Shown piece after piece: positions 1-58,591 of a stretch of DNA of 58,591 nt. A program made the position numbers and the translations under genes. Below the pieces are notes generated by a model that worked only from the letters and a program-made list of their open reading frames with translations, did no database searches and was not told where the DNA came from. The DNA is from a virus. Taxonomy: Duplodnaviria > Caudoviricetes. The stretch spans positions 1-58,591 of the IMG/VR virus record IMGVR_UViG_3300029624_000135. One strand, given 5' to 3'. Numbering within the stretch: position 1 is the first letter of the stretch; every line of letters begins with the position of its first letter.

Positions 1-37
1 AAAGCAAAAAGGTCTTTTGGGATAAGAAAAAGCTTTA

Positions 38-45
38 TATATTTG
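38..45 (+). promoter_or_regulatory. Bacteroidota sigma70 -7 element (TATATTTG) of tRNA-Ser
   Basis: Matches TAnnTTTG, 10 nt upstream of the tRNA. Confidence 0.75.
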
Positions 46-55
46 CACCCGCTTA

Positions 56-140
56 GGAGGAATGGCAGAGTGGTCGAATGCGGCAGTCTTGAAAACTGTT
101 GAGGGTCACACCTCCGGGGGTTCGAATCCCTCTTCCTCCG
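56..140 (+). tRNA. tRNA-Ser(TGA), integration target
   Basis: GGAGGAA/TTCCTCC acceptor stem, anticodon loop CTTGAAA, long variable arm, GTTCGAATC T-loop, G discriminator. Confidence 0.95.
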
Positions 141-142
141 CT
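120..142 (+). repeat. att core, tRNA-proximal (GTTCGAATCCCTCTTCCTCCGCT)
   Basis: Identical copy at 53921-53943. Confidence 0.95.
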
Positions 143-152
143 ATATAACTTC

Positions 153-183
153 GAAAGCCCCTGTTTACGGGGCTTTTATTTTT
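153..183. terminator. Intrinsic terminator, probably bidirectional (tRNA / lysis operon)
   Basis: AAAGCCCC...GGGGCTTT hairpin followed by a T-rich tract. Confidence 0.75.
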
Positions 184-185
184 CA

Positions 186-208
186 GTTGAATATCTGGTT
201 GAATGAAA
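186..208 (+). repeat. Putative integrase arm-type sites (GTTGAAT x2, 12-bp period)
   Basis: Same pair with the same period at 53794-53812 near the other att. Confidence 0.6.
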
Positions 209-216
209 GAACGTTT

Positions 217-663
217 TTAGATGATTCTAGTACGTCCTTTTATAATCCATGCAAGTGCGAAAACAGCAGCTATCCAAATCATCTTGTTGCCTATGGTATT
301 GGCCAGTTCAATGTTTGCTTCGCGCTCACTTTCTCTAACAGATTGCTCGTGCTCCCATTGACGTTGCCTTTCTTCACGCTCATTGACCTCTGGACAATTG
401 ATATCATCTTGGGTAATGTAGCCCTGTTCATCAAAGGTCTTTTTTGAAGTTGCTCCATTATCACCGGTATAGGTTTCAGTTTTGGATTTAGGGCGTTCGT
501 TTGGCTCCTTGGGCAATGTGATAAATATCTTGTCCCCTGGTGCGGTTCTGTCAATGGTCGAAGTCTCAAACCCTTTGAATTTATCTTCACTCTTGGAAAC
601 CTTTCGAGTGGACATGCATCCAGTAAGAAAGATGATTAATATGAGTATAAAATACTTTTTCAT
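217..663 (-). CDS. Unimolecular spanin-like lipoprotein
   Basis: N-terminal lipobox LTGC, C-terminal TM helix, last gene of the lysis cassette. Confidence 0.7.
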   Translation of the reverse strand: MKKYFILILIIFLTGCMSTRKVSKSEDKFKGFETSTIDRTAPGDKIFITLPKEPNERPKSKTETYTGDNGATSKKTFDEQGYITQDDINCPEVNEREERQRQWEHEQSVRESEREANIELANTIGNKMIWIAAVFALAWIIKGRTRII

Positions 664-1094
664 GGCTTAATTATCAATGGTCGTTGATCAGTATTCATAG
701 CTGCAACATGTACCCATCCGGGCGTAAAGGATAAATCCTCAAGGGTGTTTATTTTCCTCAAACGCCCGTTGGCAATCAATGTTTTCACATGAACCCATAG
801 CTCGGTAATCTTTCCATTCACGGGTTCCAAATCGTTCGCAGCTGCTAGCTTATGGGAAGAATAGAACGAACCATCCGGGTCATTTGGTGGCCTTAGACCC
901 CTACTGTCCAATCCCAAATCCAATCTATTGATATAGATACCGCTCTCATGCTTCAAGTACCAAGTGGAACGGATATAGTCCAAATCCCAAAGAACATCTG
1001 GGTCAAGCCTTAACCATGCGTTAAGCTCCCCAATATCGTTTATGATTTGAGGATGCACCAGTTCTTCTAATTTGTAGTACTTGGGCTTGAACAT
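660..1094 (-). CDS. Endolysin, peptidase M15-like
   Basis: R...S.H..A.A.D and WVHV zinc-peptidase motifs; lies between holins and spanin; likely start ATG 1094. Confidence 0.75.
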   Translation of the reverse strand: MFKPKYYKLEELVHPQIINDIGELNAWLRLDPDVLWDLDYIRSTWYLKHESGIYINRLDLGLDSRGLRPPNDPDGSFYSSHKLAAANDLEPVNGKITELWVHVKTLIANGRLRKINTLEDLSFTPGWVHVAAMNTDQRPLIIKP

Positions 1095-1185
1095 AATATC
1101 TACCAAAAAATTGCGTGGAAAGCTGCTCCGATAATGAACCATAACAAAGCCCTCATAAACTCCGGTAATTTATAATAAAACGCTA

Positions 1186-1425
1186 TCATTTCTTTTTTCT
1201 TTTTTTGAAGTTGTTCCAATGATTTCTAAAATTATAGGACATATCCTTTATCTCTTCCTCAAAAAAGTAAAGCAAAATCTTAATGGACAACGCTACGAAC
1301 AATGCCCATATAAAACTAAGCACATTTGCACCCAATCCCAAGAACGTAAAGAATGCCGTTACCGTTGGAACGAATTTTAATATGATTACTTCTATTGTGA
1401 TGTTTGCTATTCTATTCGGCATCAT
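1186..1425 (-). CDS. Holin-like small membrane protein
   Basis: Two hydrophobic segments, basic C-terminus, lysis cassette. Confidence 0.55.
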   Translation of the reverse strand: MMPNRIANITIEVIILKFVPTVTAFFTFLGLGANVLSFIWALFVALSIKILLYFFEEEIKDMSYNFRNHWNNFKKRKKK

Positions 1426-1426
1426 A

Positions 1427-1654
1427 TTACTTTGTATCTATACCCCTCGCCTTACGAACTATGTTCAAAATAGTAAGCGGTGAGAACATTAACAGAACAG
1501 AAGCGCAGAATACAACTATCTCAACTCCATTTTCACCCAATGAATCCGTTGCATATCTGTACACTTGAATTGCCAAGGTGATGAACCCTAAGAAAGCTAC
1601 CGCCCATTCCTGTAATCCGTACCTACCAAATTTGTTTTTTATAAAATCCGTCAT
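1427..1654 (-). CDS. Holin-like small membrane protein
   Basis: Two TM helices, lysis cassette. Confidence 0.55.
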   Translation of the reverse strand: MTDFIKNKFGRYGLQEWAVAFLGFITLAIQVYRYATDSLGENGVEIVVFCASVLLMFSPLTILNIVRKARGIDTK

Positions 1655-1696
1655 ATCAATTGCTTTTAATTCTTACCCAATTTCCGTTTATCCTTA

Positions 1697-3772
1697 TCAA
1701 TAATCGATTAAAATGAATTTTCCTTTTTTGATTCTTTTACCTGTTGGTGGTGACGGTACTGATGCTGCATTGACCGTAACGTTCATTACATCCGTAAAGC
1801 TGCCATCATCCGTGGTAATGGTCAAGGTTGCGGTTCCTTCATCGATTATAGCTCCCGCATTGCTCACAACGCCCGTATTGGAGGAAGATAGTGTGAAACC
1901 CTTATCGGTTGCATTGGATGGACTGAACGTATATGATAAATCCAAGAATCCACCTACTTGAACAATTTGGGCATCATTGTCCCAAACTATTCCAGTTACA
2001 TCAATCGGTGACTGTACTTCGTCAACTGAATTGATGAACATTTCTATGTTCGTGTAATTTACATCAAGGTCAAAATCTGCCGAATCATCGACATCTTCAT
2101 TAAGGCCATTGGCAATTTCCCAAGTATTTGGCATACCGTCATCGTCCGTGTCATAGCCAACAGGTCTAGTATTTTCTGGAATGTTATAATATAAAATACT
2201 TCTATCAGTTACATCTGGTCTGGTTGCTCCGTCACAAGTGACGCATGTTGCATTAATTGCATCATCTATGTATCTTGTAGCAATGGTATCAAGATAAACC
2301 TCATAAGTACCATCTGCGTTCAGGTATTTATTTGCTCCGACATCTGCAACAATGGAATCAAATGCCACTAAAGGGTTTTGTTCTGTGACGGGTATTCCAA
2401 GATTATCAAATCTTGACATTGTTCTCCAAGGGCTTTCAGAAGCTTGTCTATTTGGATTACCAGAGCTTTCAGGGTGTCTATAAACTACACCGGTCCAAGA
2501 AGTGTAATCTTTATCGTAGGTCTGTGAACTACCTTCCCATCTATTGTTATCGGTATATATTCTAAAATCATTTTCAGGAAACTCATAACTGAACAAATAC
2601 TCTCCAATATTAAGTGTGTGTCCTGATGGGTAAGAAGAACCCGAATACTTTCTAGCATAGTTACCGATATAGTTAACTTCCGCCTGATTATAAACAGTAG
2701 CCCCTCTAAAGTAATAGTTGTAATTAACGTTGTTTATTACTTCAAAAAAACCATTACCGTCCATATTTGGGAACCTATGCGAAGTATGTGTGTAAAGATT
2801 GTGATGGAAAGTATTTGTTCCTGCGTAGTTTCTTCTTGATGATGATGATGCTGCACTACCCGCTAATGAACCAGTCTGACTGTTCGTTATATGAGACCTT
2901 TGTATGGTCACATTTCCTTGTCGGTAATTATCATCCCAAACACTAAGAGCGGTAGTGTTGCCAGCAAATCTAAAATCACAATGATCAACAACAACACCAT
3001 CATTCCCATCAAGATATAAAGCTGCCCTAGTAGTCGCCGTTCCATCTCTGTACTGGTCAAATTCAAACCTCAAATACCTAATTATAATATTGGAACTTCT
3101 TTTTAGATATATTCCATAGCGGTGTCTTACTGTAATACCTCCTTCTGGTGCTGTTTGTCCGGCTATTGTTACATTGGGAGAAATAGCTAAGTCCCACATC
3201 GCATTTGTGTCGATAATTCCAGATACGTCAAAAACTATGATTCTTGGGTAATTTTCCATAAGTGCCCATCTTAGAGTTCCTGGGCTTCCATCATCAGCTA
3301 ATGATGTTACATGAAGAATCGTTCCACCACGACCCCCTGTTACAAGTGCCCCAGCTCCTTCCGCTCCCGGAAATGATGCAATAGGCAATTCTTCGGCAAT
3401 ATTGAACGTAGCAATTCCACCGGTCATAAATGTCCCATCGGATTCAACGTTATACCCTGTGCCAGATGTCAATGTCAATGTTACTTCTTGGGGACTTGGA
3501 ATGGAGGCATTCTTAGAAATAACAAGTTCTTTTTTGAACTCTCCCTCTAAAAATGAAATACTGCCACTGGATTGGTTTATGTAAGTATCATCTGATATGG
3601 TATAATTAATAGACAGCCCACCGCTAGGACAATATTCATCAGTCAACTTGAACTGTATGACCGCATCGGTAGTATTTGTGGCCCAATCGAACTTTGACTG
3701 TACTATTACAGTAGGTGTTTGGGCTACTACAGAAAAGCATATCAAAAAAAATAAATAGTTTATGGCCTTCAT
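1697..3772 (-). CDS. Exported pectate-lyase (PL1)-like protein with Calx-beta-like N-terminal and Big_2-like C-terminal domains
   Basis: Signal peptide; FPGAEGAGALVTGGRGG, VTIAGQTAPEGG, VVDHC and HRFP motifs of Bacteroidota PL1; DTDDDGMPNTWE Ca-binding repeat. Confidence 0.8.
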   Translation of the reverse strand: MKAINYLFFLICFSVVAQTPTVIVQSKFDWATNTTDAVIQFKLTDEYCPSGGLSINYTISDDTYINQSSGSISFLEGEFKKELVISKNASIPSPQEVTLTLTSGTGYNVESDGTFMTGGIATFNIAEELPIASFPGAEGAGALVTGGRGGTILHVTSLADDGSPGTLRWALMENYPRIIVFDVSGIIDTNAMWDLAISPNVTIAGQTAPEGGITVRHRYGIYLKRSSNIIIRYLRFEFDQYRDGTATTRAALYLDGNDGVVVDHCDFRFAGNTTALSVWDDNYRQGNVTIQRSHITNSQTGSLAGSAASSSSRRNYAGTNTFHHNLYTHTSHRFPNMDGNGFFEVINNVNYNYYFRGATVYNQAEVNYIGNYARKYSGSSYPSGHTLNIGEYLFSYEFPENDFRIYTDNNRWEGSSQTYDKDYTSWTGVVYRHPESSGNPNRQASESPWRTMSRFDNLGIPVTEQNPLVAFDSIVADVGANKYLNADGTYEVYLDTIATRYIDDAINATCVTCDGATRPDVTDRSILYYNIPENTRPVGYDTDDDGMPNTWEIANGLNEDVDDSADFDLDVNYTNIEMFINSVDEVQSPIDVTGIVWDNDAQIVQVGGFLDLSYTFSPSNATDKGFTLSSSNTGVVSNAGAIIDEGTATLTITTDDGSFTDVMNVTVNAASVPSPPTGKRIKKGKFILIDY

Positions 3773-5127
3773 TACAAAACCTCTTTAACAGAATCAATAA
3801 TCACCTGAATTTCATTGCCGATTGCTCCTGCGCCATTAAAAGCGTCGGACATATATATTTTCGGATAAAGAATACCATTAGCCGAATTTGGAGTGAAATA
3901 TATATCATAAGGAGTCAGTGTATTTGTTAATACTATATCTGTTATCTGACTATCAAGTCCATCCCAATCGCTTATGCTAGCCTGACCTGAATTCAATGTG
4001 GTGTATCTAGCTCTAATGGTCATTTTGTATGTAGCGCCATCTGTTAACAAGCCCACAGAACCGCCAGATAAAAACGCAGTGATCCTTATATAATCACTGT
4101 TTCCATCAACAGCACTTGCCTGTATGATAAAACCACCGCTTCCATCACTTACAGATGCCAAATCTGTACTTGAACTTGATAATGCCTGAAAACCATCTGT
4201 AGAATCAGCATTGTTGTTACTGTTACCTGCACTAGCAAATGTCCATAATTCAGTACCTAATACCTCGCCAGTTACAGGCGTATAAGCCAACAAATCAGAT
4301 GGGTCTAAGACAATTACATCACCATTGCTTTTTATTCGTATTCCTAAAGTTTCTCCTTCTCCGCTTTGTGATTTATAATCGCCATTGTCAGTGCCTTCAA
4401 CAGCAAGAAACCCAGTGCCTTCAACAATAGCTTTGACAAATCCTCTTTCAGTTAAACTAGCTTTATTGACAGACATCACAACAGAATCGTTCGTTTGAAT
4501 ATTTATCACCCCCGCCTGTATGTCGGTGTCCGATAATGTAAAATCAGCGGTCTTAGTAATACCATCCGTGTCTATGTCCGAAGCATTGACATAAGAAATC
4601 GTGGCTTTGTTGGTGTATAAATCGTCGAGTGCATCTTTTGCCGTTGTTTGTCCGTTGTAAGGATACGGCACCTCTTCCGCTGTCTGATTATCTGTACCGC
4701 CCGAAAAAGAACTCATATCAATAGTTACAGTAGTGGCATCTGTCAACGTAAGAACCAGGTCGGTTCCCGATATTACACCTGAGGCTACATTTTCATTGTC
4801 CAGATATGATGAAAGGTCAACTGTCTCTGTACCACCATTTTCTAAAGTCAATGTTAGAATGTTAGATGTGATTGAGAAATCCGATATTTGTTGATTGTCA
4901 GTTCCACCTCCGCTATCGCAATCCACCCATCCAGCACCACCATCATTACATTTCCATTTTCCCTGAGTGGTATTGTAGACCTTATAAACTTCGTCAGAAT
5001 TAGAAGTATCAATGGCGTTCATTTGGGCATCCGTGTATTTTCCCCAACGCTGATAACCTACATACCTCTGTCCCATCACAGGCAAAGCGATGGCAAAAAA
5101 CATTATGGCCAATAAAAGCTTTTTCAT
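3772..5127 (-). CDS. Exported fibre/adhesin-like protein
   Basis: Sec signal ending near VMGQ; repeated LTLTL..G..TVDLS and TDNQ segments; S/T/D/G-rich. Confidence 0.55.
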   Translation of the reverse strand: MKKLLLAIMFFAIALPVMGQRYVGYQRWGKYTDAQMNAIDTSNSDEVYKVYNTTQGKWKCNDGGAGWVDCDSGGGTDNQQISDFSITSNILTLTLENGGTETVDLSSYLDNENVASGVISGTDLVLTLTDATTVTIDMSSFSGGTDNQTAEEVPYPYNGQTTAKDALDDLYTNKATISYVNASDIDTDGITKTADFTLSDTDIQAGVINIQTNDSVVMSVNKASLTERGFVKAIVEGTGFLAVEGTDNGDYKSQSGEGETLGIRIKSNGDVIVLDPSDLLAYTPVTGEVLGTELWTFASAGNSNNNADSTDGFQALSSSSTDLASVSDGSGGFIIQASAVDGNSDYIRITAFLSGGSVGLLTDGATYKMTIRARYTTLNSGQASISDWDGLDSQITDIVLTNTLTPYDIYFTPNSANGILYPKIYMSDAFNGAGAIGNEIQVIIDSVKEVL

Positions 5128-5342
5128 TTCTTATCTATTTTGTAATTGATAATATCCTTATGGTTACCTGCTGAAACGGATATTTTGTTGTCAACAGTAA
5201 TTTTGTACTTAAGAGTGTTCCTTTCCAGTTTGTCCAACCTTTCCTCATATTCAGAAGTGAGTTTATAGATGTAATACTTGACACCAAAAAACACCGCAAC
5301 CAAAACTGCAATTGCCAATAGTATGAATAGTCCTGTGCTCAT
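5124..5342 (-). CDS. Small single-TM protein
   Basis: N-terminal hydrophobic helix; translationally coupled to both neighbours. Confidence 0.6.
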   Translation of the reverse strand: MSTGLFILLAIAVLVAVFFGVKYYIYKLTSEYEERLDKLERNTLKYKITVDNKISVSAGNHKDIINYKIDKK

Positions 5343-5695
5343 TATGCTGATCTTAGATAGGGTTCATCATGGTGGGCCTCAGTAGTAGCACCATCCGTAT
5401 TAACTCTGGCTATATACATATCTCCCCCAAAAAGAGAACCGCCCTTTGGGGCTATTACTATGTCATCGGTAAGTAATTGGTCTTTATCAACATTTGGAGT
5501 AAACCGTAGAACCATTACCCCGTTCAAAAAGAAAATCCTATCGGCCATTATTTTCAAAAGAGCACCTAGTTCCGCAATGGAGTTGAAACCATCCACACCA
5601 TGACTGGTTCTCGCATTAAGTTCCTTGATTATATCGGCACCTTCTTGTGCGGTATATTGCTGATTGTTCCATTCCCTTATTGCCGATTGCTCCAT
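5342..5695 (-). CDS. Hypothetical late protein
   Basis: 117-aa ORF, first gene downstream of a late motif. Confidence 0.65.
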   Translation of the reverse strand: MEQSAIREWNNQQYTAQEGADIIKELNARTSHGVDGFNSIAELGALLKIMADRIFFLNGVMVLRFTPNVDKDQLLTDDIVIAPKGGSLFGGDMYIARVNTDGATTEAHHDEPYLRSA

Positions 5696-5774
5696 ATTCG
5701 AAATTTTGATTCACGGAATTGATGTGGTCAATTTCTTTAAAAATGGAGTTGCCATAAAGCAATACGCCTTTGGC

Positions 5775-5789
5775 TTTCAATAGCTTCAA
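5775..5789 (-). promoter_or_regulatory. Late-promoter motif copy 1 (TTGAAGCTATTGAAA)
   Basis: Also found at 14619-14633 and 21085-21099. Confidence 0.65.
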
Positions 5790-5799
5790 TAGAATGGAA

Positions 5800-6009
5800 T
5801 CAAATGAGCTGCTGGAAGAAATACTCTTTTTCCCCTATAGTACAGAAGAATTCCCTTTCAGATTTGAACTTGTCGGAAAACCATCTGTCGGATTTACAAG
5901 ATGGTTCTATGTTCTTAAGCTGTCTATGAAACTCCTTGAAGTTTGTTTCAATGATGACCACCCTATTGTTGAGGCAGCATGAAAACAGCTTTTTTATCCT
6001 TTCGTTCAT
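5800..6009 (-). CDS. Small protein, possibly DNA-binding, divergent from the moron lipoprotein
   Basis: 69-aa ORF; paired operator-like sites upstream. Confidence 0.5.
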   Translation of the reverse strand: MNERIKKLFSCCLNNRVVIIETNFKEFHRQLKNIEPSCKSDRWFSDKFKSEREFFCTIGEKEYFFQQLI

Positions 6010-6074
6010 GGTGCCAATTTACAGAATAAGCACTCATTATTGAAATTATTTTTGTTATTTCCGTTATAAGCACT

Positions 6075-6082
6075 TATATTTG
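6075..6082 (+). promoter_or_regulatory. -7 promoter element of the moron transcript
   Basis: TATATTTG, overlapped by the palindrome TATAAG-CA-CTTATA (6065-6078). Confidence 0.65.
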
Positions 6083-6093
6083 ATATATTAATC

Positions 6094-6185
6094 AGGCAGT
6101 GGTTTGCAAACTGACAATTTTTAATCCATTTATTAATCATTGTTGCCATAGCAATCTTTAAAATCAATAATCGCGGCCACTGCCT
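6094..6185 (+). ncRNA. Possible structured leader or small RNA
   Basis: AGGCAGTGG(TT) pairs with (GG)CCACTGCCT across an AT-rich interior. Confidence 0.35.
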
Positions 6186-6200
6186 TAAAATATTGAACGA

Positions 6201-6488
6201 ATGAAACCCTTTATTTTAAATTTTGGCATCAAAACTTTAATAGTGATCATGCTTATTTTAGTTTCTTCATGTTGTGATGAACTTGGTACCATCGAAGAAT
6301 GCGATTGCTACTTCTATCCGGATACCACAAAAGTGTTCGATTCTGAGAATAACCTCATAGAAGAATTCAAAGGTGACCCAGATGAGCTTTACAATAAATG
6401 TGATTATAACGTGGACTCTTTAGCCGTCGGTAGGAAGATAGGTTCTAGGATTTTTGTTACTGGATACTCCACTATTTGTTTTAATTAA
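6201..6488 (+). CDS. Moron lipoprotein, Cys-rich
   Basis: Lipobox VSSC, own promoter, opposite strand to late genes. Confidence 0.65.
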   Translation: MKPFILNFGIKTLIVIMLILVSSCCDELGTIEECDCYFYPDTTKVFDSENNLIEEFKGDPDELYNKCDYNVDSLAVGRKIGSRIFVTGYSTICFN

Positions 6489-9400
6489 TTACTTGTACAT
6501 TGACATGGATTGCCAGTAGGATCCATCATAAAGGAACATCATCACTTCACCAACACTTCCTATTCCTCTGGTTGATGACTTTGAACCTTTCCAGTTAATA
6601 TTTTTGCCATTTCCGTATACAATAACTCCACCACCTTCTGATCTCCACACATAGCACAATCTTCCTGTTATTGGGTCTGAAGGAAGATAAATGTTAACAC
6701 TCCCTCCTGTTGCGGTGCAAACTATAAATACGTGTGTGGTTATTGTGAAACTACCATTCAGTCTAAATGTTTGTAAAACCATTCTATTGGCCCAAAGACC
6801 ATGAAAATATCCACCATATGCTGGTGCAGGTGAACCATTTGTATTATTGGCCCTGCCAAAAACAGCAGCCAATGCAGCAATATCAGCATAGGCATAATCC
6901 GCTAGGTTACCGGTAACATCCGACAAAACACCTGCTTTTACCGTGTTGAATCCATCAGACCTCTGTTTTCCGGCAAATTCGACTTCAACACCATCTGAAG
7001 AAACTACCGTCCTTCCATCCGACTGAGAAGCGCCACCGTCATGCGTAGCAATTATTTCACCTGTTGTGCTATCAATCTTTATGGTTTGTTCCACTGTCAA
7101 GTTGGAACCCGATGCAGTATAAATTGTTCTTGGACTGACAAAGGTCATAATCCCATTTTCACCATCCAATCTGGTTCTTGGGCTTCCTCCGTATTGATTC
7201 TGGCTAACTATTTGCCCATTGTTTATGATAAAGTCGGCAATGTTTGCGGATTCGGCCAAAAGTAAATCAGTGGCCACGCTATCAAATTGAGCACCAAAGT
7301 TTTCCCAATTGCCAGAAATATAACTCGATTGTGTAGCCCCGTTGGTTCCGTTGTAAATCAAATGACTTGACCCTCTTTTGATTACGTCCCTTCTATTTGA
7401 ATTATTGTAGAATACATCAGTTTGCCAAGAGGTATAATCTCCTCTGAAAACTATAGCTGGGCCACTGTCTCCTTGTGGACCCGTAGCTCCATCATCACCT
7501 TTAGGGCCTTGTGGACCAGTATCCCCATCCAATCCGGTTGCTCCGGATACCAAAGCCACAAACCCTGTCAATCCTCCCGATGTGTTCTGAGCTTCTATTA
7601 CGCAAAGAAAACAATCCGTACCAACAAAACTTATGTTATAATCATTGTTTTGATTGTCGAATGCTTTCCACTCACCATTCACGATCCTGACACAAATAAA
7701 ATTGTTGTCGTTCATGTATGGCGAACTTGGAAATCTTGTCCCTGCAGTTGTAGCGGAATACATAATGTAGAATCTTCCAGATTCCCCCTCCCCGTAGGGT
7801 GTCAACACTTGGGTGCCATTAGAAAGGTTAAAGTTTATATCGTTGCCGTTGGGATGCGTGAACCTGGTAGCCTGTATTCTGACCTCACCAAGATTCGCAT
7901 TTCCATTGAAATCACTGTCCAAAGTGAATATGAAATCTCCCTTGCCCCCTATTTTGGCAGGTGCAATGTCAAGAGGAATAGCACCAAGCCCATCGATACC
8001 ATCCGCGCCATCGGTACCTGATGGTCCCTGACTTCCTGCAGGTGTATAAACCTCCCAATGAGTGGCATTCGTAGGTACCACTCCAGTTGTGGCCTGTTCC
8101 GTGATGTTTATGTACAATGTGTCATTGTAGAAAACCACATCGCCCACATAGTAGGATGTACCGTTGTTATAGTTGCTTTTGTAGTTGGGAATAACAATGT
8201 CATCACCTTGGGCAGTTTGTAAAATGGATCCTTTAATCGTCAATCTGTTCGGATTCGTAACGTTCCAGTCCAAGCTGCTGTCATCATCACCGATGAAGAA
8301 CTTACCGTTGTCCAAATCAAAGAAGTTCACACCATCAATGGACTGTATCCTACCGGTAGTGATGAACTTACCGTTTATGGTGGTTTGACCATAGGTCAAG
8401 CTAATGCCACGGACACCGTCCTGAACAGAATGTATGATACCGATTAGAAAGTAGTAATAGGTGGAACCTGAATCCACCTGAAACCGGTTTGATGTTGTAA
8501 CGAAATCACCTGTTGTACCGGTGCGTGAACATCTAGCATAGATATAATAAAATTGAGCATTATCGGAATGCGTCTTGGTGCTTCCCGAAAGATTCCATTC
8601 TTTGATGGTGTCCTCAATTAGGAAATGTACCAATACACCATTCCCAAAATTGGTTTTTGAAGGGTCACCTTGATAATTGGCTTCTATCAGAAGTTCACGT
8701 ATAATGAACTGCCTACTTTTTCCACCAACGGACAACATTGTGGTTTCAATGCTGAGTGGTTTAATCTTATCGGCCTCGAAATACCCATCAGGATCGAATA
8801 TGGATTCCCTCAGCTCATCAATGTCCTTTAGGTTTCTCCTTATTTGATTGTATTGCAATGTCCGATCCCTGCGCTCAATGATGAAATTGTTGTTCAGCTG
8901 CTTTTGATTGGACAATACCCTTGTGATGTAGCTCACCACTACCTTATCACCAACAGTAATCGAATACTGATAAGGATTGGCCAGACTCTGTGTCAGTTTC
9001 AATATCCTTGTCTGAAAGGTTAGGCCAAAATCATCATCCGTGATGGTGACCAAGTCCCCGACATTGAGTTGAATCAATTGCTCCCTCAAGTAAGGATAAT
9101 GTGGCACAATGGAATAAATGGCATTGGGGCTGCTGTTGTTTTCTAGATACTCATTGGCTTTTTGAGTCAGTTCTGATTCGGCATCATCAATGTACGATTG
9201 TGGCATTTCAATATCGTGTACCACATATTCATCCCCCACCTGAATTTGCTGTGTGGCATTTGGGAACAATCCACCATTGCCATCATCGTATTGGATGATT
9301 ACATATTGCTTGGTTGAATCATTGTACCCGGCAATCTCGAATTCGTAACCTGCCAATTGACCAGAGTTGAAAGTCACCTTGGCGGTAACTCCCGGCAACA

Positions 9401-10232
9401 ACTGATCATTGATGTTGAAATCCATGGCACTGTCAATAAAAGTAAACTCATCTCCTCCTAGTGCCGTGACAGTACCCAAACGTTTTGGATACACTTCATC
9501 AAAATTCACAACCCCCTCAATCACTCCGAACAAGTTGGTATTGTTCTCCAAAGGTGATATCCTGAGTTTTTTGGAACCATAAGCGTTGGTAATGTTCTTT
9601 TCGCCACCATAGGCATACAATCTTGTCACCAGGTCCCTGTCAGCAAATCGTTGTCTCTTGATATTCCTCAAACCTTGTTTGAACTGGAAGGTAAGTTCCG
9701 TGTCCACACCCACTTTGTCCACAAAATCAATTGTGGCACCATCTGAAGAAATCTCGAACTCAACATTGAATTCATTGACCATAGTTTGAAGTGCCAACAA
9801 GCAGTTAGAATTGGAAAAGGTCAAATCCAATGTTTCCGTATCCGGCAAGGTGCCGATTTGATAGAACTCGGATCCTGCCAATCGGTTCAGGTTGTTTATC
9901 AATAAGCTTGCAAAGGTTTGAAGGTCACCTCTTAAATTGAACTCAACATTCTCATCCAGAAGGTATAGCGCATTGATAAAACGATATTGTTCACTCTTGA
10001 AGGTGATATCGTATTGGATTTGGTTTGTTTGAGACTTATCAACGGAAGGCTCATCATAAATCGTGTATTTTTTGCCTTTCCAATTGATATAGTCTCCAAT
10101 CTGGAATTTATAATAGAACTCTAAAGTAAAGGTCGACTTAATGGTATCCTCGGCCATCAGCTCCTGTTGTAGGTAAGTTCCATTGTCCACCTCGATATCA
10201 ATAAATTCGCTATTTCCCCTGTATATTATCAT
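6489..10232 (-). CDS. Tail tip / hub-spike protein
   Basis: VTRLYAYGGEKN prophage tail motif, carbohydrate-binding-like YYVGDVVFYN segment, collagen-like GPQG repeats. Confidence 0.85.
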   Translation of the reverse strand: MIIYRGNSEFIDIEVDNGTYLQQELMAEDTIKSTFTLEFYYKFQIGDYINWKGKKYTIYDEPSVDKSQTNQIQYDITFKSEQYRFINALYLLDENVEFNLRGDLQTFASLLINNLNRLAGSEFYQIGTLPDTETLDLTFSNSNCLLALQTMVNEFNVEFEISSDGATIDFVDKVGVDTELTFQFKQGLRNIKRQRFADRDLVTRLYAYGGEKNITNAYGSKKLRISPLENNTNLFGVIEGVVNFDEVYPKRLGTVTALGGDEFTFIDSAMDFNINDQLLPGVTAKVTFNSGQLAGYEFEIAGYNDSTKQYVIIQYDDGNGGLFPNATQQIQVGDEYVVHDIEMPQSYIDDAESELTQKANEYLENNSSPNAIYSIVPHYPYLREQLIQLNVGDLVTITDDDFGLTFQTRILKLTQSLANPYQYSITVGDKVVVSYITRVLSNQKQLNNNFIIERRDRTLQYNQIRRNLKDIDELRESIFDPDGYFEADKIKPLSIETTMLSVGGKSRQFIIRELLIEANYQGDPSKTNFGNGVLVHFLIEDTIKEWNLSGSTKTHSDNAQFYYIYARCSRTGTTGDFVTTSNRFQVDSGSTYYYFLIGIIHSVQDGVRGISLTYGQTTINGKFITTGRIQSIDGVNFFDLDNGKFFIGDDDSSLDWNVTNPNRLTIKGSILQTAQGDDIVIPNYKSNYNNGTSYYVGDVVFYNDTLYINITEQATTGVVPTNATHWEVYTPAGSQGPSGTDGADGIDGLGAIPLDIAPAKIGGKGDFIFTLDSDFNGNANLGEVRIQATRFTHPNGNDINFNLSNGTQVLTPYGEGESGRFYIMYSATTAGTRFPSSPYMNDNNFICVRIVNGEWKAFDNQNNDYNISFVGTDCFLCVIEAQNTSGGLTGFVALVSGATGLDGDTGPQGPKGDDGATGPQGDSGPAIVFRGDYTSWQTDVFYNNSNRRDVIKRGSSHLIYNGTNGATQSSYISGNWENFGAQFDSVATDLLLAESANIADFIINNGQIVSQNQYGGSPRTRLDGENGIMTFVSPRTIYTASGSNLTVEQTIKIDSTTGEIIATHDGGASQSDGRTVVSSDGVEVEFAGKQRSDGFNTVKAGVLSDVTGNLADYAYADIAALAAVFGRANNTNGSPAPAYGGYFHGLWANRMVLQTFRLNGSFTITTHVFIVCTATGGSVNIYLPSDPITGRLCYVWRSEGGGVIVYGNGKNINWKGSKSSTRGIGSVGEVMMFLYDGSYWQSMSMYK

Positions 10233-11107
10233 CGTTGAAAAATTCCGGTTCCAAAAAGATTGTACTCAAAAAGCGATTCCAGATATTTTCTGGTGTTACC
10301 TTCATAGAAAAGTCCTTTGGCAAAAAGAGTGTCGTCGAACAGCCCCAGTTGGCTCATGACGTTTAGTTTGATGCTGAAAGTGACCAATCCTCTTTTTACC
10401 GTTACCTTGAACCCGTCAGTAAAAAAGCAGGTGTACTCCACACCATTGTAAACCACCTTTCTCATATCCGGTGCTCCTAAAATGGACTTAAGGTCTTTTA
10501 ACCTATCGATATATCCATCAGTTTTGAGAACTGTGCATCGTATCTGCAGATATTTAAACGTTCTGAAATCAGTAAGCTCCTTTTTGGGATTGTAAGAAGT
10601 TTTCTTCGAGGTCTTCAAACTTGCCACATCGTCATAGAATTCCACTTTTTGAACCAAAACCCCAAAATCCCTAGCCAATGAATAACCATCAATCAATATG
10701 CCTGATCCGCCAATTGCGGCATTTACCGTTCTATCGACGTTTGTCTCAAATTCATCGAACACTAATCGATAGGTAACTATATTGTCATTTGGATGAAGTT
10801 TTTTATGGGCATCCTTGAACTTCACCTCTTGAGAGCCATAGATGTTTTGCAGAAACATGTATCCTTTATGTGATGTCAGTTCTGATATTGACTGCCTAAA
10901 AGATAAGCTTGTCAATCTTTGGTCGAACAATACCTCAATCACCAATTGCTTTGATTGCCAAAAAATATCATCCTCATGGACCAATGGTTCAATATGGTCG
11001 CCCCAATCATAATAGGTCTCTCCCAATCTTGCGGGCATATCCAAAAACCCAGTATGGATTATCGGGACAAACCCATAGTAGGAATATGGTTTTCCGTTTA
11101 TCATCAT
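10229..11107 (-). CDS. Distal tail protein (probable)
   Basis: Lies between tape measure and tail tip; internal two-domain duplication. Confidence 0.6.
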   Translation of the reverse strand: MMINGKPYSYYGFVPIIHTGFLDMPARLGETYYDWGDHIEPLVHEDDIFWQSKQLVIEVLFDQRLTSLSFRQSISELTSHKGYMFLQNIYGSQEVKFKDAHKKLHPNDNIVTYRLVFDEFETNVDRTVNAAIGGSGILIDGYSLARDFGVLVQKVEFYDDVASLKTSKKTSYNPKKELTDFRTFKYLQIRCTVLKTDGYIDRLKDLKSILGAPDMRKVVYNGVEYTCFFTDGFKVTVKRGLVTFSIKLNVMSQLGLFDDTLFAKGLFYEGNTRKYLESLFEYNLFGTGIFQR

Positions 11108-14100
11108 AGCCCTTGGGATTCGGATTGATTAACTACGGACTGAATATCGGCCAGTATTCTCCTGATTGGCCCCAGTTCTTCCAAGAATGTATTGAAAGCT
11201 GTATTTGATGCAATTTGAGATAGGTATTCTGAACTTTGCTGAGCAATCTCTACGCCCTCCCTAACGTCCAGTCGGATACTGTTCAGTGTACCTGCTAAAA
11301 TATTTGCAGTCTCCTCGGTTATAGTGGATATGCTTCCAGCCAATCCTCTTTGCTGTCCACCTCCAACGGTACCACCTGCAATACCTGCTTCTTCCAAAAT
11401 ATTGTCAAGTGCTTCCAATTCCTCAACAGAATTTGAGAATATTGTTTCGGCCAAGTTTCTCAAAGTATTGATATCTCCTGCCGTCAAACCGTTGTCATCA
11501 CCTGCCAGTGCCCCGAACTGCTGAAAGAAATCATTTGATGCCTGTTCCAGGTATTTCAGTTTTAAGGCTTCAAACATTGCGTTTCGCATCATTTCCTCAA
11601 AGTCATTGGCGAAATCGGCAGCTGAACGCCGACCCTCTTTAAAACCATCAATGATACTATCGGCCAATGTTGTAGAAGTGGCCCCGGTATAGAGTTCATT
11701 GATTTCATTCTTAAGTTCTTCTACCCTGCGCCTAGCATCTTCGGCCTGTTGTTCCAGTTCTTCAAGTTTGGCAGGGTCGGTACCGGAGCCTGACCCTTTC
11801 TTACCAATAGTTATACCTAGTAGTTTTACCTGTTTTCTTGCTTCCAGTTCAGCCTCATATGCCAAATCTGCCTGACGTTCCAAATCTTCCAAATCCTTTA
11901 TGGCCTGCCTTCTACTGGTAACTTTGTCCTGACCTAGGCTTTTGGAGATTACATAGTCCAATTGATCTATTGCTTTTTCAAGGTCTTCGATTGCTGCCTC
12001 AAACTTTGCTGTATCAGAAACTACCTCGACGGTAATGGCGCTGTTCAAAATTTTAAGCGAGCCCTGTATAACATCCAATGGATTACCGGATGCTACCTGT
12101 GCCACACCTTCCGCCACTCCGGCCAACTGGTCAAGTAGTTGTGCAACATCGTCTTCACCGAATTTTCTGAACAATGATGAAGCTTCACCGAGTATGCTTG
12201 ATATTTGATTGATAGAATCTGCTGTGTTCTGTCCAATGGCTTCCTCGGCCTGTTGAATTTCACCTTTAAGTTCTATTATTTCTTCTGTTGTCGCTTTTTC
12301 ATATTTAAGCTTTTCCTTGAGTTTTGCAATGTGCTGACGAAGCTCCCTATTGTTCAAATCTGAGATTGTCCGAGTTAGGTCATCGTAAAGTCCTTTCTCC
12401 TCGTTCCTGTACTTTTCGGCAGCTCTTAGCTTTTCCTCTTCGGTTTTTATTTTTTGGGACAAAACCATACGTTCAGCATCGAATTGCGATTTTTCGTATG
12501 CCTCGTTCAGTTTTTGCAAACGTCTTTCAATCGCATTGATGGATTCGGTATCCACCTCAATATCCGTGACAATAGGCTTTATTTTTATTTCCAATGCCTC
12601 TACTGGTTCATTATCTCGTTGCAAAGGAATATTGGCATCAGCAGCTGCATTTATGATAGCGCGCTCCTGTTCAAAGTTTTTGGCATTTGCCAATTGGTCC
12701 ATTAAGAACTCACGGTAATTATCCCCCTCCTTTAGCAGGTTCTTGAAACGCTCATCCGCTTTGTCCTTGCCAATCTGGTTGATGTAGTTTTGGTATTCTT
12801 CGTACAGGTCTCGTCTTTTTTGGAGAAACTCCTGATAAGTCAATAAATCTGGATCATCATCCCCGTTCCCACCTGATCCGCCATCATCGCTGCCATCATC
12901 CCCGTTCCCAACTGTTTTTTTAAGGGTAATCCCCAAACGCTTGGCAAGTTCTTCTCGCTCACGCAAGAGGTCAGCACCTTTCTCTTCCTCAAAATTCAAT
13001 GATTTCTGAAGGGTAACAAGTTCGCTCAATTGAAAACCGAACTCAACCAAAGGATTGACCAACCTACCACCTCGAAGCTGATCATCGGTAAATTGTGAAA
13101 GTAAATCCCTTCCTTGTTCGGTCAAATCAGCATTGTCTTTAATGGTCTTACCTTCTCGTTCCGCAATTTTAACCAGTTGTTCTCGGACTTTGTCCTCTTG
13201 CTGCAACAATTGCAAACGCTTCTCTGCCGTATCCTCGTTTTGATCGGCTATTTTATTGTCTTGTCTTTGAAGGATTATCTTATTGATGAGCTGTTCATTT
13301 ATCTCACGAATGGAAGTGGTAAGGTTTTCATTACTCACTTTTTCGGCATCTATGTTGCTCAATAGATCCGGGTATTGCTGTTTCAATTCTTTTATCAAAG
13401 CAATCCTATCCTCATTGGAAGTATTTGAATCCTTGATTCGTGATTCCAGTTCCAACAATTTCAATCGCTCCTTCTCGAGGCTTTCTATTACCCTGTCCGC
13501 TGGTTCGAGTGCATCGTTAAAGAATTTAGCAATTCCAGAACTCAATTCCAGAACAGTGTCCCCAATACCTTTAGTGGTCGCTTTGATACGGTTTCTTAGA
13601 ATGGCCCATTGGTCAACATTCGATGAAGCCATTTCTTTGAAAGCCCTTTCCGTTGCTCCAATGGTCTCCTGATATGTTTCCAAGTCTTTATTGGCAGCTT
13701 GGGCATTTTTGCCCGCTACAGCTAGAATGGCCTGTACCCCTTCAATTCTTCCTATCTCACCTTGAATCAATGACTGGTTTCCTTCGAAGGTATCATAAAG
13801 AGCCTGCATATTCTCTTGCAAGGTTTTGGTACCGTCCAATCTTCCCGATTCGTTCAAACCAACAATGGCAGCCCTTATTTGGGTCATTGCCTGTGCCGTG
13901 GGCACACCTTGTTTTGTCAAAGAAGCGACCGTGGCCAATACCTCATTGAGTGGTATATTGGATGATGCAGCAATGGGACCAACCTGTGATATATTGGAAG
14001 AAAGTTCCCCGAAGGTCGTTTTACCTAGCCTTACGGTATTGAACAATGCATCGGCAACCTCTTCAGAATCCTCAACAGCAATATTAAAAGCATTGAGTAT

Positions 14101-14553
14101 GGTAGTGATACCATCAGCTGCAGTAATCGTATCAGTAACACCTGCGACCGCTGATTTAGCCGAAACCTCAAGAAGTTTGATTCCCTTTTCGCCATCATAT
14201 CCAGCAGATACGATTTGATAGTATGCCTTGGCCAAACGCTCTGGGCCATCGGGCGTGATTTTTGAAAGGTCGAATACAGATTTGGAAATACCGTCAAAGT
14301 CATCCTGAACGGCATCTGATATAGTGGCCACTTCCTTCATGGCCTTTTCAAAGTCCTTTGCCATATCATATGCGCCATTGGCAATAGTGGCAAATGCGGC
14401 TGTAGCGCCCAAGGCCAAAGCAGCAAAAGGATTTATTTTGGATACCTTTCCTGCCAATCCCTGTATAATCGAAACCGCATCCAATGCACCTGAGCGAAGT
14501 CCTGAATTATCCAGACCAGTTGCAAAGTACAGACTGTTATCTCCCTTGACCAT
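11104..14553 (-). CDS. Tape measure protein
   Basis: TP901-type core (FEKAMKEVATI...GKTTFGEL), long helical repeats. Confidence 0.92.
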   Translation of the reverse strand: MVKGDNSLYFATGLDNSGLRSGALDAVSIIQGLAGKVSKINPFAALALGATAAFATIANGAYDMAKDFEKAMKEVATISDAVQDDFDGISKSVFDLSKITPDGPERLAKAYYQIVSAGYDGEKGIKLLEVSAKSAVAGVTDTITAADGITTILNAFNIAVEDSEEVADALFNTVRLGKTTFGELSSNISQVGPIAASSNIPLNEVLATVASLTKQGVPTAQAMTQIRAAIVGLNESGRLDGTKTLQENMQALYDTFEGNQSLIQGEIGRIEGVQAILAVAGKNAQAANKDLETYQETIGATERAFKEMASSNVDQWAILRNRIKATTKGIGDTVLELSSGIAKFFNDALEPADRVIESLEKERLKLLELESRIKDSNTSNEDRIALIKELKQQYPDLLSNIDAEKVSNENLTTSIREINEQLINKIILQRQDNKIADQNEDTAEKRLQLLQQEDKVREQLVKIAEREGKTIKDNADLTEQGRDLLSQFTDDQLRGGRLVNPLVEFGFQLSELVTLQKSLNFEEEKGADLLREREELAKRLGITLKKTVGNGDDGSDDGGSGGNGDDDPDLLTYQEFLQKRRDLYEEYQNYINQIGKDKADERFKNLLKEGDNYREFLMDQLANAKNFEQERAIINAAADANIPLQRDNEPVEALEIKIKPIVTDIEVDTESINAIERRLQKLNEAYEKSQFDAERMVLSQKIKTEEEKLRAAEKYRNEEKGLYDDLTRTISDLNNRELRQHIAKLKEKLKYEKATTEEIIELKGEIQQAEEAIGQNTADSINQISSILGEASSLFRKFGEDDVAQLLDQLAGVAEGVAQVASGNPLDVIQGSLKILNSAITVEVVSDTAKFEAAIEDLEKAIDQLDYVISKSLGQDKVTSRRQAIKDLEDLERQADLAYEAELEARKQVKLLGITIGKKGSGSGTDPAKLEELEQQAEDARRRVEELKNEINELYTGATSTTLADSIIDGFKEGRRSAADFANDFEEMMRNAMFEALKLKYLEQASNDFFQQFGALAGDDNGLTAGDINTLRNLAETIFSNSVEELEALDNILEEAGIAGGTVGGGQQRGLAGSISTITEETANILAGTLNSIRLDVREGVEIAQQSSEYLSQIASNTAFNTFLEELGPIRRILADIQSVVNQSESQGL

Positions 14554-14618
14554 TAAAACTTTGATTTTGACTAAAATTAGGTTTTGGTGTATCCGATTTC
14601 CTGTATCTTTAAAGCCAC

Positions 14619-14633
14619 TTTCAATAGTTTCAA
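14619..14633 (-). promoter_or_regulatory. Late-promoter motif copy 2 (TTGAAACTATTGAAA)
   Basis: 39 nt upstream of TAATTTTA (-7-like) ahead of the tape measure gene. Confidence 0.65.
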
Positions 14634-14639
14634 CAGTTT

Positions 14640-15335
14640 ATGTACCGATTGGAGTTCAAGGAAAATCGTTCAAAATACTTCAAGGATGCGCTTGCATTTG
14701 CCTTGGAATTGGGTGGTTCTTTCTCGAATGGGATTGTAGTTCTCGAGATTCCTGAAGAAAGGCTGTTGGATGCCTATAGAATGATGCGTACATTGTTCGG
14801 TTTTATCCAAAATTGGAAGGGTACAACGGCATATTGGAACAATACTGAGGTACACCCCTATCAATTCATACTTCATGCCCACAGAATCAGCGAATGTGCC
14901 GATTTAAGGAATGATGACCTTAAGCATTGCCATATCAATGCCGATACCTTTGGGTGGGGATGCAAAAAAATAGATTTCATTTCCTACAACCTTACCGGTA
15001 GTGGAAACTATAAGGACAATCGTAGGTACTGGTACAACTATGGCCGATTTGACAACAATACCAGGTGGATAATCGATAAAGAGCTCATCAAGAAGAAACT
15101 CATTGAGTATGGCAGGAATAAAGCATTGTACCTATGCCCGTTCTATGATGAAATAAACATCAATATTGCCGTGGAGCAATTGCCTGATTTCATAGTGCCC
15201 GACAATATTACTTTCAAGATACACTTTGCCGAGACCTATTCCAATGGCCAGAAGGTAGAAATACCATCGAATATTAGGCACGTAACGGACAGGAACTATA
15301 CCAATGCAAGGGTATTGGGTGGAGTGAATATATAA
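14640..15335 (+). CDS. Moron, hypothetical cytoplasmic protein
   Basis: 231-aa ORF opposite to the tail operon; Cys/His/aromatic-rich. Confidence 0.75.
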   Translation: MYRLEFKENRSKYFKDALAFALELGGSFSNGIVVLEIPEERLLDAYRMMRTLFGFIQNWKGTTAYWNNTEVHPYQFILHAHRISECADLRNDDLKHCHINADTFGWGCKKIDFISYNLTGSGNYKDNRRYWYNYGRFDNNTRWIIDKELIKKKLIEYGRNKALYLCPFYDEININIAVEQLPDFIVPDNITFKIHFAETYSNGQKVEIPSNIRHVTDRNYTNARVLGGVNI

Positions 15336-15406
15336 TCCAAGAGATTTATTGTATATAATTTACCTGCAAAATTGGAAAAAACATTTTGCATTTTAACACT
15401 TGAAAT

Positions 15407-15976
15407 TTATTGCTTCAATACATGCACATGACTGGTACCATTACACTCGGCTCCATCATGCAGTATCACATAGCTGAAGTTCTTCGCCAATGCAGCATAT
15501 TTCGACCAAGATTCTAGTTTACCATAACCCCTGACCTGTGATTTACAGTTATGGAAGGCATTTCCAACACAATCATTTATTTTCATATAACTGTTATGGT
15601 ACCCGGATACGAATGTGGAATCGTAGGCATCACATGAAGCCTTATCGAAAAGAACAACCCTTGAGTGACCCGTTGCCTTGATGTGGGCACTTCCAATGCC
15701 AATACACCTATCATTGTTACAAAGTACGTCCCCACTTGAATAAATCCTATGTGTGACCAGTTCCTCATAAGAGAACCATTCAAGAAGCTCTGCGGTTGAA
15801 ATCACTTCCATGTTGATCATCCATTCGATATTGTCCAAAAGAAGTTCCCATGCATCTTCTTCCTTGAAGTCATCCTTCAATTTCATTACCTTCCTCCAAA
15901 ATGGAGCGCAAAGGACGTTCTGGTCCACTGATTTTTCCTTTAATCTGTCAAATACGATGTTGAATGCTTTTTTCAT
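15407..15976 (-). CDS. Hypothetical protein with C-terminal beta-solenoid-like repeats
   Basis: Short periodic repeats (HSRVVLFD, STFVSGYH, NSYMKIND) in the C-terminal half. Confidence 0.65.
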   Translation of the reverse strand: MKKAFNIVFDRLKEKSVDQNVLCAPFWRKVMKLKDDFKEEDAWELLLDNIEWMINMEVISTAELLEWFSYEELVTHRIYSSGDVLCNNDRCIGIGSAHIKATGHSRVVLFDKASCDAYDSTFVSGYHNSYMKINDCVGNAFHNCKSQVRGYGKLESWSKYAALAKNFSYVILHDGAECNGTSHVHVLKQ

Positions 15977-15980
15977 TTTT

Positions 15981-16612
15981 TCATTTTTTCATTTTTCCCA
16001 TTATGAATGATGTGAAGTCTTTTGGTTCTTCTTTATTCTTGTCCTTTTCGGACTTATAACTCGGTGCACTGGATGCCAACAGCAATAGGTTCTGGAAAGA
16101 CATTTGTTTTGTTGCATATTCCCAATCAAGATGATAATGGTTACAAATGGAACCTACTAGCTGGTAGGGGTTGAATCGCTTAGCATCATCGGATTGCTCG
16201 CTTCGGCAATCTGGAAACAGCTCAAAAAAAAACTTGGGTTACACTTTAAGGCCGTTTCGTTCATTATTTTCAATAGGTCCACAATGGCCACGTTCTTCAA
16301 AATGAAATCGACCCACCATTTTGGATAGTTTGGTTTTTCATGGGAAAGCACACATATGATTTTGGCAATGGTCTCCTGGTACTCCATAGCTTCCTTCAAA
16401 TCGATGTTATCCATTTTTAGGATTTTCTCTGGGACATCAAACATCATGGAAGCACAAAGCCCAAGCACATAAGTGGATGGAGGTTTGATCGTAATGTTCA
16501 ATTCCTCATTTTCCTTCATGTCTTCGGGCAACATTTCATTGTTACGGACTTCAATTGTATAGGTGGTTGGATTCTGTACAAATGCGTTTATCAGTTTTTC
16601 TTTATTGTCCAT
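15981..16612 (-). CDS. Tail assembly chaperone G-T fusion via -1 frameshift
   Basis: T9 slippery run at 16224-16232; the -1 frame has no ATG near its start and stays open to TGA at 15981. Confidence 0.75.
16157..16612 (-). CDS. Tail assembly chaperone (gpG-like)
   Basis: Follows the major tail gene and contains the slippery site. Confidence 0.75.
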   Translation of the reverse strand: MDNKEKLINAFVQNPTTYTIEVRNNEMLPEDMKENEELNITIKPPSTYVLGLCASMMFDVPEKILKMDNIDLKEAMEYQETIAKIICVLSHEKPNYPKWWVDFILKNVAIVDLLKIMNETALKCNPSFFLSCFQIAEASNPMMLSDSTPTS

Positions 16613-16616
16613 AGGC

Positions 16617-16642
16617 AAAAAAAGCCCACGTGAATGGGCTTT
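16617..16642 (-). terminator. Intrinsic terminator after the major tail gene
   Basis: AAAGCCCA..TGGGCTTTTTTT on the minus strand. Confidence 0.7.
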
Positions 16643-16664
16643 GATTTTATTTGAAGTTCTATTT

Positions 16665-17192
16665 TTAGATTACGTCCTCTACACCCAATCTGTAAGGTGG
16701 GCCTACTTCTTCGGCTGCTGAAATTGGGTCGTTGGCCGTAATGGTCAAATCAACTGCAGGAAGTCCGTTTTTTGTGATAGTACCTTGGTGCCTTGCGGTC
16801 ACTTTAGCATATGCCATTTCCAAAACACCTCTTTTATCCTTCAAAGCGTTACCCTTCATTCTAAATGATAGATAGATGTCAGGAATAGTATTCGGTGCTT
16901 CCCATAGCCCATCGGTGCCATTTACTTCCCCTCCTGCCAACATGACCATTTGTGAAGGTGTTACCCCATACAATCTGGCAGTGACTTGGTTTGGTGAAGC
17001 TTCTCCGTTTACGGAAATATAGGCGTTACTTCCCTCTGTTGGGATGGTCTCTTCCGTAGGCTGTGAACCCTCAAGGTTCACGGAACCTACCTCTACATCT
17101 GGAAAGTTGGTAAGAACCGCTCCCATGATACCATCACCGGGTGCGCCCAACTCAAAAGATGAAATTCCTAAAAAATTATTTTCTTGTGACAT
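16665..17192 (-). CDS. Major tail protein
   Basis: Synteny, size, beta-rich acidic sequence. Confidence 0.75.
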   Translation of the reverse strand: MSQENNFLGISSFELGAPGDGIMGAVLTNFPDVEVGSVNLEGSQPTEETIPTEGSNAYISVNGEASPNQVTARLYGVTPSQMVMLAGGEVNGTDGLWEAPNTIPDIYLSFRMKGNALKDKRGVLEMAYAKVTARHQGTITKNGLPAVDLTITANDPISAAEEVGPPYRLGVEDVI

Positions 17193-17194
17193 TG

Positions 17195-17593
17195 TCAGCT
17201 GTTTTTAAATGTTTTAAACTCAATGCGTATGTTGTTGAAATACATCAAATCCCTATCTTGATCTTTGAATACCCCTTTGTCATCGACTATATCGAACCTC
17301 ACACCATTCCCTTCCACATCATCAACCAAAGGTTCAACCAAATCGAATATCTCTTTAAACCTTAAAGCATTGGCCCTTCCAGATTTTAATCTGGGAACAT
17401 AAATGTTCAGGTTTATCAATCCGACCTGTAGGTACTGGTTTGGATTTGTCAGGCAGTTCAATGTGATATGCTCCATGTCATCATTGCCTCCACCGACCTC
17501 CCCTATCAGGATGTCTCCGGATATGTTGCTTTTCAATGGTTCCACATCAATCAACTTGTAGAGCTCAGATACTATTTTAATTCCCGATTTCAC
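17195..17593 (-). CDS. Tail terminator protein (probable)
   Basis: Synteny; INLNIYVP motif. Confidence 0.6.
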   Translation of the reverse strand: MKSGIKIVSELYKLIDVEPLKSNISGDILIGEVGGGNDDMEHITLNCLTNPNQYLQVGLINLNIYVPRLKSGRANALRFKEIFDLVEPLVDDVEGNGVRFDIVDDKGVFKDQDRDLMYFNNIRIEFKTFKNS

Positions 17594-18011
17594 TTAAGAT
17601 TGATTTTATGTACTGTGCACCAGGTGCAGAGCCAGAGATTACATCATAGTTTTTAGCTTCGACATAAGCGGCATATTCCATTCCTGCCACTCCTATCAAT
17701 ACCCATCCTCTTGGATACTGGGTTGCTACCTCGTTCGCTACCTTCTGTCCTTGGTCCTTTCCTATTTGCCGACCTTCAAAATTCCTGTCAACTGCTTTTC
17801 CATCATGTAATATGATGTAGCCCACGGAACTTCTAAGGTTACCAGTCCTATCGGTGTAGTTTCCTGTAAGTCTGGCCTTATTGACAAACTCTTCGCCCAA
17901 GTACTGCAATGAGAGCAAAGATTTTTTCTCCTGCTCTTCCATAACACCATCCAGATAGTTCTGGACCTGTCTTCCAGTGAACAAAGCCCTGATTCCTTTT
18001 ATTCCAGCCAT
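17577..18011 (-). CDS. HK97 gp10-like neck / tail-completion protein
   Basis: DRTGNLRSS and YAAYVE motifs. Confidence 0.8.
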   Translation of the reverse strand: MAGIKGIRALFTGRQVQNYLDGVMEEQEKKSLLSLQYLGEEFVNKARLTGNYTDRTGNLRSSVGYIILHDGKAVDRNFEGRQIGKDQGQKVANEVATQYPRGWVLIGVAGMEYAAYVEAKNYDVISGSAPGAQYIKSILSEIGN

Positions 18012-18355
18012 ATCTCACAATGTGTTTGATAATTGTGGAGCATGACAATCTCGAATATCTTTCCGTTGTACTTGAATGTTTGACCATCCACACTGAACGG
18101 TTTTAGTTCGCGGTTGTCTTCTTGGGAAATCAAATCCTCGGGAAACAATCCCTCTTCAATGAATTTCCTCAGCAGGTAATCAATGTTCTTGCAATAGAAC
18201 TTGGCCTTGTAGTCAATACCAGCACTTTTTCTTGCTGCAGGTTCGAACCTACCTTCAATGTCAAATTCTGCAGTTTCCTCGGTATTCAGTCCATCAGGTG
18301 CACTGACCTCGGTCACTATCATTATTTTGCCAGTATGTGGATATCTCTTAAGCAT
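17999..18355 (-). CDS. Head closure protein (probable)
   Basis: Synteny in the neck module. Confidence 0.55.
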   Translation of the reverse strand: MLKRYPHTGKIMIVTEVSAPDGLNTEETAEFDIEGRFEPAARKSAGIDYKAKFYCKNIDYLLRKFIEEGLFPEDLISQEDNRELKPFSVDGQTFKYNGKIFEIVMLHNYQTHCEIWLE

Positions 18356-18674
18356 CTACGGAACTGATTCCAACATTAATGGGCGTTGGTCCAATTTCGT
18401 CAGCTTTAGGATCCTCATACTTGTTGTAAATGGCAAGAGCCCTATCCTTCAAGGTCTTTGTGTCGTACTTAACCGACAATTGTCCCTCCTTGAATTCAGG
18501 CAACATCGAAATGGTTACATAAAGGTCTGCCGAAACGAGTTCAACATCTTTCAAAGAACTTTCATCATATACAGCCGTCCCATCAACGGAACGGCCGATC
18601 AATGATGATTCAATATGATTTATCGGCACATTGGCCAATATTGGATTTGCTTGTATGGCTTCAAGGATGGTCAT
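18348..18674 (-). CDS. Head-tail connector
   Basis: Directly after the capsid gene; EFKEGQLSV motif. Confidence 0.65.
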   Translation of the reverse strand: MTILEAIQANPILANVPINHIESSLIGRSVDGTAVYDESSLKDVELVSADLYVTISMLPEFKEGQLSVKYDTKTLKDRALAIYNKYEDPKADEIGPTPINVGISSVDA

Positions 18675-19951
18675 TAGACTCCAAGAGCAGTTTTCAAGGC
18701 TTCTTCATCCTCATCGGACAATGTATCAATCAACTTGATAAGGTCGGCATCCGTGATGTCTGAATCGACTTCATCATCCAATATGGTTTCAAGCTCAGAG
18801 ATAACTGTTGTTTTGGTCAAGTCTGATCCATAGATGGTAATGGTGGCATCACCTTCTATTTCTCCAGCATCAACCTCCAAGGATTCATTGGAATCCATAA
18901 TGAATATCGCATCCACGTTGTCCAATACCGGTACGGCCAATGCCTGTACGCTGGTATTCTCCTTCAATGGGTCGTTGGTACGGAAGATGGACCACAAGAT
19001 GAAATCATCAACGGTTGCATATTCCACATCCTTCACTGGACTGTCCTTTTCGGCAAGCTCACTCCAAGTAAGTGTTCCAAGGTCTGTAGAAGTGGTAAAC
19101 ACCACATTTCCACGTTGCCATGGCTCAACACTTGATTTCTGACCGTTTTTCTCTACCTGAACCACTTTATCGATAACGATGATGGTCAAGCCGTACTCCT
19201 CGGTAATGAACTCTTGAAGGTCTGCATTTTTAAGCCTGAAAAGGTTTGCAGATGGAATTCTTGAATATCCAGCAAAAGCATCTTTTACCTGAGCATTGGC
19301 CTTGAACTTATTGTATGTCACTTTGTCCATCCAAATGTATCTCAGGGCATAACCCATTTGTCTTGCCTTACTTGTGACATTCTCAATGTCATCGATAGGC
19401 CTGGCATCGGATTCTTTCCATGGCTCAACTACACCGAATTGGTTAGCAGCTGGCACACCAAAATCGATACGGATTCCGGTACCAGTGTTATCGGTTTCAT
19501 CGATTACGGTCACACCAGTGGATAAAGCCTGTAGGAACATGATGTCCAATCGCTCATAAACACCCTTGATGATGTCCACCCCATCTTGGAACAATTTCGC
19601 AACGATCTGCTTTTCCTTTTCGCCTCTGGCTTGTAGGTTCTTCAATTGTTGAAGCATCGATTCGTTCATCGATTTCTTCATACCCAATTTTGGAACCTCT
19701 CCTTCAGCGGAACTGTAAGAACCTCTCTTTTTCAATGGAAGAGGGGAATCAAGTGCTACGACATCGGCAGCAACAATGGATGTGTTGGTGCTCAATGAAG
19801 AGAATTTCATATCTGGGGAAAACTCCTTCTTAAGATATTTTGTGTGTTCATACACAACATCCTCGGGCTTCCCGTTTATCTTTTCAACAATCTTCTTGGC
19901 TACTCCACCAAGATATTTGCTTATGTAGTTTTTAAATATAGAAGCTACCAT
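18674..19951 (-). CDS. Major capsid protein with acidic C-terminal extension
   Basis: Major capsid E-like motifs (AADVVALDSPLP, IDFGVP, PIDDI); synteny. Confidence 0.88.
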   Translation of the reverse strand: MVASIFKNYISKYLGGVAKKIVEKINGKPEDVVYEHTKYLKKEFSPDMKFSSLSTNTSIVAADVVALDSPLPLKKRGSYSSAEGEVPKLGMKKSMNESMLQQLKNLQARGEKEKQIVAKLFQDGVDIIKGVYERLDIMFLQALSTGVTVIDETDNTGTGIRIDFGVPAANQFGVVEPWKESDARPIDDIENVTSKARQMGYALRYIWMDKVTYNKFKANAQVKDAFAGYSRIPSANLFRLKNADLQEFITEEYGLTIIVIDKVVQVEKNGQKSSVEPWQRGNVVFTTSTDLGTLTWSELAEKDSPVKDVEYATVDDFILWSIFRTNDPLKENTSVQALAVPVLDNVDAIFIMDSNESLEVDAGEIEGDATITIYGSDLTKTTVISELETILDDEVDSDITDADLIKLIDTLSDEDEEALKTALGV

Positions 19952-19953
19952 AA

Positions 19954-20322
19954 TTATTCGCTAATAAATCGGATTAAACTCAAGGCTGTTTTCGCTCCTG
20001 CAGGTACAGCGTACTTGCAGTATGCTTCGTTCACGGTGCCTCTTACCATCACAGCTGCTTGAGGGTTATCCACACTCAAGGAAGCGACCAAAATACCTTT
20101 GTAGGTATGATCGGCTGGCAGGGTACCGTTTGTTGGCAGGGGTTTAAGGTTTCCGGTAGCATCCTCTTCGATGATAACATGGCCTGCGCTGATCTCAGAA
20201 TCGGCAAAACCAGTAACGTCAAGAGTACGTCCGCCCGTAATCCCCTCCAAATGATTGACAATGACTACCGAATCATTGGTAGTGTCAATGCTGGATTTTG
20301 AAGTTAAATTTGCTGTAGGCAT
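19954..20322 (-). CDS. Head decoration protein
   Basis: Between scaffold and capsid; GGRTLDV motif. Confidence 0.7.
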   Translation of the reverse strand: MPTANLTSKSSIDTTNDSVVIVNHLEGITGGRTLDVTGFADSEISAGHVIIEEDATGNLKPLPTNGTLPADHTYKGILVASLSVDNPQAAVMVRGTVNEAYCKYAVPAGAKTALSLIRFISE

Positions 20323-20336
20323 GATTTAAATTTTTG

Positions 20337-21023
20337 TTAGACAATACTGTCAACAAGCTCATCAACCTCATCATCAGATGCTGTTTTATCATCGGTTGGG
20401 CCACCAGTTGGCAACCCTTTGAAAGATCCTCCGAAATCCTTACCTAAATCATCGAACTCCTCTTCCAACTCCTTGACCTGTTCTTCAAGTTTTTTATCAT
20501 CGTCCTTGATGATACGTGAAGCCCATTTCTTTTGAAGCTTTTCAGGAATCTTTGATTTTTTCAATGCCTCTGTAACCTGTTCAACCCACTCATCGGTTTC
20601 ATCCTTTTGCTTTAAGCTTTTGATGTCCTCTTTGAGTTCTTTCGCCCAGGCGGGCATATCCTTGTTAGACTTTTTGGAAATTCCATCGCCATCATCGTCG
20701 TCATCATCATCATCCGGGTCAGTAGTCTTTAAGAACTTCTTCTTGAATGTTTTGATGCCAGAGGTAACTTTACTATCGAATTTGGATTTCAAAGTTTTTG
20801 ACCCTTCAACAACTTGGTCAAACCCTTCTTCCTCTACGAATTCTGAAAATTCCTTGGAAGACAATAATTTTTTGAAGTCGATTTCTTCTTCTTCGTCTTG
20901 AGTTGATAATTCTTCGATTACCCCCTCGATTTGGTCTTCGGATTCAATTTTGATAAAATCTGCGAGACCCTCTTTAAGCCCTGCCTTTTTGAGTGCTTGC
21001 TTGAGTTTCTTTTTAAGATTCAT
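20337..21023 (-). CDS. Scaffolding protein
   Basis: Highly charged helical sequence, PAWAK motif, synteny. Confidence 0.7.
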   Translation of the reverse strand: MNLKKKLKQALKKAGLKEGLADFIKIESEDQIEGVIEELSTQDEEEEIDFKKLLSSKEFSEFVEEEGFDQVVEGSKTLKSKFDSKVTSGIKTFKKKFLKTTDPDDDDDDDDGDGISKKSNKDMPAWAKELKEDIKSLKQKDETDEWVEQVTEALKKSKIPEKLQKKWASRIIKDDDKKLEEQVKELEEEFDDLGKDFGGSFKGLPTGGPTDDKTASDDEVDELVDSIV

Positions 21024-21037
21024 AGAACTTGTTTTCT

Positions 21038-21099
21038 CAAAAATATGTGAACACCGATTTTAAGAAGTGTAAATCGGTTCGCTATTTCAATAGCTTCAA
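21038..21099 (-). promoter_or_regulatory. Late promoter: motif copy 3 (21085-21099) plus -7 box TATTTTTG (21038-21045)
   Basis: 39-nt motif-to-box spacing, same as copy 2. Confidence 0.7.
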
Positions 21100-21104
21100 C
21101 ATTT

Positions 21105-21434
21105 TCAAGAAACTAGGGAAGAATATACCGTCCTGCCCGTTGTGAAAGTCATCTCTGAAAGGTCATGGATTATCTCCTTCACATATGTGCCATCTTGGTT
21201 GTTAAGGATGTACCATTCATAGAAAAGCCTTCTTTTTTCGAGCATTCGCTTACTACGGTTTTTCATATTGTTCAATTTTTGATAGTAGGGAGTGGTTTTA
21301 AAGTATTCCTCGAACTCCTCATGGAGTTTGGTTATTTTTTGAAACTCAATGAACATTTCCTCAGGCGAGCAATCGAGTCCATAGGCATCTATATACCTTT
21401 GAGCGTTACTTAAGATATCCTCCCTAATATTCAC
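21105..21434 (-). CDS. Small protein with C-terminal HTH-like segment (candidate late regulator)
   Basis: IIHDLSEMTFTTGRTVYS resembles an HTH. Confidence 0.45.
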   Translation of the reverse strand: MNIREDILSNAQRYIDAYGLDCSPEEMFIEFQKITKLHEEFEEYFKTTPYYQKLNNMKNRSKRMLEKRRLFYEWYILNNQDGTYVKEIIHDLSEMTFTTGRTVYSSLVS

Positions 21435-21436
21435 TT

Positions 21437-22477
21437 TTACTGTAGATTAAGTTTAAAACCCTCTTTGGTCTGTTTAAAATTGTCCTCAATGAAATATGGG
21501 GTTGAGTTCAATTTTTTCAATTTGTCTGCATTGTCGTTCAAAAACCTATTGGCCCTACCAGGTATCGTGCTAACAGGTTTGGGTAATTTCTTTGAAGTGT
21601 TGTTCAGGTATGCAATGAAATCCTTTTTTGACATCAGCTTGCTTGTGGTAAAACAAAGGCAGTTCGGATGCCAACCAACGAATTTGAATTCCTTCGGATA
21701 AAGCCCCTGCAGTTCATCACAAATATCATACTCTGGATGTGCTGGGCTAAGGTTTACCTGTACACCCAAAACGAATGGCAGGTTCTTCCTGCGCTCAACA
21801 TCGGATGCCCTATAGGCAATGTTGATTTCATTCCTTGCCAACCTCAATGCATTCTTGAAACTGGAACGATATACCCCAGTACCAGGATGATAGTTTTTGG
21901 CAGGGTCACTGAGCATCAGTTTTCCCGTTTCTGGATTCCTGAGCCTTCTGAACCTTTTGGTCGGCTGCTTCAGGTACCTCTGAATATCCCCTGATAGTTT
22001 AACTGCAGACCTTCCGGTGGTCAATCCCTCAGCAACGAAATAATCAAGCTGGGCACGTGTGGCCTCGGTTATGTTCCATACCCTTTGCGATAAAGTGAAC
22101 CCTCCCGATTTACGTTTAAGGAATGATTTAAAAGCCTCGGTATTTCTACTTAACATCGTGGCCTTTATGGATTCAGGTACATTGATTCCCTTGATATAAT
22201 TATCGACAAACTTGTCATTGTGGGAATCCGACATATCCCATGCCTTTTTTGTGGCATCAGATAAATGGTTGAACAGTATTTTGCGATACTTGGCCAATAC
22301 CTTGTCAACCTCTTTTTTGATTCTTTGGTTACGGTACCACAACTTAGATGACGAATTGACTTTGTACTTGCGTAAAACAGAAGCAAGCTCAGCGGACATG
22401 TTCGAGTATATCCGACTGAGCTGTCTTTCCTGTGATGTCAGGTACGCCAACAATATGTTGTGGTTTTCCTTTTCCAA
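21437..22477 (-). CDS. Head morphogenesis / minor capsid protein (MuF-like)
   Basis: RLARNEIN, ICDEL and WHPNCLC motifs. Confidence 0.85.
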   Translation of the reverse strand: MEKENHNILLAYLTSQERQLSRIYSNMSAELASVLRKYKVNSSSKLWYRNQRIKKEVDKVLAKYRKILFNHLSDATKKAWDMSDSHNDKFVDNYIKGINVPESIKATMLSRNTEAFKSFLKRKSGGFTLSQRVWNITEATRAQLDYFVAEGLTTGRSAVKLSGDIQRYLKQPTKRFRRLRNPETGKLMLSDPAKNYHPGTGVYRSSFKNALRLARNEINIAYRASDVERRKNLPFVLGVQVNLSPAHPEYDICDELQGLYPKEFKFVGWHPNCLCFTTSKLMSKKDFIAYLNNTSKKLPKPVSTIPGRANRFLNDNADKLKKLNSTPYFIEDNFKQTKEGFKLNLQ

Positions 22478-22478
22478 T

Positions 22479-22820
22479 TTACTTACCTAGCAAGGTTTTT
22501 TGTACGGATACCGGGTTCACTCCAAAGGTTCCTTGGGCTGATGGTTTCCATGGTCCCTTTTCACAAACTGTTCTTACAGTGAGCTGCTTGTCCCCTTTAT
22601 CGGTTTTTACCTTTACCGATACATCGTACATTACATCCGATTCCTTTTTAGTATCCCCAATTTCAAATGATTTGATTGGATTGGGAAGAAGCGACTGTAG
22701 CTTCTGGAACGTGTTCTGGGTGCGGTAAGTCAATTGACATTGCTCCAATAATTTTTTATAGTCCCCTTTCTTAAAGGCTTCCATAAAGTTTTTAACTGAT
22801 TCTTTGGCCTTGTTTTCCAT
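22479..22820 (-). CDS. Hypothetical protein
   Basis: Coupled ORF. Confidence 0.65.
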   Translation of the reverse strand: MENKAKESVKNFMEAFKKGDYKKLLEQCQLTYRTQNTFQKLQSLLPNPIKSFEIGDTKKESDVMYDVSVKVKTDKGDKQLTVRTVCEKGPWKPSAQGTFGVNPVSVQKTLLGK

Positions 22821-23029
22821 TATATATTGATTTTAGTTACACGCTTTTTCTTGTGCGAACATCGCTTTGTGGATGCATAGTTCCCATTGCTGGGCCTGAA
22901 TCTATTTTTGGGTTTTTCATAGGCAATACCATAAACCTTCTCATTGATTTCCTCTACAGCCTTCCTGTAAGGTTTGCCACCGAACAGAACCCACTTCATT
23001 TTCATTGTGAATGCCTTGATTCTTTTCAT
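22820..23029 (-). CDS. Hypothetical basic protein
   Basis: Coupled ORF. Confidence 0.5.
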   Translation of the reverse strand: MKRIKAFTMKMKWVLFGGKPYRKAVEEINEKVYGIAYEKPKNRFRPSNGNYASTKRCSHKKKRVTKINI

Positions 23030-23478
23030 TGCTCACTTTTATCATACCTCATGTCTGGCTTTGGCATACTGTTCAACCGAGTCGCCTTGATTGTATTCCT
23101 GCCTTCCAGTATTGCCTTGCACACTCGGTGCCATCCATCACAAATGATTCCTTGGTCATCCAAAATGATGGGATGCTTCAAATCCGTATTCTCTACACGA
23201 TTGCAGTGATGTATGAAATCATCAAACGACATTGTTTCTCCCCATGCACCACCACTCAAGTTGATACCAGCCAACGGCATATCGAAAAAAGGAAACTTCT
23301 TGGAGTGTTGAATCAACTTCAAAGTGCTCCACCTGGCATTGCCATCATCAAACTCATTTTCATGAAGTTCAATTCCATCGACAGGAACAACAGGTGGTTG
23401 CTCCACATTCATTTCACAGCTAATGGCCTCATATTCCTTTACTTCCACGAATTCAAAACCTTCTCCCTTTATTGGCAT
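23026..23478 (-). CDS. ParB/Srx-like domain protein
   Basis: PIIL...ICDGWHRV motif. Confidence 0.7.
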   Translation of the reverse strand: MPIKGEGFEFVEVKEYEAISCEMNVEQPPVVPVDGIELHENEFDDGNARWSTLKLIQHSKKFPFFDMPLAGINLSGGAWGETMSFDDFIHHCNRVENTDLKHPIILDDQGIICDGWHRVCKAILEGRNTIKATRLNSMPKPDMRYDKSEQ

Positions 23479-23480
23479 CC

Positions 23481-24848
23481 CTAAACGTTTAATGTTCCAC
23501 CCAAAACCTCAGACTCACGCTTTGATTCTTCGGTAAGATTATCCTCTTCCTGTTTGATATCATCCACCAAAGGATTGTTCTTCATGGCAGTTTTTTGGCT
23601 CATTACCTGCTTGCCTCCACTGGCCTCGGTCAGTATCTCAATGGTTTCTTTAAGGTTTTGAGGTAGTATGCTCGTGAATTGTATGTCTACTTCAAGTTCT
23701 TCAGAAACAGTATTCTCTCCTTTGAGAATATTGTTCATTCCAGCCTTCATGATATTGATGGCACGGCTTACCACGGTAACATAATCGCCCATGTCCCATT
23801 TTGCTTTGATAATGGAACCAAAGAACAACAGTTCCAATGCCACTCCGGATATGCTGCCCAGACCTTTAACGGAATCATAGGTCAGGTCGGGAGTGTCGGT
23901 CATGCCATAAATCAATCCTTTATTGGTGTCCAATTCCATTTTTGTGGATTCCGGTGCATGGTCCCATGACAGTACATCTAGGTCGGCCTCAATGATATTT
24001 CCTTTGTCAGTTTCGATAACATCAAGTTTGATGATTTTACCTGTATCATCCTTTTTAGGAAATGATTTCACACCTCCCTTGGCCTTGTACATCGGTGCTC
24101 CGAAATAATCATTGGTATCGGCCCACTTGGAGAACCGCATCTCGAATCTGTCTATCAACTGTACAACCTCCCACCATTCAGGTTTATCCTGAGACAAATA
24201 CACTACTGGTATCTTCCCGAATGGGTTTTCTTGTGGGTATCCTTCAACTGGCTCCCATTTGGAACCATCCCCTTTGCTGAGAATCACTTTATCCTTTGTC
24301 CATACATACAGGTACTTCACATCCTTTTCTCCTTCACGTGCGGTGTATTCCCATCCAAAGGCCACCATATCCCCATATGCATCAATAACTGGGAAAACCT
24401 TTCCATTGTCATTTGACAGCACTCTAGCTTTCAAATAAGGATCCTCCCCTTCTTTTTTGACATGGAAGAAAACCAAACTTGCTTCCGTCTCGGATTTTGA
24501 AGTTTTACAGAAATCCAATAGCAGCTGGTTCATTCTCAACTTCCCCCAAATTTGACTGACTTTTGATATATCATCTGTCTCATCCTTTGACACCAACTTG
24601 ACAGGACTTCCAAAAAGGAAAGATGCAGCGCTCTTAACGATTTTACGCTGGAAAGGAATGGCTATCTTGGTAACTGGAATTACCTCGTTTTTGACAACCT
24701 TGTCCTTTCTCTTGCCCACTTGGGTATCTCGGATATCACGCTCGTTGTTGTATTCACGTGCGTAATCAGGCACACCTTTCTTGGCCGTGAATGATTCATA
24801 GGCCTTGGTGATGTCACCCGATTCTATCAATGCTAATAGTTCTTCCAT
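23481..24848 (-). CDS. Portal protein (SPP1 gp6-like)
   Basis: NPFGKIPVVY and SGVAL motifs; follows terminase. Confidence 0.9.
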   Translation of the reverse strand: MEELLALIESGDITKAYESFTAKKGVPDYAREYNNERDIRDTQVGKRKDKVVKNEVIPVTKIAIPFQRKIVKSAASFLFGSPVKLVSKDETDDISKVSQIWGKLRMNQLLLDFCKTSKSETEASLVFFHVKKEGEDPYLKARVLSNDNGKVFPVIDAYGDMVAFGWEYTAREGEKDVKYLYVWTKDKVILSKGDGSKWEPVEGYPQENPFGKIPVVYLSQDKPEWWEVVQLIDRFEMRFSKWADTNDYFGAPMYKAKGGVKSFPKKDDTGKIIKLDVIETDKGNIIEADLDVLSWDHAPESTKMELDTNKGLIYGMTDTPDLTYDSVKGLGSISGVALELLFFGSIIKAKWDMGDYVTVVSRAINIMKAGMNNILKGENTVSEELEVDIQFTSILPQNLKETIEILTEASGGKQVMSQKTAMKNNPLVDDIKQEEDNLTEESKRESEVLGGTLNV

Positions 24849-24857
24849 AATTTTTAT

Positions 24858-26348
24858 TTATAACAGCCCTAGATCGTCGGCATTGACCTCCGATTCATGG
24901 ACTTGATTACCTTGTGTTTCTTTTTCTATGATACCGGTCAGTACATCTGGTGCATCATCAAAATCATTCGCCTTGAACATCTTTTTGAACTTTGTAATGT
25001 GTTTGTACATAATTGGGTCCTTGATATGCCAGCTTTCTGGGAAAACAATACAATTGTTGACCGTGGCAGAATTTGAATAGACTCTCGCCTCCTTATTGTC
25101 GCTTTGATGGAATGAATCGTATTCCACCCTATGGTCATCGACCAACTTCTTCACGTTCCGATAAAAGCCTTTTCCACCATTATTGCTCTCGATATGGGCT
25201 TTCCTGACCCTGTTCTTTTTAATTAAGTTGGCGGTCATTGGCTCCGTTACATCCATCCCTTTGTCAGTGTACACCCAGTCGAGTATGTAATAGTGTGGGT
25301 CATTGTCATCCAATGGAACACCATAGTTGATGCTGCATAGGTAATTGTCCCCGCTATCTGCCGTATCGGTGTAGTTCTTGATGGTCTTGAACTTGGGCAC
25401 CTTCCTGTAAGTCTTGAAAGGTTTTGGATACATCAACCCTTCTTTGTTCTGTGGGTCTCCTTGATAAAGACAATCGAACTTATCCGGGTCCTTTGCCCTA
25501 GTAGCTTCCAGTTTCTTCAATGAATGCCTATATGGCCACAAAGGCTCCCCTTCTTCCCTTGGATCGATTTTATTGGGCTTTCCCTCCTTGATGGCCTGAA
25601 AGTTTATCATCAGAAACTGGCCATGGTCCAATCGTGAAATCACATCATCCAAATCTTCGGTACCATCGTAGTGGACCACGAAACCTTTTTCATCCAACAT
25701 TGCGATAAGGTCGGATTCGCTCCACCTGGTGAACGTGATAAGAACCTGCGAATCATTGTGAAGCCTTGAATCGGATACGGTAATGTACCAATCCCAAACA
25801 GCTTTTTGGGTCACTGGAGAATTACCATCCTTCCATCCCTTGTAAAGGTCATCCAGAATAAGAATATCAACAGGGTCTCCCGTCAATGGACCATCTACAC
25901 CTACAAACTTCATGGAACCATCCGAATTGAGCGATTCCCTTTCCATATTTGTGTTTGATTTTGCCTTAGTGGAACCGCGCTCAGGATATGCCACATGTGG
26001 AAATATATTCCTGTACGATGGCTCTCGGATGATATTGATTATCTCCCTACCGAACTTCTGCGCCTTGGTTGCCGAATAGCTGACAATGGCCATCTTTTCA
26101 TCTGGCCTGATACCTGAAATGAAAGCAGGTAATCTCCTGGTACTTGCTTCGGATTTTCCGTGCTGTGGTGGCATGGAAGAAATAAGGTTCTTTATATCCC
26201 CTTTTGCGAACCGGTTTAAAATGTCATAGAACGTTTTATGAAACCACTCTGGAACAAACTTGTCGAAAGTGGCCATTGTGAACTCAAAAAGATTGTCCTG
26301 TCTGATGAGCCTTTCAAGTTCAATAATCTCTTCATTCGTCAGACTCAT
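24858..26348 (-). CDS. terL: Terminase large subunit
   Basis: Walker A PPQHGKS, Walker B ILILDD, nuclease DDAPD. Confidence 0.93.
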   Translation of the reverse strand: MSLTNEEIIELERLIRQDNLFEFTMATFDKFVPEWFHKTFYDILNRFAKGDIKNLISSMPPQHGKSEASTRRLPAFISGIRPDEKMAIVSYSATKAQKFGREIINIIREPSYRNIFPHVAYPERGSTKAKSNTNMERESLNSDGSMKFVGVDGPLTGDPVDILILDDLYKGWKDGNSPVTQKAVWDWYITVSDSRLHNDSQVLITFTRWSESDLIAMLDEKGFVVHYDGTEDLDDVISRLDHGQFLMINFQAIKEGKPNKIDPREEGEPLWPYRHSLKKLEATRAKDPDKFDCLYQGDPQNKEGLMYPKPFKTYRKVPKFKTIKNYTDTADSGDNYLCSINYGVPLDDNDPHYYILDWVYTDKGMDVTEPMTANLIKKNRVRKAHIESNNGGKGFYRNVKKLVDDHRVEYDSFHQSDNKEARVYSNSATVNNCIVFPESWHIKDPIMYKHITKFKKMFKANDFDDAPDVLTGIIEKETQGNQVHESEVNADDLGLL

Positions 26349-26829
26349 TCATTTTTTTCTTCAATGCAGCAATTCTTGCCTTTCGGTCTTCTTCATTCAA
26401 AACAAGAGCTTCACCTCCTGTTGTATGATCAATGTTCTTGGAATCCCTCCACTTATCAGGTTGCCTGTTCTTTAACCAGAATATCTGTGCGGTTGGGTCT
26501 GGAACAACTGTCTTAGTTGTTTGTGTGGTTTTGATGATACCTTGATTTGGGTCGTTCTCAGTCTTGCTTTCAGTGTATTGATATCCAATGGCACGTTGGA
26601 ACAGCTTTTGGGCAACTTCACTGTCTGCAATTTCCTTTCCTTTTCTTAGGGACTCCGAAAACTTCGGAAATTTGATTTTCCATAAGTTGATCGTGGATTC
26701 TGCTACCTCAAAGAAATCTGCCATTTGCTTATCGGTAAATCCAGCCAAAGAAAGTTTGTAAGCTTGTTCATTGAAGCTTGGGTCGTACTTCGTTGGCCTA
26801 CCCCCTTTATCTTTTTCCCCTTCTTCCAT
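26332..26829 (-). CDS. terS: Terminase small subunit
   Basis: GGRPTKY, HTH and AQIFWLKNRQPDKWRD motifs. Confidence 0.88.
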   Translation of the reverse strand: MEEGEKDKGGRPTKYDPSFNEQAYKLSLAGFTDKQMADFFEVAESTINLWKIKFPKFSESLRKGKEIADSEVAQKLFQRAIGYQYTESKTENDPNQGIIKTTQTTKTVVPDPTAQIFWLKNRQPDKWRDSKNIDHTTGGEALVLNEEDRKARIAALKKKMNESDE

Positions 26830-26831
26830 TT

Positions 26832-27179
26832 CTATGAATATTTGTACCTGAAACCCTGAAATCCTTTTTTGACTTCATAGGGTCTTGGTAGTTTTTCAAA
26901 ATCAATAAGGGTTATCCAGTGATTTGAGTGCATTGAAGAACCATCCGAGAATTCTTTGGTACCTGCGCCCATGTGATCAACAAATCTTGCTCTCCACCTA
27001 ACCCTGTTTCCGATAACTATGTAAACCCATTGAAAGTCCCTCTTAGGTTTAAATGGGAGTCTCCACCAAAAGAACCATCCATTATCACCTTTGCACATCA
27101 GGAAGTTTTCAATCTGTTCCCGATATGGTTTTTCCGATAATTGTTCTTTTCCAAGAGTTACATAGATATCAGCTATCAT
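26832..27179 (-). CDS. Hypothetical protein (possibly PUA/ASCH-like)
   Basis: C-terminal KGFQGFRY motif. Confidence 0.55.
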   Translation of the reverse strand: MIADIYVTLGKEQLSEKPYREQIENFLMCKGDNGWFFWWRLPFKPKRDFQWVYIVIGNRVRWRARFVDHMGAGTKEFSDGSSMHSNHWITLIDFEKLPRPYEVKKGFQGFRYKYS

Positions 27180-27411
27180 CAGTTTCCAACAGTCCCTCGG
27201 CTAAATCGATGATAGTCTCATCTTCTTCAATTTTAGCCTTCAATTCGACAAACTGTTGTTTCTGGTTTGATGAAGCTTGATTTTTGTCTACCAACAATTC
27301 CAGGTCCTTGAGTTTGTCCTTGTGACGGCTCAATCTACTTTTGAGTACATCGATGAGTGCCATAAGTCTGTTCCTATAATTTACCATTGTTGGGTTTTTG
27401 AAGTCCAACAA
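27169..27411 (-). CDS. Small coiled-coil protein
   Basis: ORF overlapping the next gene. Confidence 0.6.
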   Translation of the reverse strand: MLDFKNPTMVNYRNRLMALIDVLKSRLSRHKDKLKDLELLVDKNQASSNQKQQFVELKAKIEEDETIIDLAEGLLETDDS

Positions 27412-27543
27412 TATAGTTAATAATTAATTTCTTTGGCCCTAGCTATCGGTTTGATCAGAACCGAAAGAACATTCATTGGTAAATTTTGTACTTCAACCTA
27501 TCAATGAATTCTCCTTTCACTAGGGCACTCTCTCTAATTGTTG

Positions 27544-27616
27544 TAGCGGGGGCAGGACTCGAACCTGCGACCTCCGGGACATGAACCCAGCGAGCTACCA
27601 ACTGCTCTACCCCACG
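27544..27616 (-). tRNA. Phage tRNA-Met(CAT), initiator-like with variant anticodon loop
   Basis: Cloverleaf; C1:U72 mismatch, GGG/CCC in anticodon stem, loop TTCATGT, no encoded CCA. Confidence 0.88.
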
Positions 27617-27640
27617 ATTTTCAGCATTGTAAATAGAATA

Positions 27641-28969
27641 TCATTTACCCTTGCTTTTTTTATTGATAATCCAATCCTCGTTTGAGATATCGGCACCGTT
27701 CTTTATTACTTTGACCTCCTTGTCGTTTGCACGGCAATAAGCCACGTATCTTTTCACTATGGCATCACAGAACTTAGGATCCATTTCCATCAGTTTTGCA
27801 ATACGATTGGATTGCTCACAACCCATCATGGTCGAACCACTGCCTCCGAACAAATCCAATACAATAAAACCACGCAATGAATGCTTTTTCAATGCACGTT
27901 CCGAAAGTCGGATAGGTTTTTGGGTCGGATGGATATATGTGTTCGTTTTATCGCGGTTCTCGTACCATACATCCATGGCATCACGATAGTCCTCGTAATT
28001 GAGTGCAAAAACATCCTTCAGGTTATTGATGCCTTGGGCAATAAAATGCTTCTTTCCTTTCTTCCAACCGAACAGACAAGGTTCATAACATCTATGGTAA
28101 TCTTGGCCCATTCCGAATACCATTGATTCCTTTAGCCAAATCAGGTTTTGGGAAATATGCCATTTAGTGTTCAGGAATGCAGTGGAATTGAGTGGATAGT
28201 TCTTGGATGCGTACCACCAATATATGGGACAATCATCGGTAGAATGCTTATGCAGATTATTCAGTACGTCCGTATAGAACTTTATGCAATCGGAATCGGA
28301 CTGGTTGTCATTGAATATCTTTCCACCATCCCCTCCGTACTTGGACGAGTTATATGAATTCCCATTTGCGGAATGATAATCCACGTTGTATGGTGGGTCG
28401 GTAAATATCAGCTGTGCTTTTTTACCTGCCATAAGGGTTGATACATCCTCTGGGCTTGTGGAATCCCCACACAACAATGTATGGTCCCCTAAATGATAGA
28501 TGTCCCCTTTTTGGGTCACTGGTTTCTCGGGAAGATCCACCTGATAGTCATCCTCTTCCAGTTTGACATCATCAGTGAAAACGTTGAGTTGAAAATCCTC
28601 GAATCCGATTTCCTTTAGTTCGAACATCTCGAAATCAAAGTCCAGGAGTTTATCAATATCCCATTGGCCACGGTGGAGGTTGTCCTGAAGCATTCTTTTG
28701 TCCTGTACCTTGGCTGGAATGTCGTGCTCCACAAAACAGGATATTTCTTTTTGGCCCAATTCTTTGCAAGCCTTTACACGTTGGGTACCTGCGTAACAGA
28801 TATGTTCACCATCCTTAAGGTTAATCAGCGGTGGCCGTTGCAATAGGAACTGAGGGTCGCTTTTGATGTCCTCTTTTAGTTTATCGAACTCCGAGTTATC
28901 AATGGTCCTTGGATTCTTTTCCAAAAGGGTGATATCATCAATGGCCAATATGGTCAGCTCCGGGGTCAT
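27641..28969 (-). CDS. ParB-N domain fused to N6-adenine/N4-cytosine DNA methyltransferase
   Basis: FTDPPYN, HPTQKP and DLFGGSGS motifs. Confidence 0.9.
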   Translation of the reverse strand: MTPELTILAIDDITLLEKNPRTIDNSEFDKLKEDIKSDPQFLLQRPPLINLKDGEHICYAGTQRVKACKELGQKEISCFVEHDIPAKVQDKRMLQDNLHRGQWDIDKLLDFDFEMFELKEIGFEDFQLNVFTDDVKLEEDDYQVDLPEKPVTQKGDIYHLGDHTLLCGDSTSPEDVSTLMAGKKAQLIFTDPPYNVDYHSANGNSYNSSKYGGDGGKIFNDNQSDSDCIKFYTDVLNNLHKHSTDDCPIYWWYASKNYPLNSTAFLNTKWHISQNLIWLKESMVFGMGQDYHRCYEPCLFGWKKGKKHFIAQGINNLKDVFALNYEDYRDAMDVWYENRDKTNTYIHPTQKPIRLSERALKKHSLRGFIVLDLFGGSGSTMMGCEQSNRIAKLMEMDPKFCDAIVKRYVAYCRANDKEVKVIKNGADISNEDWIINKKSKGK

Positions 28970-29352
28970 CCGAGATAGTTGTCGATTAGTTCCTTGGCCG
29001 AATCAAAATCGTAAACGATGGCAGTCTCCCAATTCTGTTCGTTGAGGGCTGATAGGCACTTGATTTGATTGTCCGTGGGTTTGTTCGGCTTTATCTTTAG
29101 TTCAAGGGCCAGCCCAACCCTGAGCGGTTGCTTTAGGGATATGGGCTTCGTATGGAAAATGAGCAAATCTGGAATGCCGGGTGTCATTCTCAGTTTTTTG
29201 GCCTTGAACTGTTCGAATTTGGTTCTTTTGCCCTCGTTGTGGGGATGGGTGTACAGGGTTTTTGGGTACTGAAGGTCAAGGTAATCGCATATAGCGATTT
29301 GCAGTTTGTCCTCTTTTGTGAGGTATTTATCAAATGGATTGACCCTTCCCAT
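28966..29352 (-). CDS. VRR-NUC domain nuclease
   Basis: EDKLQ, GIPDL and LELK..NKPT..Q motifs. Confidence 0.85.
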   Translation of the reverse strand: MGRVNPFDKYLTKEDKLQIAICDYLDLQYPKTLYTHPHNEGKRTKFEQFKAKKLRMTPGIPDLLIFHTKPISLKQPLRVGLALELKIKPNKPTDNQIKCLSALNEQNWETAIVYDFDSAKELIDNYLG

Positions 29353-29356
29353 GAAT

Positions 29357-29400
29357 CAAATATATTCACAAAGGAAGTATTATGCAAGTATTATGTTAGT
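29357..29400 (-). promoter_or_regulatory. Promoter (TATATTTG, 4 nt before ATG) with AATACTT direct-repeat operator
   Basis: Ungapped alignment with 50055-50098. Confidence 0.7.
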
Positions 29401-29410
29401 AATCTGGGGT

Positions 29411-29839
29411 TTATTCCTTGACTAATTTAATCTCTGGATCAGATATTACTTTCTGGATTCTTTCCTCAAAGAAACTACCATCCCCTGCCTTGAACCTACA
29501 TGAAATGGTGAAGTCAGTAGGGGAGTCCACATTTGTTGCCCGAATATCGAACAGAATATAGATTTTTTCATCAACCATGTACTTCTGGCCAATGCATACT
29601 TCAGGTAGGTATTCTTTTTTACTATCATCGGAGGCTTTCTTGTGTTCTTTCACTATATCCTGTAATGTTTTCCTGATTGGCAAATCGGTTAAACCGGAAG
29701 CAATTTCTAGAGAAACCAACATTACTGATTCCATTTCAGCGCGTGTCAATAATCCATTTGTATCTTGAATTTTTATGCTATCAAAAAGAATGGATTTACA
29801 CCATACCTTTGCTATTGTGGATAATACTTTGTGATTCAT
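29411..29839 (-). CDS. Hypothetical protein
   Basis: ORF in the early/middle operon. Confidence 0.6.
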   Translation of the reverse strand: MNHKVLSTIAKVWCKSILFDSIKIQDTNGLLTRAEMESVMLVSLEIASGLTDLPIRKTLQDIVKEHKKASDDSKKEYLPEVCIGQKYMVDEKIYILFDIRATNVDSPTDFTISCRFKAGDGSFFEERIQKVISDPEIKLVKE

Positions 29840-29842
29840 AGT

Positions 29843-30166
29843 TTAGATGATTTCCTTTAGTCTTGTTTTGGCAGCAACGATTCCAGCTTTATACTCCATG
29901 ATTCTGTTTGTTGCCGATGCTCTTATCACTGACTGAATGTATTTCTTGATATCCTGAATATCATTTTGGGTCAAAGAGTCGCTTTCAAAGGTTAAGGATG
30001 TACGATTATTGCATTGTTCATAAATATCAATTTTACCATTATCTGAAACTGATTCCATTTTTGATATCATCTTATTGTACCTTGATATTTCTATTGAGCA
30101 CAAGTGCACAGTTGCTTTATCAAACAGGAAGTTTACCTCCATATTTGCATCTATTTTTACTTTCAT
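29843..30166 (-). CDS. Hypothetical protein
   Basis: ORF in operon. Confidence 0.6.
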   Translation of the reverse strand: MKVKIDANMEVNFLFDKATVHLCSIEISRYNKMISKMESVSDNGKIDIYEQCNNRTSLTFESDSLTQNDIQDIKKYIQSVIRASATNRIMEYKAGIVAAKTRLKEII

Positions 30167-30187
30167 ATGGTCATTTTGTTTTTAGGG

Positions 30188-30319
30188 TTAGTCATCATAC
30201 CATGAATTACCGCAAGTTGTACATACCTTGACTTCTTTTTCGGCTCTTGTGAGTGCATCAAAACATATAGGACAAAAGCCTTCATCCAATGCTTTTTGTT
30301 GTTCACGATTTAATTCCAT
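30188..30319 (-). CDS. 43-aa zinc-ribbon protein (not in ORF track)
   Basis: Manual translation MELNREQQKALDEGFCPICF...VCTTCGNSWYDD; two CxxC. Confidence 0.6.
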   Translation of the reverse strand: MELNREQQKALDEGFCPICFDALTRAEKEVKVCTTCGNSWYDD

Positions 30320-30333
30320 ATCTGTTATATTGG

Positions 30334-30507
30334 TTAATCTTCAAAATATTGTTCAGCTTCTTGTTCGGTATCGTACAATGGGGTTTGCCCTTGATGGGAC
30401 ATGACACACCAACCACCGTTTCCAAATTTCATTGCGGGTGCCCACTTGATGTTCCCATCATTATCCTTTACTTGGGTGGCACCATATTTGATTTTTACAG
30501 CGTTCAT
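30334..30507 (-). CDS. 57-aa hypothetical protein (not in ORF track)
   Basis: Manual translation MNAVKIKYG...EQYFED; fills the operon gap. Confidence 0.55.
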   Translation of the reverse strand: MNAVKIKYGATQVKDNDGNIKWAPAMKFGNGGWCVMSHQGQTPLYDTEQEAEQYFED

Positions 30508-30508
30508 A

Positions 30509-31057
30509 TCAATACCTTAAATCAGTCCAATGGATTATCTTGCCGGAAAAGTCTTTGTCGAACCATTGGAAGAACTGTTCGACTGAATCAAATCCATCAT
30601 TAATGGCCAATGTTTCTAAGTCATTTGTGATATTATAAATATCATCAAGTCCGTGATGGAAAGCATCCCCGAACCAAGCCCCATCAATAAATACTTGTAC
30701 AAAACCAGGAGCATGATCAATTTGAATCTTCTGAACCCCGGTACATTTGATTGTTGGGGCAAATTGGAATCGCTGTGGCGTTCGATTATTGATGGCGGGA
30801 TGTATAAGGTTCCCCTCTTTCCATCTGTCCTTTGAATCAGACCTGAAAGTGTGAACTTTTGGTTCTAAATCTGGGTTACTGAACACATCCCATTTTAAAC
30901 TGTCCCCAAGATGGTAGTTAATGGTTCCATCAGCACCTAACCACTCATCACGTATATCAGAATCTTGAAAAGGATAACCTTTCAATATTTTTTCCATGAA
31001 AAGTGTCTCCCCACCTCCCATGTGCTTGGGCCATTTTGTACTGAATGCTAGTGTCAT
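30509..31057 (-). CDS. Hypothetical phage protein (possibly ASCH-like)
   Basis: KVHTFR..RWK.G and LAINDGF motifs. Confidence 0.65.
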   Translation of the reverse strand: MTLAFSTKWPKHMGGGETLFMEKILKGYPFQDSDIRDEWLGADGTINYHLGDSLKWDVFSNPDLEPKVHTFRSDSKDRWKEGNLIHPAINNRTPQRFQFAPTIKCTGVQKIQIDHAPGFVQVFIDGAWFGDAFHHGLDDIYNITNDLETLAINDGFDSVEQFFQWFDKDFSGKIIHWTDLRY

Positions 31058-31075
31058 ATTATAATTTTTGTGTGC

Positions 31076-32056
31076 TTAAAATAGAAGGTCATCGTTATCC
31101 TTTGATTTAGGCTCTTCCTCCTCCTCATATTCATTGAAAACCCTGTCAATTATCTCTGAAACATAATTGTAGGTCATTTTTTCAGGTGCAATATTTGTCA
31201 GTGCTTCCAATAGCAATGAGAAATAAGCTATATCCACTCCTATCAGTTGCTCCTGAAGAACAATAGGGTCTTTCAAATCCAATTCAGCGACCTGCCAAAG
31301 AATCTTGAGATATGTACCTGCGGATATTGTGAAACCACGTCCCAAAAACTTCTTTGTCCTGATTATAGAGGTCAATGGATACTTCGAACCAATGTAAATG
31401 AGCTCTTTAGTAAGCAATGCCTCCATGGCTGATGACCTCAATACCAATTCCCGTTTTCCATCTTTATTGTGGAAATAGCTTGTTGCGTGTGCAAAGTCAT
31501 AGTTTTCGTGAATCTTTTCTGCATCCCCAAAAAACCTGATTACCAATTGAATGTCATCGGATAGCGTAATTGCATTTTCGGTTAAATAAATTGGCTGAAA
31601 AGTTTCCTCTTTAGGGGGTTCGCTTTCTTTGCAATTTCTTGGATCAGATTTTCTCCAAAATCCAATGTGTGGAATGAATATTTTGACTCTATGCTCATCC
31701 CATCTTTTCAATCCATCAGAAAACATAGACCATTTCGTGGCATCCTGCTTATTAGCATAATCCTTGGATGGAATCTCTTTACTGTCCACCACTTCTATAA
31801 TTGAATCAGAAATAGTATTCCTGTAAACTTTGTTGATTTGATTGACGTAGTAGTCTGAAACCAATTTTACGGTATCAATCGACTTGAAATAGATGTCAAA
31901 GTCGTTGACTTTCTCTTTTAGCAGCATTGATGCTATACTACCACCTGTTACTATAAAATCTTTTCTACATGCGTTTCTGACTTTCTCATCAGTGATACTG
32001 TCAATCCACGCATCAATCTTTTTGGAAAGTACTTTTTTAATTGTTTTAGTTTTCAT
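31076..32056 (-). CDS. Nucleotidyltransferase-fold protein
   Basis: VTGGSIAS...NDFDIYF (hGG..DxD) signature. Confidence 0.65.
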   Translation of the reverse strand: MKTKTIKKVLSKKIDAWIDSITDEKVRNACRKDFIVTGGSIASMLLKEKVNDFDIYFKSIDTVKLVSDYYVNQINKVYRNTISDSIIEVVDSKEIPSKDYANKQDATKWSMFSDGLKRWDEHRVKIFIPHIGFWRKSDPRNCKESEPPKEETFQPIYLTENAITLSDDIQLVIRFFGDAEKIHENYDFAHATSYFHNKDGKRELVLRSSAMEALLTKELIYIGSKYPLTSIIRTKKFLGRGFTISAGTYLKILWQVAELDLKDPIVLQEQLIGVDIAYFSLLLEALTNIAPEKMTYNYVSEIIDRVFNEYEEEEEPKSKDNDDLLF

Positions 32057-32271
32057 TTTATCGATTTAATTAAATACCTGTTCATATCTGTTCCCATCCA
32101 ATTGACCACCTTTAAAAAAGATTCTAAAGTCAATGGTTTCTTTGCCTTGATTCGGCTCCCTGTCATACGACTGATGCCAATTTCAGTACAGATCGTATGT
32201 AGATGTTTCATTTCGGAAAATTGCTTCTTCTCCACATCCATTAGGAATACATCGTAATTGAATAAACTCAC
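32053..32271 (-). CDS. Small HTH protein
   Basis: ICTEIGISRMTGSRI HTH pattern. Confidence 0.65.
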   Translation of the reverse strand: MSLFNYDVFLMDVEKKQFSEMKHLHTICTEIGISRMTGSRIKAKKPLTLESFLKVVNWMGTDMNRYLIKSIK

Positions 32272-32552
32272 TGACCATTCTTTATTTTTTCATATTCCTT
32301 TTCTCCTGGTCGGGCATACACCTCTTTTCGCTTTGTAGAGAAAAACCTTGGTGTGAGATTGTTGTGGAAATTCATTTCAGACATCCATATTCTTCCAGTG
32401 AAAAGAAGCATCAACCTTTCCCAAAATCATAGCCTCCAACAGGTGATGATCGTATCACATTCATCACCAACCCTCAAAGCTGGCAATGTTTGATACTGTT
32501 CTTGATTTTCAGCGAAACGGACGTTCACGTCCTTAAATTCAATTGATTTCAT
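32268..32552 (-). pseudogene. 94-codon gene interrupted by in-frame TGA (32427-32429)
   Basis: MKSIEFKDVN...CWRL*FWERLMLLFTG...KNGQ; overlaps both neighbours by ATGA/GTGA. Confidence 0.65.
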
Positions 32553-32941
32553 ATTTCTGTTTTAATTTGATTCTCATAAATGTTGCCTACTATCTCGTAG
32601 TCAAAATCTCTTAGTTCAGTCCAAAGGGCATCACAATAGGATTTATCCTGTTCAGATGATAAATCCACGCACCACTGGCCGGTTGTTTCATTCCAAAAAA
32701 CTTGTAACCTTGATTGAGTTTTCTTGCCATCAACCATACTCCAGTATCCAATTTGATGACCGTCATATATATCCTTTCCATTCTTGTCCTTAAATCCCGT
32801 GAATTCAAGCCAAACCAAATCATCTGAACTAAATGCTTGCAATTGATGACATATTTGTGTGCCTCTTTGGGTCAACCTGAATGCATCAAGGAACATTCTG
32901 TTTTTCTTTTTATCCCATACGTTAAATTTCAGCTGTCTCAT
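32549..32941 (-). CDS. YopX family protein
   Basis: MRQLKFNVWD, FTGFKDKNGKDIY and EIVGNIYEN motifs. Confidence 0.85.
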   Translation of the reverse strand: MRQLKFNVWDKKKNRMFLDAFRLTQRGTQICHQLQAFSSDDLVWLEFTGFKDKNGKDIYDGHQIGYWSMVDGKKTQSRLQVFWNETTGQWCVDLSSEQDKSYCDALWTELRDFDYEIVGNIYENQIKTEI

Positions 32942-32951
32942 TGCTTTTATT

Positions 32952-33110
32952 TTAGAATAATGTTAGTTGTACTTCCTTTGTTACTTCCTCACGCACTATC
33001 TTAAATGAATTGGTCCACAGGTCATGTCTTTCGTAGGGGAACTTTATCAAAATCTTGTTCCCGAACATCCATTGAATGATATGATGGTTATATGTGTGAG
33101 GACTTCCCAT
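32952..33110 (-). CDS. 52-aa hypothetical protein (not in ORF track)
   Basis: TGATG coupling to the methyltransferase gene; ends in QLTLF. Confidence 0.5.
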   Translation of the reverse strand: MGSPHTYNHHIIQWMFGNKILIKFPYERHDLWTNSFKIVREEVTKEVQLTLF

Positions 33111-34831
33111 CAAGCTGCCAATTCAAAATGTTTCTTCAATGCCCTGTAATTGCTTTCAACAAGTGCTTGGGCCATTACCGGTACCACAGCATTTCCAATG
33201 AATTTCTTTTGATCTGTCTTGGTACCCTTTAACTTGTAATTCTCTGGGAATCCCTGAATCCTTAACAGTTCGGGAATGTTCAACATCCGCATCTTGATAT
33301 CGGATATCTGGTATGCTGCCATAAACTCCTTTATCTTAATGGTCATAGGACTATCATCCTCAAAAACGACTATCCCAAAAAAATTTGTTTGCTCCGAATG
33401 GACCAAGTACAATGGCTTTTTGTCTTGCCTAGCTATGATTGTGGGAGCAGCCCTTTCAATTGACCTTCCTTTATTTGAATATTGGTTATCCACCAACCAT
33501 TTTGTTGGAGTTACCAAATAATGCTGATGCCTTGATGCCGTTACCGTTCTGTTGGGTTCTTCGATATCGCTCCCAACATTATTAAAATTGGTATCCATTA
33601 TCCAAGGTTTTGCAGAAACCAAGTTCAGTTTTGGATTGGCCGTTACGGTTCCTGATGGATTATCGATATCCGATGGTTTGGATTGGCCATATTGTTGATC
33701 AATGAACTGGGTAGTTACCAAATTCGATTTTGGATTTCCTGTTACCGTTGGTGCAGGATTATCGATGCTCGAGTGTATCCCTCCCCCTGAATAGTTGTTC
33801 ATGAAGAAATTGACATCCACTTTTGACACTCTGTCCTTAGTGGTTATTGTTGGACTCGGTTCTTTTGGGCTATGAACCCCACCATTACCATAGTACGTAT
33901 TCAAGAAAACAGCTTTGACTTTATTATGGTTTGGGGTTGTAGTAATCGTTCTAGTGGCCGAATCCATACTCCACACCTTAGCTTTAGGACTACCTCCATG
34001 GTTATGGTATAAGAATTCATCATCTCCATTAGCCACGAACTTCTCCAATCCAGCATAAATCCTTTTCAAAGTGTTCTCGGACAAAGGTTTTTTTCTTTCA
34101 AAAATGGAAACACCTTCATCATCTAAATCCAATACCTCACGAACAGGCTTCCATTTCTTCAAATTGTTCTCGAACATTCCGGAATCTTTGGAAACTTTTT
34201 TCGAGTGTGTCTGTTCTGGCCAGCTTATAGGCATTCCTTTTTTTGCGAACTGTCCAAAATACCTAAGCCTTGAAGTATATGCTCCATAATCAGCAGCGTT
34301 CAATAACCTGAAATCATAGGAATATCCTTTCTCTTGGATAGCATTGCACCATCTCACATAATCCCGTCCGTTCTTTCTGGAAATTGGCCTACCCCTCTCA
34401 TCCAACGGCCCCCATGCCATGAATTCGCGAACATTCTCAATATGGATATAGTCAGGGTCCAGAATATCGATGTACATGTGCAGACTTTCTGCAAGCGTCC
34501 TGCTATCGGCATCCCTTGGAAGTCCTCCCTTAGCCTTGGAGTAGTTGGTGCATTCCAACGATGCCCAAATATTGATAATGCAACCGGGATCCTCTTTTCG
34601 TAGTTTAGTGACCAAATTCAATAATCTCAAAACCACCTTTTTATCCCTCACATCCTCGGTCAAATGAAGACAATCCGGATGGTTCTCTTTATGGCTTTCG
34701 ATTGCTCCCTTGTCATGGTTTACGCAAGCGATAACTTTAGCGTTGGCATTCGCTAAATGAATACCTGTAGTTGTTCCACCTGCCCCACAGAACAAATCAA
34801 TCCAATAAACGTTAGGTTGTTTTTCCATCAT
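33110..34831 (-). CDS. C5-cytosine DNA methyltransferase with six internal repeats
   Basis: DLFCGAGG, SLECTNYS, ENV, R.R, QGFP and IGNAV motifs. Confidence 0.92.
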   Translation of the reverse strand: MMEKQPNVYWIDLFCGAGGTTTGIHLANANAKVIACVNHDKGAIESHKENHPDCLHLTEDVRDKKVVLRLLNLVTKLRKEDPGCIINIWASLECTNYSKAKGGLPRDADSRTLAESLHMYIDILDPDYIHIENVREFMAWGPLDERGRPISRKNGRDYVRWCNAIQEKGYSYDFRLLNAADYGAYTSRLRYFGQFAKKGMPISWPEQTHSKKVSKDSGMFENNLKKWKPVREVLDLDDEGVSIFERKKPLSENTLKRIYAGLEKFVANGDDEFLYHNHGGSPKAKVWSMDSATRTITTTPNHNKVKAVFLNTYYGNGGVHSPKEPSPTITTKDRVSKVDVNFFMNNYSGGGIHSSIDNPAPTVTGNPKSNLVTTQFIDQQYGQSKPSDIDNPSGTVTANPKLNLVSAKPWIMDTNFNNVGSDIEEPNRTVTASRHQHYLVTPTKWLVDNQYSNKGRSIERAAPTIIARQDKKPLYLVHSEQTNFFGIVVFEDDSPMTIKIKEFMAAYQISDIKMRMLNIPELLRIQGFPENYKLKGTKTDQKKFIGNAVVPVMAQALVESNYRALKKHFELAA

Positions 34832-34836
34832 GCTGA

Positions 34837-35454
34837 TTATTTACGTCTTTTAAACTTCTGGTTAAACACATCTTTACCCAAATCAGCTATCGCCTCGGTA
34901 ACGTTCTTGTATCCAAGATCCTTGGAAAATTTCAGTTTTCTGGAATAGGTGTCGGTTTTTTCATCCAGTTTAGGCTTTTCCTGTTCTTCTGTTTTAGTCA
35001 AATCGGGGTTTTCCTTACAGGACCACATGAAGGGTCTTGCCGACCTATCCACATCAACCCATCCATGTTCATGAATTCTCTCAAGTATTGAAAGCACATG
35101 ATGAAGTGCACAGTTGTGCTCTGATTCTTCATTGTATTTTCTAACAATATCCCCTGCACATGATGGTTTGCCCATCTTTTCAAGGACATTGAATATGGTC
35201 AGGTCTGCAGGTATTATGTACGTACCATCTTTTGAAAAACGTGCCTTTGTAAAATCAGTTTTACGTTTTCTGGGTTTTCGTTTACCATTATTGGGTGTCT
35301 TTTTATCCGCATCGGGCTTCTCACTAGAATCTCCTTTGATTTTCATACATGCCTTGGCTATGCTATATGCTCGTTGTGCCAAGAAGTCACTCTCTAGCGC
35401 ACTTCCTGCGGTTCCTTTTATAGCTGATAATGCAAATTGGTCCAATTCGTTCAT
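34837..35454 (-). CDS. Hypothetical protein with wHTH-like segment
   Basis: ORF in operon. Confidence 0.6.
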   Translation of the reverse strand: MNELDQFALSAIKGTAGSALESDFLAQRAYSIAKACMKIKGDSSEKPDADKKTPNNGKRKPRKRKTDFTKARFSKDGTYIIPADLTIFNVLEKMGKPSCAGDIVRKYNEESEHNCALHHVLSILERIHEHGWVDVDRSARPFMWSCKENPDLTKTEEQEKPKLDEKTDTYSRKLKFSKDLGYKNVTEAIADLGKDVFNQKFKRRK

Positions 35455-38108
35455 ACTGCTGTTTTTTCGGTTTCGATTAAATCAAATAATGTGGGCATGG
35501 TTACTTTGGCCTCTGCAGCTTTGCAGTAACCGACACCATCCAAGAAATAACTAGGGCTCAATTCCACTCCATATCCATATCTCCCTTTTAGTATTGCCCT
35601 GTACGGTACCGTTCCAATTCCTGAGAAGTAATCCAGAACAATGTCCCCGGGGTTGCTCATCTGTTCGATGACCCTGTCCACAATATCAAACTGCAGTGGG
35701 CACAGGTGCATTTCCTTTCCTTTGCTCCATTGGGAACTGTTCAATGTCAACATTCGGGTTACATCACTCCAAACTTCATCGCTCCAGCTCTGTGGCTGCA
35801 ATAACATGAATGAAGTGGGAAGTTTTCCCTTGGCATCCAATGTCTCCCCTATTTTCACATGGTGCTCAAAGTCATATACTTCATTCAATGAGTAATTCTT
35901 GAATGACTTGAAAATTTTTTCATGCTCAAGGTTTGCCAGTTCGTCTGGCTTTAGGCACCTATCCCCTGATGACCTTGTGAAACCATGCGCATCTATTTGC
36001 CAGCGGGAACGGGAATATCCTGTCCCAATGACCGCGGTTCTATATTCTCGCTGTCCTTTTTCAAGGCCATCGCCCCACGGAACATGCTTGCCATTTTCAT
36101 CGATTACAAGTGGTTTATCCTTTTCAATCGGTATATCGGCATAACTGTTTGATGTGTCCGTTGGCGGTTTCCTGAACAGCAAAAGGTATTCGGGCATCCC
36201 TACTCCCATCTTTGAACCATCCTTACATTGCTCGGTCCATCCCAATCTATAAGTCTGGTTATTCTCGCGTACAACATCCGTGACAATAGTCTTCATTCCG
36301 ATATATGAAAAACCGTGCTTGGTGAAATGTTTGATGGTGTCCAAATGGAATGGATAAACGGTCTGGAAACCAAGCCCGGTCAATCCGCTGGGGATAATCC
36401 TGTCCTTGACATGAATGGCAGCTATCCGTCCAGGCATCAAAGTCCTGAACACTTCTGGGGTGGAATAATCCATCTGTTTGAAGAATTCTTCGTTGCTGTC
36501 CGAATGACCGTAATCCGAATAATTTGGCGAATACTCGTACTGTGTGGCAAAAGGTATCGAGGTCAACACCAGACCAACGCTATTGCTTTTGATACGTGGC
36601 AATTCATCCACATTGTCATTGTTGACCATAGTGTAGAGTTCCCCTTTTGATTCCACACGGTCCACTCCCATCTTGCGTTCTAGCAGCTTGGCCATTTCTT
36701 GATGGGAAAGACCATACTTTTTGATAATATCAGTCATCTTTTTTACCATTTTATCGTGGTTTGCCCACTTACGTTCCAATTGTTTTCTGATTCGTCTTTC
36801 GGCCTCTGTATAGATTAGGTCAATCCTGACCTCTTTGGTCTGCAGGAATCTTTGAAGCCTGTGAACTGATTGTATGAAGTCGTTGAACTTGAATCCTATG
36901 CCCAGATATATTCCCCAATTGCAATGTCTCTGGAAATTGCAACCAGACCCTGCTATTATGGGTTTTGCGGCAAGTTCTTGGAATTTACCGTCCGAAAAAT
37001 CAACAATGCATTGCTCCCGTTTTTCGTGGTCCTGTGATCCATATATGCTCACAACATCATCAATGGATTTTTCGATTTCCTTCCTTTCCGACTCCAAATC
37101 GTGCCAAAGTATCCGATGTGCTTTAGGATCTTCCTTACGCAATTCCATCATTTTGGCCACTCGCAAGTGAAGAGTATCCCTTTTTTCGCGTGCGGAATCT
37201 TGGATTCCCATAGCTGCATCCTTAAACATTTTGACCTGACCGTCCTTTTCGGTACCTGCCATGGAATGGTCCGTCTCTATTTCGTGCCAGTTCACATTCA
37301 ATGGTGGTAATACATAGCCATCATCATCTTTAGGGTCACCTGTTATATCCGATGGTTTGCTCACGAACAATGCCCATGATGCTACCCACAACCAGAATTC
37401 TTCTTCTTTATGGGGGTGAAGTGTCAATTTATCGGCCTTCGTGGAATCCCTTTTAAAGAATCGGGTCTTGGCCTGTGATACATCCATCTGCCCCAAGAAA
37501 TCTGCATAGGCCAGTAGTTCAATATAATCGTTTGGTGATGGCGTGGCCGTGGCAACGAAGCGATAAGGCACCCCTTCCTCACCCCTCCTGTTACCGTTCG
37601 GCCCACCGTCACCTGTGAACAACCGCATGAATTCCCTAAATGTTTTTGAACCACCAAGTCCGCGCAATACGGAAGCTTCGTCCAAGGAAGCCACCTCAAA
37701 CAATCTCGGGTCCAGTTTACCGTCCCTTATGCTCTCATAGTTGGTCAGGTAAATACCATCACCGTCAATTTCTTCGTTTCTACGTATGAACTTTGGCTCC
37801 CTTCCCCATTTCAGTATTTTAATTGCATCCCTTTTGAATTCCTGACGAACTCCCAATGGACAAACGATCAAACCTTTTCCGCGGGTCTTCGTAAGTACTA
37901 TCCTGACGGCTTCCAATTGCGTTACGGTCTTGTGAAGGCCAAATGATGCAAAGCATGCCCGTTTGCCACCCTCCACCATCCACTTCACCATCATTCGGTT
38001 GTGAGGCTTCAAAAGCTTTGAAACCTCGGCCATGTTTACGGAAAACCCGGTCTTCTCGGATAGTTTAATTTTGCTTTTTAGAAATTCGTTGTATTCCATT
38101 TTCGTCAA
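35451..38108 (-). CDS. SNF2-like helicase fused to N4/N6 DNA methyltransferase
   Basis: GLHKT, LDEAS, TATPSPND; SIPF, HLCPLQ and DYFSGIGT motifs. Confidence 0.88.
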   Translation of the reverse strand: MTKMEYNEFLKSKIKLSEKTGFSVNMAEVSKLLKPHNRMMVKWMVEGGKRACFASFGLHKTVTQLEAVRIVLTKTRGKGLIVCPLGVRQEFKRDAIKILKWGREPKFIRRNEEIDGDGIYLTNYESIRDGKLDPRLFEVASLDEASVLRGLGGSKTFREFMRLFTGDGGPNGNRRGEEGVPYRFVATATPSPNDYIELLAYADFLGQMDVSQAKTRFFKRDSTKADKLTLHPHKEEEFWLWVASWALFVSKPSDITGDPKDDDGYVLPPLNVNWHEIETDHSMAGTEKDGQVKMFKDAAMGIQDSAREKRDTLHLRVAKMMELRKEDPKAHRILWHDLESERKEIEKSIDDVVSIYGSQDHEKREQCIVDFSDGKFQELAAKPIIAGSGCNFQRHCNWGIYLGIGFKFNDFIQSVHRLQRFLQTKEVRIDLIYTEAERRIRKQLERKWANHDKMVKKMTDIIKKYGLSHQEMAKLLERKMGVDRVESKGELYTMVNNDNVDELPRIKSNSVGLVLTSIPFATQYEYSPNYSDYGHSDSNEEFFKQMDYSTPEVFRTLMPGRIAAIHVKDRIIPSGLTGLGFQTVYPFHLDTIKHFTKHGFSYIGMKTIVTDVVRENNQTYRLGWTEQCKDGSKMGVGMPEYLLLFRKPPTDTSNSYADIPIEKDKPLVIDENGKHVPWGDGLEKGQREYRTAVIGTGYSRSRWQIDAHGFTRSSGDRCLKPDELANLEHEKIFKSFKNYSLNEVYDFEHHVKIGETLDAKGKLPTSFMLLQPQSWSDEVWSDVTRMLTLNSSQWSKGKEMHLCPLQFDIVDRVIEQMSNPGDIVLDYFSGIGTVPYRAILKGRYGYGVELSPSYFLDGVGYCKAAEAKVTMPTLFDLIETEKTAV

Positions 38109-38270
38109 TTATTCATATTTTGAATGATGCCTTTCGGTTATATATCTCCTTACTCTTTCACGCCCAATCCCCGTAACCTTTGCTATATTGTTTACCGAGT
38201 TGTTCTGTAGCACATCGAACCAATACAACGCTTCATCTTTTGCCACAGGGTACATATCCTTATCCTTCAT
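38109..38270 (-). CDS. 53-aa HTH protein (not in ORF track)
   Basis: SVNNIAKVTGIGRERVRRYI. Confidence 0.55.
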   Translation of the reverse strand: MKDKDMYPVAKDEALYWFDVLQNNSVNNIAKVTGIGRERVRRYITERHHSKYE

Positions 38271-38523
38271 GAAGTTCACTTTTTGGCATTATATTTTTTT
38301 CGTAAATATTTTGGTAGAGTTCCTCGATCTTCTCTTGCCAATCCTTTTTTCTAGGGTGATACTTTTGGGTTCCCTTTTTGATTTTTATGACATCACATTT
38401 TTTAAACCTCGAGGTTTTGTTGTATTCAATTTCAAGTAAATACATGCCATGCTTTACCACTGGATAAATCCTTACCCCTGCCTTATTGCACTCTGAGATG
38501 ATATGTGAGATAAACTTGTTCAA
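38260..38523 (-). CDS. Hypothetical protein
   Basis: Coupled to dnaB. Confidence 0.6.
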   Translation of the reverse strand: MNKFISHIISECNKAGVRIYPVVKHGMYLLEIEYNKTSRFKKCDVIKIKKGTQKYHPRKKDWQEKIEELYQNIYEKNIMPKSELHEG

Positions 38524-39998
38524 AATGGCAAATCATCGTTATCATGTTCTGGTAAATCAAATGCCTCTGCAGCGCTTACCGGGACCAAGTCCGGTTCCTG
38601 TTCTTCCAAATCCGAGAAAAGTGTGTACTTAGCCTCAAATCCAACCCTATTCCTCACCAATCCTCCATTCCTGTTCTTTGCAACGATATATTCGCATTCT
38701 CCTTGAGTTGGAACATTGTTGTATTCATCCCATTGATCGATATTGTAGTACTCTGGCCGATATAGGAACATTACCATATCGGCATCCTGTTCTATGGCTC
38801 CGGACTCCCTGAGATCGCTCAATTGTGGCCTTTTGTTGCCTCCACGTGTCTCAACAGCCCTTGACAGCTGTGATAATGCTATCACTGGTATTTTTAAATC
38901 ACCTGATATTTTTTTCAGACCTCTTGATATTTTTGAAATTTCCTGCTCACGGTTACCCCCCTTGGAACCTATCGATGCCGTCATCAACTGTAGATAATCC
39001 ACGACCAATAATCCAATGTTGTGTTTACGCTTTAAAATTTTCGCTTTTATCTGAAGTTCATCAATGGAAAGTGAAGAAGTATCGTCAATGTGGATTGGCA
39101 TTTTTTGGAAATCCTTCGAAATTGGCTCCAATACATTCAGGTCTTGGTCACTCAAACCGTGTACGTTGAATTTGTCCCCAGGTATCCTAGCTTTCATGGA
39201 CAAGATTCTATCAATGAGCTTGGCGCTGCTCATTTCAAGAGAAAATATACAAACAGGTGTTTTGTTCTCTGCAGCGTGCAAAGCAATTGTCAAAGCAAAA
39301 CTTGTCTTTCCCATTCCTGGTCTAGCTGCCAATATTATCAGCTCTTCATCCCTGAACCCCCCGGTTCTTCTGGTAAGTTTTTTGAACGGTGTTTCAAGAC
39401 CCGGTTTTATCTCACCCTTGTAAATCTTTCTGCCTTTTTCAATTTGCGCAATTACGGTTTCACCAAATGAAGATTCAGTTTTCTTTATTGCACTTTCGGT
39501 AACCGAGTTCAAATTGTCGTAGGTCTGGTCCAACAAATCGAACACATCGGCATCCTCTTTGTAGGCGTTCTCAATGGACTCATTTGAAACCCTGATCAAA
39601 CTACGCTGTATGTATTTCTGGAGAATGATCCTTGAATGAAATTCAATGTGCGCACTTGATGAAACCTTTTGTGTCAACTGAACCAATGCCATGTCCCCTC
39701 CAATGGATTCCAGTTTTCCTTTGGACTTTAAATTTTTGGAAACCGTCAACAAATCAATGGGTTCGTTGTTCTTGAAAAGATTATGGATGCTCTCAAATAT
39801 TTGCTGGTGGGCATCTTTGTAAAAAGCATCCTTGAACATAAACTCCATTATCTCAAAAGAACCGCGCTCATCGATCATCAATGCACCAAGGACAGCTTCT
39901 TCCATGTCCAATGCCTGTGGCGGAATCTTTCCGATGTTGATCAATCCACTTTTGTAGGATGAATTCGAAAGTTTGTTATGTTGCTCAGTTTTTACCAT
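38520..39998 (-). CDS. dnaB: Replicative DNA helicase
   Basis: AARPGMGKT, VDYLQL, SQLSR and LRESGAIEQDAD motifs. Confidence 0.95.
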   Translation of the reverse strand: MVKTEQHNKLSNSSYKSGLINIGKIPPQALDMEEAVLGALMIDERGSFEIMEFMFKDAFYKDAHQQIFESIHNLFKNNEPIDLLTVSKNLKSKGKLESIGGDMALVQLTQKVSSSAHIEFHSRIILQKYIQRSLIRVSNESIENAYKEDADVFDLLDQTYDNLNSVTESAIKKTESSFGETVIAQIEKGRKIYKGEIKPGLETPFKKLTRRTGGFRDEELIILAARPGMGKTSFALTIALHAAENKTPVCIFSLEMSSAKLIDRILSMKARIPGDKFNVHGLSDQDLNVLEPISKDFQKMPIHIDDTSSLSIDELQIKAKILKRKHNIGLLVVDYLQLMTASIGSKGGNREQEISKISRGLKKISGDLKIPVIALSQLSRAVETRGGNKRPQLSDLRESGAIEQDADMVMFLYRPEYYNIDQWDEYNNVPTQGECEYIVAKNRNGGLVRNRVGFEAKYTLFSDLEEQEPDLVPVSAAEAFDLPEHDNDDLPF

Positions 39999-40861
39999 TA
40001 TCCGATTGGGATTCTACTTGTCGTGTTGTTGTTTTGGTTTGATGATTTACTGGTTTGAGGTATTGATTGCACATACTTCTCGAACTTGTCCGACCTGCTT
40101 ATGAACTCCAGAGTCAGGAACTTTGGATTCTCGATATGGTATGGATCCTGACTGCAGTTTTTAATGGCAATGAGAATTTGTTGTCTGGAATAACCCTCTT
40201 TTAGTCTTGCCCTAATCTGCCTTTTGGCCTTATCAGGAACAACCCTAGCCTTTTTACCAGTTATTTCATTGAATTTTTGGAGAAGCAATTCCCAATCTAT
40301 TTTTGGGTTTTTAGAATTTGAATTCTCGCTTGAATCCCCTTTAGGGGGTTTGGGGGTATTTTTCTTTTCTTTAGTATACTCTTCTTTACTTTGTGGTTTT
40401 ACGGAACCTTCACTTTCACTTTTTGATGGTTTATGGTTACTTTTTGAGGGTTTACGTATCCCTAAACTCTCTAAAAGGATGAACAATGATTTTTTGTTGA
40501 TACATTCATTTAACCTTTTTTTGTAGGCATCTTTTATGCTTTCAACAAATTTTTCGTTGAATAATATTCTGTTTTCAACCCAAAGTTTCTCATCAAATTC
40601 ACGAAGTCTTATCAAGTCATCTATGATACTTTCCAACAAATCTTCGCTCACCATACATCTATCAGATAAGAACATGACCTGAACTTCATCAGAGAGGTTC
40701 AAATAATGATAATCGGTATTTCCCAATTCCTCCAAAATCTTGAACCATACAGCATATCCATCATTGCCGTATTTCTTTTCCAGATAACTCATCTTTTTAC
40801 TGTGCTTCACCGGATGAGGAAAGTATTCCACCTTATTTCTTTGGGGTCTGGCCATAATCAA
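39998..40861 (-). CDS. Phage replication initiator (DUF4373-like N-terminus)
   Basis: MARP..YFPH, YGNDGYAVWFKILE; directly upstream of dnaB. Confidence 0.75.
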   Translation of the reverse strand: MIMARPQRNKVEYFPHPVKHSKKMSYLEKKYGNDGYAVWFKILEELGNTDYHYLNLSDEVQVMFLSDRCMVSEDLLESIIDDLIRLREFDEKLWVENRILFNEKFVESIKDAYKKRLNECINKKSLFILLESLGIRKPSKSNHKPSKSESEGSVKPQSKEEYTKEKKNTPKPPKGDSSENSNSKNPKIDWELLLQKFNEITGKKARVVPDKAKRQIRARLKEGYSRQQILIAIKNCSQDPYHIENPKFLTLEFISRSDKFEKYVQSIPQTSKSSNQNNNTTSRIPIG

Positions 40862-43584
40862 TCTTTGATATTAAATAGTCCCATCATATTGTCCACAAAG
40901 GACATTTCCATGGTGTCCGTGGCCCCGGTTATCGTATTGGCCACGTGTCTTTTTTCCTGAATCATTTTATAGAGGTCTTCGTCAACGGTGTTGTTTCCAA
41001 GGAAGTAGGTGCACATCACATTGTTCTTTTGACCAATACGGTGTGCCCTGTCCTCACATTGAACACAATCGGCATATGTCCATGGGTATTCCACGAATGC
41101 CACCCTAGAAGAAGCTGTTAAAGTGATACCCACACCTGCAGCCTTTATATTGCATATAATGAGCTTTGTATCATCATCGTTCTGAAATGCATCGATAGCC
41201 TCTTGTTTCTTTTGGGAATTGTCCCGACCTGTTACCGTTACAGCTTTTGGAAACTCCCTTAGCAGCTCATCAACAATCGAATGGAGCACACAGAACACAA
41301 TCAATTTTTCCCCTGAATCATTGACCTCACGAATGAATTCCTTTACCTCATTGAGTTTTCCCAATGCGGAAATCCTTTTCAACTCACCCATCTTGACCAT
41401 TATCTCCCCGCGCATTTTTTTGGCAATCTCCTTGTCGCTGCAACCGCTTTCCTTGAGGTATTGTTCGAATTCGTGGAACGCTTTGTTGTACTCTTTTCTA
41501 GTTGTAATGTCACATAGGATGGTCTGGCGCTGCTTGTCGGGAAGATCTTTTGCAACATCCTTCTTCTCCCTTCGGAAAAAACAGTATTTGTTGATCAGAT
41601 AGTTAAGTTCTTTTAGGTTGGCAGCACCGGAACCACCCTCACAATACCTCGCCAAAAATCCTTTTCTGCCACCAAATTGGTTGTGTCTTCCAAGAATGGC
41701 CAATTGTGGGAACAGGTCGATGGGTTTATTGACCACAGAGGTACCGGTTAGCAGAATCACATATTCCTTTCCGTGGGCAATCCTAAGAACCAATTTGGAC
41801 TGTTGGGTCTTGATATCCTTGCACCGATGGGATTCATCCACAATTATGGATTTGAACAAATTGATGTTGGGATTCATTTTGATTTGATCCGAACGCCTGA
41901 GCTTCCCTTTTGGCGGCATATATTCCACAAAGAACTTTTTTAGGCTCTCAAAATTTGTGATAAAGGCATCGGCCACTCCCATCTGGTGAAAATTCGGCCA
42001 AGTGGTTTTATTGGAATTGTCAAGAATCATGGCCTTTAGATCGGTCCATTCCTCGAACTCGCGCTCCCAAGTGGTTTTCATGGCTGCTGGACATATTACC
42101 AGAGTAGGAAATACATCGTATCCTTTAAGGGATAATGCCAATAGTGTTGAAATCGACTGTATGGTGTTATGCGTAGGTACATAGTGATTGGTCAAATAGA
42201 TACAATCCTTATTACTTACTGAAATACATACATGCTCATGCTTTCCAACCTTTTCAACTTTTGAAATGTATCTTGAAGTGAATTTTCTTTTACGTTTCCA
42301 ACATTGGTTCAGTTTATCAGTCAATGTGAATGGAAAAAAATCTGATTTGATGCTTACTTGGTACTCCAATCCTTTTTCACCCCTATCATATTCTCTTACC
42401 CTCACTAAACCTCCAAGGCTTTGAACCAACTCAGAAATACCATCCACCAAACCACTCGACATTGTATGGTAAGTAATTCTGTTTCTCCTGGCAGAACCAT
42501 CTGTATCCATAAGGCCCATCAATAATTCCTTTCTTTGCTCAACGCTTGCCTGTAAGTATTCAATCGGAACAAATTTGTCCTTGCTATGGACATTTATACC
42601 TAACCTTTTTATTTCCTTTTGAAAGGGATTTGCTTTAGTTGTTCCAGTTTGGGTGATGTAATATTGAGGACAATCAGGATGTCTATTGATATAAACTTTT
42701 AAGTTATCCGGAAGCAAGGATTCAATCCTATTTTTAATTTCCATTTGATGATCAGGAATACTGATGCATGGTGTCTTCCCTGTCATACAACCATCACCAA
42801 GTAGGCAACCCATAATGTACGGGTGGATGATAAAATGCTTGTTCTGGTATTCAACCGGTGAAATTGAAGGCAATTCCCATTTTAAAATTGGTTTAGCACC
42901 GTATGCCACCCGTTTCGGATTGGATTTGTATTCAATGCCTTGTTCCAATAATTCTTTAAGGGTTTTATTGGTCCATCCTTTTCCTCTTCTTCGTCTATTT
43001 TGGTCCCTTACTATCCATAAGTGCTCCAAATTGCAATCAACATGAAATCCATCATTGAAGTGAACTCTATAAGTTTCATTTTCACTTTGTGGAAATACTC
43101 CAGTTACTTTTTGAGTTTTACCATCAAGTCCAAACACTAAATCACCAATTTTGATATCGCCAAATGTTTTCCATCCTTGGGGTGTAGCAATCTTTGAATA
43201 AACAGGTTGTGCTTTACCAAGCCCCTGTTCGTCCCCATTGATAAATCTTTTAAGCTGCATACCCCTAGCTACTCCCTTACCTTGGTATTCGCGAAGCTGA
43301 AAGCCTTTAGGATGTGATAGAGGAAGCTCCAAATCCAATTCTGGAAGCTCAGGCAACTCCCCTATCTCAATCCTTTGTGAATTATCAACTTTAATGACCT
43401 CGGCCCTGCAACGCTTGGCCAGTTCATTGACTAAATCACGATGTGCTATAGGAACCCTCCAAACCTTTTTGTTTGGATTCCACCTTCTTTCCGGTAGTTC
43501 TTTTACCATGGCAAGATTTCTCTTGGTGTAGTGGTTAAAGGGCACCGTAATGTTAAACTCTGAATTCAATTCAACTATCTGCAT
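40858..43584 (-). CDS. SNF2-family helicase containing an intein
   Basis: DEQGLGK|T, VDESH and QCEDRAHRIGQ motifs. Confidence 0.92.
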   Translation of the reverse strand: MQIVELNSEFNITVPFNHYTKRNLAMVKELPERRWNPNKKVWRVPIAHRDLVNELAKRCRAEVIKVDNSQRIEIGELPELPELDLELPLSHPKGFQLREYQGKGVARGMQLKRFINGDEQGLGKAQPVYSKIATPQGWKTFGDIKIGDLVFGLDGKTQKVTGVFPQSENETYRVHFNDGFHVDCNLEHLWIVRDQNRRRRGKGWTNKTLKELLEQGIEYKSNPKRVAYGAKPILKWELPSISPVEYQNKHFIIHPYIMGCLLGDGCMTGKTPCISIPDHQMEIKNRIESLLPDNLKVYINRHPDCPQYYITQTGTTKANPFQKEIKRLGINVHSKDKFVPIEYLQASVEQRKELLMGLMDTDGSARRNRITYHTMSSGLVDGISELVQSLGGLVRVREYDRGEKGLEYQVSIKSDFFPFTLTDKLNQCWKRKRKFTSRYISKVEKVGKHEHVCISVSNKDCIYLTNHYVPTHNTIQSISTLLALSLKGYDVFPTLVICPAAMKTTWEREFEEWTDLKAMILDNSNKTTWPNFHQMGVADAFITNFESLKKFFVEYMPPKGKLRRSDQIKMNPNINLFKSIIVDESHRCKDIKTQQSKLVLRIAHGKEYVILLTGTSVVNKPIDLFPQLAILGRHNQFGGRKGFLARYCEGGSGAANLKELNYLINKYCFFRREKKDVAKDLPDKQRQTILCDITTRKEYNKAFHEFEQYLKESGCSDKEIAKKMRGEIMVKMGELKRISALGKLNEVKEFIREVNDSGEKLIVFCVLHSIVDELLREFPKAVTVTGRDNSQKKQEAIDAFQNDDDTKLIICNIKAAGVGITLTASSRVAFVEYPWTYADCVQCEDRAHRIGQKNNVMCTYFLGNNTVDEDLYKMIQEKRHVANTITGATDTMEMSFVDNMMGLFNIKD
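42166..43212 (-). mobile_element. Class 3 intein (349 aa) with LAGLIDADG homing endonuclease
   Basis: Starts with Ala, EHLW block B, VCISV block F, THN|T end; LLGDG and GLMDTDG motifs. Confidence 0.88.
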
Positions 43585-43593
43585 GTGAAATAT

Positions 43594-44166
43594 CTATTCA
43601 GATTCAACAGCACCGGCACTCACTTCAATGCCCTTGGATTTCATATCACTGACAAAACCGTCAAAGAGGTCACCTTGATCACTTGGGGCATGCTTGCCGT
43701 TGATATATTCATTGATTTCCACTTTCACCACTTCAATGGCTTCGGAAAGTTCACGGCAATATTTGTAATGCTTATCATCCCATTTGACCTTTGGTGATGT
43801 CCATTTGATGTTGGAACCTCGTTCCAAAAGCCTGGTACCAGATATTTCAACTCCCTCGGTTTCTCCATTGCCAACAACCTTGAATTGGTTCACCTGGTAT
43901 TTCTGCTTCAACGGATGGTCCTCTTCCGCATCAAAACCATTTTGAATAAGCTTATTAGCCTCCTTTTCTGTGATTTGCTCCGATATGAGTGCGAAATGGG
44001 GTATGAGGTTGTTGAATGCATCAACAAGGTCTTGGTGCACTGCACCGTCCGAACTTGTGTTGACAACATCGCGTTTAGGATTGTCCCCTTCGGTTGTTTG
44101 GATATATGAGTATCCAAGTGAGGACAATCCCTTAAAGTTTCCTGATACAATTTCAATTGATTTCAT
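43594..44166 (-). CDS. Hypothetical phage protein
   Basis: ORF in operon. Confidence 0.65.
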   Translation of the reverse strand: MKSIEIVSGNFKGLSSLGYSYIQTTEGDNPKRDVVNTSSDGAVHQDLVDAFNNLIPHFALISEQITEKEANKLIQNGFDAEEDHPLKQKYQVNQFKVVGNGETEGVEISGTRLLERGSNIKWTSPKVKWDDKHYKYCRELSEAIEVVKVEINEYINGKHAPSDQGDLFDGFVSDMKSKGIEVSAGAVESE

Positions 44167-44186
44167 AAAGTTTTATTTATTTTGGA

Positions 44187-45392
44187 TTACTTAATTGATT
44201 TCGTTTCATTGACAGCCCATTTTTTAAATGCCTTGAACTTTGCATCTATCTCAAGGATTTTGTTTACTGCCTCGATATCCATTCCAGACTCATTGATTTC
44301 AGGTATGGAAAATGAGTTGACCCAATTGGTTATTTTTTGTTTTTGAGGTGCCAATGCTGCTTTTCTATCAGCTTCTTCCTTGGCCTGCTTTTCAGCTTGA
44401 ATGCGCCTGTTTTCAGCTTCCTCAGCATCTTTCTTCTTTTTCAGTTCAGCCTCAATACGCGCCTTTTCCTCTCGCTCTTTTTTGAGTTTGGCATCAGCTT
44501 TCTTTTTTCTTTCAATTGCTGATTCAATATCCTTTTGATATTCAGTAAACTCACCTTCTGTAAAATTTCCTAGCTGCTCAGGGTATACAGACCATACATC
44601 CTTGAGGACAAAGTCATATCCCTGCTTTTTAAAACCATACTTTTCAGTGAGAATACTCCCTCTATCCTCAATTCTTTTAAGCCAAGCATCTCTCTCATCC
44701 TTCTCCTTGGCAATCTTTTCCTGTTCGGCACGTTCCTTTTCCTCAGCTTCCTTTTTTAATCGCTCATTTTCCTTTCTGATTCGTTCCCTTTCTTCAGATT
44801 CAGCTTTTTCTTTTGCGATTCGTTCTTTTTCCAATCTTTCCTTTTCAGCCTTGTCCAAATCGAATAGCCTTTTAGCTTTGGATAGTTCTGCATTGAACAT
44901 TTCATTGTCCATTTTCCTCAAATCCAAGGAGTGTATTTGGCAGAATTCTTGGTACGGCAACAATTGATCAATACGGTCTTTTTCAATTTTATCAAGGCGC
45001 TCAGCTTCTTTCCTTTCTGCAAACTTTTCCTTTTCTTCAAGCTTCGACTCTAGATTTTTAAAAGTGGCCTCAACCATTTGAAATGACTTGAGCCAAAGTT
45101 TATCCTCCAACTGGAAGTCAGCCATTTTAGCTTTGACCTCATTTCTTTTTTCAGTAACTAATTTTTTACATTCAATACGTTGATTTTTCAATGTCAATCT
45201 TGCCTCTCTGGCCATTTTCATTTTACCAGTTTCAGTGACATCTTTTATTTGAAGTGTCTGGATTGTATCATTCCATTCATTTGCTTTTTCAAAAAAGCTG
45301 CCCAAGGTTTTGGAGATTAATTCTCCTTTTGATTTTTCGATTCCAGATTCCTGTACTACGGTTGATAATTCTGTTGTGTTTAATGCTTCCAT
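44187..45392 (-). CDS. Long coiled-coil phage protein
   Basis: E/K/R/A-rich helical sequence. Confidence 0.75.
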   Translation of the reverse strand: MEALNTTELSTVVQESGIEKSKGELISKTLGSFFEKANEWNDTIQTLQIKDVTETGKMKMAREARLTLKNQRIECKKLVTEKRNEVKAKMADFQLEDKLWLKSFQMVEATFKNLESKLEEKEKFAERKEAERLDKIEKDRIDQLLPYQEFCQIHSLDLRKMDNEMFNAELSKAKRLFDLDKAEKERLEKERIAKEKAESEERERIRKENERLKKEAEEKERAEQEKIAKEKDERDAWLKRIEDRGSILTEKYGFKKQGYDFVLKDVWSVYPEQLGNFTEGEFTEYQKDIESAIERKKKADAKLKKEREEKARIEAELKKKKDAEEAENRRIQAEKQAKEEADRKAALAPQKQKITNWVNSFSIPEINESGMDIEAVNKILEIDAKFKAFKKWAVNETKSIK

Positions 45393-45402
45393 TTTGTTTT
45401 AA

Positions 45403-45816
45403 TTAGAAATATTGTTCTACGTTGTCGATGATATCCTGTTTATCGAAGTTGAAGTGCTCCACTATTACATCCAGAACCCTCGAATACAGTTCCCCAAATT
45501 CATACTCTGACATACTGCCAAAACTGATGCTCTTTGCCTCCCTCTGCTGAACCCCGTCCAAATCGAACCATTCATCATAAAACCCTGCAGCTATTATCAA
45601 ATCCTTTCGAAGTCTATCAGGGTTGGTGTATCGCTCTTGGTTCTCAAAGAGCATGTTGATCAGTGCAAAGAATTTCCTGTGAAACTTCAAGTTCCTAGGC
45701 TGCTTTACATCACATTGGTAAACTTCTCCCACCTTTAGTTTTTTGACCTTGTCATAATCCGAGTTATGGGCCACTTTGAACGAGTTGTTGAGTTGTTTTA
45801 CCACAAATAGCTTCAT
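45403..45816 (-). CDS. DUF1367-like protein
   Basis: PRNLKFHRKFFAL and KSISFGSM motifs. Confidence 0.75.
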   Translation of the reverse strand: MKLFVVKQLNNSFKVAHNSDYDKVKKLKVGEVYQCDVKQPRNLKFHRKFFALINMLFENQERYTNPDRLRKDLIIAAGFYDEWFDLDGVQQREAKSISFGSMSEYEFGELYSRVLDVIVEHFNFDKQDIIDNVEQYF

Positions 45817-46277
45817 ACCTCAGTGAATTCTGATTTTACCGTTTCTATGTCCACACCTCCATTCTTCAACCTTTGATACATAGCTTGGGACCAAACCTTG
45901 ACCTCTTTACATGTTTTAAGAGAGAACATCCCTATATGGGTGTATTCTTCCGGTGTTCCCAAATAATCCGATAACCATTCATACAGTTCGCCCCTTTTTA
46001 CAAATCCTCTTTTCCAAATTCTGTCAAAGTGCTTATGAGCTTCCTTCTTCGCCACCCTAAGGCTTTGTTTTGCCAACCTCCCCAATGGAACACCATTGTC
46101 GTGAGTTCCTACATAGCTATCGCACCGGGGATAGTTCTTGCATGCAATGATCACCCTGTTACTGAAGGTTCTTCCATATATCTGCAGTTCACTCATCATT
46201 TTGGTTTCACTTTTGCAGTATGGGCAAATCTTCCCAGTGTAGACATCTACTTGGTATGGTGTGAGGGTATCGCACAT
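45813..46277 (-). CDS. Zinc-finger protein (DUF3268-like)
   Basis: CPYC, CDSYVGTH, PLGRLA and HIGMF motifs. Confidence 0.75.
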   Translation of the reverse strand: MCDTLTPYQVDVYTGKICPYCKSETKMMSELQIYGRTFSNRVIIACKNYPRCDSYVGTHDNGVPLGRLAKQSLRVAKKEAHKHFDRIWKRGFVKRGELYEWLSDYLGTPEEYTHIGMFSLKTCKEVKVWSQAMYQRLKNGGVDIETVKSEFTEV

Positions 46278-46282
46278 TGGAT

Positions 46283-47035
46283 TTAATCCAGTTTTATTCC
46301 TGTGATTTCCTCAAATACTGAAGAATCAAAATTTGGAAGTGATCTCAGTAGTGATTTGTCGTGTTCAGAAGCTGTATCAAAAGCGTTTTTCCAAGCCTCC
46401 TTATAACTGAAAACCTTAAGGTATCCGTCACATACATATGCCTTTGAATGAATCTTCTTTTCCTCATCTGTCATGTCACTGAACCAAATCCATTTTGTTG
46501 TATTTAATTCATAAATGAAACCTGGCTTTTCTGCATTTTCCCAATCAGATTTTTTACATGGTTTATTGAAGACTAGGATTGTGTCAGGAACAACGGAATT
46601 GAAAAATCCGTTGTTTCCGTCGCCACTATTCCAGTCGCCACTATTCCCGTAGCCACTATTCCTAGAGCCACTATTCCAGTCGCCACTATTCCTAGAGCCA
46701 CTATTCCAGTCGCCACTATTCCAGTCGCCACTATTCCAGTCGCCACTATTCCTAGAGCCACTATTCCTAGAGCCACTATTCCCGTAGCCACTATTCCCGT
46801 AGCCCGTGTTGTCGTTTCCTGAATTCAACAAATTCAGGAAAACGACACCAAAGTGCTCCAAGGATTCCTGGTCACTCAATAATTTATTCTCATAGCACCA
46901 TGAAAGGTTATCATTAATGACTTGTTTTAACTCATCATAATTCTCAGCTTTCAACGCCTTTTTATATTGATCTGAGCATGCCCGTAATTCCTTTGCTCTA
47001 TTGAGTATACATTCTTTTGCTTTGATAAAATCCAT
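46283..47035 (-). CDS. G-x-x-N-S pentapeptide-repeat protein
   Basis: 12 repeats; C-terminal [13 protein letters not shown]. Confidence 0.85.
46622..46801. repeat. 12 x 15-bp coding tandem repeat of three unit types
   Basis: GCCACTATTC followed by CAGTC, CTAGA or CCGTA. Confidence 0.95.
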
Positions 47036-47478
47036 TATTTTTTCTGCTTTAGGATGATTGATGATTTTCGATAGGACACTTCAGGAAGAACAATCTCTTC
47101 TCCATCCTCAGTAGCAGTCAGCATTCCTTTTTCCTTGGAAATGAAAGCTTGCTTGTGAACCTCTTCACATTCCTTCATTTGTTTTTTAAGTGAGTCCCAT
47201 TCAGGAATATGGTTGTACTTGAAGGTTCGACCTCCATTTCTGATTTCAATGTCCCATCCCTTGAATCCTTCGGGATGCTCTTTGGATGCTTCCTCTATTT
47301 GATCGAAATAAGTGTCTTTGAAAGATTTGGCAATTGCCAATGTCTGTTCCAGACTTTTTCTTTCTTCCTCCATTCTAATTAGGGCATCAAGGTGTCCCAG
47401 TTCTCCATTTTCTACTTGATGAATCATACTCATCATTTCATCCTGCATTTGAACATGCATATCTTTTGTTGTAATCAT
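47035..47478 (-). CDS. Hypothetical protein next to the SSAP
   Basis: ORF in operon. Confidence 0.65.
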
Positions 47479-47481
47479 GAT

Positions 47482-48336
47482 TTAAGATTTTTGTGGTTGG
47501 AATTTTAATACTTCGTTCAAGGCTTCTTCCGTGGCCTTGCTGACTTTGTAGTGCTTTTTCACTTGCTTAACTTCAGTGATGGTGCCAGTATTGATGCCTT
47601 TTAGCACATTGAGCCATTCACGGGTAAAGTCCTTTCCGGACATTTTGTTAAGCCAAGGTTTCCCTTGATCAGAATCGCGATTGGTGCCATTGGAATTTCC
47701 TGATGGTTTCGCTGCATTTTGGTTTGAAGTTCCGTTTGTAGGTCTCTGGGCAGTTTGCTGATTAGCACTACCGTTCGTTTTGGAACTGGAATCATACCTT
47801 AGTTTACCGTTCTGATCGGTTCCTACCAGTTTCAGGACTTTTCCACCCTTGAACTCAACAGACCACTTCCATTCCTTGATTTTCAGTTTCCAAGTGGCCC
47901 GGGCCTTCTTTTTGCCCTGGTATTCTTTGACATCGAACTCATCGGGGTTGAGCTTGACTTGAATCAAAGGGTATTCATACAATTCCCGTCCGATCCCCCA
48001 ACGGAAACCAGCGCGTTTAAAGGCATCACTGGCACGTCCCTTTTGCTTTTCAGTGTTGGATTCAACTCCAACATCCTGTCTCCAAATCCATTCATTTTCA
48101 ATCTTGATTCCAATGGAACAGAACAACTGTCCATCGATCAATTCATACTTGTCCTGCCAATTGGTTCCACAAACATCATCCAATCGGTTCATATCCACTC
48201 TGGCATCCTTGTATGGGATGATTGTGGCGTACCCACCAGTGTTAATGGACTGGACCCGAAAGTCCACTTCCTCAATTTTTAATGGCTCTTTCAGCCTGTT
48301 TAGGATTTTTTCCATAATTTTGACTTCTATATTCAA
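47482..48336 (-). CDS. Rad52/22-like single-strand annealing protein (Sak)
   Basis: YKDAR..MNRLD and KG.ASDAFKRAG..WGIGRELY motifs. Confidence 0.85.
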   Translation of the reverse strand: MNIEVKIMEKILNRLKEPLKIEEVDFRVQSINTGGYATIIPYKDARVDMNRLDDVCGTNWQDKYELIDGQLFCSIGIKIENEWIWRQDVGVESNTEKQKGRASDAFKRAGFRWGIGRELYEYPLIQVKLNPDEFDVKEYQGKKKARATWKLKIKEWKWSVEFKGGKVLKLVGTDQNGKLRYDSSSKTNGSANQQTAQRPTNGTSNQNAAKPSGNSNGTNRDSDQGKPWLNKMSGKDFTREWLNVLKGINTGTITEVKQVKKHYKVSKATEEALNEVLKFQPQKS

Positions 48337-48375
48337 CTATCTGTTAATGAATTGCCCTGTTAGCGCAGGGCTTTT

Positions 48376-48693
48376 TTATGCTTCCAGTTTTCCCCTGAAA
48401 TCCTCAAGGTCCAATCGTGTGATGATATAGTCCCTTCCTGATTTCAATGCTTTTAATTTGTGGACAATACCGCCCACCCTTTTCCCTTTGATGATGTACC
48501 GAATCAAGGTCACCTTGCTTACTCCAAGTTTTAAGGAAGCGTCTTTGGTGCCGAGCTTCTCATCACGCATCTTTTCTTCCTTGTATTTTTCAACGGCACG
48601 ATCGGCTGCAAATCCGGATACCTTCTCAATAAGTTTGTCCATGTAGTCCATACGCATTGTTATTGTGTTCCCCACTATAGAATAATCACTCAT
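48376..48693 (-). CDS. Excisionase-like HTH protein
   Basis: LGTKDASLKLGVSKVTLIRYI; Y.ITR.DLE. Confidence 0.7.
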   Translation of the reverse strand: MSDYSIVGNTITMRMDYMDKLIEKVSGFAADRAVEKYKEEKMRDEKLGTKDASLKLGVSKVTLIRYIIKGKRVGGIVHKLKALKSGRDYIITRLDLEDFRGKLEA

Positions 48694-48917
48694 ACCCCTA
48701 GTACTTTACCTTGGTTCTCATGTTGAAGTTTCATAGCATTTAGGAATATCTCATGTAAACGTTCCAAGTTTTGCTCAGGAACCTTTCCGTTATAGAGCCA
48801 GTGCTGTCTAAAGTATACACTGCTCTCCAAGCCAAACTCGTTCATGGCAGCTTGTTCAGCCTTTTTTTTTGTTTCAGAGGACATCATGTCCCACAGTTCC
48901 TTAATATTCGATATCAT
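48690..48917 (-). CDS. Cro-like small regulator (probable)
   Basis: Size, helical pattern, position in the early operon. Confidence 0.45.
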   Translation of the reverse strand: MISNIKELWDMMSSETKKKAEQAAMNEFGLESSVYFRQHWLYNGKVPEQNLERLHEIFLNAMKLQHENQGKVLGV

Positions 48918-49225
48918 TGTGTAATTGCTTTGAAATAATCGATGTTATAATCCCTTCCGGTAACCTTTTTGTACATTGGAAGAATGACAGCGGAAATGGC
49001 TTTTTGTCTTGATTCGGATGTAGATTCGTTCTCCATTTCGTCTAAATATTTTGCGATGAAATCGACAATGTTCATCTTGAAGAAATCATTCTTCATCCAA
49101 ACTGACACATACAGATTTCGTTGTGCCTTCCAGAATATCTCCGGATACACCTCTTGAATCCTCCCTGTCAGGTTGTTGTTTTGCTGCGATGAAAGGCTTC
49201 TCAGCCACTTTAAAAAAGTCTTCAT
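48914..49225 (-). CDS. Hypothetical early protein
   Basis: ORF in operon. Confidence 0.6.
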   Translation of the reverse strand: MKTFLKWLRSLSSQQNNNLTGRIQEVYPEIFWKAQRNLYVSVWMKNDFFKMNIVDFIAKYLDEMENESTSESRQKAISAVILPMYKKVTGRDYNIDYFKAITQ

Positions 49226-49338
49226 ACTCTTTCATTTTTGTTTTGGTCTTTAAGTGTTATATTGAAGAAGAACATACCCACCATTCTTGCGATGATGTAA
49301 AAAGCTATTAGCAATATGTCCTTCCAGATTTCCATTTT

Positions 49339-49719
49339 TTAATACCATTTTCCATACATGGCACCGGGATGCCCGTATATCATTTCATCAACATCTTCCT
49401 TCATGGCCAATGCTTCTTGATTTCTTTTCTCTTCCTCCAACTTCTGGATTCTCTTTACCTCGTTTTGTATCAATTGATTCATGCAATAGATTTGCATTTC
49501 CGTTGGCTCAAAAGATACCCACTCCCCATTCTTCATTTTTCCAAACTCATCAACTATGAGATCGTGACCTTCAACCTGGTTGCCATAGAAACTGATGGAG
49601 TAGTCATGGTTCCTTGCCATAAACCCTACAGTTCCCAAATCATCCCCTGTATCACACTCGATACCGTCCATTACGGATTCAAAAACACTTTGTTCTATGT
49701 TTTGAATTTTTCCCATCAC
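49339..49719 (-). CDS. Hypothetical early protein
   Basis: ORF in operon. Confidence 0.6.
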   Translation of the reverse strand: MMGKIQNIEQSVFESVMDGIECDTGDDLGTVGFMARNHDYSISFYGNQVEGHDLIVDEFGKMKNGEWVSFEPTEMQIYCMNQLIQNEVKRIQKLEEEKRNQEALAMKEDVDEMIYGHPGAMYGKWY

Positions 49720-50021
49720 TTCTTTTGGATTTTTTGAAGAGTCAATGCTTTTACCACTTCTATTGTATTATCAATGGGCACGGCATAACCATCAAGGTTC
49801 CTCACTTTGAGGTTATCAATTGATATTGTGGTGATTCCTACACCGTTAAATACTTCTTCTGAATAGGTTAGGTCGAAAACCAGTAGGACAGGATGCCCTG
49901 TGCTCAATATTGATTCTGTTTCAACTCCTTTTAGGACCAAAAAACTTTCACCTTTGGTCAAATCGACCCAAATAGTTGGGATTTGTTCGATTTGTACCTG
50001 TAATAATTCCAAGGTTTCCAT
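49716..50021 (-). CDS. First gene of the early lytic operon, hypothetical
   Basis: Likely ATG at 50021, downstream of the promoter. Confidence 0.6.
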   Translation of the reverse strand: METLELLQVQIEQIPTIWVDLTKGESFLVLKGVETESILSTGHPVLLVFDLTYSEEVFNGVGITTISIDNLKVRNLDGYAVPIDNTIEVVKALTLQKIQKK

Positions 50022-50054
50022 ATATTTGGGCTTTCGTGTTATTGTTATACAACA

Positions 50055-50098
50055 CAAATATATATACTATGAAAGTATTGTGCAAGTATTTTGATAGT
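50055..50098 (-). promoter_or_regulatory. Early lytic promoter (TATATTTG) with AATACTT direct-repeat operator
   Basis: Divergent from the repressor; matches 29357-29400. Confidence 0.72.
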
Positions 50099-50135
50099 TT
50101 TACGGAATTATTTTTTAAGTAAATTCGATTCTAGT

Positions 50136-50603
50136 TTGGATACATTAGGATATAGACTTCAGAAATTGATTGATTCCAAGGGCATTACACCCTATGAGGT
50201 CAGTAAGGAAACAGGTGTTCCCGAATCTACATTGAGTAGAATTTTAACAAAAGGGTCCAAACCCAATAAAAAGAATCGCGATAAACTTGCTGATTACTTT
50301 CAAGTATCCCCGGAATACTTGCTAACGGGCTATGAGAGTATTTCCCTTATAAAGGACAACATTAAAATTGATGATAGCCTTTTTGACCGTAAAGAAGAAT
50401 TTAGGTCGATTGTGTTCTATATGAGCGAGAACATGGAAAAGTTGATGCAGGATGAAGTTTTCAAAATGTTTATTGATAGGATAAAATCAGAGGGAAGAGC
50501 CGAGTTAAGGGTAGAATTGGCCAAAGAATTTGATGCAGAAGCAGAAAAGGAAAAGTCAATAATAAAAAACAGCCTATCACAAGAGGAAAGCAATAGCAAA
50601 TAA
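50136..50603 (+). CDS. CI-like XRE HTH repressor lacking an S24 peptidase domain
   Basis: ITPYEVSKETGVPESTLSRI HTH, YLLTG; divergent from the lytic operon; start uncertain (TTG 50136 or 50091). Confidence 0.85.
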   Translation: MDTLGYRLQKLIDSKGITPYEVSKETGVPESTLSRILTKGSKPNKKNRDKLADYFQVSPEYLLTGYESISLIKDNIKIDDSLFDRKEEFRSIVFYMSENMEKLMQDEVFKMFIDRIKSEGRAELRVELAKEFDAEAEKEKSIIKNSLSQEESNSK

Positions 50604-50614
50604 CCAGACTCCAA

Positions 50615-50875
50615 CTAAGATATCCTCAGCAATCCTACTTCCAAAGCTTCGTTGTTGGTCAAATGATTACCTTCTTCCACCTTGTTTCTTATAGACCTTA
50701 CCTTAACATAATTATCTGTTGAATGTTTTAGCCTGACAACGCTCATTGATTCTTTTTCACGGGCATTTTCCAGAGACTCCTTTAAATCCCTAAGAGCTTT
50801 ATAATAAGAACTGTTCGACAGCCTTTGAAGATTGCTGTCGATATTACCTTTATTTTTTTTATTTTTACTGGACAT
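50615..50875 (-). CDS. Small basic cytoplasmic protein (cassette gene 3)
   Basis: Likely ATG at 50875, just after the membrane gene stop; 86 aa. Confidence 0.65.
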   Translation of the reverse strand: MSSKNKKNKGNIDSNLQRLSNSSYYKALRDLKESLENAREKESMSVVRLKHSTDNYVKVRSIRNKVEEGNHLTNNEALEVGLLRIS

Positions 50876-50882
50876 TTTAATT

Positions 50883-51641
50883 TTATTCAGCAATTTCCTC
50901 AGCCTTGTCATATAATCTGGTATCAAATTCTTTACTATCTTTTTTAACCTGCTCCTGGTATTCTTCATTGTAGAGGTCCTTTCCAATAGCGCGCTTCAAT
51001 TGCCTCATATAATGAACTTCCTTTATTTCAACAAAGAACTCTATTACGCTCTCACGTAGCTTTTTCAATTTCGAAACCTCATTGAACCATCCATTAACCA
51101 GTATCCTAGTTGCAATTGTTGATAGAACCGAAATGATTACAATGGACAGATAGTACATATACCTTGGGAAATCACCACCAGTCTTATATGCCCATATCGT
51201 CCAAACTATAAAGTAAAGGGCGGTAAACTCGAAAAATGTACCAGCGACCATAAATCCAGTCCTGAAATTTCGTTGAGTAATGTGCTTTGCAGAAAAAAGC
51301 AAGAACAGGGATGCAACGAACAATGATACTGGAAGTCCTACAGCGAACATAAACCTACGCTGGTTTGTAAAGCCCAAGAATTTATACTTCTCTTTGAGCT
51401 CAACCTTTTTGGCCCTATAATCGTCAACACTAATTGAACCGTTTTCAAAATCTACTTCCAACTGAAGCTTTTCAGGTGCAGTTTTAGGATAGATTATATG
51501 AACAAAAGGTGCTATGGCTCCAGCCGTAGCACCTAATATCAATAAAAATAAAATAAGTCTCTTCTTAACCGTTACCCCTATCGTCTGGATCCTCCACCTC
51601 GTCAGGGTCGACTGTTTGTAATTCTGGTTCTGATTCTCCAT
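50883..51641 (-). CDS. 4-TM membrane protein with extracytoplasmic loop and helical C-terminal tail (cassette gene 2)
   Basis: Four hydrophobic segments; start uncertain. Confidence 0.75.
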   Translation of the reverse strand: MENQNQNYKQSTLTRWRIQTIGVTVKKRLILFLLILGATAGAIAPFVHIIYPKTAPEKLQLEVDFENGSISVDDYRAKKVELKEKYKFLGFTNQRRFMFAVGLPVSLFVASLFLLFSAKHITQRNFRTGFMVAGTFFEFTALYFIVWTIWAYKTGGDFPRYMYYLSIVIISVLSTIATRILVNGWFNEVSKLKKLRESVIEFFVEIKEVHYMRQLKRAIGKDLYNEEYQEQVKKDSKEFDTRLYDKAEEIAE

Positions 51642-51741
51642 ATTGAATTATCTCTACTTGTTCATCTGTGGATTCCACTTCACAGGATTGAAAAACTACT
51701 GTTGCTACAATTAGCGCCAAAAGATAAACTAACTTTTTCAT
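51565..51741 (-). CDS. 58-aa acidic lipopeptide precursor (cassette gene 1; not in ORF track)
   Basis: MKKLVYLLALIVATVVFQS-CEVESTDEQVEIIQYGESEPELQTVDPDEVEDPDDRGNG; SPII lipobox; A-rich translation initiation region. Confidence 0.82.
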   Translation of the reverse strand: MKKLVYLLALIVATVVFQSCEVESTDEQVEIIQYGESEPELQTVDPDEVEDPDDRGNG

Positions 51742-51796
51742 GATTTTAAGATTAAATGGTTTATAAATGAACCTTAATCTACCTTAAAATCAGATG

Positions 51797-51828
51797 CTTG
51801 ATGAAAGACTTGCCAATCTTTTATCAAG
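51797..51828. promoter_or_regulatory. 12-bp inverted repeat upstream of the lipopeptide gene
   Basis: CTTGATGAAAGA-N8-TCTTTTATCAAG (11/12 match). Confidence 0.5.
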
Positions 51829-52019
51829 AAGTTTATGAACATTTGAGCGCACAAGATAATAGGATTATTTTAAATTCGCATTGAGTGAAAGCCATATAAA
51901 AACTATGGAAAAACCCCAATTGGTGGTGGTTGTCGAAAAAGCAGTACATATAGTCGATGGCTTAATGTTAAAATTTTACGAAAGAGAAAACCATCAATAT
52001 TTTTTTTGACATTTACTAC

Positions 52020-52544
52020 ATGAAAAAAATACTTTTTACCATCATTTTACTATCATTCAACCTTTTGTTTTCACAAGAACTAATAAAAACAACAACCGAT
52101 GAATTCACAGGTAGTATTGAAATATCGACTAGTTGGGAGGTTCTTTTCAGAAAAGGCATGACCCCAAGTGTCTGTAAATACCGTTTCAACAATGTCGATG
52201 GAAAACTGAGGCTCGAGGTTAGATTGGTTGTTAATGGAGGGGAAGTCTTCGCTGTGGATGAAACCATGGCCATTTCCTTTTTGATGGATAATAAAGAAGT
52301 TGTGGAATTTTATCCTAATGGTGTATTCATCGCTAAAAAAGGAGGTGCATCCGATGGTTTTATCGGGTCTAGTAGATGGGGTGCAACGATATATTACCAA
52401 CCATCATCTAACGAAGCATTTAATCTATTGTCAATAGGTACCGTGAAGAAAGTACGTCTCCATACCGACATTGGGTATGTTGAGGACAAATTGAAATCAA
52501 AAGAACAGGAAACTTTGTCCAGGAGCATTTCGCTTATTCTCTAA
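52020..52544 (+). CDS. Exported moron protein
   Basis: Sec signal ending LFSQ; located beside the integrase. Confidence 0.75.
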   Translation: MKKILFTIILLSFNLLFSQELIKTTTDEFTGSIEISTSWEVLFRKGMTPSVCKYRFNNVDGKLRLEVRLVVNGGEVFAVDETMAISFLMDNKEVVEFYPNGVFIAKKGGASDGFIGSSRWGATIYYQPSSNEAFNLLSIGTVKKVRLHTDIGYVEDKLKSKEQETLSRSISLIL

Positions 52545-53776
52545 CCCCAAACCTTTTTCATGCTTTCCTCAACGGTTCGCATGTTGGTTTTTTTGTACTT
52601 CATCAAGGTTTTTGGGTCCCGAATACCGGTAACCTTCATTATGATGTGGTCGGGCATTCCTTTTTCTGATGAAAGTGTAATAAATGTTCTTCTTGCTGTG
52701 TGGCTTCCCACCATCTGATACTTTTTGTAATAAAGAACCTTTTTTTGGTTTCCGCGGTAAACTGTCTCCTTCACCTTTTCCTTGATTCCTGCATCATGGC
52801 ATACTGTTTTTACATGCACATTAAACTTCTGTTCGCTGATTTTGGGAAGCTTCCATTCATACTTTTCCAACAATGCCAGTAACTTATTATGAAGGGGAAT
52901 AAAGCTCTCGTACTCGGTTTTTTCAGCTTTCTTAATGATCATATCACCAACAACATCTGCTTTCTCAAAAACCGAATAATCGGAAAAACGCTGGCCACTA
53001 TAAATACCGATAAGAAACAAGTCCCTTACCCTTTCTAAGGAATCACGCTTTGGTTCCAGTTCCTCCAGCATTCGAACCTCCGAAGCTGTTAAATGCACAT
53101 CCTCTGGTTGGTATTTCTTGACAGGGTTCTTAAGCTTGTCCATATTAAGGTTATGGTGCTTTCCCTGGGCCCAGTTCAAGAAGGTGAACAGGAAGTTGAT
53201 ATTACGATGTAGCGTGTTGTCGTTATGGGGCTTAAATGGCTTCTTTTTGATTTTCCTTAGAAATCCACAATACCTGTCAATCCAATCCTCATCTATATCA
53301 TCCAGACTGAATCCACCATTATGCCCAATGAAGTATTCAATTTTCAACTTTAGGTTGCTGTATTTTTGATTCCATGAGTACGACTGGCCACCAGAACGGT
53401 TCTTGGAGTCGATGAAATCTTGAATGGCATCCACTGGACCAAGTTTCTTCCTTTGGGATTTTGATTTGCCCTTGAAGTGTTTGTCAAATTCACTTTTAAG
53501 TAAATCCTTGGATAGCTTCAGTTCTCGAGTCTGCGAATCACGAATCAATGATTCAAGAAAATCGGCATACTTGGATAGGACCAGTCCGATATGTTTGTTC
53601 TGTTGTCCAGCCGAACCCCTCATGGCCAATGGCATCCTGTTCTCAAAACTCCAATGCTTAGGCGCAATCTTTTGACCGGTACTGTACTTAAAATACTTTT
53701 TCTCATCTTTGATGTAGTAAACCAAGATGATCAATGTCTCTTTTTCGAATTTCGGTTGTTTTAGAAAGAAGTACAT
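52541..53776 (-). CDS. int: Prophage tyrosine integrase
   Basis: SGQRFSD, HTARRTF and catalytic Y; N-terminal arm-binding domain; adjacent to att. Confidence 0.93.
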   Translation of the reverse strand: MYFFLKQPKFEKETLIILVYYIKDEKKYFKYSTGQKIAPKHWSFENRMPLAMRGSAGQQNKHIGLVLSKYADFLESLIRDSQTRELKLSKDLLKSEFDKHFKGKSKSQRKKLGPVDAIQDFIDSKNRSGGQSYSWNQKYSNLKLKIEYFIGHNGGFSLDDIDEDWIDRYCGFLRKIKKKPFKPHNDNTLHRNINFLFTFLNWAQGKHHNLNMDKLKNPVKKYQPEDVHLTASEVRMLEELEPKRDSLERVRDLFLIGIYSGQRFSDYSVFEKADVVGDMIIKKAEKTEYESFIPLHNKLLALLEKYEWKLPKISEQKFNVHVKTVCHDAGIKEKVKETVYRGNQKKVLYYKKYQMVGSHTARRTFITLSSEKGMPDHIIMKVTGIRDPKTLMKYKKTNMRTVEESMKKVWG

Positions 53777-53780
53777 TCAA

Positions 53781-53812
53781 CAAATATAAAATAGTTGAAT
53801 GTATAGTTGAAT
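53781..53812 (-). promoter_or_regulatory. Integrase promoter (TATATTTG, 4 nt before ATG) overlapped by arm-type repeats
   Basis: -7 box 53781-53788; GTTGAAT at 53794 and 53806. Confidence 0.65.
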
Positions 53813-53920
53813 GAAAAATAGTATTAATAGTTGCGTTTTCGTTTCAATAAGGACTATTAATATTGTAAAAATATAGTTTTGATAGTATTTTGAAACGTTT
53901 TTGAAAAGATAAAAAATATA

Positions 53921-53943
53921 GTTCGAATCCCTCTTCCTCCGCT
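53921..53943 (+). repeat. att core, integrase-proximal
   Basis: Identical to 120-142. Confidence 0.95.
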
Positions 53944-53966
53944 GAGAAATAACATCTCAACACATT

Positions 53967-54000
53967 AAACCCTGTAAATCAACAATTTACAGGGTTTTTT
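53967..54000 (+). terminator. Hairpin/terminator after the tRNA 3'-end copy
   Basis: AAACCCTGTAAAT-CAACA-ATTTACAGGGTTT followed by T tract. Confidence 0.7.
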
Positions 54001-54182
54001 ATTTTTTATGATATCAAATAATATCATTTGAAACCATACTTAATAGTGCCCCTTTCGGTGCCCCCTATAGCAACTTCAAAAAGGGGCACCTAATCGCATA
54101 TATTATTCTGTTTATCAAGTATTTACAATAAACTCCTTTTAAATTTTTTTTCATAATTTCAAGGTGTTTAATGTTAAATTAG

Positions 54183-55421
54183 GTGCCACTTATGGTTTCT
54201 CTTCTATTCTATCTCAGGAAATATAAAAAAGATCGTGTTGGCCGGTCAACTATTTATGTCAGAATTACAATTGATGGCAAGCGTTCGGAATTCAGTACTG
54301 GACGCAAGATACACCCCAGTATATGGGACGCGGCGTATGGCAAAGCAATAGGTTTTTCCCAGGAAATAAGGCTATTGAATTCGTATTTAAGCAAAATACG
54401 CACTGACCTTTACCGACATGCGGAGATAGTGAGAGATCGAGATCAAACACTTACCGCGGTGTCACTTAAGGAGTCTTATTTGGGATTGGACAAGCCCAGT
54501 AAAATGCTTTTGGAGATATTTCAAGAACACAATGACAGAGTTAATGAACTGGTAGGAAAAGATTTCGCCCCCGGTACAGCAGAACGATACAGAACAGCAA
54601 AAAGTCATTTGGCCGAATATTTACAGATTGAACTTCGAAAGAAAGATATACCCGTTGTGGATGTGAATCATTCCTTTATTTCCGGTTTCGAATATTATCT
54701 AAAGACAAAAAGAAAGTGCAGCCATAACACGGCCATCAAATATGTGGTGAACTTTAAAAAGATTATTAGAATTGCCTATGCCAATGGTTGGATCAAAACT
54801 GACCCCTTTGCCAATTGGAAAGCACGATTGAAAACGGTCGAGCGGGAATTCCTGACTGATGAAGAGCTTCAACGACTGATGCACCATTCTTTTACTAATG
54901 AACGATTGGAGCATGTAAGGGATTGTTTTGTTTTCTGTTGCTTTACCGGATTAGCCTATGCTGATGTAAAAAAACTGACCCATGATGATTTTGTGATAGG
55001 GATTGACGGAGATCTTTGGATCAACACCAAACGGACCAAGACAAAAACAAAAAGTAACATTCCCGTTCTTCCAACAGCATTGATGATTCTCGAAAAGTAC
55101 GAGCACAGCCCTTTACTTGCAGACAAAAAGGTACTGCCTGTGTTGACCAATCAAAAGATGAATGCTTATTTAAAGGAAATAGCGGATCTAAGCGGAATCA
55201 ATAAACACCTGACCACTCATTTGGCCAGACATACTTTTGCGACCACCGTGACACTTTCCAATGGCGTCTCCATTGAGTCTGTAAGCAAGATGCTGGGGCA
55301 CAAATCACTCCGAACCACGCAACATTATGCAAAAATATTGAACCGAAAGGTCAGTGAAGATATGCAATTGTTAAAAAAGAAATTGAGCTTTCAAGAAAAG
55401 ATCAAGTCAAAAAACGCTTAA
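54183..55421 (+). CDS. int: Bacteroidota-type tyrosine integrase
   Basis: TGLAYAD, HLARHTFAT and LGHKSLRTTQHYAK motifs. Confidence 0.93.
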   Translation: MPLMVSLLFYLRKYKKDRVGRSTIYVRITIDGKRSEFSTGRKIHPSIWDAAYGKAIGFSQEIRLLNSYLSKIRTDLYRHAEIVRDRDQTLTAVSLKESYLGLDKPSKMLLEIFQEHNDRVNELVGKDFAPGTAERYRTAKSHLAEYLQIELRKKDIPVVDVNHSFISGFEYYLKTKRKCSHNTAIKYVVNFKKIIRIAYANGWIKTDPFANWKARLKTVEREFLTDEELQRLMHHSFTNERLEHVRDCFVFCCFTGLAYADVKKLTHDDFVIGIDGDLWINTKRTKTKTKSNIPVLPTALMILEKYEHSPLLADKKVLPVLTNQKMNAYLKEIADLSGINKHLTTHLARHTFATTVTLSNGVSIESVSKMLGHKSLRTTQHYAKILNRKVSEDMQLLKKKLSFQEKIKSKNA

Positions 55422-55433
55422 ACCTTTTGCCCC

Positions 55434-55742
55434 TTGATATTGGCCCTTGTAGAAACATATCAGGAAGAAGAGAATCCAGAAATTTCGTTAGAGCACCGAA
55501 AATTGCTCGATCAGCGTTTGGCCGACCACATAGCTGATCCAGAAGCCGGAAAAGATTGGAAAATCCTAAAATCTGGGCTACACAAGAAATATGGCCTTAA
55601 CAAAGGGGTTTCCGGAAAACCCCTGATGCATTATGTAAATTTCCTTATTTCACAGGGGTTAACATGGTATGAAGTACAAATGGGAAACAAAAAATTAGTG
55701 CGGTTTTTTAAGCCGGTAATATCTTGTTCATTTTTTGACTGA
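55434..55742 (+). pseudogene. Addiction-module antitoxin-like remnant
   Basis: EHRKLLDQRLADH..DP..GKDW resembles the putative addiction module component; poor start, no toxin partner. Confidence 0.45.
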
Positions 55743-55784
55743 TAGGTCGTATTCAAATAGAAATTAATAAAATCACCATTAAAG

Positions 55785-57122
55785 TCACTTAATCTGTTTT
55801 CCCTTTTCCGTTAACCTATATCGTTGCTTACTGCTTTTCGGTTTATCCGGGATTGTCATTTCAATCAATTTTGCATCAATTGCCGGCTGTAAATAATTAT
55901 ATAAAAATGTTGGACGATGCCTCATGTCTAACTTTGTCATTAATTCTGCCGTTGTAGTTTCATCCCTACCCATTACAGAAAGTAATTTTGAAACTTGTTC
56001 GGTAACTTGTTCGGTAACTTGTTCGGTAACTTGTTCGGTGATTTTTTCAGAAGAAGGAAAAGTCATTCTGGTAAAGTTATCCATAAACCGGAAACATTCC
56101 TTTCCGTAACTCTTTAAAATCCGTGGAACGCCAGAGCCCAGTTGCTCTACCAAATCCAAATCCCTGTATATACGCATTAGCTCCTTATTCCTCGGCATAG
56201 AAACGCCTTCAAAAAAATCTTCTTTGCTAAGTCCGTCCGGTAAGGAACCGGCAGATGTTATTTCAATCCTGTCGTCAAATATTTCAAACTTAGGTGGTAC
56301 TTCTCGGGTGTAGTCGTTATGTACTATGGCATTATATATAGCTTCACGCAAGGCTACAGGATTCCATAACTTTCGCTCAATACGTTCTTTTGATGTAATG
56401 GTCGCAAAAGTTGTATTTTCTACTGCAATTTTATCCAGTACACTTTTTGTGGCCTTAATGAGCGAGCAATATCCATATTCATTATTTTCAAGAAGGTCTA
56501 CCCGATCTAGGCCTTTATATTTAGCAACTTTAATAGATACATTGTTCACATCTGCTAAAAGGTAGGCTGCATAGTTAAGGAAACCGTCTTCGGTAAGTAG
56601 TTCTAGATTCTTTTTAAACTGTTTGTTAAGAGGTTTACCATTCTCCTGATAATAGATATGTAGCTGCTCAAAACTTAAGTCCTGACGATGCGATTTTATT
56701 TTTCCTATTGAATTACGGGTACGGCTGGCGAAAAGTTTATCAATCATAGCTTGCGGCATGGGTTCGGCCGCTGTGCCTACACGAATAAAACAGCCTTTTT
56801 CGGTCATGCCGTATTTCTTTTTGAAATAGGGCTTTTCACTTCCACCGGCAACAATAATTTTGATAATGTCTTTACCGTCACGTTCTTCAGCCACTACATC
56901 AAATAAACCCATGGCAGAAGGAGCAATATTGTTTTTGATACGGTCTTTGATTTTAAGCATATCACCGTCAACATCATCTACACCAAGTACTTTCCCATGC
57001 TTATCAATGCCAAAGTAAATTAACCCGCCTTCCAAATAATTGAGGAAAGCAATCACTTCCTTTTCCAAATCCAGGTCTCTGGTTAATTTTTCTTTGTATT
57101 CTATTCTGTTTGTTTCAGACAT
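55785..57122 (-). CDS. AlbA_2 (Schlafen-like) / HATPase_c_4 / wHTH protein
   Basis: ETNRIEYKE, IAFLN..GG..YFGIDK, LREAIYNAIVHNDY, PRN, EQLGSG motifs. Confidence 0.85.
   Translation of the reverse strand: MSETNRIEYKEKLTRDLDLEKEVIAFLNYLEGGLIYFGIDKHGKVLGVDDVDGDMLKIKDRIKNNIAPSAMGLFDVVAEERDGKDIIKIIVAGGSEKPYFKKKYGMTEKGCFIRVGTAAEPMPQAMIDKLFASRTRNSIGKIKSHRQDLSFEQLHIYYQENGKPLNKQFKKNLELLTEDGFLNYAAYLLADVNNVSIKVAKYKGLDRVDLLENNEYGYCSLIKATKSVLDKIAVENTTFATITSKERIERKLWNPVALREAIYNAIVHNDYTREVPPKFEIFDDRIEITSAGSLPDGLSKEDFFEGVSMPRNKELMRIYRDLDLVEQLGSGVPRILKSYGKECFRFMDNFTRMTFPSSEKITEQVTEQVTEQVTEQVSKLLSVMGRDETTTAELMTKLDMRHRPTFLYNYLQPAIDAKLIEMTIPDKPKSSKQRYRLTEKGKQIK
55992..56039. repeat. 4 x 12-bp coding repeat (TEQV linker)
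   Basis: AACTTGTTCGGT x4. Confidence 0.9.
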
Positions 57123-57521
57123 TATCAGTGATTTGATGTAAAAATAATCTTTTATATACACCTACTAGGGTATATGTTTTAATCAATAGAATTCCCCAAG
57201 GCTCTGCCTCGGGTGTAGTAAAGGAAATGTTTGAAAAACGGATGGTTTTTTAAAAAATGATAACATATTGTTCCGTTGAATACCTCGTGGGCTTGCTCCG
57301 AGGATTATTTATTACCAAACAACAGCCATCCCCCGGAGGTATTCACAAAATTAGATTTCAATTCTAAGTCTGATTAAAGTAGTTATTAAGGGGGGCTAAG
57401 GTTTATGGGGAGACCACTTGTCCCCAAATCCCTTACCCCAACTTCAGCGCTCGGATCCTATCCTATTTTTGTAGCAGTTCGGAAAGAAAAGCGTATAACA
57501 AAAATAGGATAGGGCGCTGTC

Positions 57522-57977
57522 CTACTTTTTGCCTTCTACCTCCAGCCATTCTTGGTAGAGTTCCTTTGCCCCTGGGCTATGGTCAAGGAATGTTCCGTAA
57601 TGTTCCATGACATTGTCCCGCCCTTTAATATATGCGGCCTCTTCTTTCTTGGAGATCCTTGATACCTGATAGATGGAAAAACCAAGGACCAACAGGACCG
57701 TGACCAACAACCCCCAAGTAAGTTTTATGGCCCAGCTGGGCAAGGTAATGGACCGCTCGACTTTATGAAGAATCCTTCCCATCAATCTTTGTTGTTCCTC
57801 AATGTTGGTTTTTTGGTTGTTGCCGTACTCCTTTAGAAGCGCATTTAACTCGCTGGTATCTGGCCTTAATGGAAGGTTCTGCAAATTTTCATGCACCTTT
57901 TCCAAACGGCCGATGCTCTTCTCAAAGCCGTTGATCTCCTCGGTCAACAGTTCCGCTATTTCATCCAGTTTTGCCAT
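57522..57977 (-). CDS. Mobilization-region membrane-anchored protein (DUF6730-like)
   Basis: MAKLDEIAELLTEEI, one TM helix, downstream of the relaxase. Confidence 0.65.
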   Translation of the reverse strand: MAKLDEIAELLTEEINGFEKSIGRLEKVHENLQNLPLRPDTSELNALLKEYGNNQKTNIEEQQRLMGRILHKVERSITLPSWAIKLTWGLLVTVLLVLGFSIYQVSRISKKEEAAYIKGRDNVMEHYGTFLDHSPGAKELYQEWLEVEGKK

Positions 57978-57987
57978 TTCGTTGTGT

Positions 57988-58590
57988 TTATATTCCTATT
58001 CCTGTGTCCCTGACCACTTTTATGGCCAGTTTGATGGTCTTCTTTATGATGGTCTGGGCCAGAGTTGTTGGGACATTCACGGTCTTGCCCAAAAGTTGCA
58101 TGCTCTTGTCCTTGGCCATTCGTTGTGCCATGTTCCTTTCAAAATTCATTTGACGGGCGATTCTGCCCATGGACATGGACCGGTGCACTTCGCTTCCCTT
58201 TAGGTTGGTTCCCTTATGCTCAAAACGGAAGCCCTGCAGTTGGTTCTGCCTATTGATGCTCGGGATGACCTTTACATTGTTCTGCTCCATGGACTTGATG
58301 TACTGGTCAAAGTCCCTTGGCCGTTCCTTGGCCATGACCTTTTCATGGATCTTTTGTATTTCAGAGCGGACATGTTGCATCCGGTACAGTTTTTCCTGCT
58401 GTACCTCCTTCACCGTGGTCAGATCCATTTGTTTGGCCACCCGTTCCGCTACTTGTTGGCTCCGCTTTCCGATAAAGCTGTCATTGTAGGCCTTGCCCTG
58501 AAAGTTTATCCGGTTGGCATACAGATGGACGTGCACGTGCTCCTTGTCCCGGTGGACAAAGGCAACGGCCTGGTGCTGCTTGAGGTTCAT
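57988..58590 (-). CDS. Relaxase/mobilization protein (5' end outside window)
   Basis: H.D..H.H.H motif (HRDKEHVHVH) and ANRI. Confidence 0.85.
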   Translation of the reverse strand: MNLKQHQAVAFVHRDKEHVHVHLYANRINFQGKAYNDSFIGKRSQQVAERVAKQMDLTTVKEVQQEKLYRMQHVRSEIQKIHEKVMAKERPRDFDQYIKSMEQNNVKVIPSINRQNQLQGFRFEHKGTNLKGSEVHRSMSMGRIARQMNFERNMAQRMAKDKSMQLLGKTVNVPTTLAQTIIKKTIKLAIKVVRDTGIGI

Positions 58591-58591
58591 T

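Follow-up and report, generated by a model that had tools for sequence, protein, structure and literature searches.

To our knowledge, the way in which temperate phages of Bacteroidota choose between lysis and lysogeny is largely unknown, and repressors encoded by these phages often lack an SOS-cleavable domain. In bacterial systems such as RcsF/IgaA and NlpE/CpxA, a lipoprotein signals the state of the envelope to a polytopic protein of the inner membrane, and this protein governs a transcription factor. In the extended arbitrium module of Bacillus phages, the genes for AimR, AimP and AimX are followed by the convergent repressor AimC and the cro-like gene AimL; according to the available part of that report, AimC is short, has no autocleavage domain, is encoded in the opposite orientation directly after the genes for sensor, peptide and antirepressor, has few homologues outside arbitrium, and occurs in up to 21 copies per strain (bioRxiv 10.1101/2025.11.23.689978). 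Small phage-encoded lipoproteins and inner-membrane proteins include the exclusion proteins Llp of T5, SieA of P22, and Ltp of Streptococcus phage TP-J34, which is described as a lipoprotein exposed on the surface that takes part in superinfection exclusion. The parts of the reports available here locate genes for Ltp-type lipoproteins, along with further exclusion genes found in temperate phages, between integrase and repressor (PMC3952083, PMC10883804, T5 Llp preprint).

This paper describes a cassette of three unannotated genes, encoding a lipopeptide precursor, a four-transmembrane (4-TM) protein and a small protein termed gene 3, which lies tail-to-tail with a phage repressor gene and may tentatively be read as a membrane sensing module acting on that repressor. 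The window, i.e., the whole stretch of 58,591 nucleotides that was analysed, contains a complete siphovirus-type prophage of 53.8 kb that is inserted in tRNA-Ser and includes the cassette; its bounds (about 120-53943) are set by a 23-bp att repeat, and the host of this temperate phage is a marine Bacteroidota bacterium. The cassette is located between integrase and repressor, with the integrase 0.8 kb upstream of it, and its region has the lowest G+C content of the window (0.352). The features are listed in Table 1.

Table 1. Positions of the prophage and cassette features within the window.
Feature	Position	Strand	Remarks
XRE/CI-type repressor	50091..50603	+	Pfam HTH_3, E 1.3e-8; repressor PHROGs
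Gene 3, 86-aa basic helical protein	50615..50875	-	17 basic and 11 acidic residues
4-TM inner-membrane protein with helical cytoplasmic tail (predicted)	50883..51641	-	open frame from ATG 51641
Lipopeptide precursor, 58 aa (predicted)	51565..51741	-	signal peptide with lipobox FQS-C20; acidic mature part
Hairpin (5' UTR or operator-like palindrome)	51742..51791	-	last base directly precedes the lipopeptide start codon
Tyrosine integrase of the prophage	52541..53776	-	phrog_1, E 5e-22
att repeat	53921..53943	+	23-bp copy of the tRNA-Ser 3' end (window 120-142)

The signal peptide of the lipopeptide has a basic and hydrophobic N-terminus and finishes in ...VVFQS-C20, the window reading MKKLVYLLALIVATVVFQS followed by Cys, and the product is a predicted substrate of signal peptidase II, i.e., a bacterial lipoprotein. 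Its mature part of 39 aa contains 15 acidic residues and a single basic one, and has VDPDEVEDPDDRGNG as its C-terminal end. The original prediction for this locus had described the 58-aa lipobox ORF with its acidic mature part, the 4-TM gene after it, and an 86-aa basic protein whose stop lies 11 bp from that of the convergent XRE repressor gene, and all of these, the repressor gene included, were recovered where it had placed them. When searched against NCBIfam, the signal peptide alone gave a weak PG1828 lipoprotein match (22.3 bits vs a cut-off of 50). M1, C20, P52, D54, and R55 are invariant among 9 aligned sequences, and the tail carries the conserved motif [IV]D-x-[DE]E-V-x-[DE]P[DG]DR, of which E-V-E-D-P-D-D-R is preserved despite synonymous codon changes, with AGG, CGT, AGA, and CGA as Arg codons. 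The pN/pS ratio of the lipopeptide was below 1 in all pairs tested (14/14), and it is under purifying selection. By a pattern test, a lipobox peptide ORF overlapping the 4-TM gene was detected in 50 of the 52 loci in which the cassette was found, and the frame of the peptide relative to the 4-TM gene is identical in 49 of these 50; on sequence grounds, the short ORF is confirmed as a real conserved gene, recurring above chance.

The available part of the published description of the Bacteroidota surface-export signal specifies a polar or basic residue and, after it, two acidic ones at about +2 to +5 from the Cys, given as C-X-K-(D/E)2-X and, in Flavobacterium johnsoniae, as SDDFE, with a critical position (PMC5080379). 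The acidic residues after the Cys that had been put forward as such a signal are indeed present in the window's lipopeptide, but their fit to the published position is not close, the sequence from the lipidation site reading C-E-V-E-S-T-D-E with the T-D-E triplet at +6 to +8. Some relatives match the signal better, e.g., with C-T-D-D-T in L038.

The 4-TM ORF overlaps the peptide ORF in another frame, by 77 nt if its start is the ATG at 51641. This start codon is uncertain: a gene caller picked a TTG near 51542 (P0001), the region homologous to relatives begins near 51599, and there is no canonical start codon near the junction in the window, which has ACG where relatives have ATG. Within the P-D-D codons of the peptide, L007-L009 provide a separate ATG for the 4-TM gene. 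The 252-aa frame contains four hydrophobic segments by Kyte-Doolittle analysis (residues 29-47, 97-115, 131-149, and 164-182), the last of which is followed by a charged helical tail of 70 aa. The AlphaFold model is all-helical (pLDDT 76.8), and in a Foldseek comparison with the PDB no solved fold was matched (best E 0.57). Nearly invariant residues are found at the helix ends and would face the periplasm if the topology is N-in; the conserved patches are APFxH-x-YPK after TM1, GF-x-N-x-R-x-F before TM2, and W-T-x-W...DFP..YY around the TM3-TM4 loop. SHOCT-only proteins were pulled into the profile search by the loop after TM1, and L036 and L040 match SHOCT PF09851 (E 6e-9 and 3e-7, respectively); no match to PF09851 was obtained in the 4-TM protein or in 8 gene-3 proteins.

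Gene 3 begins 7 nt past the 4-TM stop, and a small helical ORF occupies this position in 46/52 loci, although as a family it is only loosely conserved. The repressor comprises an HTH_3 domain, a disordered linker, and a helical C-terminal domain, and translation may actually begin at the TTG at 50136. AlphaFold modelling gave a pLDDT below 50 for residues 1-13 and above 90 for the HTH domain, with helices spanning residues 101-169 and a purely helical C-terminal part. By Pfam, no S24 peptidase autocleavage domain was detected in the window's repressor or in 13 aligned relatives, which matched HTH families only. In the window, the HTH gene and the early operon point away from each other, as expected of a CI-type repressor, and a small cro-like gene was noted by eye on the other side of the HTH in at least 10 of 33 loci. 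The best Foldseek match of the whole repressor model was SinR in the SinR/SinI complex (PDB 1b0n, E 1.2e-3), a match that stems from the HTH domain (rmsd 10.8 A over 102 columns), and arbitrium repressor/antirepressor entries were also among the matches. SinR resembles the repressor as an XRE-type HTH protein with a helical C-terminal part, which is bound there by a small helical antagonist. Gene 3 differs from that antagonist in that hhalign detected no profile similarity between it and the repressor C-terminal domain (probability 0.2%); a role of gene 3 as a mimic of the repressor C-terminal helices, in SinI/SinR fashion, was dropped on the basis of this value. The lack of profile similarity also speaks against a sensing role of the trio.

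A convergent HTH gene of one family accompanies the cassette in 33 of the 52 loci, its 3' end lying -35 to +134 nt from the gene-3 stop, and the linkage persists while 4-TM identity drops to about 30% and HTH identity to about 20%. In four whole genomes, tallied by hand with one pair taken from the locus survey, the HTH gene adjoins 25/32 4-TM copies and, by the same kind of hand tally, of the 29 HTH matches covering the C-terminal domain, 23 have a 4-TM copy within 1 kb. No HTH accompanies the trio in 19/52 loci, five of them between housekeeping genes (L023-25, L034-35) and two beside integrases, and the chromosomal copies between housekeeping genes have neither HTH nor integrase. The expectation that a lipobox ORF would always precede the membrane gene and an XRE repressor adjoin it was borne out in most loci for the peptide (50/52, not all) and in part for the repressor (present in 33/52, absent from 19/52). 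The 19 loci without HTH and the low G+C content of the cassette count against the sensing interpretation, and the repressor synteny would be equally expected of a moron in a lysogeny module.

The 4-TM family comprises 192 representative clusters at E <= 1e-10 and is nearly restricted to one bacterial family (22/401 genomes vs 2/401 phylum-wide), in which the module occurs in about 5% of the species sampled. Up to 17 copies are present in one 4-Mb genome, just 4 of these within 2 kb of an integrase. Neither Pfam, NCBIfam, nor PHROG provided a family for any of the three proteins, PADLOC had no match in the cassette, tblastn against 50,697 phage records gave no match to it, no cultured phage being matched by the three proteins, and a profile scan of viral contigs with the 4-TM alignment retrieved no relative. 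The Atlas matches were unnamed Bacteroidota clusters only (scores 0.80-0.83), and literature searches turned up nothing specific on this cassette in Flavobacteriaceae or Tenacibaculum prophages.

The hairpin upstream of the lipopeptide gene has a predicted energy of -11.3 kcal/mol (z = -3.0 vs dinucleotide shuffles). Upstream regions with z < -2 were found in 22/50 loci vs 7/104 random windows, and in 34/50 loci the 3' arm of the hairpin lies within 12 nt of the start codon. A search of Rfam with positions 50000-52600, hairpin included, gave no match. Two candidate elements upstream of the peptide gene were discarded: the Bacteroidota -7 promoter motif TAnnTTTG (13/50 vs 9% of random windows) was only mildly enriched, and AAGGT...ACCTT (15/50 vs 5.3% background) was dropped as a common element since the hairpin is shared and its sequence is not.

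It is possible, though at somewhat less than an even chance, that the trio and the convergent CI-like repressor form one four-gene module in which the trio is the envelope-spanning sensing arm. This interpretation builds on the long-term linkage of peptide, 4-TM, gene 3 and HTH genes across diverged loci, on the reciprocal co-occurrence of 4-TM and HTH genes in four genomes, and on the use of the 4-TM domain as input domain in signalling fusions. Moreover, it builds on periplasm-facing invariant residues and a peptide tail type that tracks the 4-TM type, on a repressor without autocleavage domain whose best structural match is SinR with its small antagonist SinI, and on a geometry like that of the extended arbitrium module. 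The fusions concern 2/149 representatives with HisKA_3 and HATPase_c on the 4-TM domain (P0053, P0061) and 2/149 with GerE (LuxR-type HTH), and a LuxR-type response regulator gene is located ahead of the trio in L126 and L130; in the window's 4-TM protein itself, the histidine kinase domains HisKA and HATPase_c were not detected. Both intact kinase fusions belong to one genome, and the nearest fused copy among the contigs scanned (L125) is a kinase fusion broken by one stop and without peptide ORF upstream, observations that count against a sensing function. The peptide tail type follows the 4-TM type even where N-termini are alike (L090/L137; L027/L044 with L033 and L135); this co-variation is confounded, since the coding sequence of the tail falls within the stretch that the peptide and 4-TM genes share.

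For a module of this type, all contacts between the proteins, as well as the direction and nature of the signal, are inferred as follows. The lipid-anchored acidic peptide would stay on the periplasmic side, where its conserved tail may dock on the 4-TM protein at the conserved face turned to the periplasm. The status of that contact could travel via TM4 and the long cytoplasmic helix to gene 3, which would hold or release the helical C-terminal domain of the repressor as a membrane-controlled antirepressor or tether. In this manner an envelope-derived signal would bear on keeping or losing lysogeny. The structure prediction that had been proposed for gene 3 and the repressor was extended to three chains (4-TM, gene 3, and the repressor as partner) and scored 0.43, above the best of 3 controls (0.23), but within a band (scores <= 0.60, comprising only 7 of 80 solved complexes and both mismatches) that is more often wrong than right. 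The mark as such was reached by 58 of those 80 complexes and by 2/110 mismatches. The runs agreed in at least 69% of contacts with a partner pLDDT of at least 70, and replacing the 4-TM chain left 0.23 of the 0.43; the models lend weak support to the idea that the repressor may dock on the products of the 4-TM gene and gene 3.

With the arbitrium module, as described in the available part of its report, the locus shares the order of peptide precursor, receptor and small protein, then an opposite short HTH repressor and a divergent cro-like gene, as well as a repressor family that is rare outside the module and copy numbers per genome of up to 21 there and 17 here. A short, opposite repressor without autocleavage domain is present in the window and in 33/52 loci, which is a likeness of layout and not homology. 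The putative receptor is a 4-TM membrane protein here and a cytoplasmic TPR protein (AimR) there, with no relation in sequence or fold found, and Pfam, NCBIfam and PHROG revealed no AimR-type TPR receptor among the three proteins. Furthermore, the peptide is a predicted lipoprotein whose gene overlaps the receptor gene, the hosts are Gram-negative, and the small protein is predicted to be co-transcribed and probably co-translated, whereas that of arbitrium is transcriptionally induced. The RcsF/IgaA and NlpE/CpxA pairs differ in being chromosomal stress systems of Proteobacteria with folded lipoproteins, whereas acidic peptides of 25-50 residues are found here, and there is no homology. The spanins Rz/Rz1 are similar in that the gene of a small phage lipoprotein shares sequence, in a different frame, with that of a membrane protein. 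The spanin lipoprotein gene is nested in the gene of a single-TM protein of the lysis cassette or located at its 3' end, whereas the present one stands ahead of a 4-TM gene within the lysogeny region. The peptide-signalling switch of the original prediction is partly supported, by the upstream peptide, the adjacent repressor, the signalling fusions, the arbitrium-like geometry and, weakly, the three-chain model; display or shedding of the peptide, its sensing in trans and an action of gene 3 on the repressor are hypothetical parts of it, and the occurrence of the cassette without any repressor lends it no support.

Superinfection exclusion or lysogenic conversion, in which the lipoprotein and the membrane protein would block adsorption or DNA entry of incoming phages, is unlikely yet deserves serious weight; the place beside the repressor would in that case, with similarly limited probability, merely be the usual site of accessory genes. 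The position between integrase and repressor, where exclusion genes are reported, the lowest G+C content of the window, the trio without repressor, and the absence of regulatory domains from the window's own three proteins all agree with such a function. Ltp, Llp and SieA, to the extent that these are covered by the available parts of their reports, are likewise small lipoproteins or inner-membrane proteins encoded by phages. These proteins differ from the present case, which involves three coupled genes, a conserved peptide motif, linkage to a repressor family, and signalling fusions. Searches of PHROGs, Pfam and PADLOC for known exclusion or defence families (Ltp, Sie, Rex, PADLOC systems) gave no match at E <= 0.1 to 1. 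Exchangeable accessory genes would not usually stay linked over deep divergence to a single HTH family that is itself rarely found alone, the joining of the 4-TM domain to kinase and LuxR-type outputs argues against exclusion, and so does the finding that so few of the up to 17 copies per genome lie close to an integrase.

Rather improbable is a self-contained membrane module apart from the switch, acting as an abortive-infection or addiction device or in membrane or lipoprotein homeostasis, with the HTH as a mere neighbour or as the module's own regulator. The chromosomal copies among housekeeping genes fit this explanation, and the multi-copy, patchy spread is typical of defence or selfish modules; moreover, a catalytic or lipid-binding site might just as well be formed by the His, Arg, Asp, Tyr, and Trp that are conserved at the membrane surface. 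PADLOC, however, found nothing, a regulator and its target are not typically encoded convergently, and the HTH gene is CI-like in being divergent to the early operon, with the cro-like neighbour mentioned above.

Strict peptide communication would make the locus a Gram-negative analogue of arbitrium, in which a surface-exposed lipopeptide, shed or carried by vesicles, would be sensed in trans by the cognate 4-TM receptors on other cells as a report of lysogen or phage density; this explanation is given little probability. Besides the arbitrium-like architecture and acidic residues after the Cys, as in surface lipoproteins, the tails diverge among co-resident copies (G405, G406) with N-terminal parts that stay alike, and in L031 the tail motif follows a signal peptide without lipid-anchor Cys. 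It is equally doubtful that each variable tail would be a private signal of its element, with up to 17 parallel lipopeptide channels per cell in marine Flavobacteriaceae phages and integrated elements, and there seems only a small chance that, under such private signalling, the cognate 4-TM receptor frees a small antirepressor against the CI-like repressor. The peptide is predicted to be lipid-anchored in 50/52 loci, CEVESTDE has no polar or basic residue plus two acidic ones at +2 to +5, an inner-membrane receptor is unreachable from outside unless the peptide is released and crosses the outer membrane, and overlapping, probably co-translated genes would suit a partner in cis. Finally, it is hardly credible that the short ORF is no separate gene, i.e., an alternative-frame artefact of the 4-TM 5' region or a programmed +1 frameshift fusion, as the constant frame offset (49/50) and the ACG in place of a canonical start in the window might suggest, given that the greater part of the ORF, with signal peptide and lipobox, precedes the overlap and is conserved, with pN/pS below 1, that L007-L009 have a 4-TM start inside the P-D-D codons, and that a fusion would place the basic 4-TM N-terminus in the periplasm, against the charge distribution; the fusion was rejected on topology and separate start codons.

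A conserved gene of 45-75 codons, that of the lipopeptide, has been overlooked by gene callers. With a membrane complex beside a repressor in an arbitrium-like layout, the locus would represent a four-gene module that is widespread and unannotated. Should this module be a signalling one, it would be the first case in Gram-negative bacteria of a phage switch fed by a membrane receptor, and its small lipopeptides would form a new ligand family; should it serve to exclude phages, it would be a new exclusion system of three parts.

The lipopeptide gene, the 4-TM gene and gene 3 form a real, conserved and unannotated cassette that is tied to one particular repressor family. The 58-aa lipobox ORF, the 4-TM gene, the 86-aa basic protein and the convergent repressor of the original prediction are all present in the window. 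None of the three cassette proteins matched Pfam, NCBIfam, PHROGs or PADLOC, the 4-TM protein is encoded by none of the cultured phage records searched, and its alignment-based structure model, all helical with a pLDDT of 76.8, had no neighbour in the PDB (best E 0.57). Gene 3 starts 7 nt past the 4-TM stop, and the stop codons of gene 3 and the HTH_3 repressor gene are 11 bp apart. Only two canonical in-frame starts are available to the 4-TM gene, ATG 51641, which creates a 77-nt overlap with the lipopeptide gene, or a TTG within the first helix, the latter being the gene caller's choice (protein representative P0001).

The window, which is an entire virus record, carries a temperate, siphovirus-type phage as the host element. 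A 23-bp repeat marks the prophage ends: tRNA-Ser is the integration site, the integrase gene stands at the opposite end of the phage, and since this tRNA-Ser 3'-end repeat recurs, the prophage measures approximately 53.8 kb. The cassette lies 2.2 kb from the right end, in the minus-strand order integrase, 174-aa secreted-looking protein (opposite strand), lipopeptide, 4-TM protein, gene 3, repressor (plus strand) and early genes. The 174-aa protein had no family match in Pfam, PHROGs, NCBIfam or PADLOC, and differing secreted proteins occupy its site in relatives, e.g., one of 204 aa in locus L001. Positions 50001-52000 have the lowest G+C content of the window (0.352 vs 0.374-0.456 elsewhere), with almost flat GC and AT skew. 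A second integrase (phrog_1, E 1.5e-40) lies just beyond the prophage end and is followed by more ORFs; this region, from 54183 on to 58591, may be a tandem second integrated element at the same tRNA site.

Features of the window discussed in the text
Feature	Position	Strand	Remarks
tRNA-Ser	56-141
att repeat, 23 bp	120-142 and 53921-53943		direct repeat, tRNA-Ser 3' end
Large terminase, portal, major head protein, tape measure			genes in window
Helicases and Erf-like annealing protein			genes in window
tRNA-Met	27543-27616	minus	within prophage, between packaging and replication regions
HTH_3 repressor gene	50091-50603	plus
Gene 3	50875-50615	minus	86 aa, net charge +6
4-TM frame	50883-51641	minus	four hydrophobic segments and charged 70-aa tail
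Dual-coding stretch	51565-51641		same place in relatives
Lipopeptide ORF	51741-51565	minus	58 aa, signal peptide MKKLVYLLALIVATVVFQS then C
174-aa protein	52020-52544	plus	N-terminal signal-like sequence; between integrase and cassette
Tyrosine integrase	52541-53776
Second tyrosine integrase	54183-55421	plus	just beyond prophage end

The first relative, in a Bacteroidota MAG, showed 55% identity and the same four genes, including a 62-aa lipobox ORF with the end ...VDPLEVEDPDDRGNG. Loci were collected by a related-locus search, from a 401-genome sample of the bacterial family of one match, and as paralogues in three genomes, and every stored locus was screened with a profile built from 149 representatives. 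Same-place duplicates (L001, L005, L010, L012, L013, L015) were left out, as were four loci matching through a SHOCT-like stretch only (L036 and L040 by Pfam; L037 and L041 by eye, as their near-identical counterparts), and the kinase fusion L125 was kept apart from the count, giving a final set of 52 loci with the window included. A profile search of 1.84 billion representatives yielded 406 proteins at E <= 0.001, of which 192 reached <= 1e-10 and 38 reached <= 1e-30. Records bearing related loci are titled as Aquimarina, Croceitalea, Tenacibaculum, Kordia and Flavobacteriaceae MAGs. Of the 401 genomes sampled within the family, 26 matched, four through the SHOCT-like stretch only (leaving 22/401); at phylum level 2 of 401 matched, namely the query's own genome and one also present in the family sample.

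A lipobox ORF of approximately 43-77 aa stands immediately upstream of the 4-TM gene in 50 of the 52 loci, so that the expectation of such an ORF at every copy was largely borne out; L031 carries the same peptide motif behind a signal peptide without Cys, and L132 has no peptide ORF upstream. The peptide stop falls 28-82 nt inside the profile-aligned part of the 4-TM frame in 49/50 cases, and the two frames share one offset in 49/50. The overlap is dual-coding: when shifted to the +1 frame, the peptide tail's acidic, GAN-rich codons specify the Lys/Arg/Thr-rich cytoplasmic N-terminus of the 4-TM protein. All 14 pairs compared gave pN/pS below 1 (e.g., dN 0.094 and dS 0.401 for L024/L025), values that are rough because the overlap constrains dS. 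The tail E-V-E-D-P-D-D-R is preserved despite variable third positions, its Arg being written with four different codons; in L007-L009 the 4-TM ATG is embedded in the P-D-D codons, where the window has ACG. Conservation of this kind marks the short ORF as a genuine gene. Internal duplication of the tail motif occurs in the L002 lipopeptide (5862-6050; IDPDEVEDPGDR plus VDPLEVEDPDDR), and L028 carries YGIDKDKVVPPGEKGRQQ twice.

A hairpin preceding the peptide gene is also conserved. Compared with dinucleotide shuffles, the 55-nt upstream regions form more stable folds (mean z -1.97), with z < -2 in 22/50 regions, vs 7/104 random windows of the same loci and 7/33 regions upstream of HTH genes. 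Its 3' arm ends at most 12 nt from the start codon in 34 of 50 loci, stem sequences vary among loci, and no Rfam family matched. At the RNA level it could occlude initiation; alternatively, it could work as a palindrome in the DNA.

The proposed adjacency of an XRE repressor held in part: a convergent HTH gene of one family accompanies 33/52 loci, and the trio is also found without it. In this HTH family a linker joins the N-terminal XRE domain to a helical C-terminal domain bearing I-A-x-Y-x3-N-E-x2-L-x5-F. The 3' end of the HTH gene falls -35 to +134 nt from the gene-3 stop, often making the two genes overlap; in L003 the HTH gene lies 1.9 kb further on, past inserted genes. Five loci without the HTH gene have the trio flanked by a START-like gene and hisS (both named by eye from translations). 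In L126 and L130 of genome G405, a LuxR-type response regulator gene precedes the trio and a convergent integrase follows it, in place of the HTH gene. Four genomes carry 17, 7, 5 and 3 4-TM matches, and by hand tally the HTH gene stands beside 25 of these 32 copies, while 29 HTH matches reach the C-terminal domain, 23 of them <=1 kb from a 4-TM copy, one at a contig end and five alone. In the 17-copy genome only four copies lie <=2 kb from an integrase match. Past the HTH gene of L134 and L135 (genome G406), small ORFs begin, by eye, like double-glycine leader peptides (...LSSVYGG...), suggesting putative bacteriocin-like cargo adjoining some modules.

According to a 2025 preprint (bioRxiv 10.1101/2025.11.23.689978), about 80% of arbitrium systems have a short HTH gene without autocleavage domain immediately downstream in opposite orientation, with a cro-like gene after it; the small antirepressor AimX binds this HTH repressor, whose close homologues are rare outside arbitrium, and receptor copies reach 21 per strain. 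The cassette shares this layout but is built from unrelated parts. Judged by eye, a small cro-like gene lies beyond the HTH gene in at least 10/33 loci. A domain search found no autocleavage domain in the window repressor, whose model shows an HTH domain of high confidence that continues through a disordered linker into long helices at the C-terminus. Its best PDB match was SinR complexed with SinI (E 1.2e-3), and structures of an arbitrium phage repressor together with AimX were also matched, both depending chiefly on the HTH domain.

Fusions, residue placement and the pairing of tail and 4-TM types hint at a sensing role. Among the 149 representatives, two carry HisKA_3 plus HATPase_c and two GerE; in P0053, encoded in the same Tenacibaculum genome as P0061 (accession numbers six apart), the four helices are complete, carry the family motifs and run directly into the kinase. 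L125 is a third kinase-fused copy, split by a stop and lacking a peptide gene upstream. In P0015 (475 aa) the whole 4-TM protein is tandemly duplicated within one chain. Provided that the basic N-terminus is on the cytoplasmic side, the invariant residues (H26, P30, G68, F69, R73, F75, W125, T126, W128, D135, Y141 and Y142 in the 230-aa form) would lie at periplasm-facing helix ends. Tails with P-x-D-R pair with N-x-R-x-F before TM2, S-P-G-D-K-D-G with R-H-K-F, and C-P-P-x-D-x-N-C with M-S-S-F, a pairing kept where near-identical peptide N-termini go with distant 4-TM proteins (e.g., dN 0.20 vs 0.72 for L090/L137 and 0.20 vs 0.85 for L027/L044, peptide vs 4-TM). Co-variation of peptide C-termini with the membrane protein is seen at the level of types, but linkage alone could explain it because the tail codons fall inside the overlap.

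In one three-chain fold, the 4-TM protein and gene 3 were modelled with repressor residues 14-170 as the partner, with contact agreement between runs of at least 69% and partner pLDDT of at least 70. The mark used was reached by 58/80 solved complexes and 2/110 mismatches; the score was 0.43, vs 0.23 for the best control and 0.00 for both unrelated partners, and at scores <=0.60 the mark was reached by 7 of those 80 complexes and both mismatches. These models lend weak support to docking of the repressor on the 4-TM and gene-3 proteins.

Superinfection exclusion, the alternative named alongside the original prediction, ranks second and appears rather unlikely. An autonomous membrane or defence role, ranked third, is improbable. 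Communication by a diffusible peptide ranks below it. The mature window peptide (39 aa, 15 acidic, 1 basic) is acidic as proposed and resembles the published surface-export signal (PMC5080379) only loosely. The cassette most likely, if tentatively, provides the repressor with a membrane sensing input, in which a cis-acting, tethered peptide is favoured.
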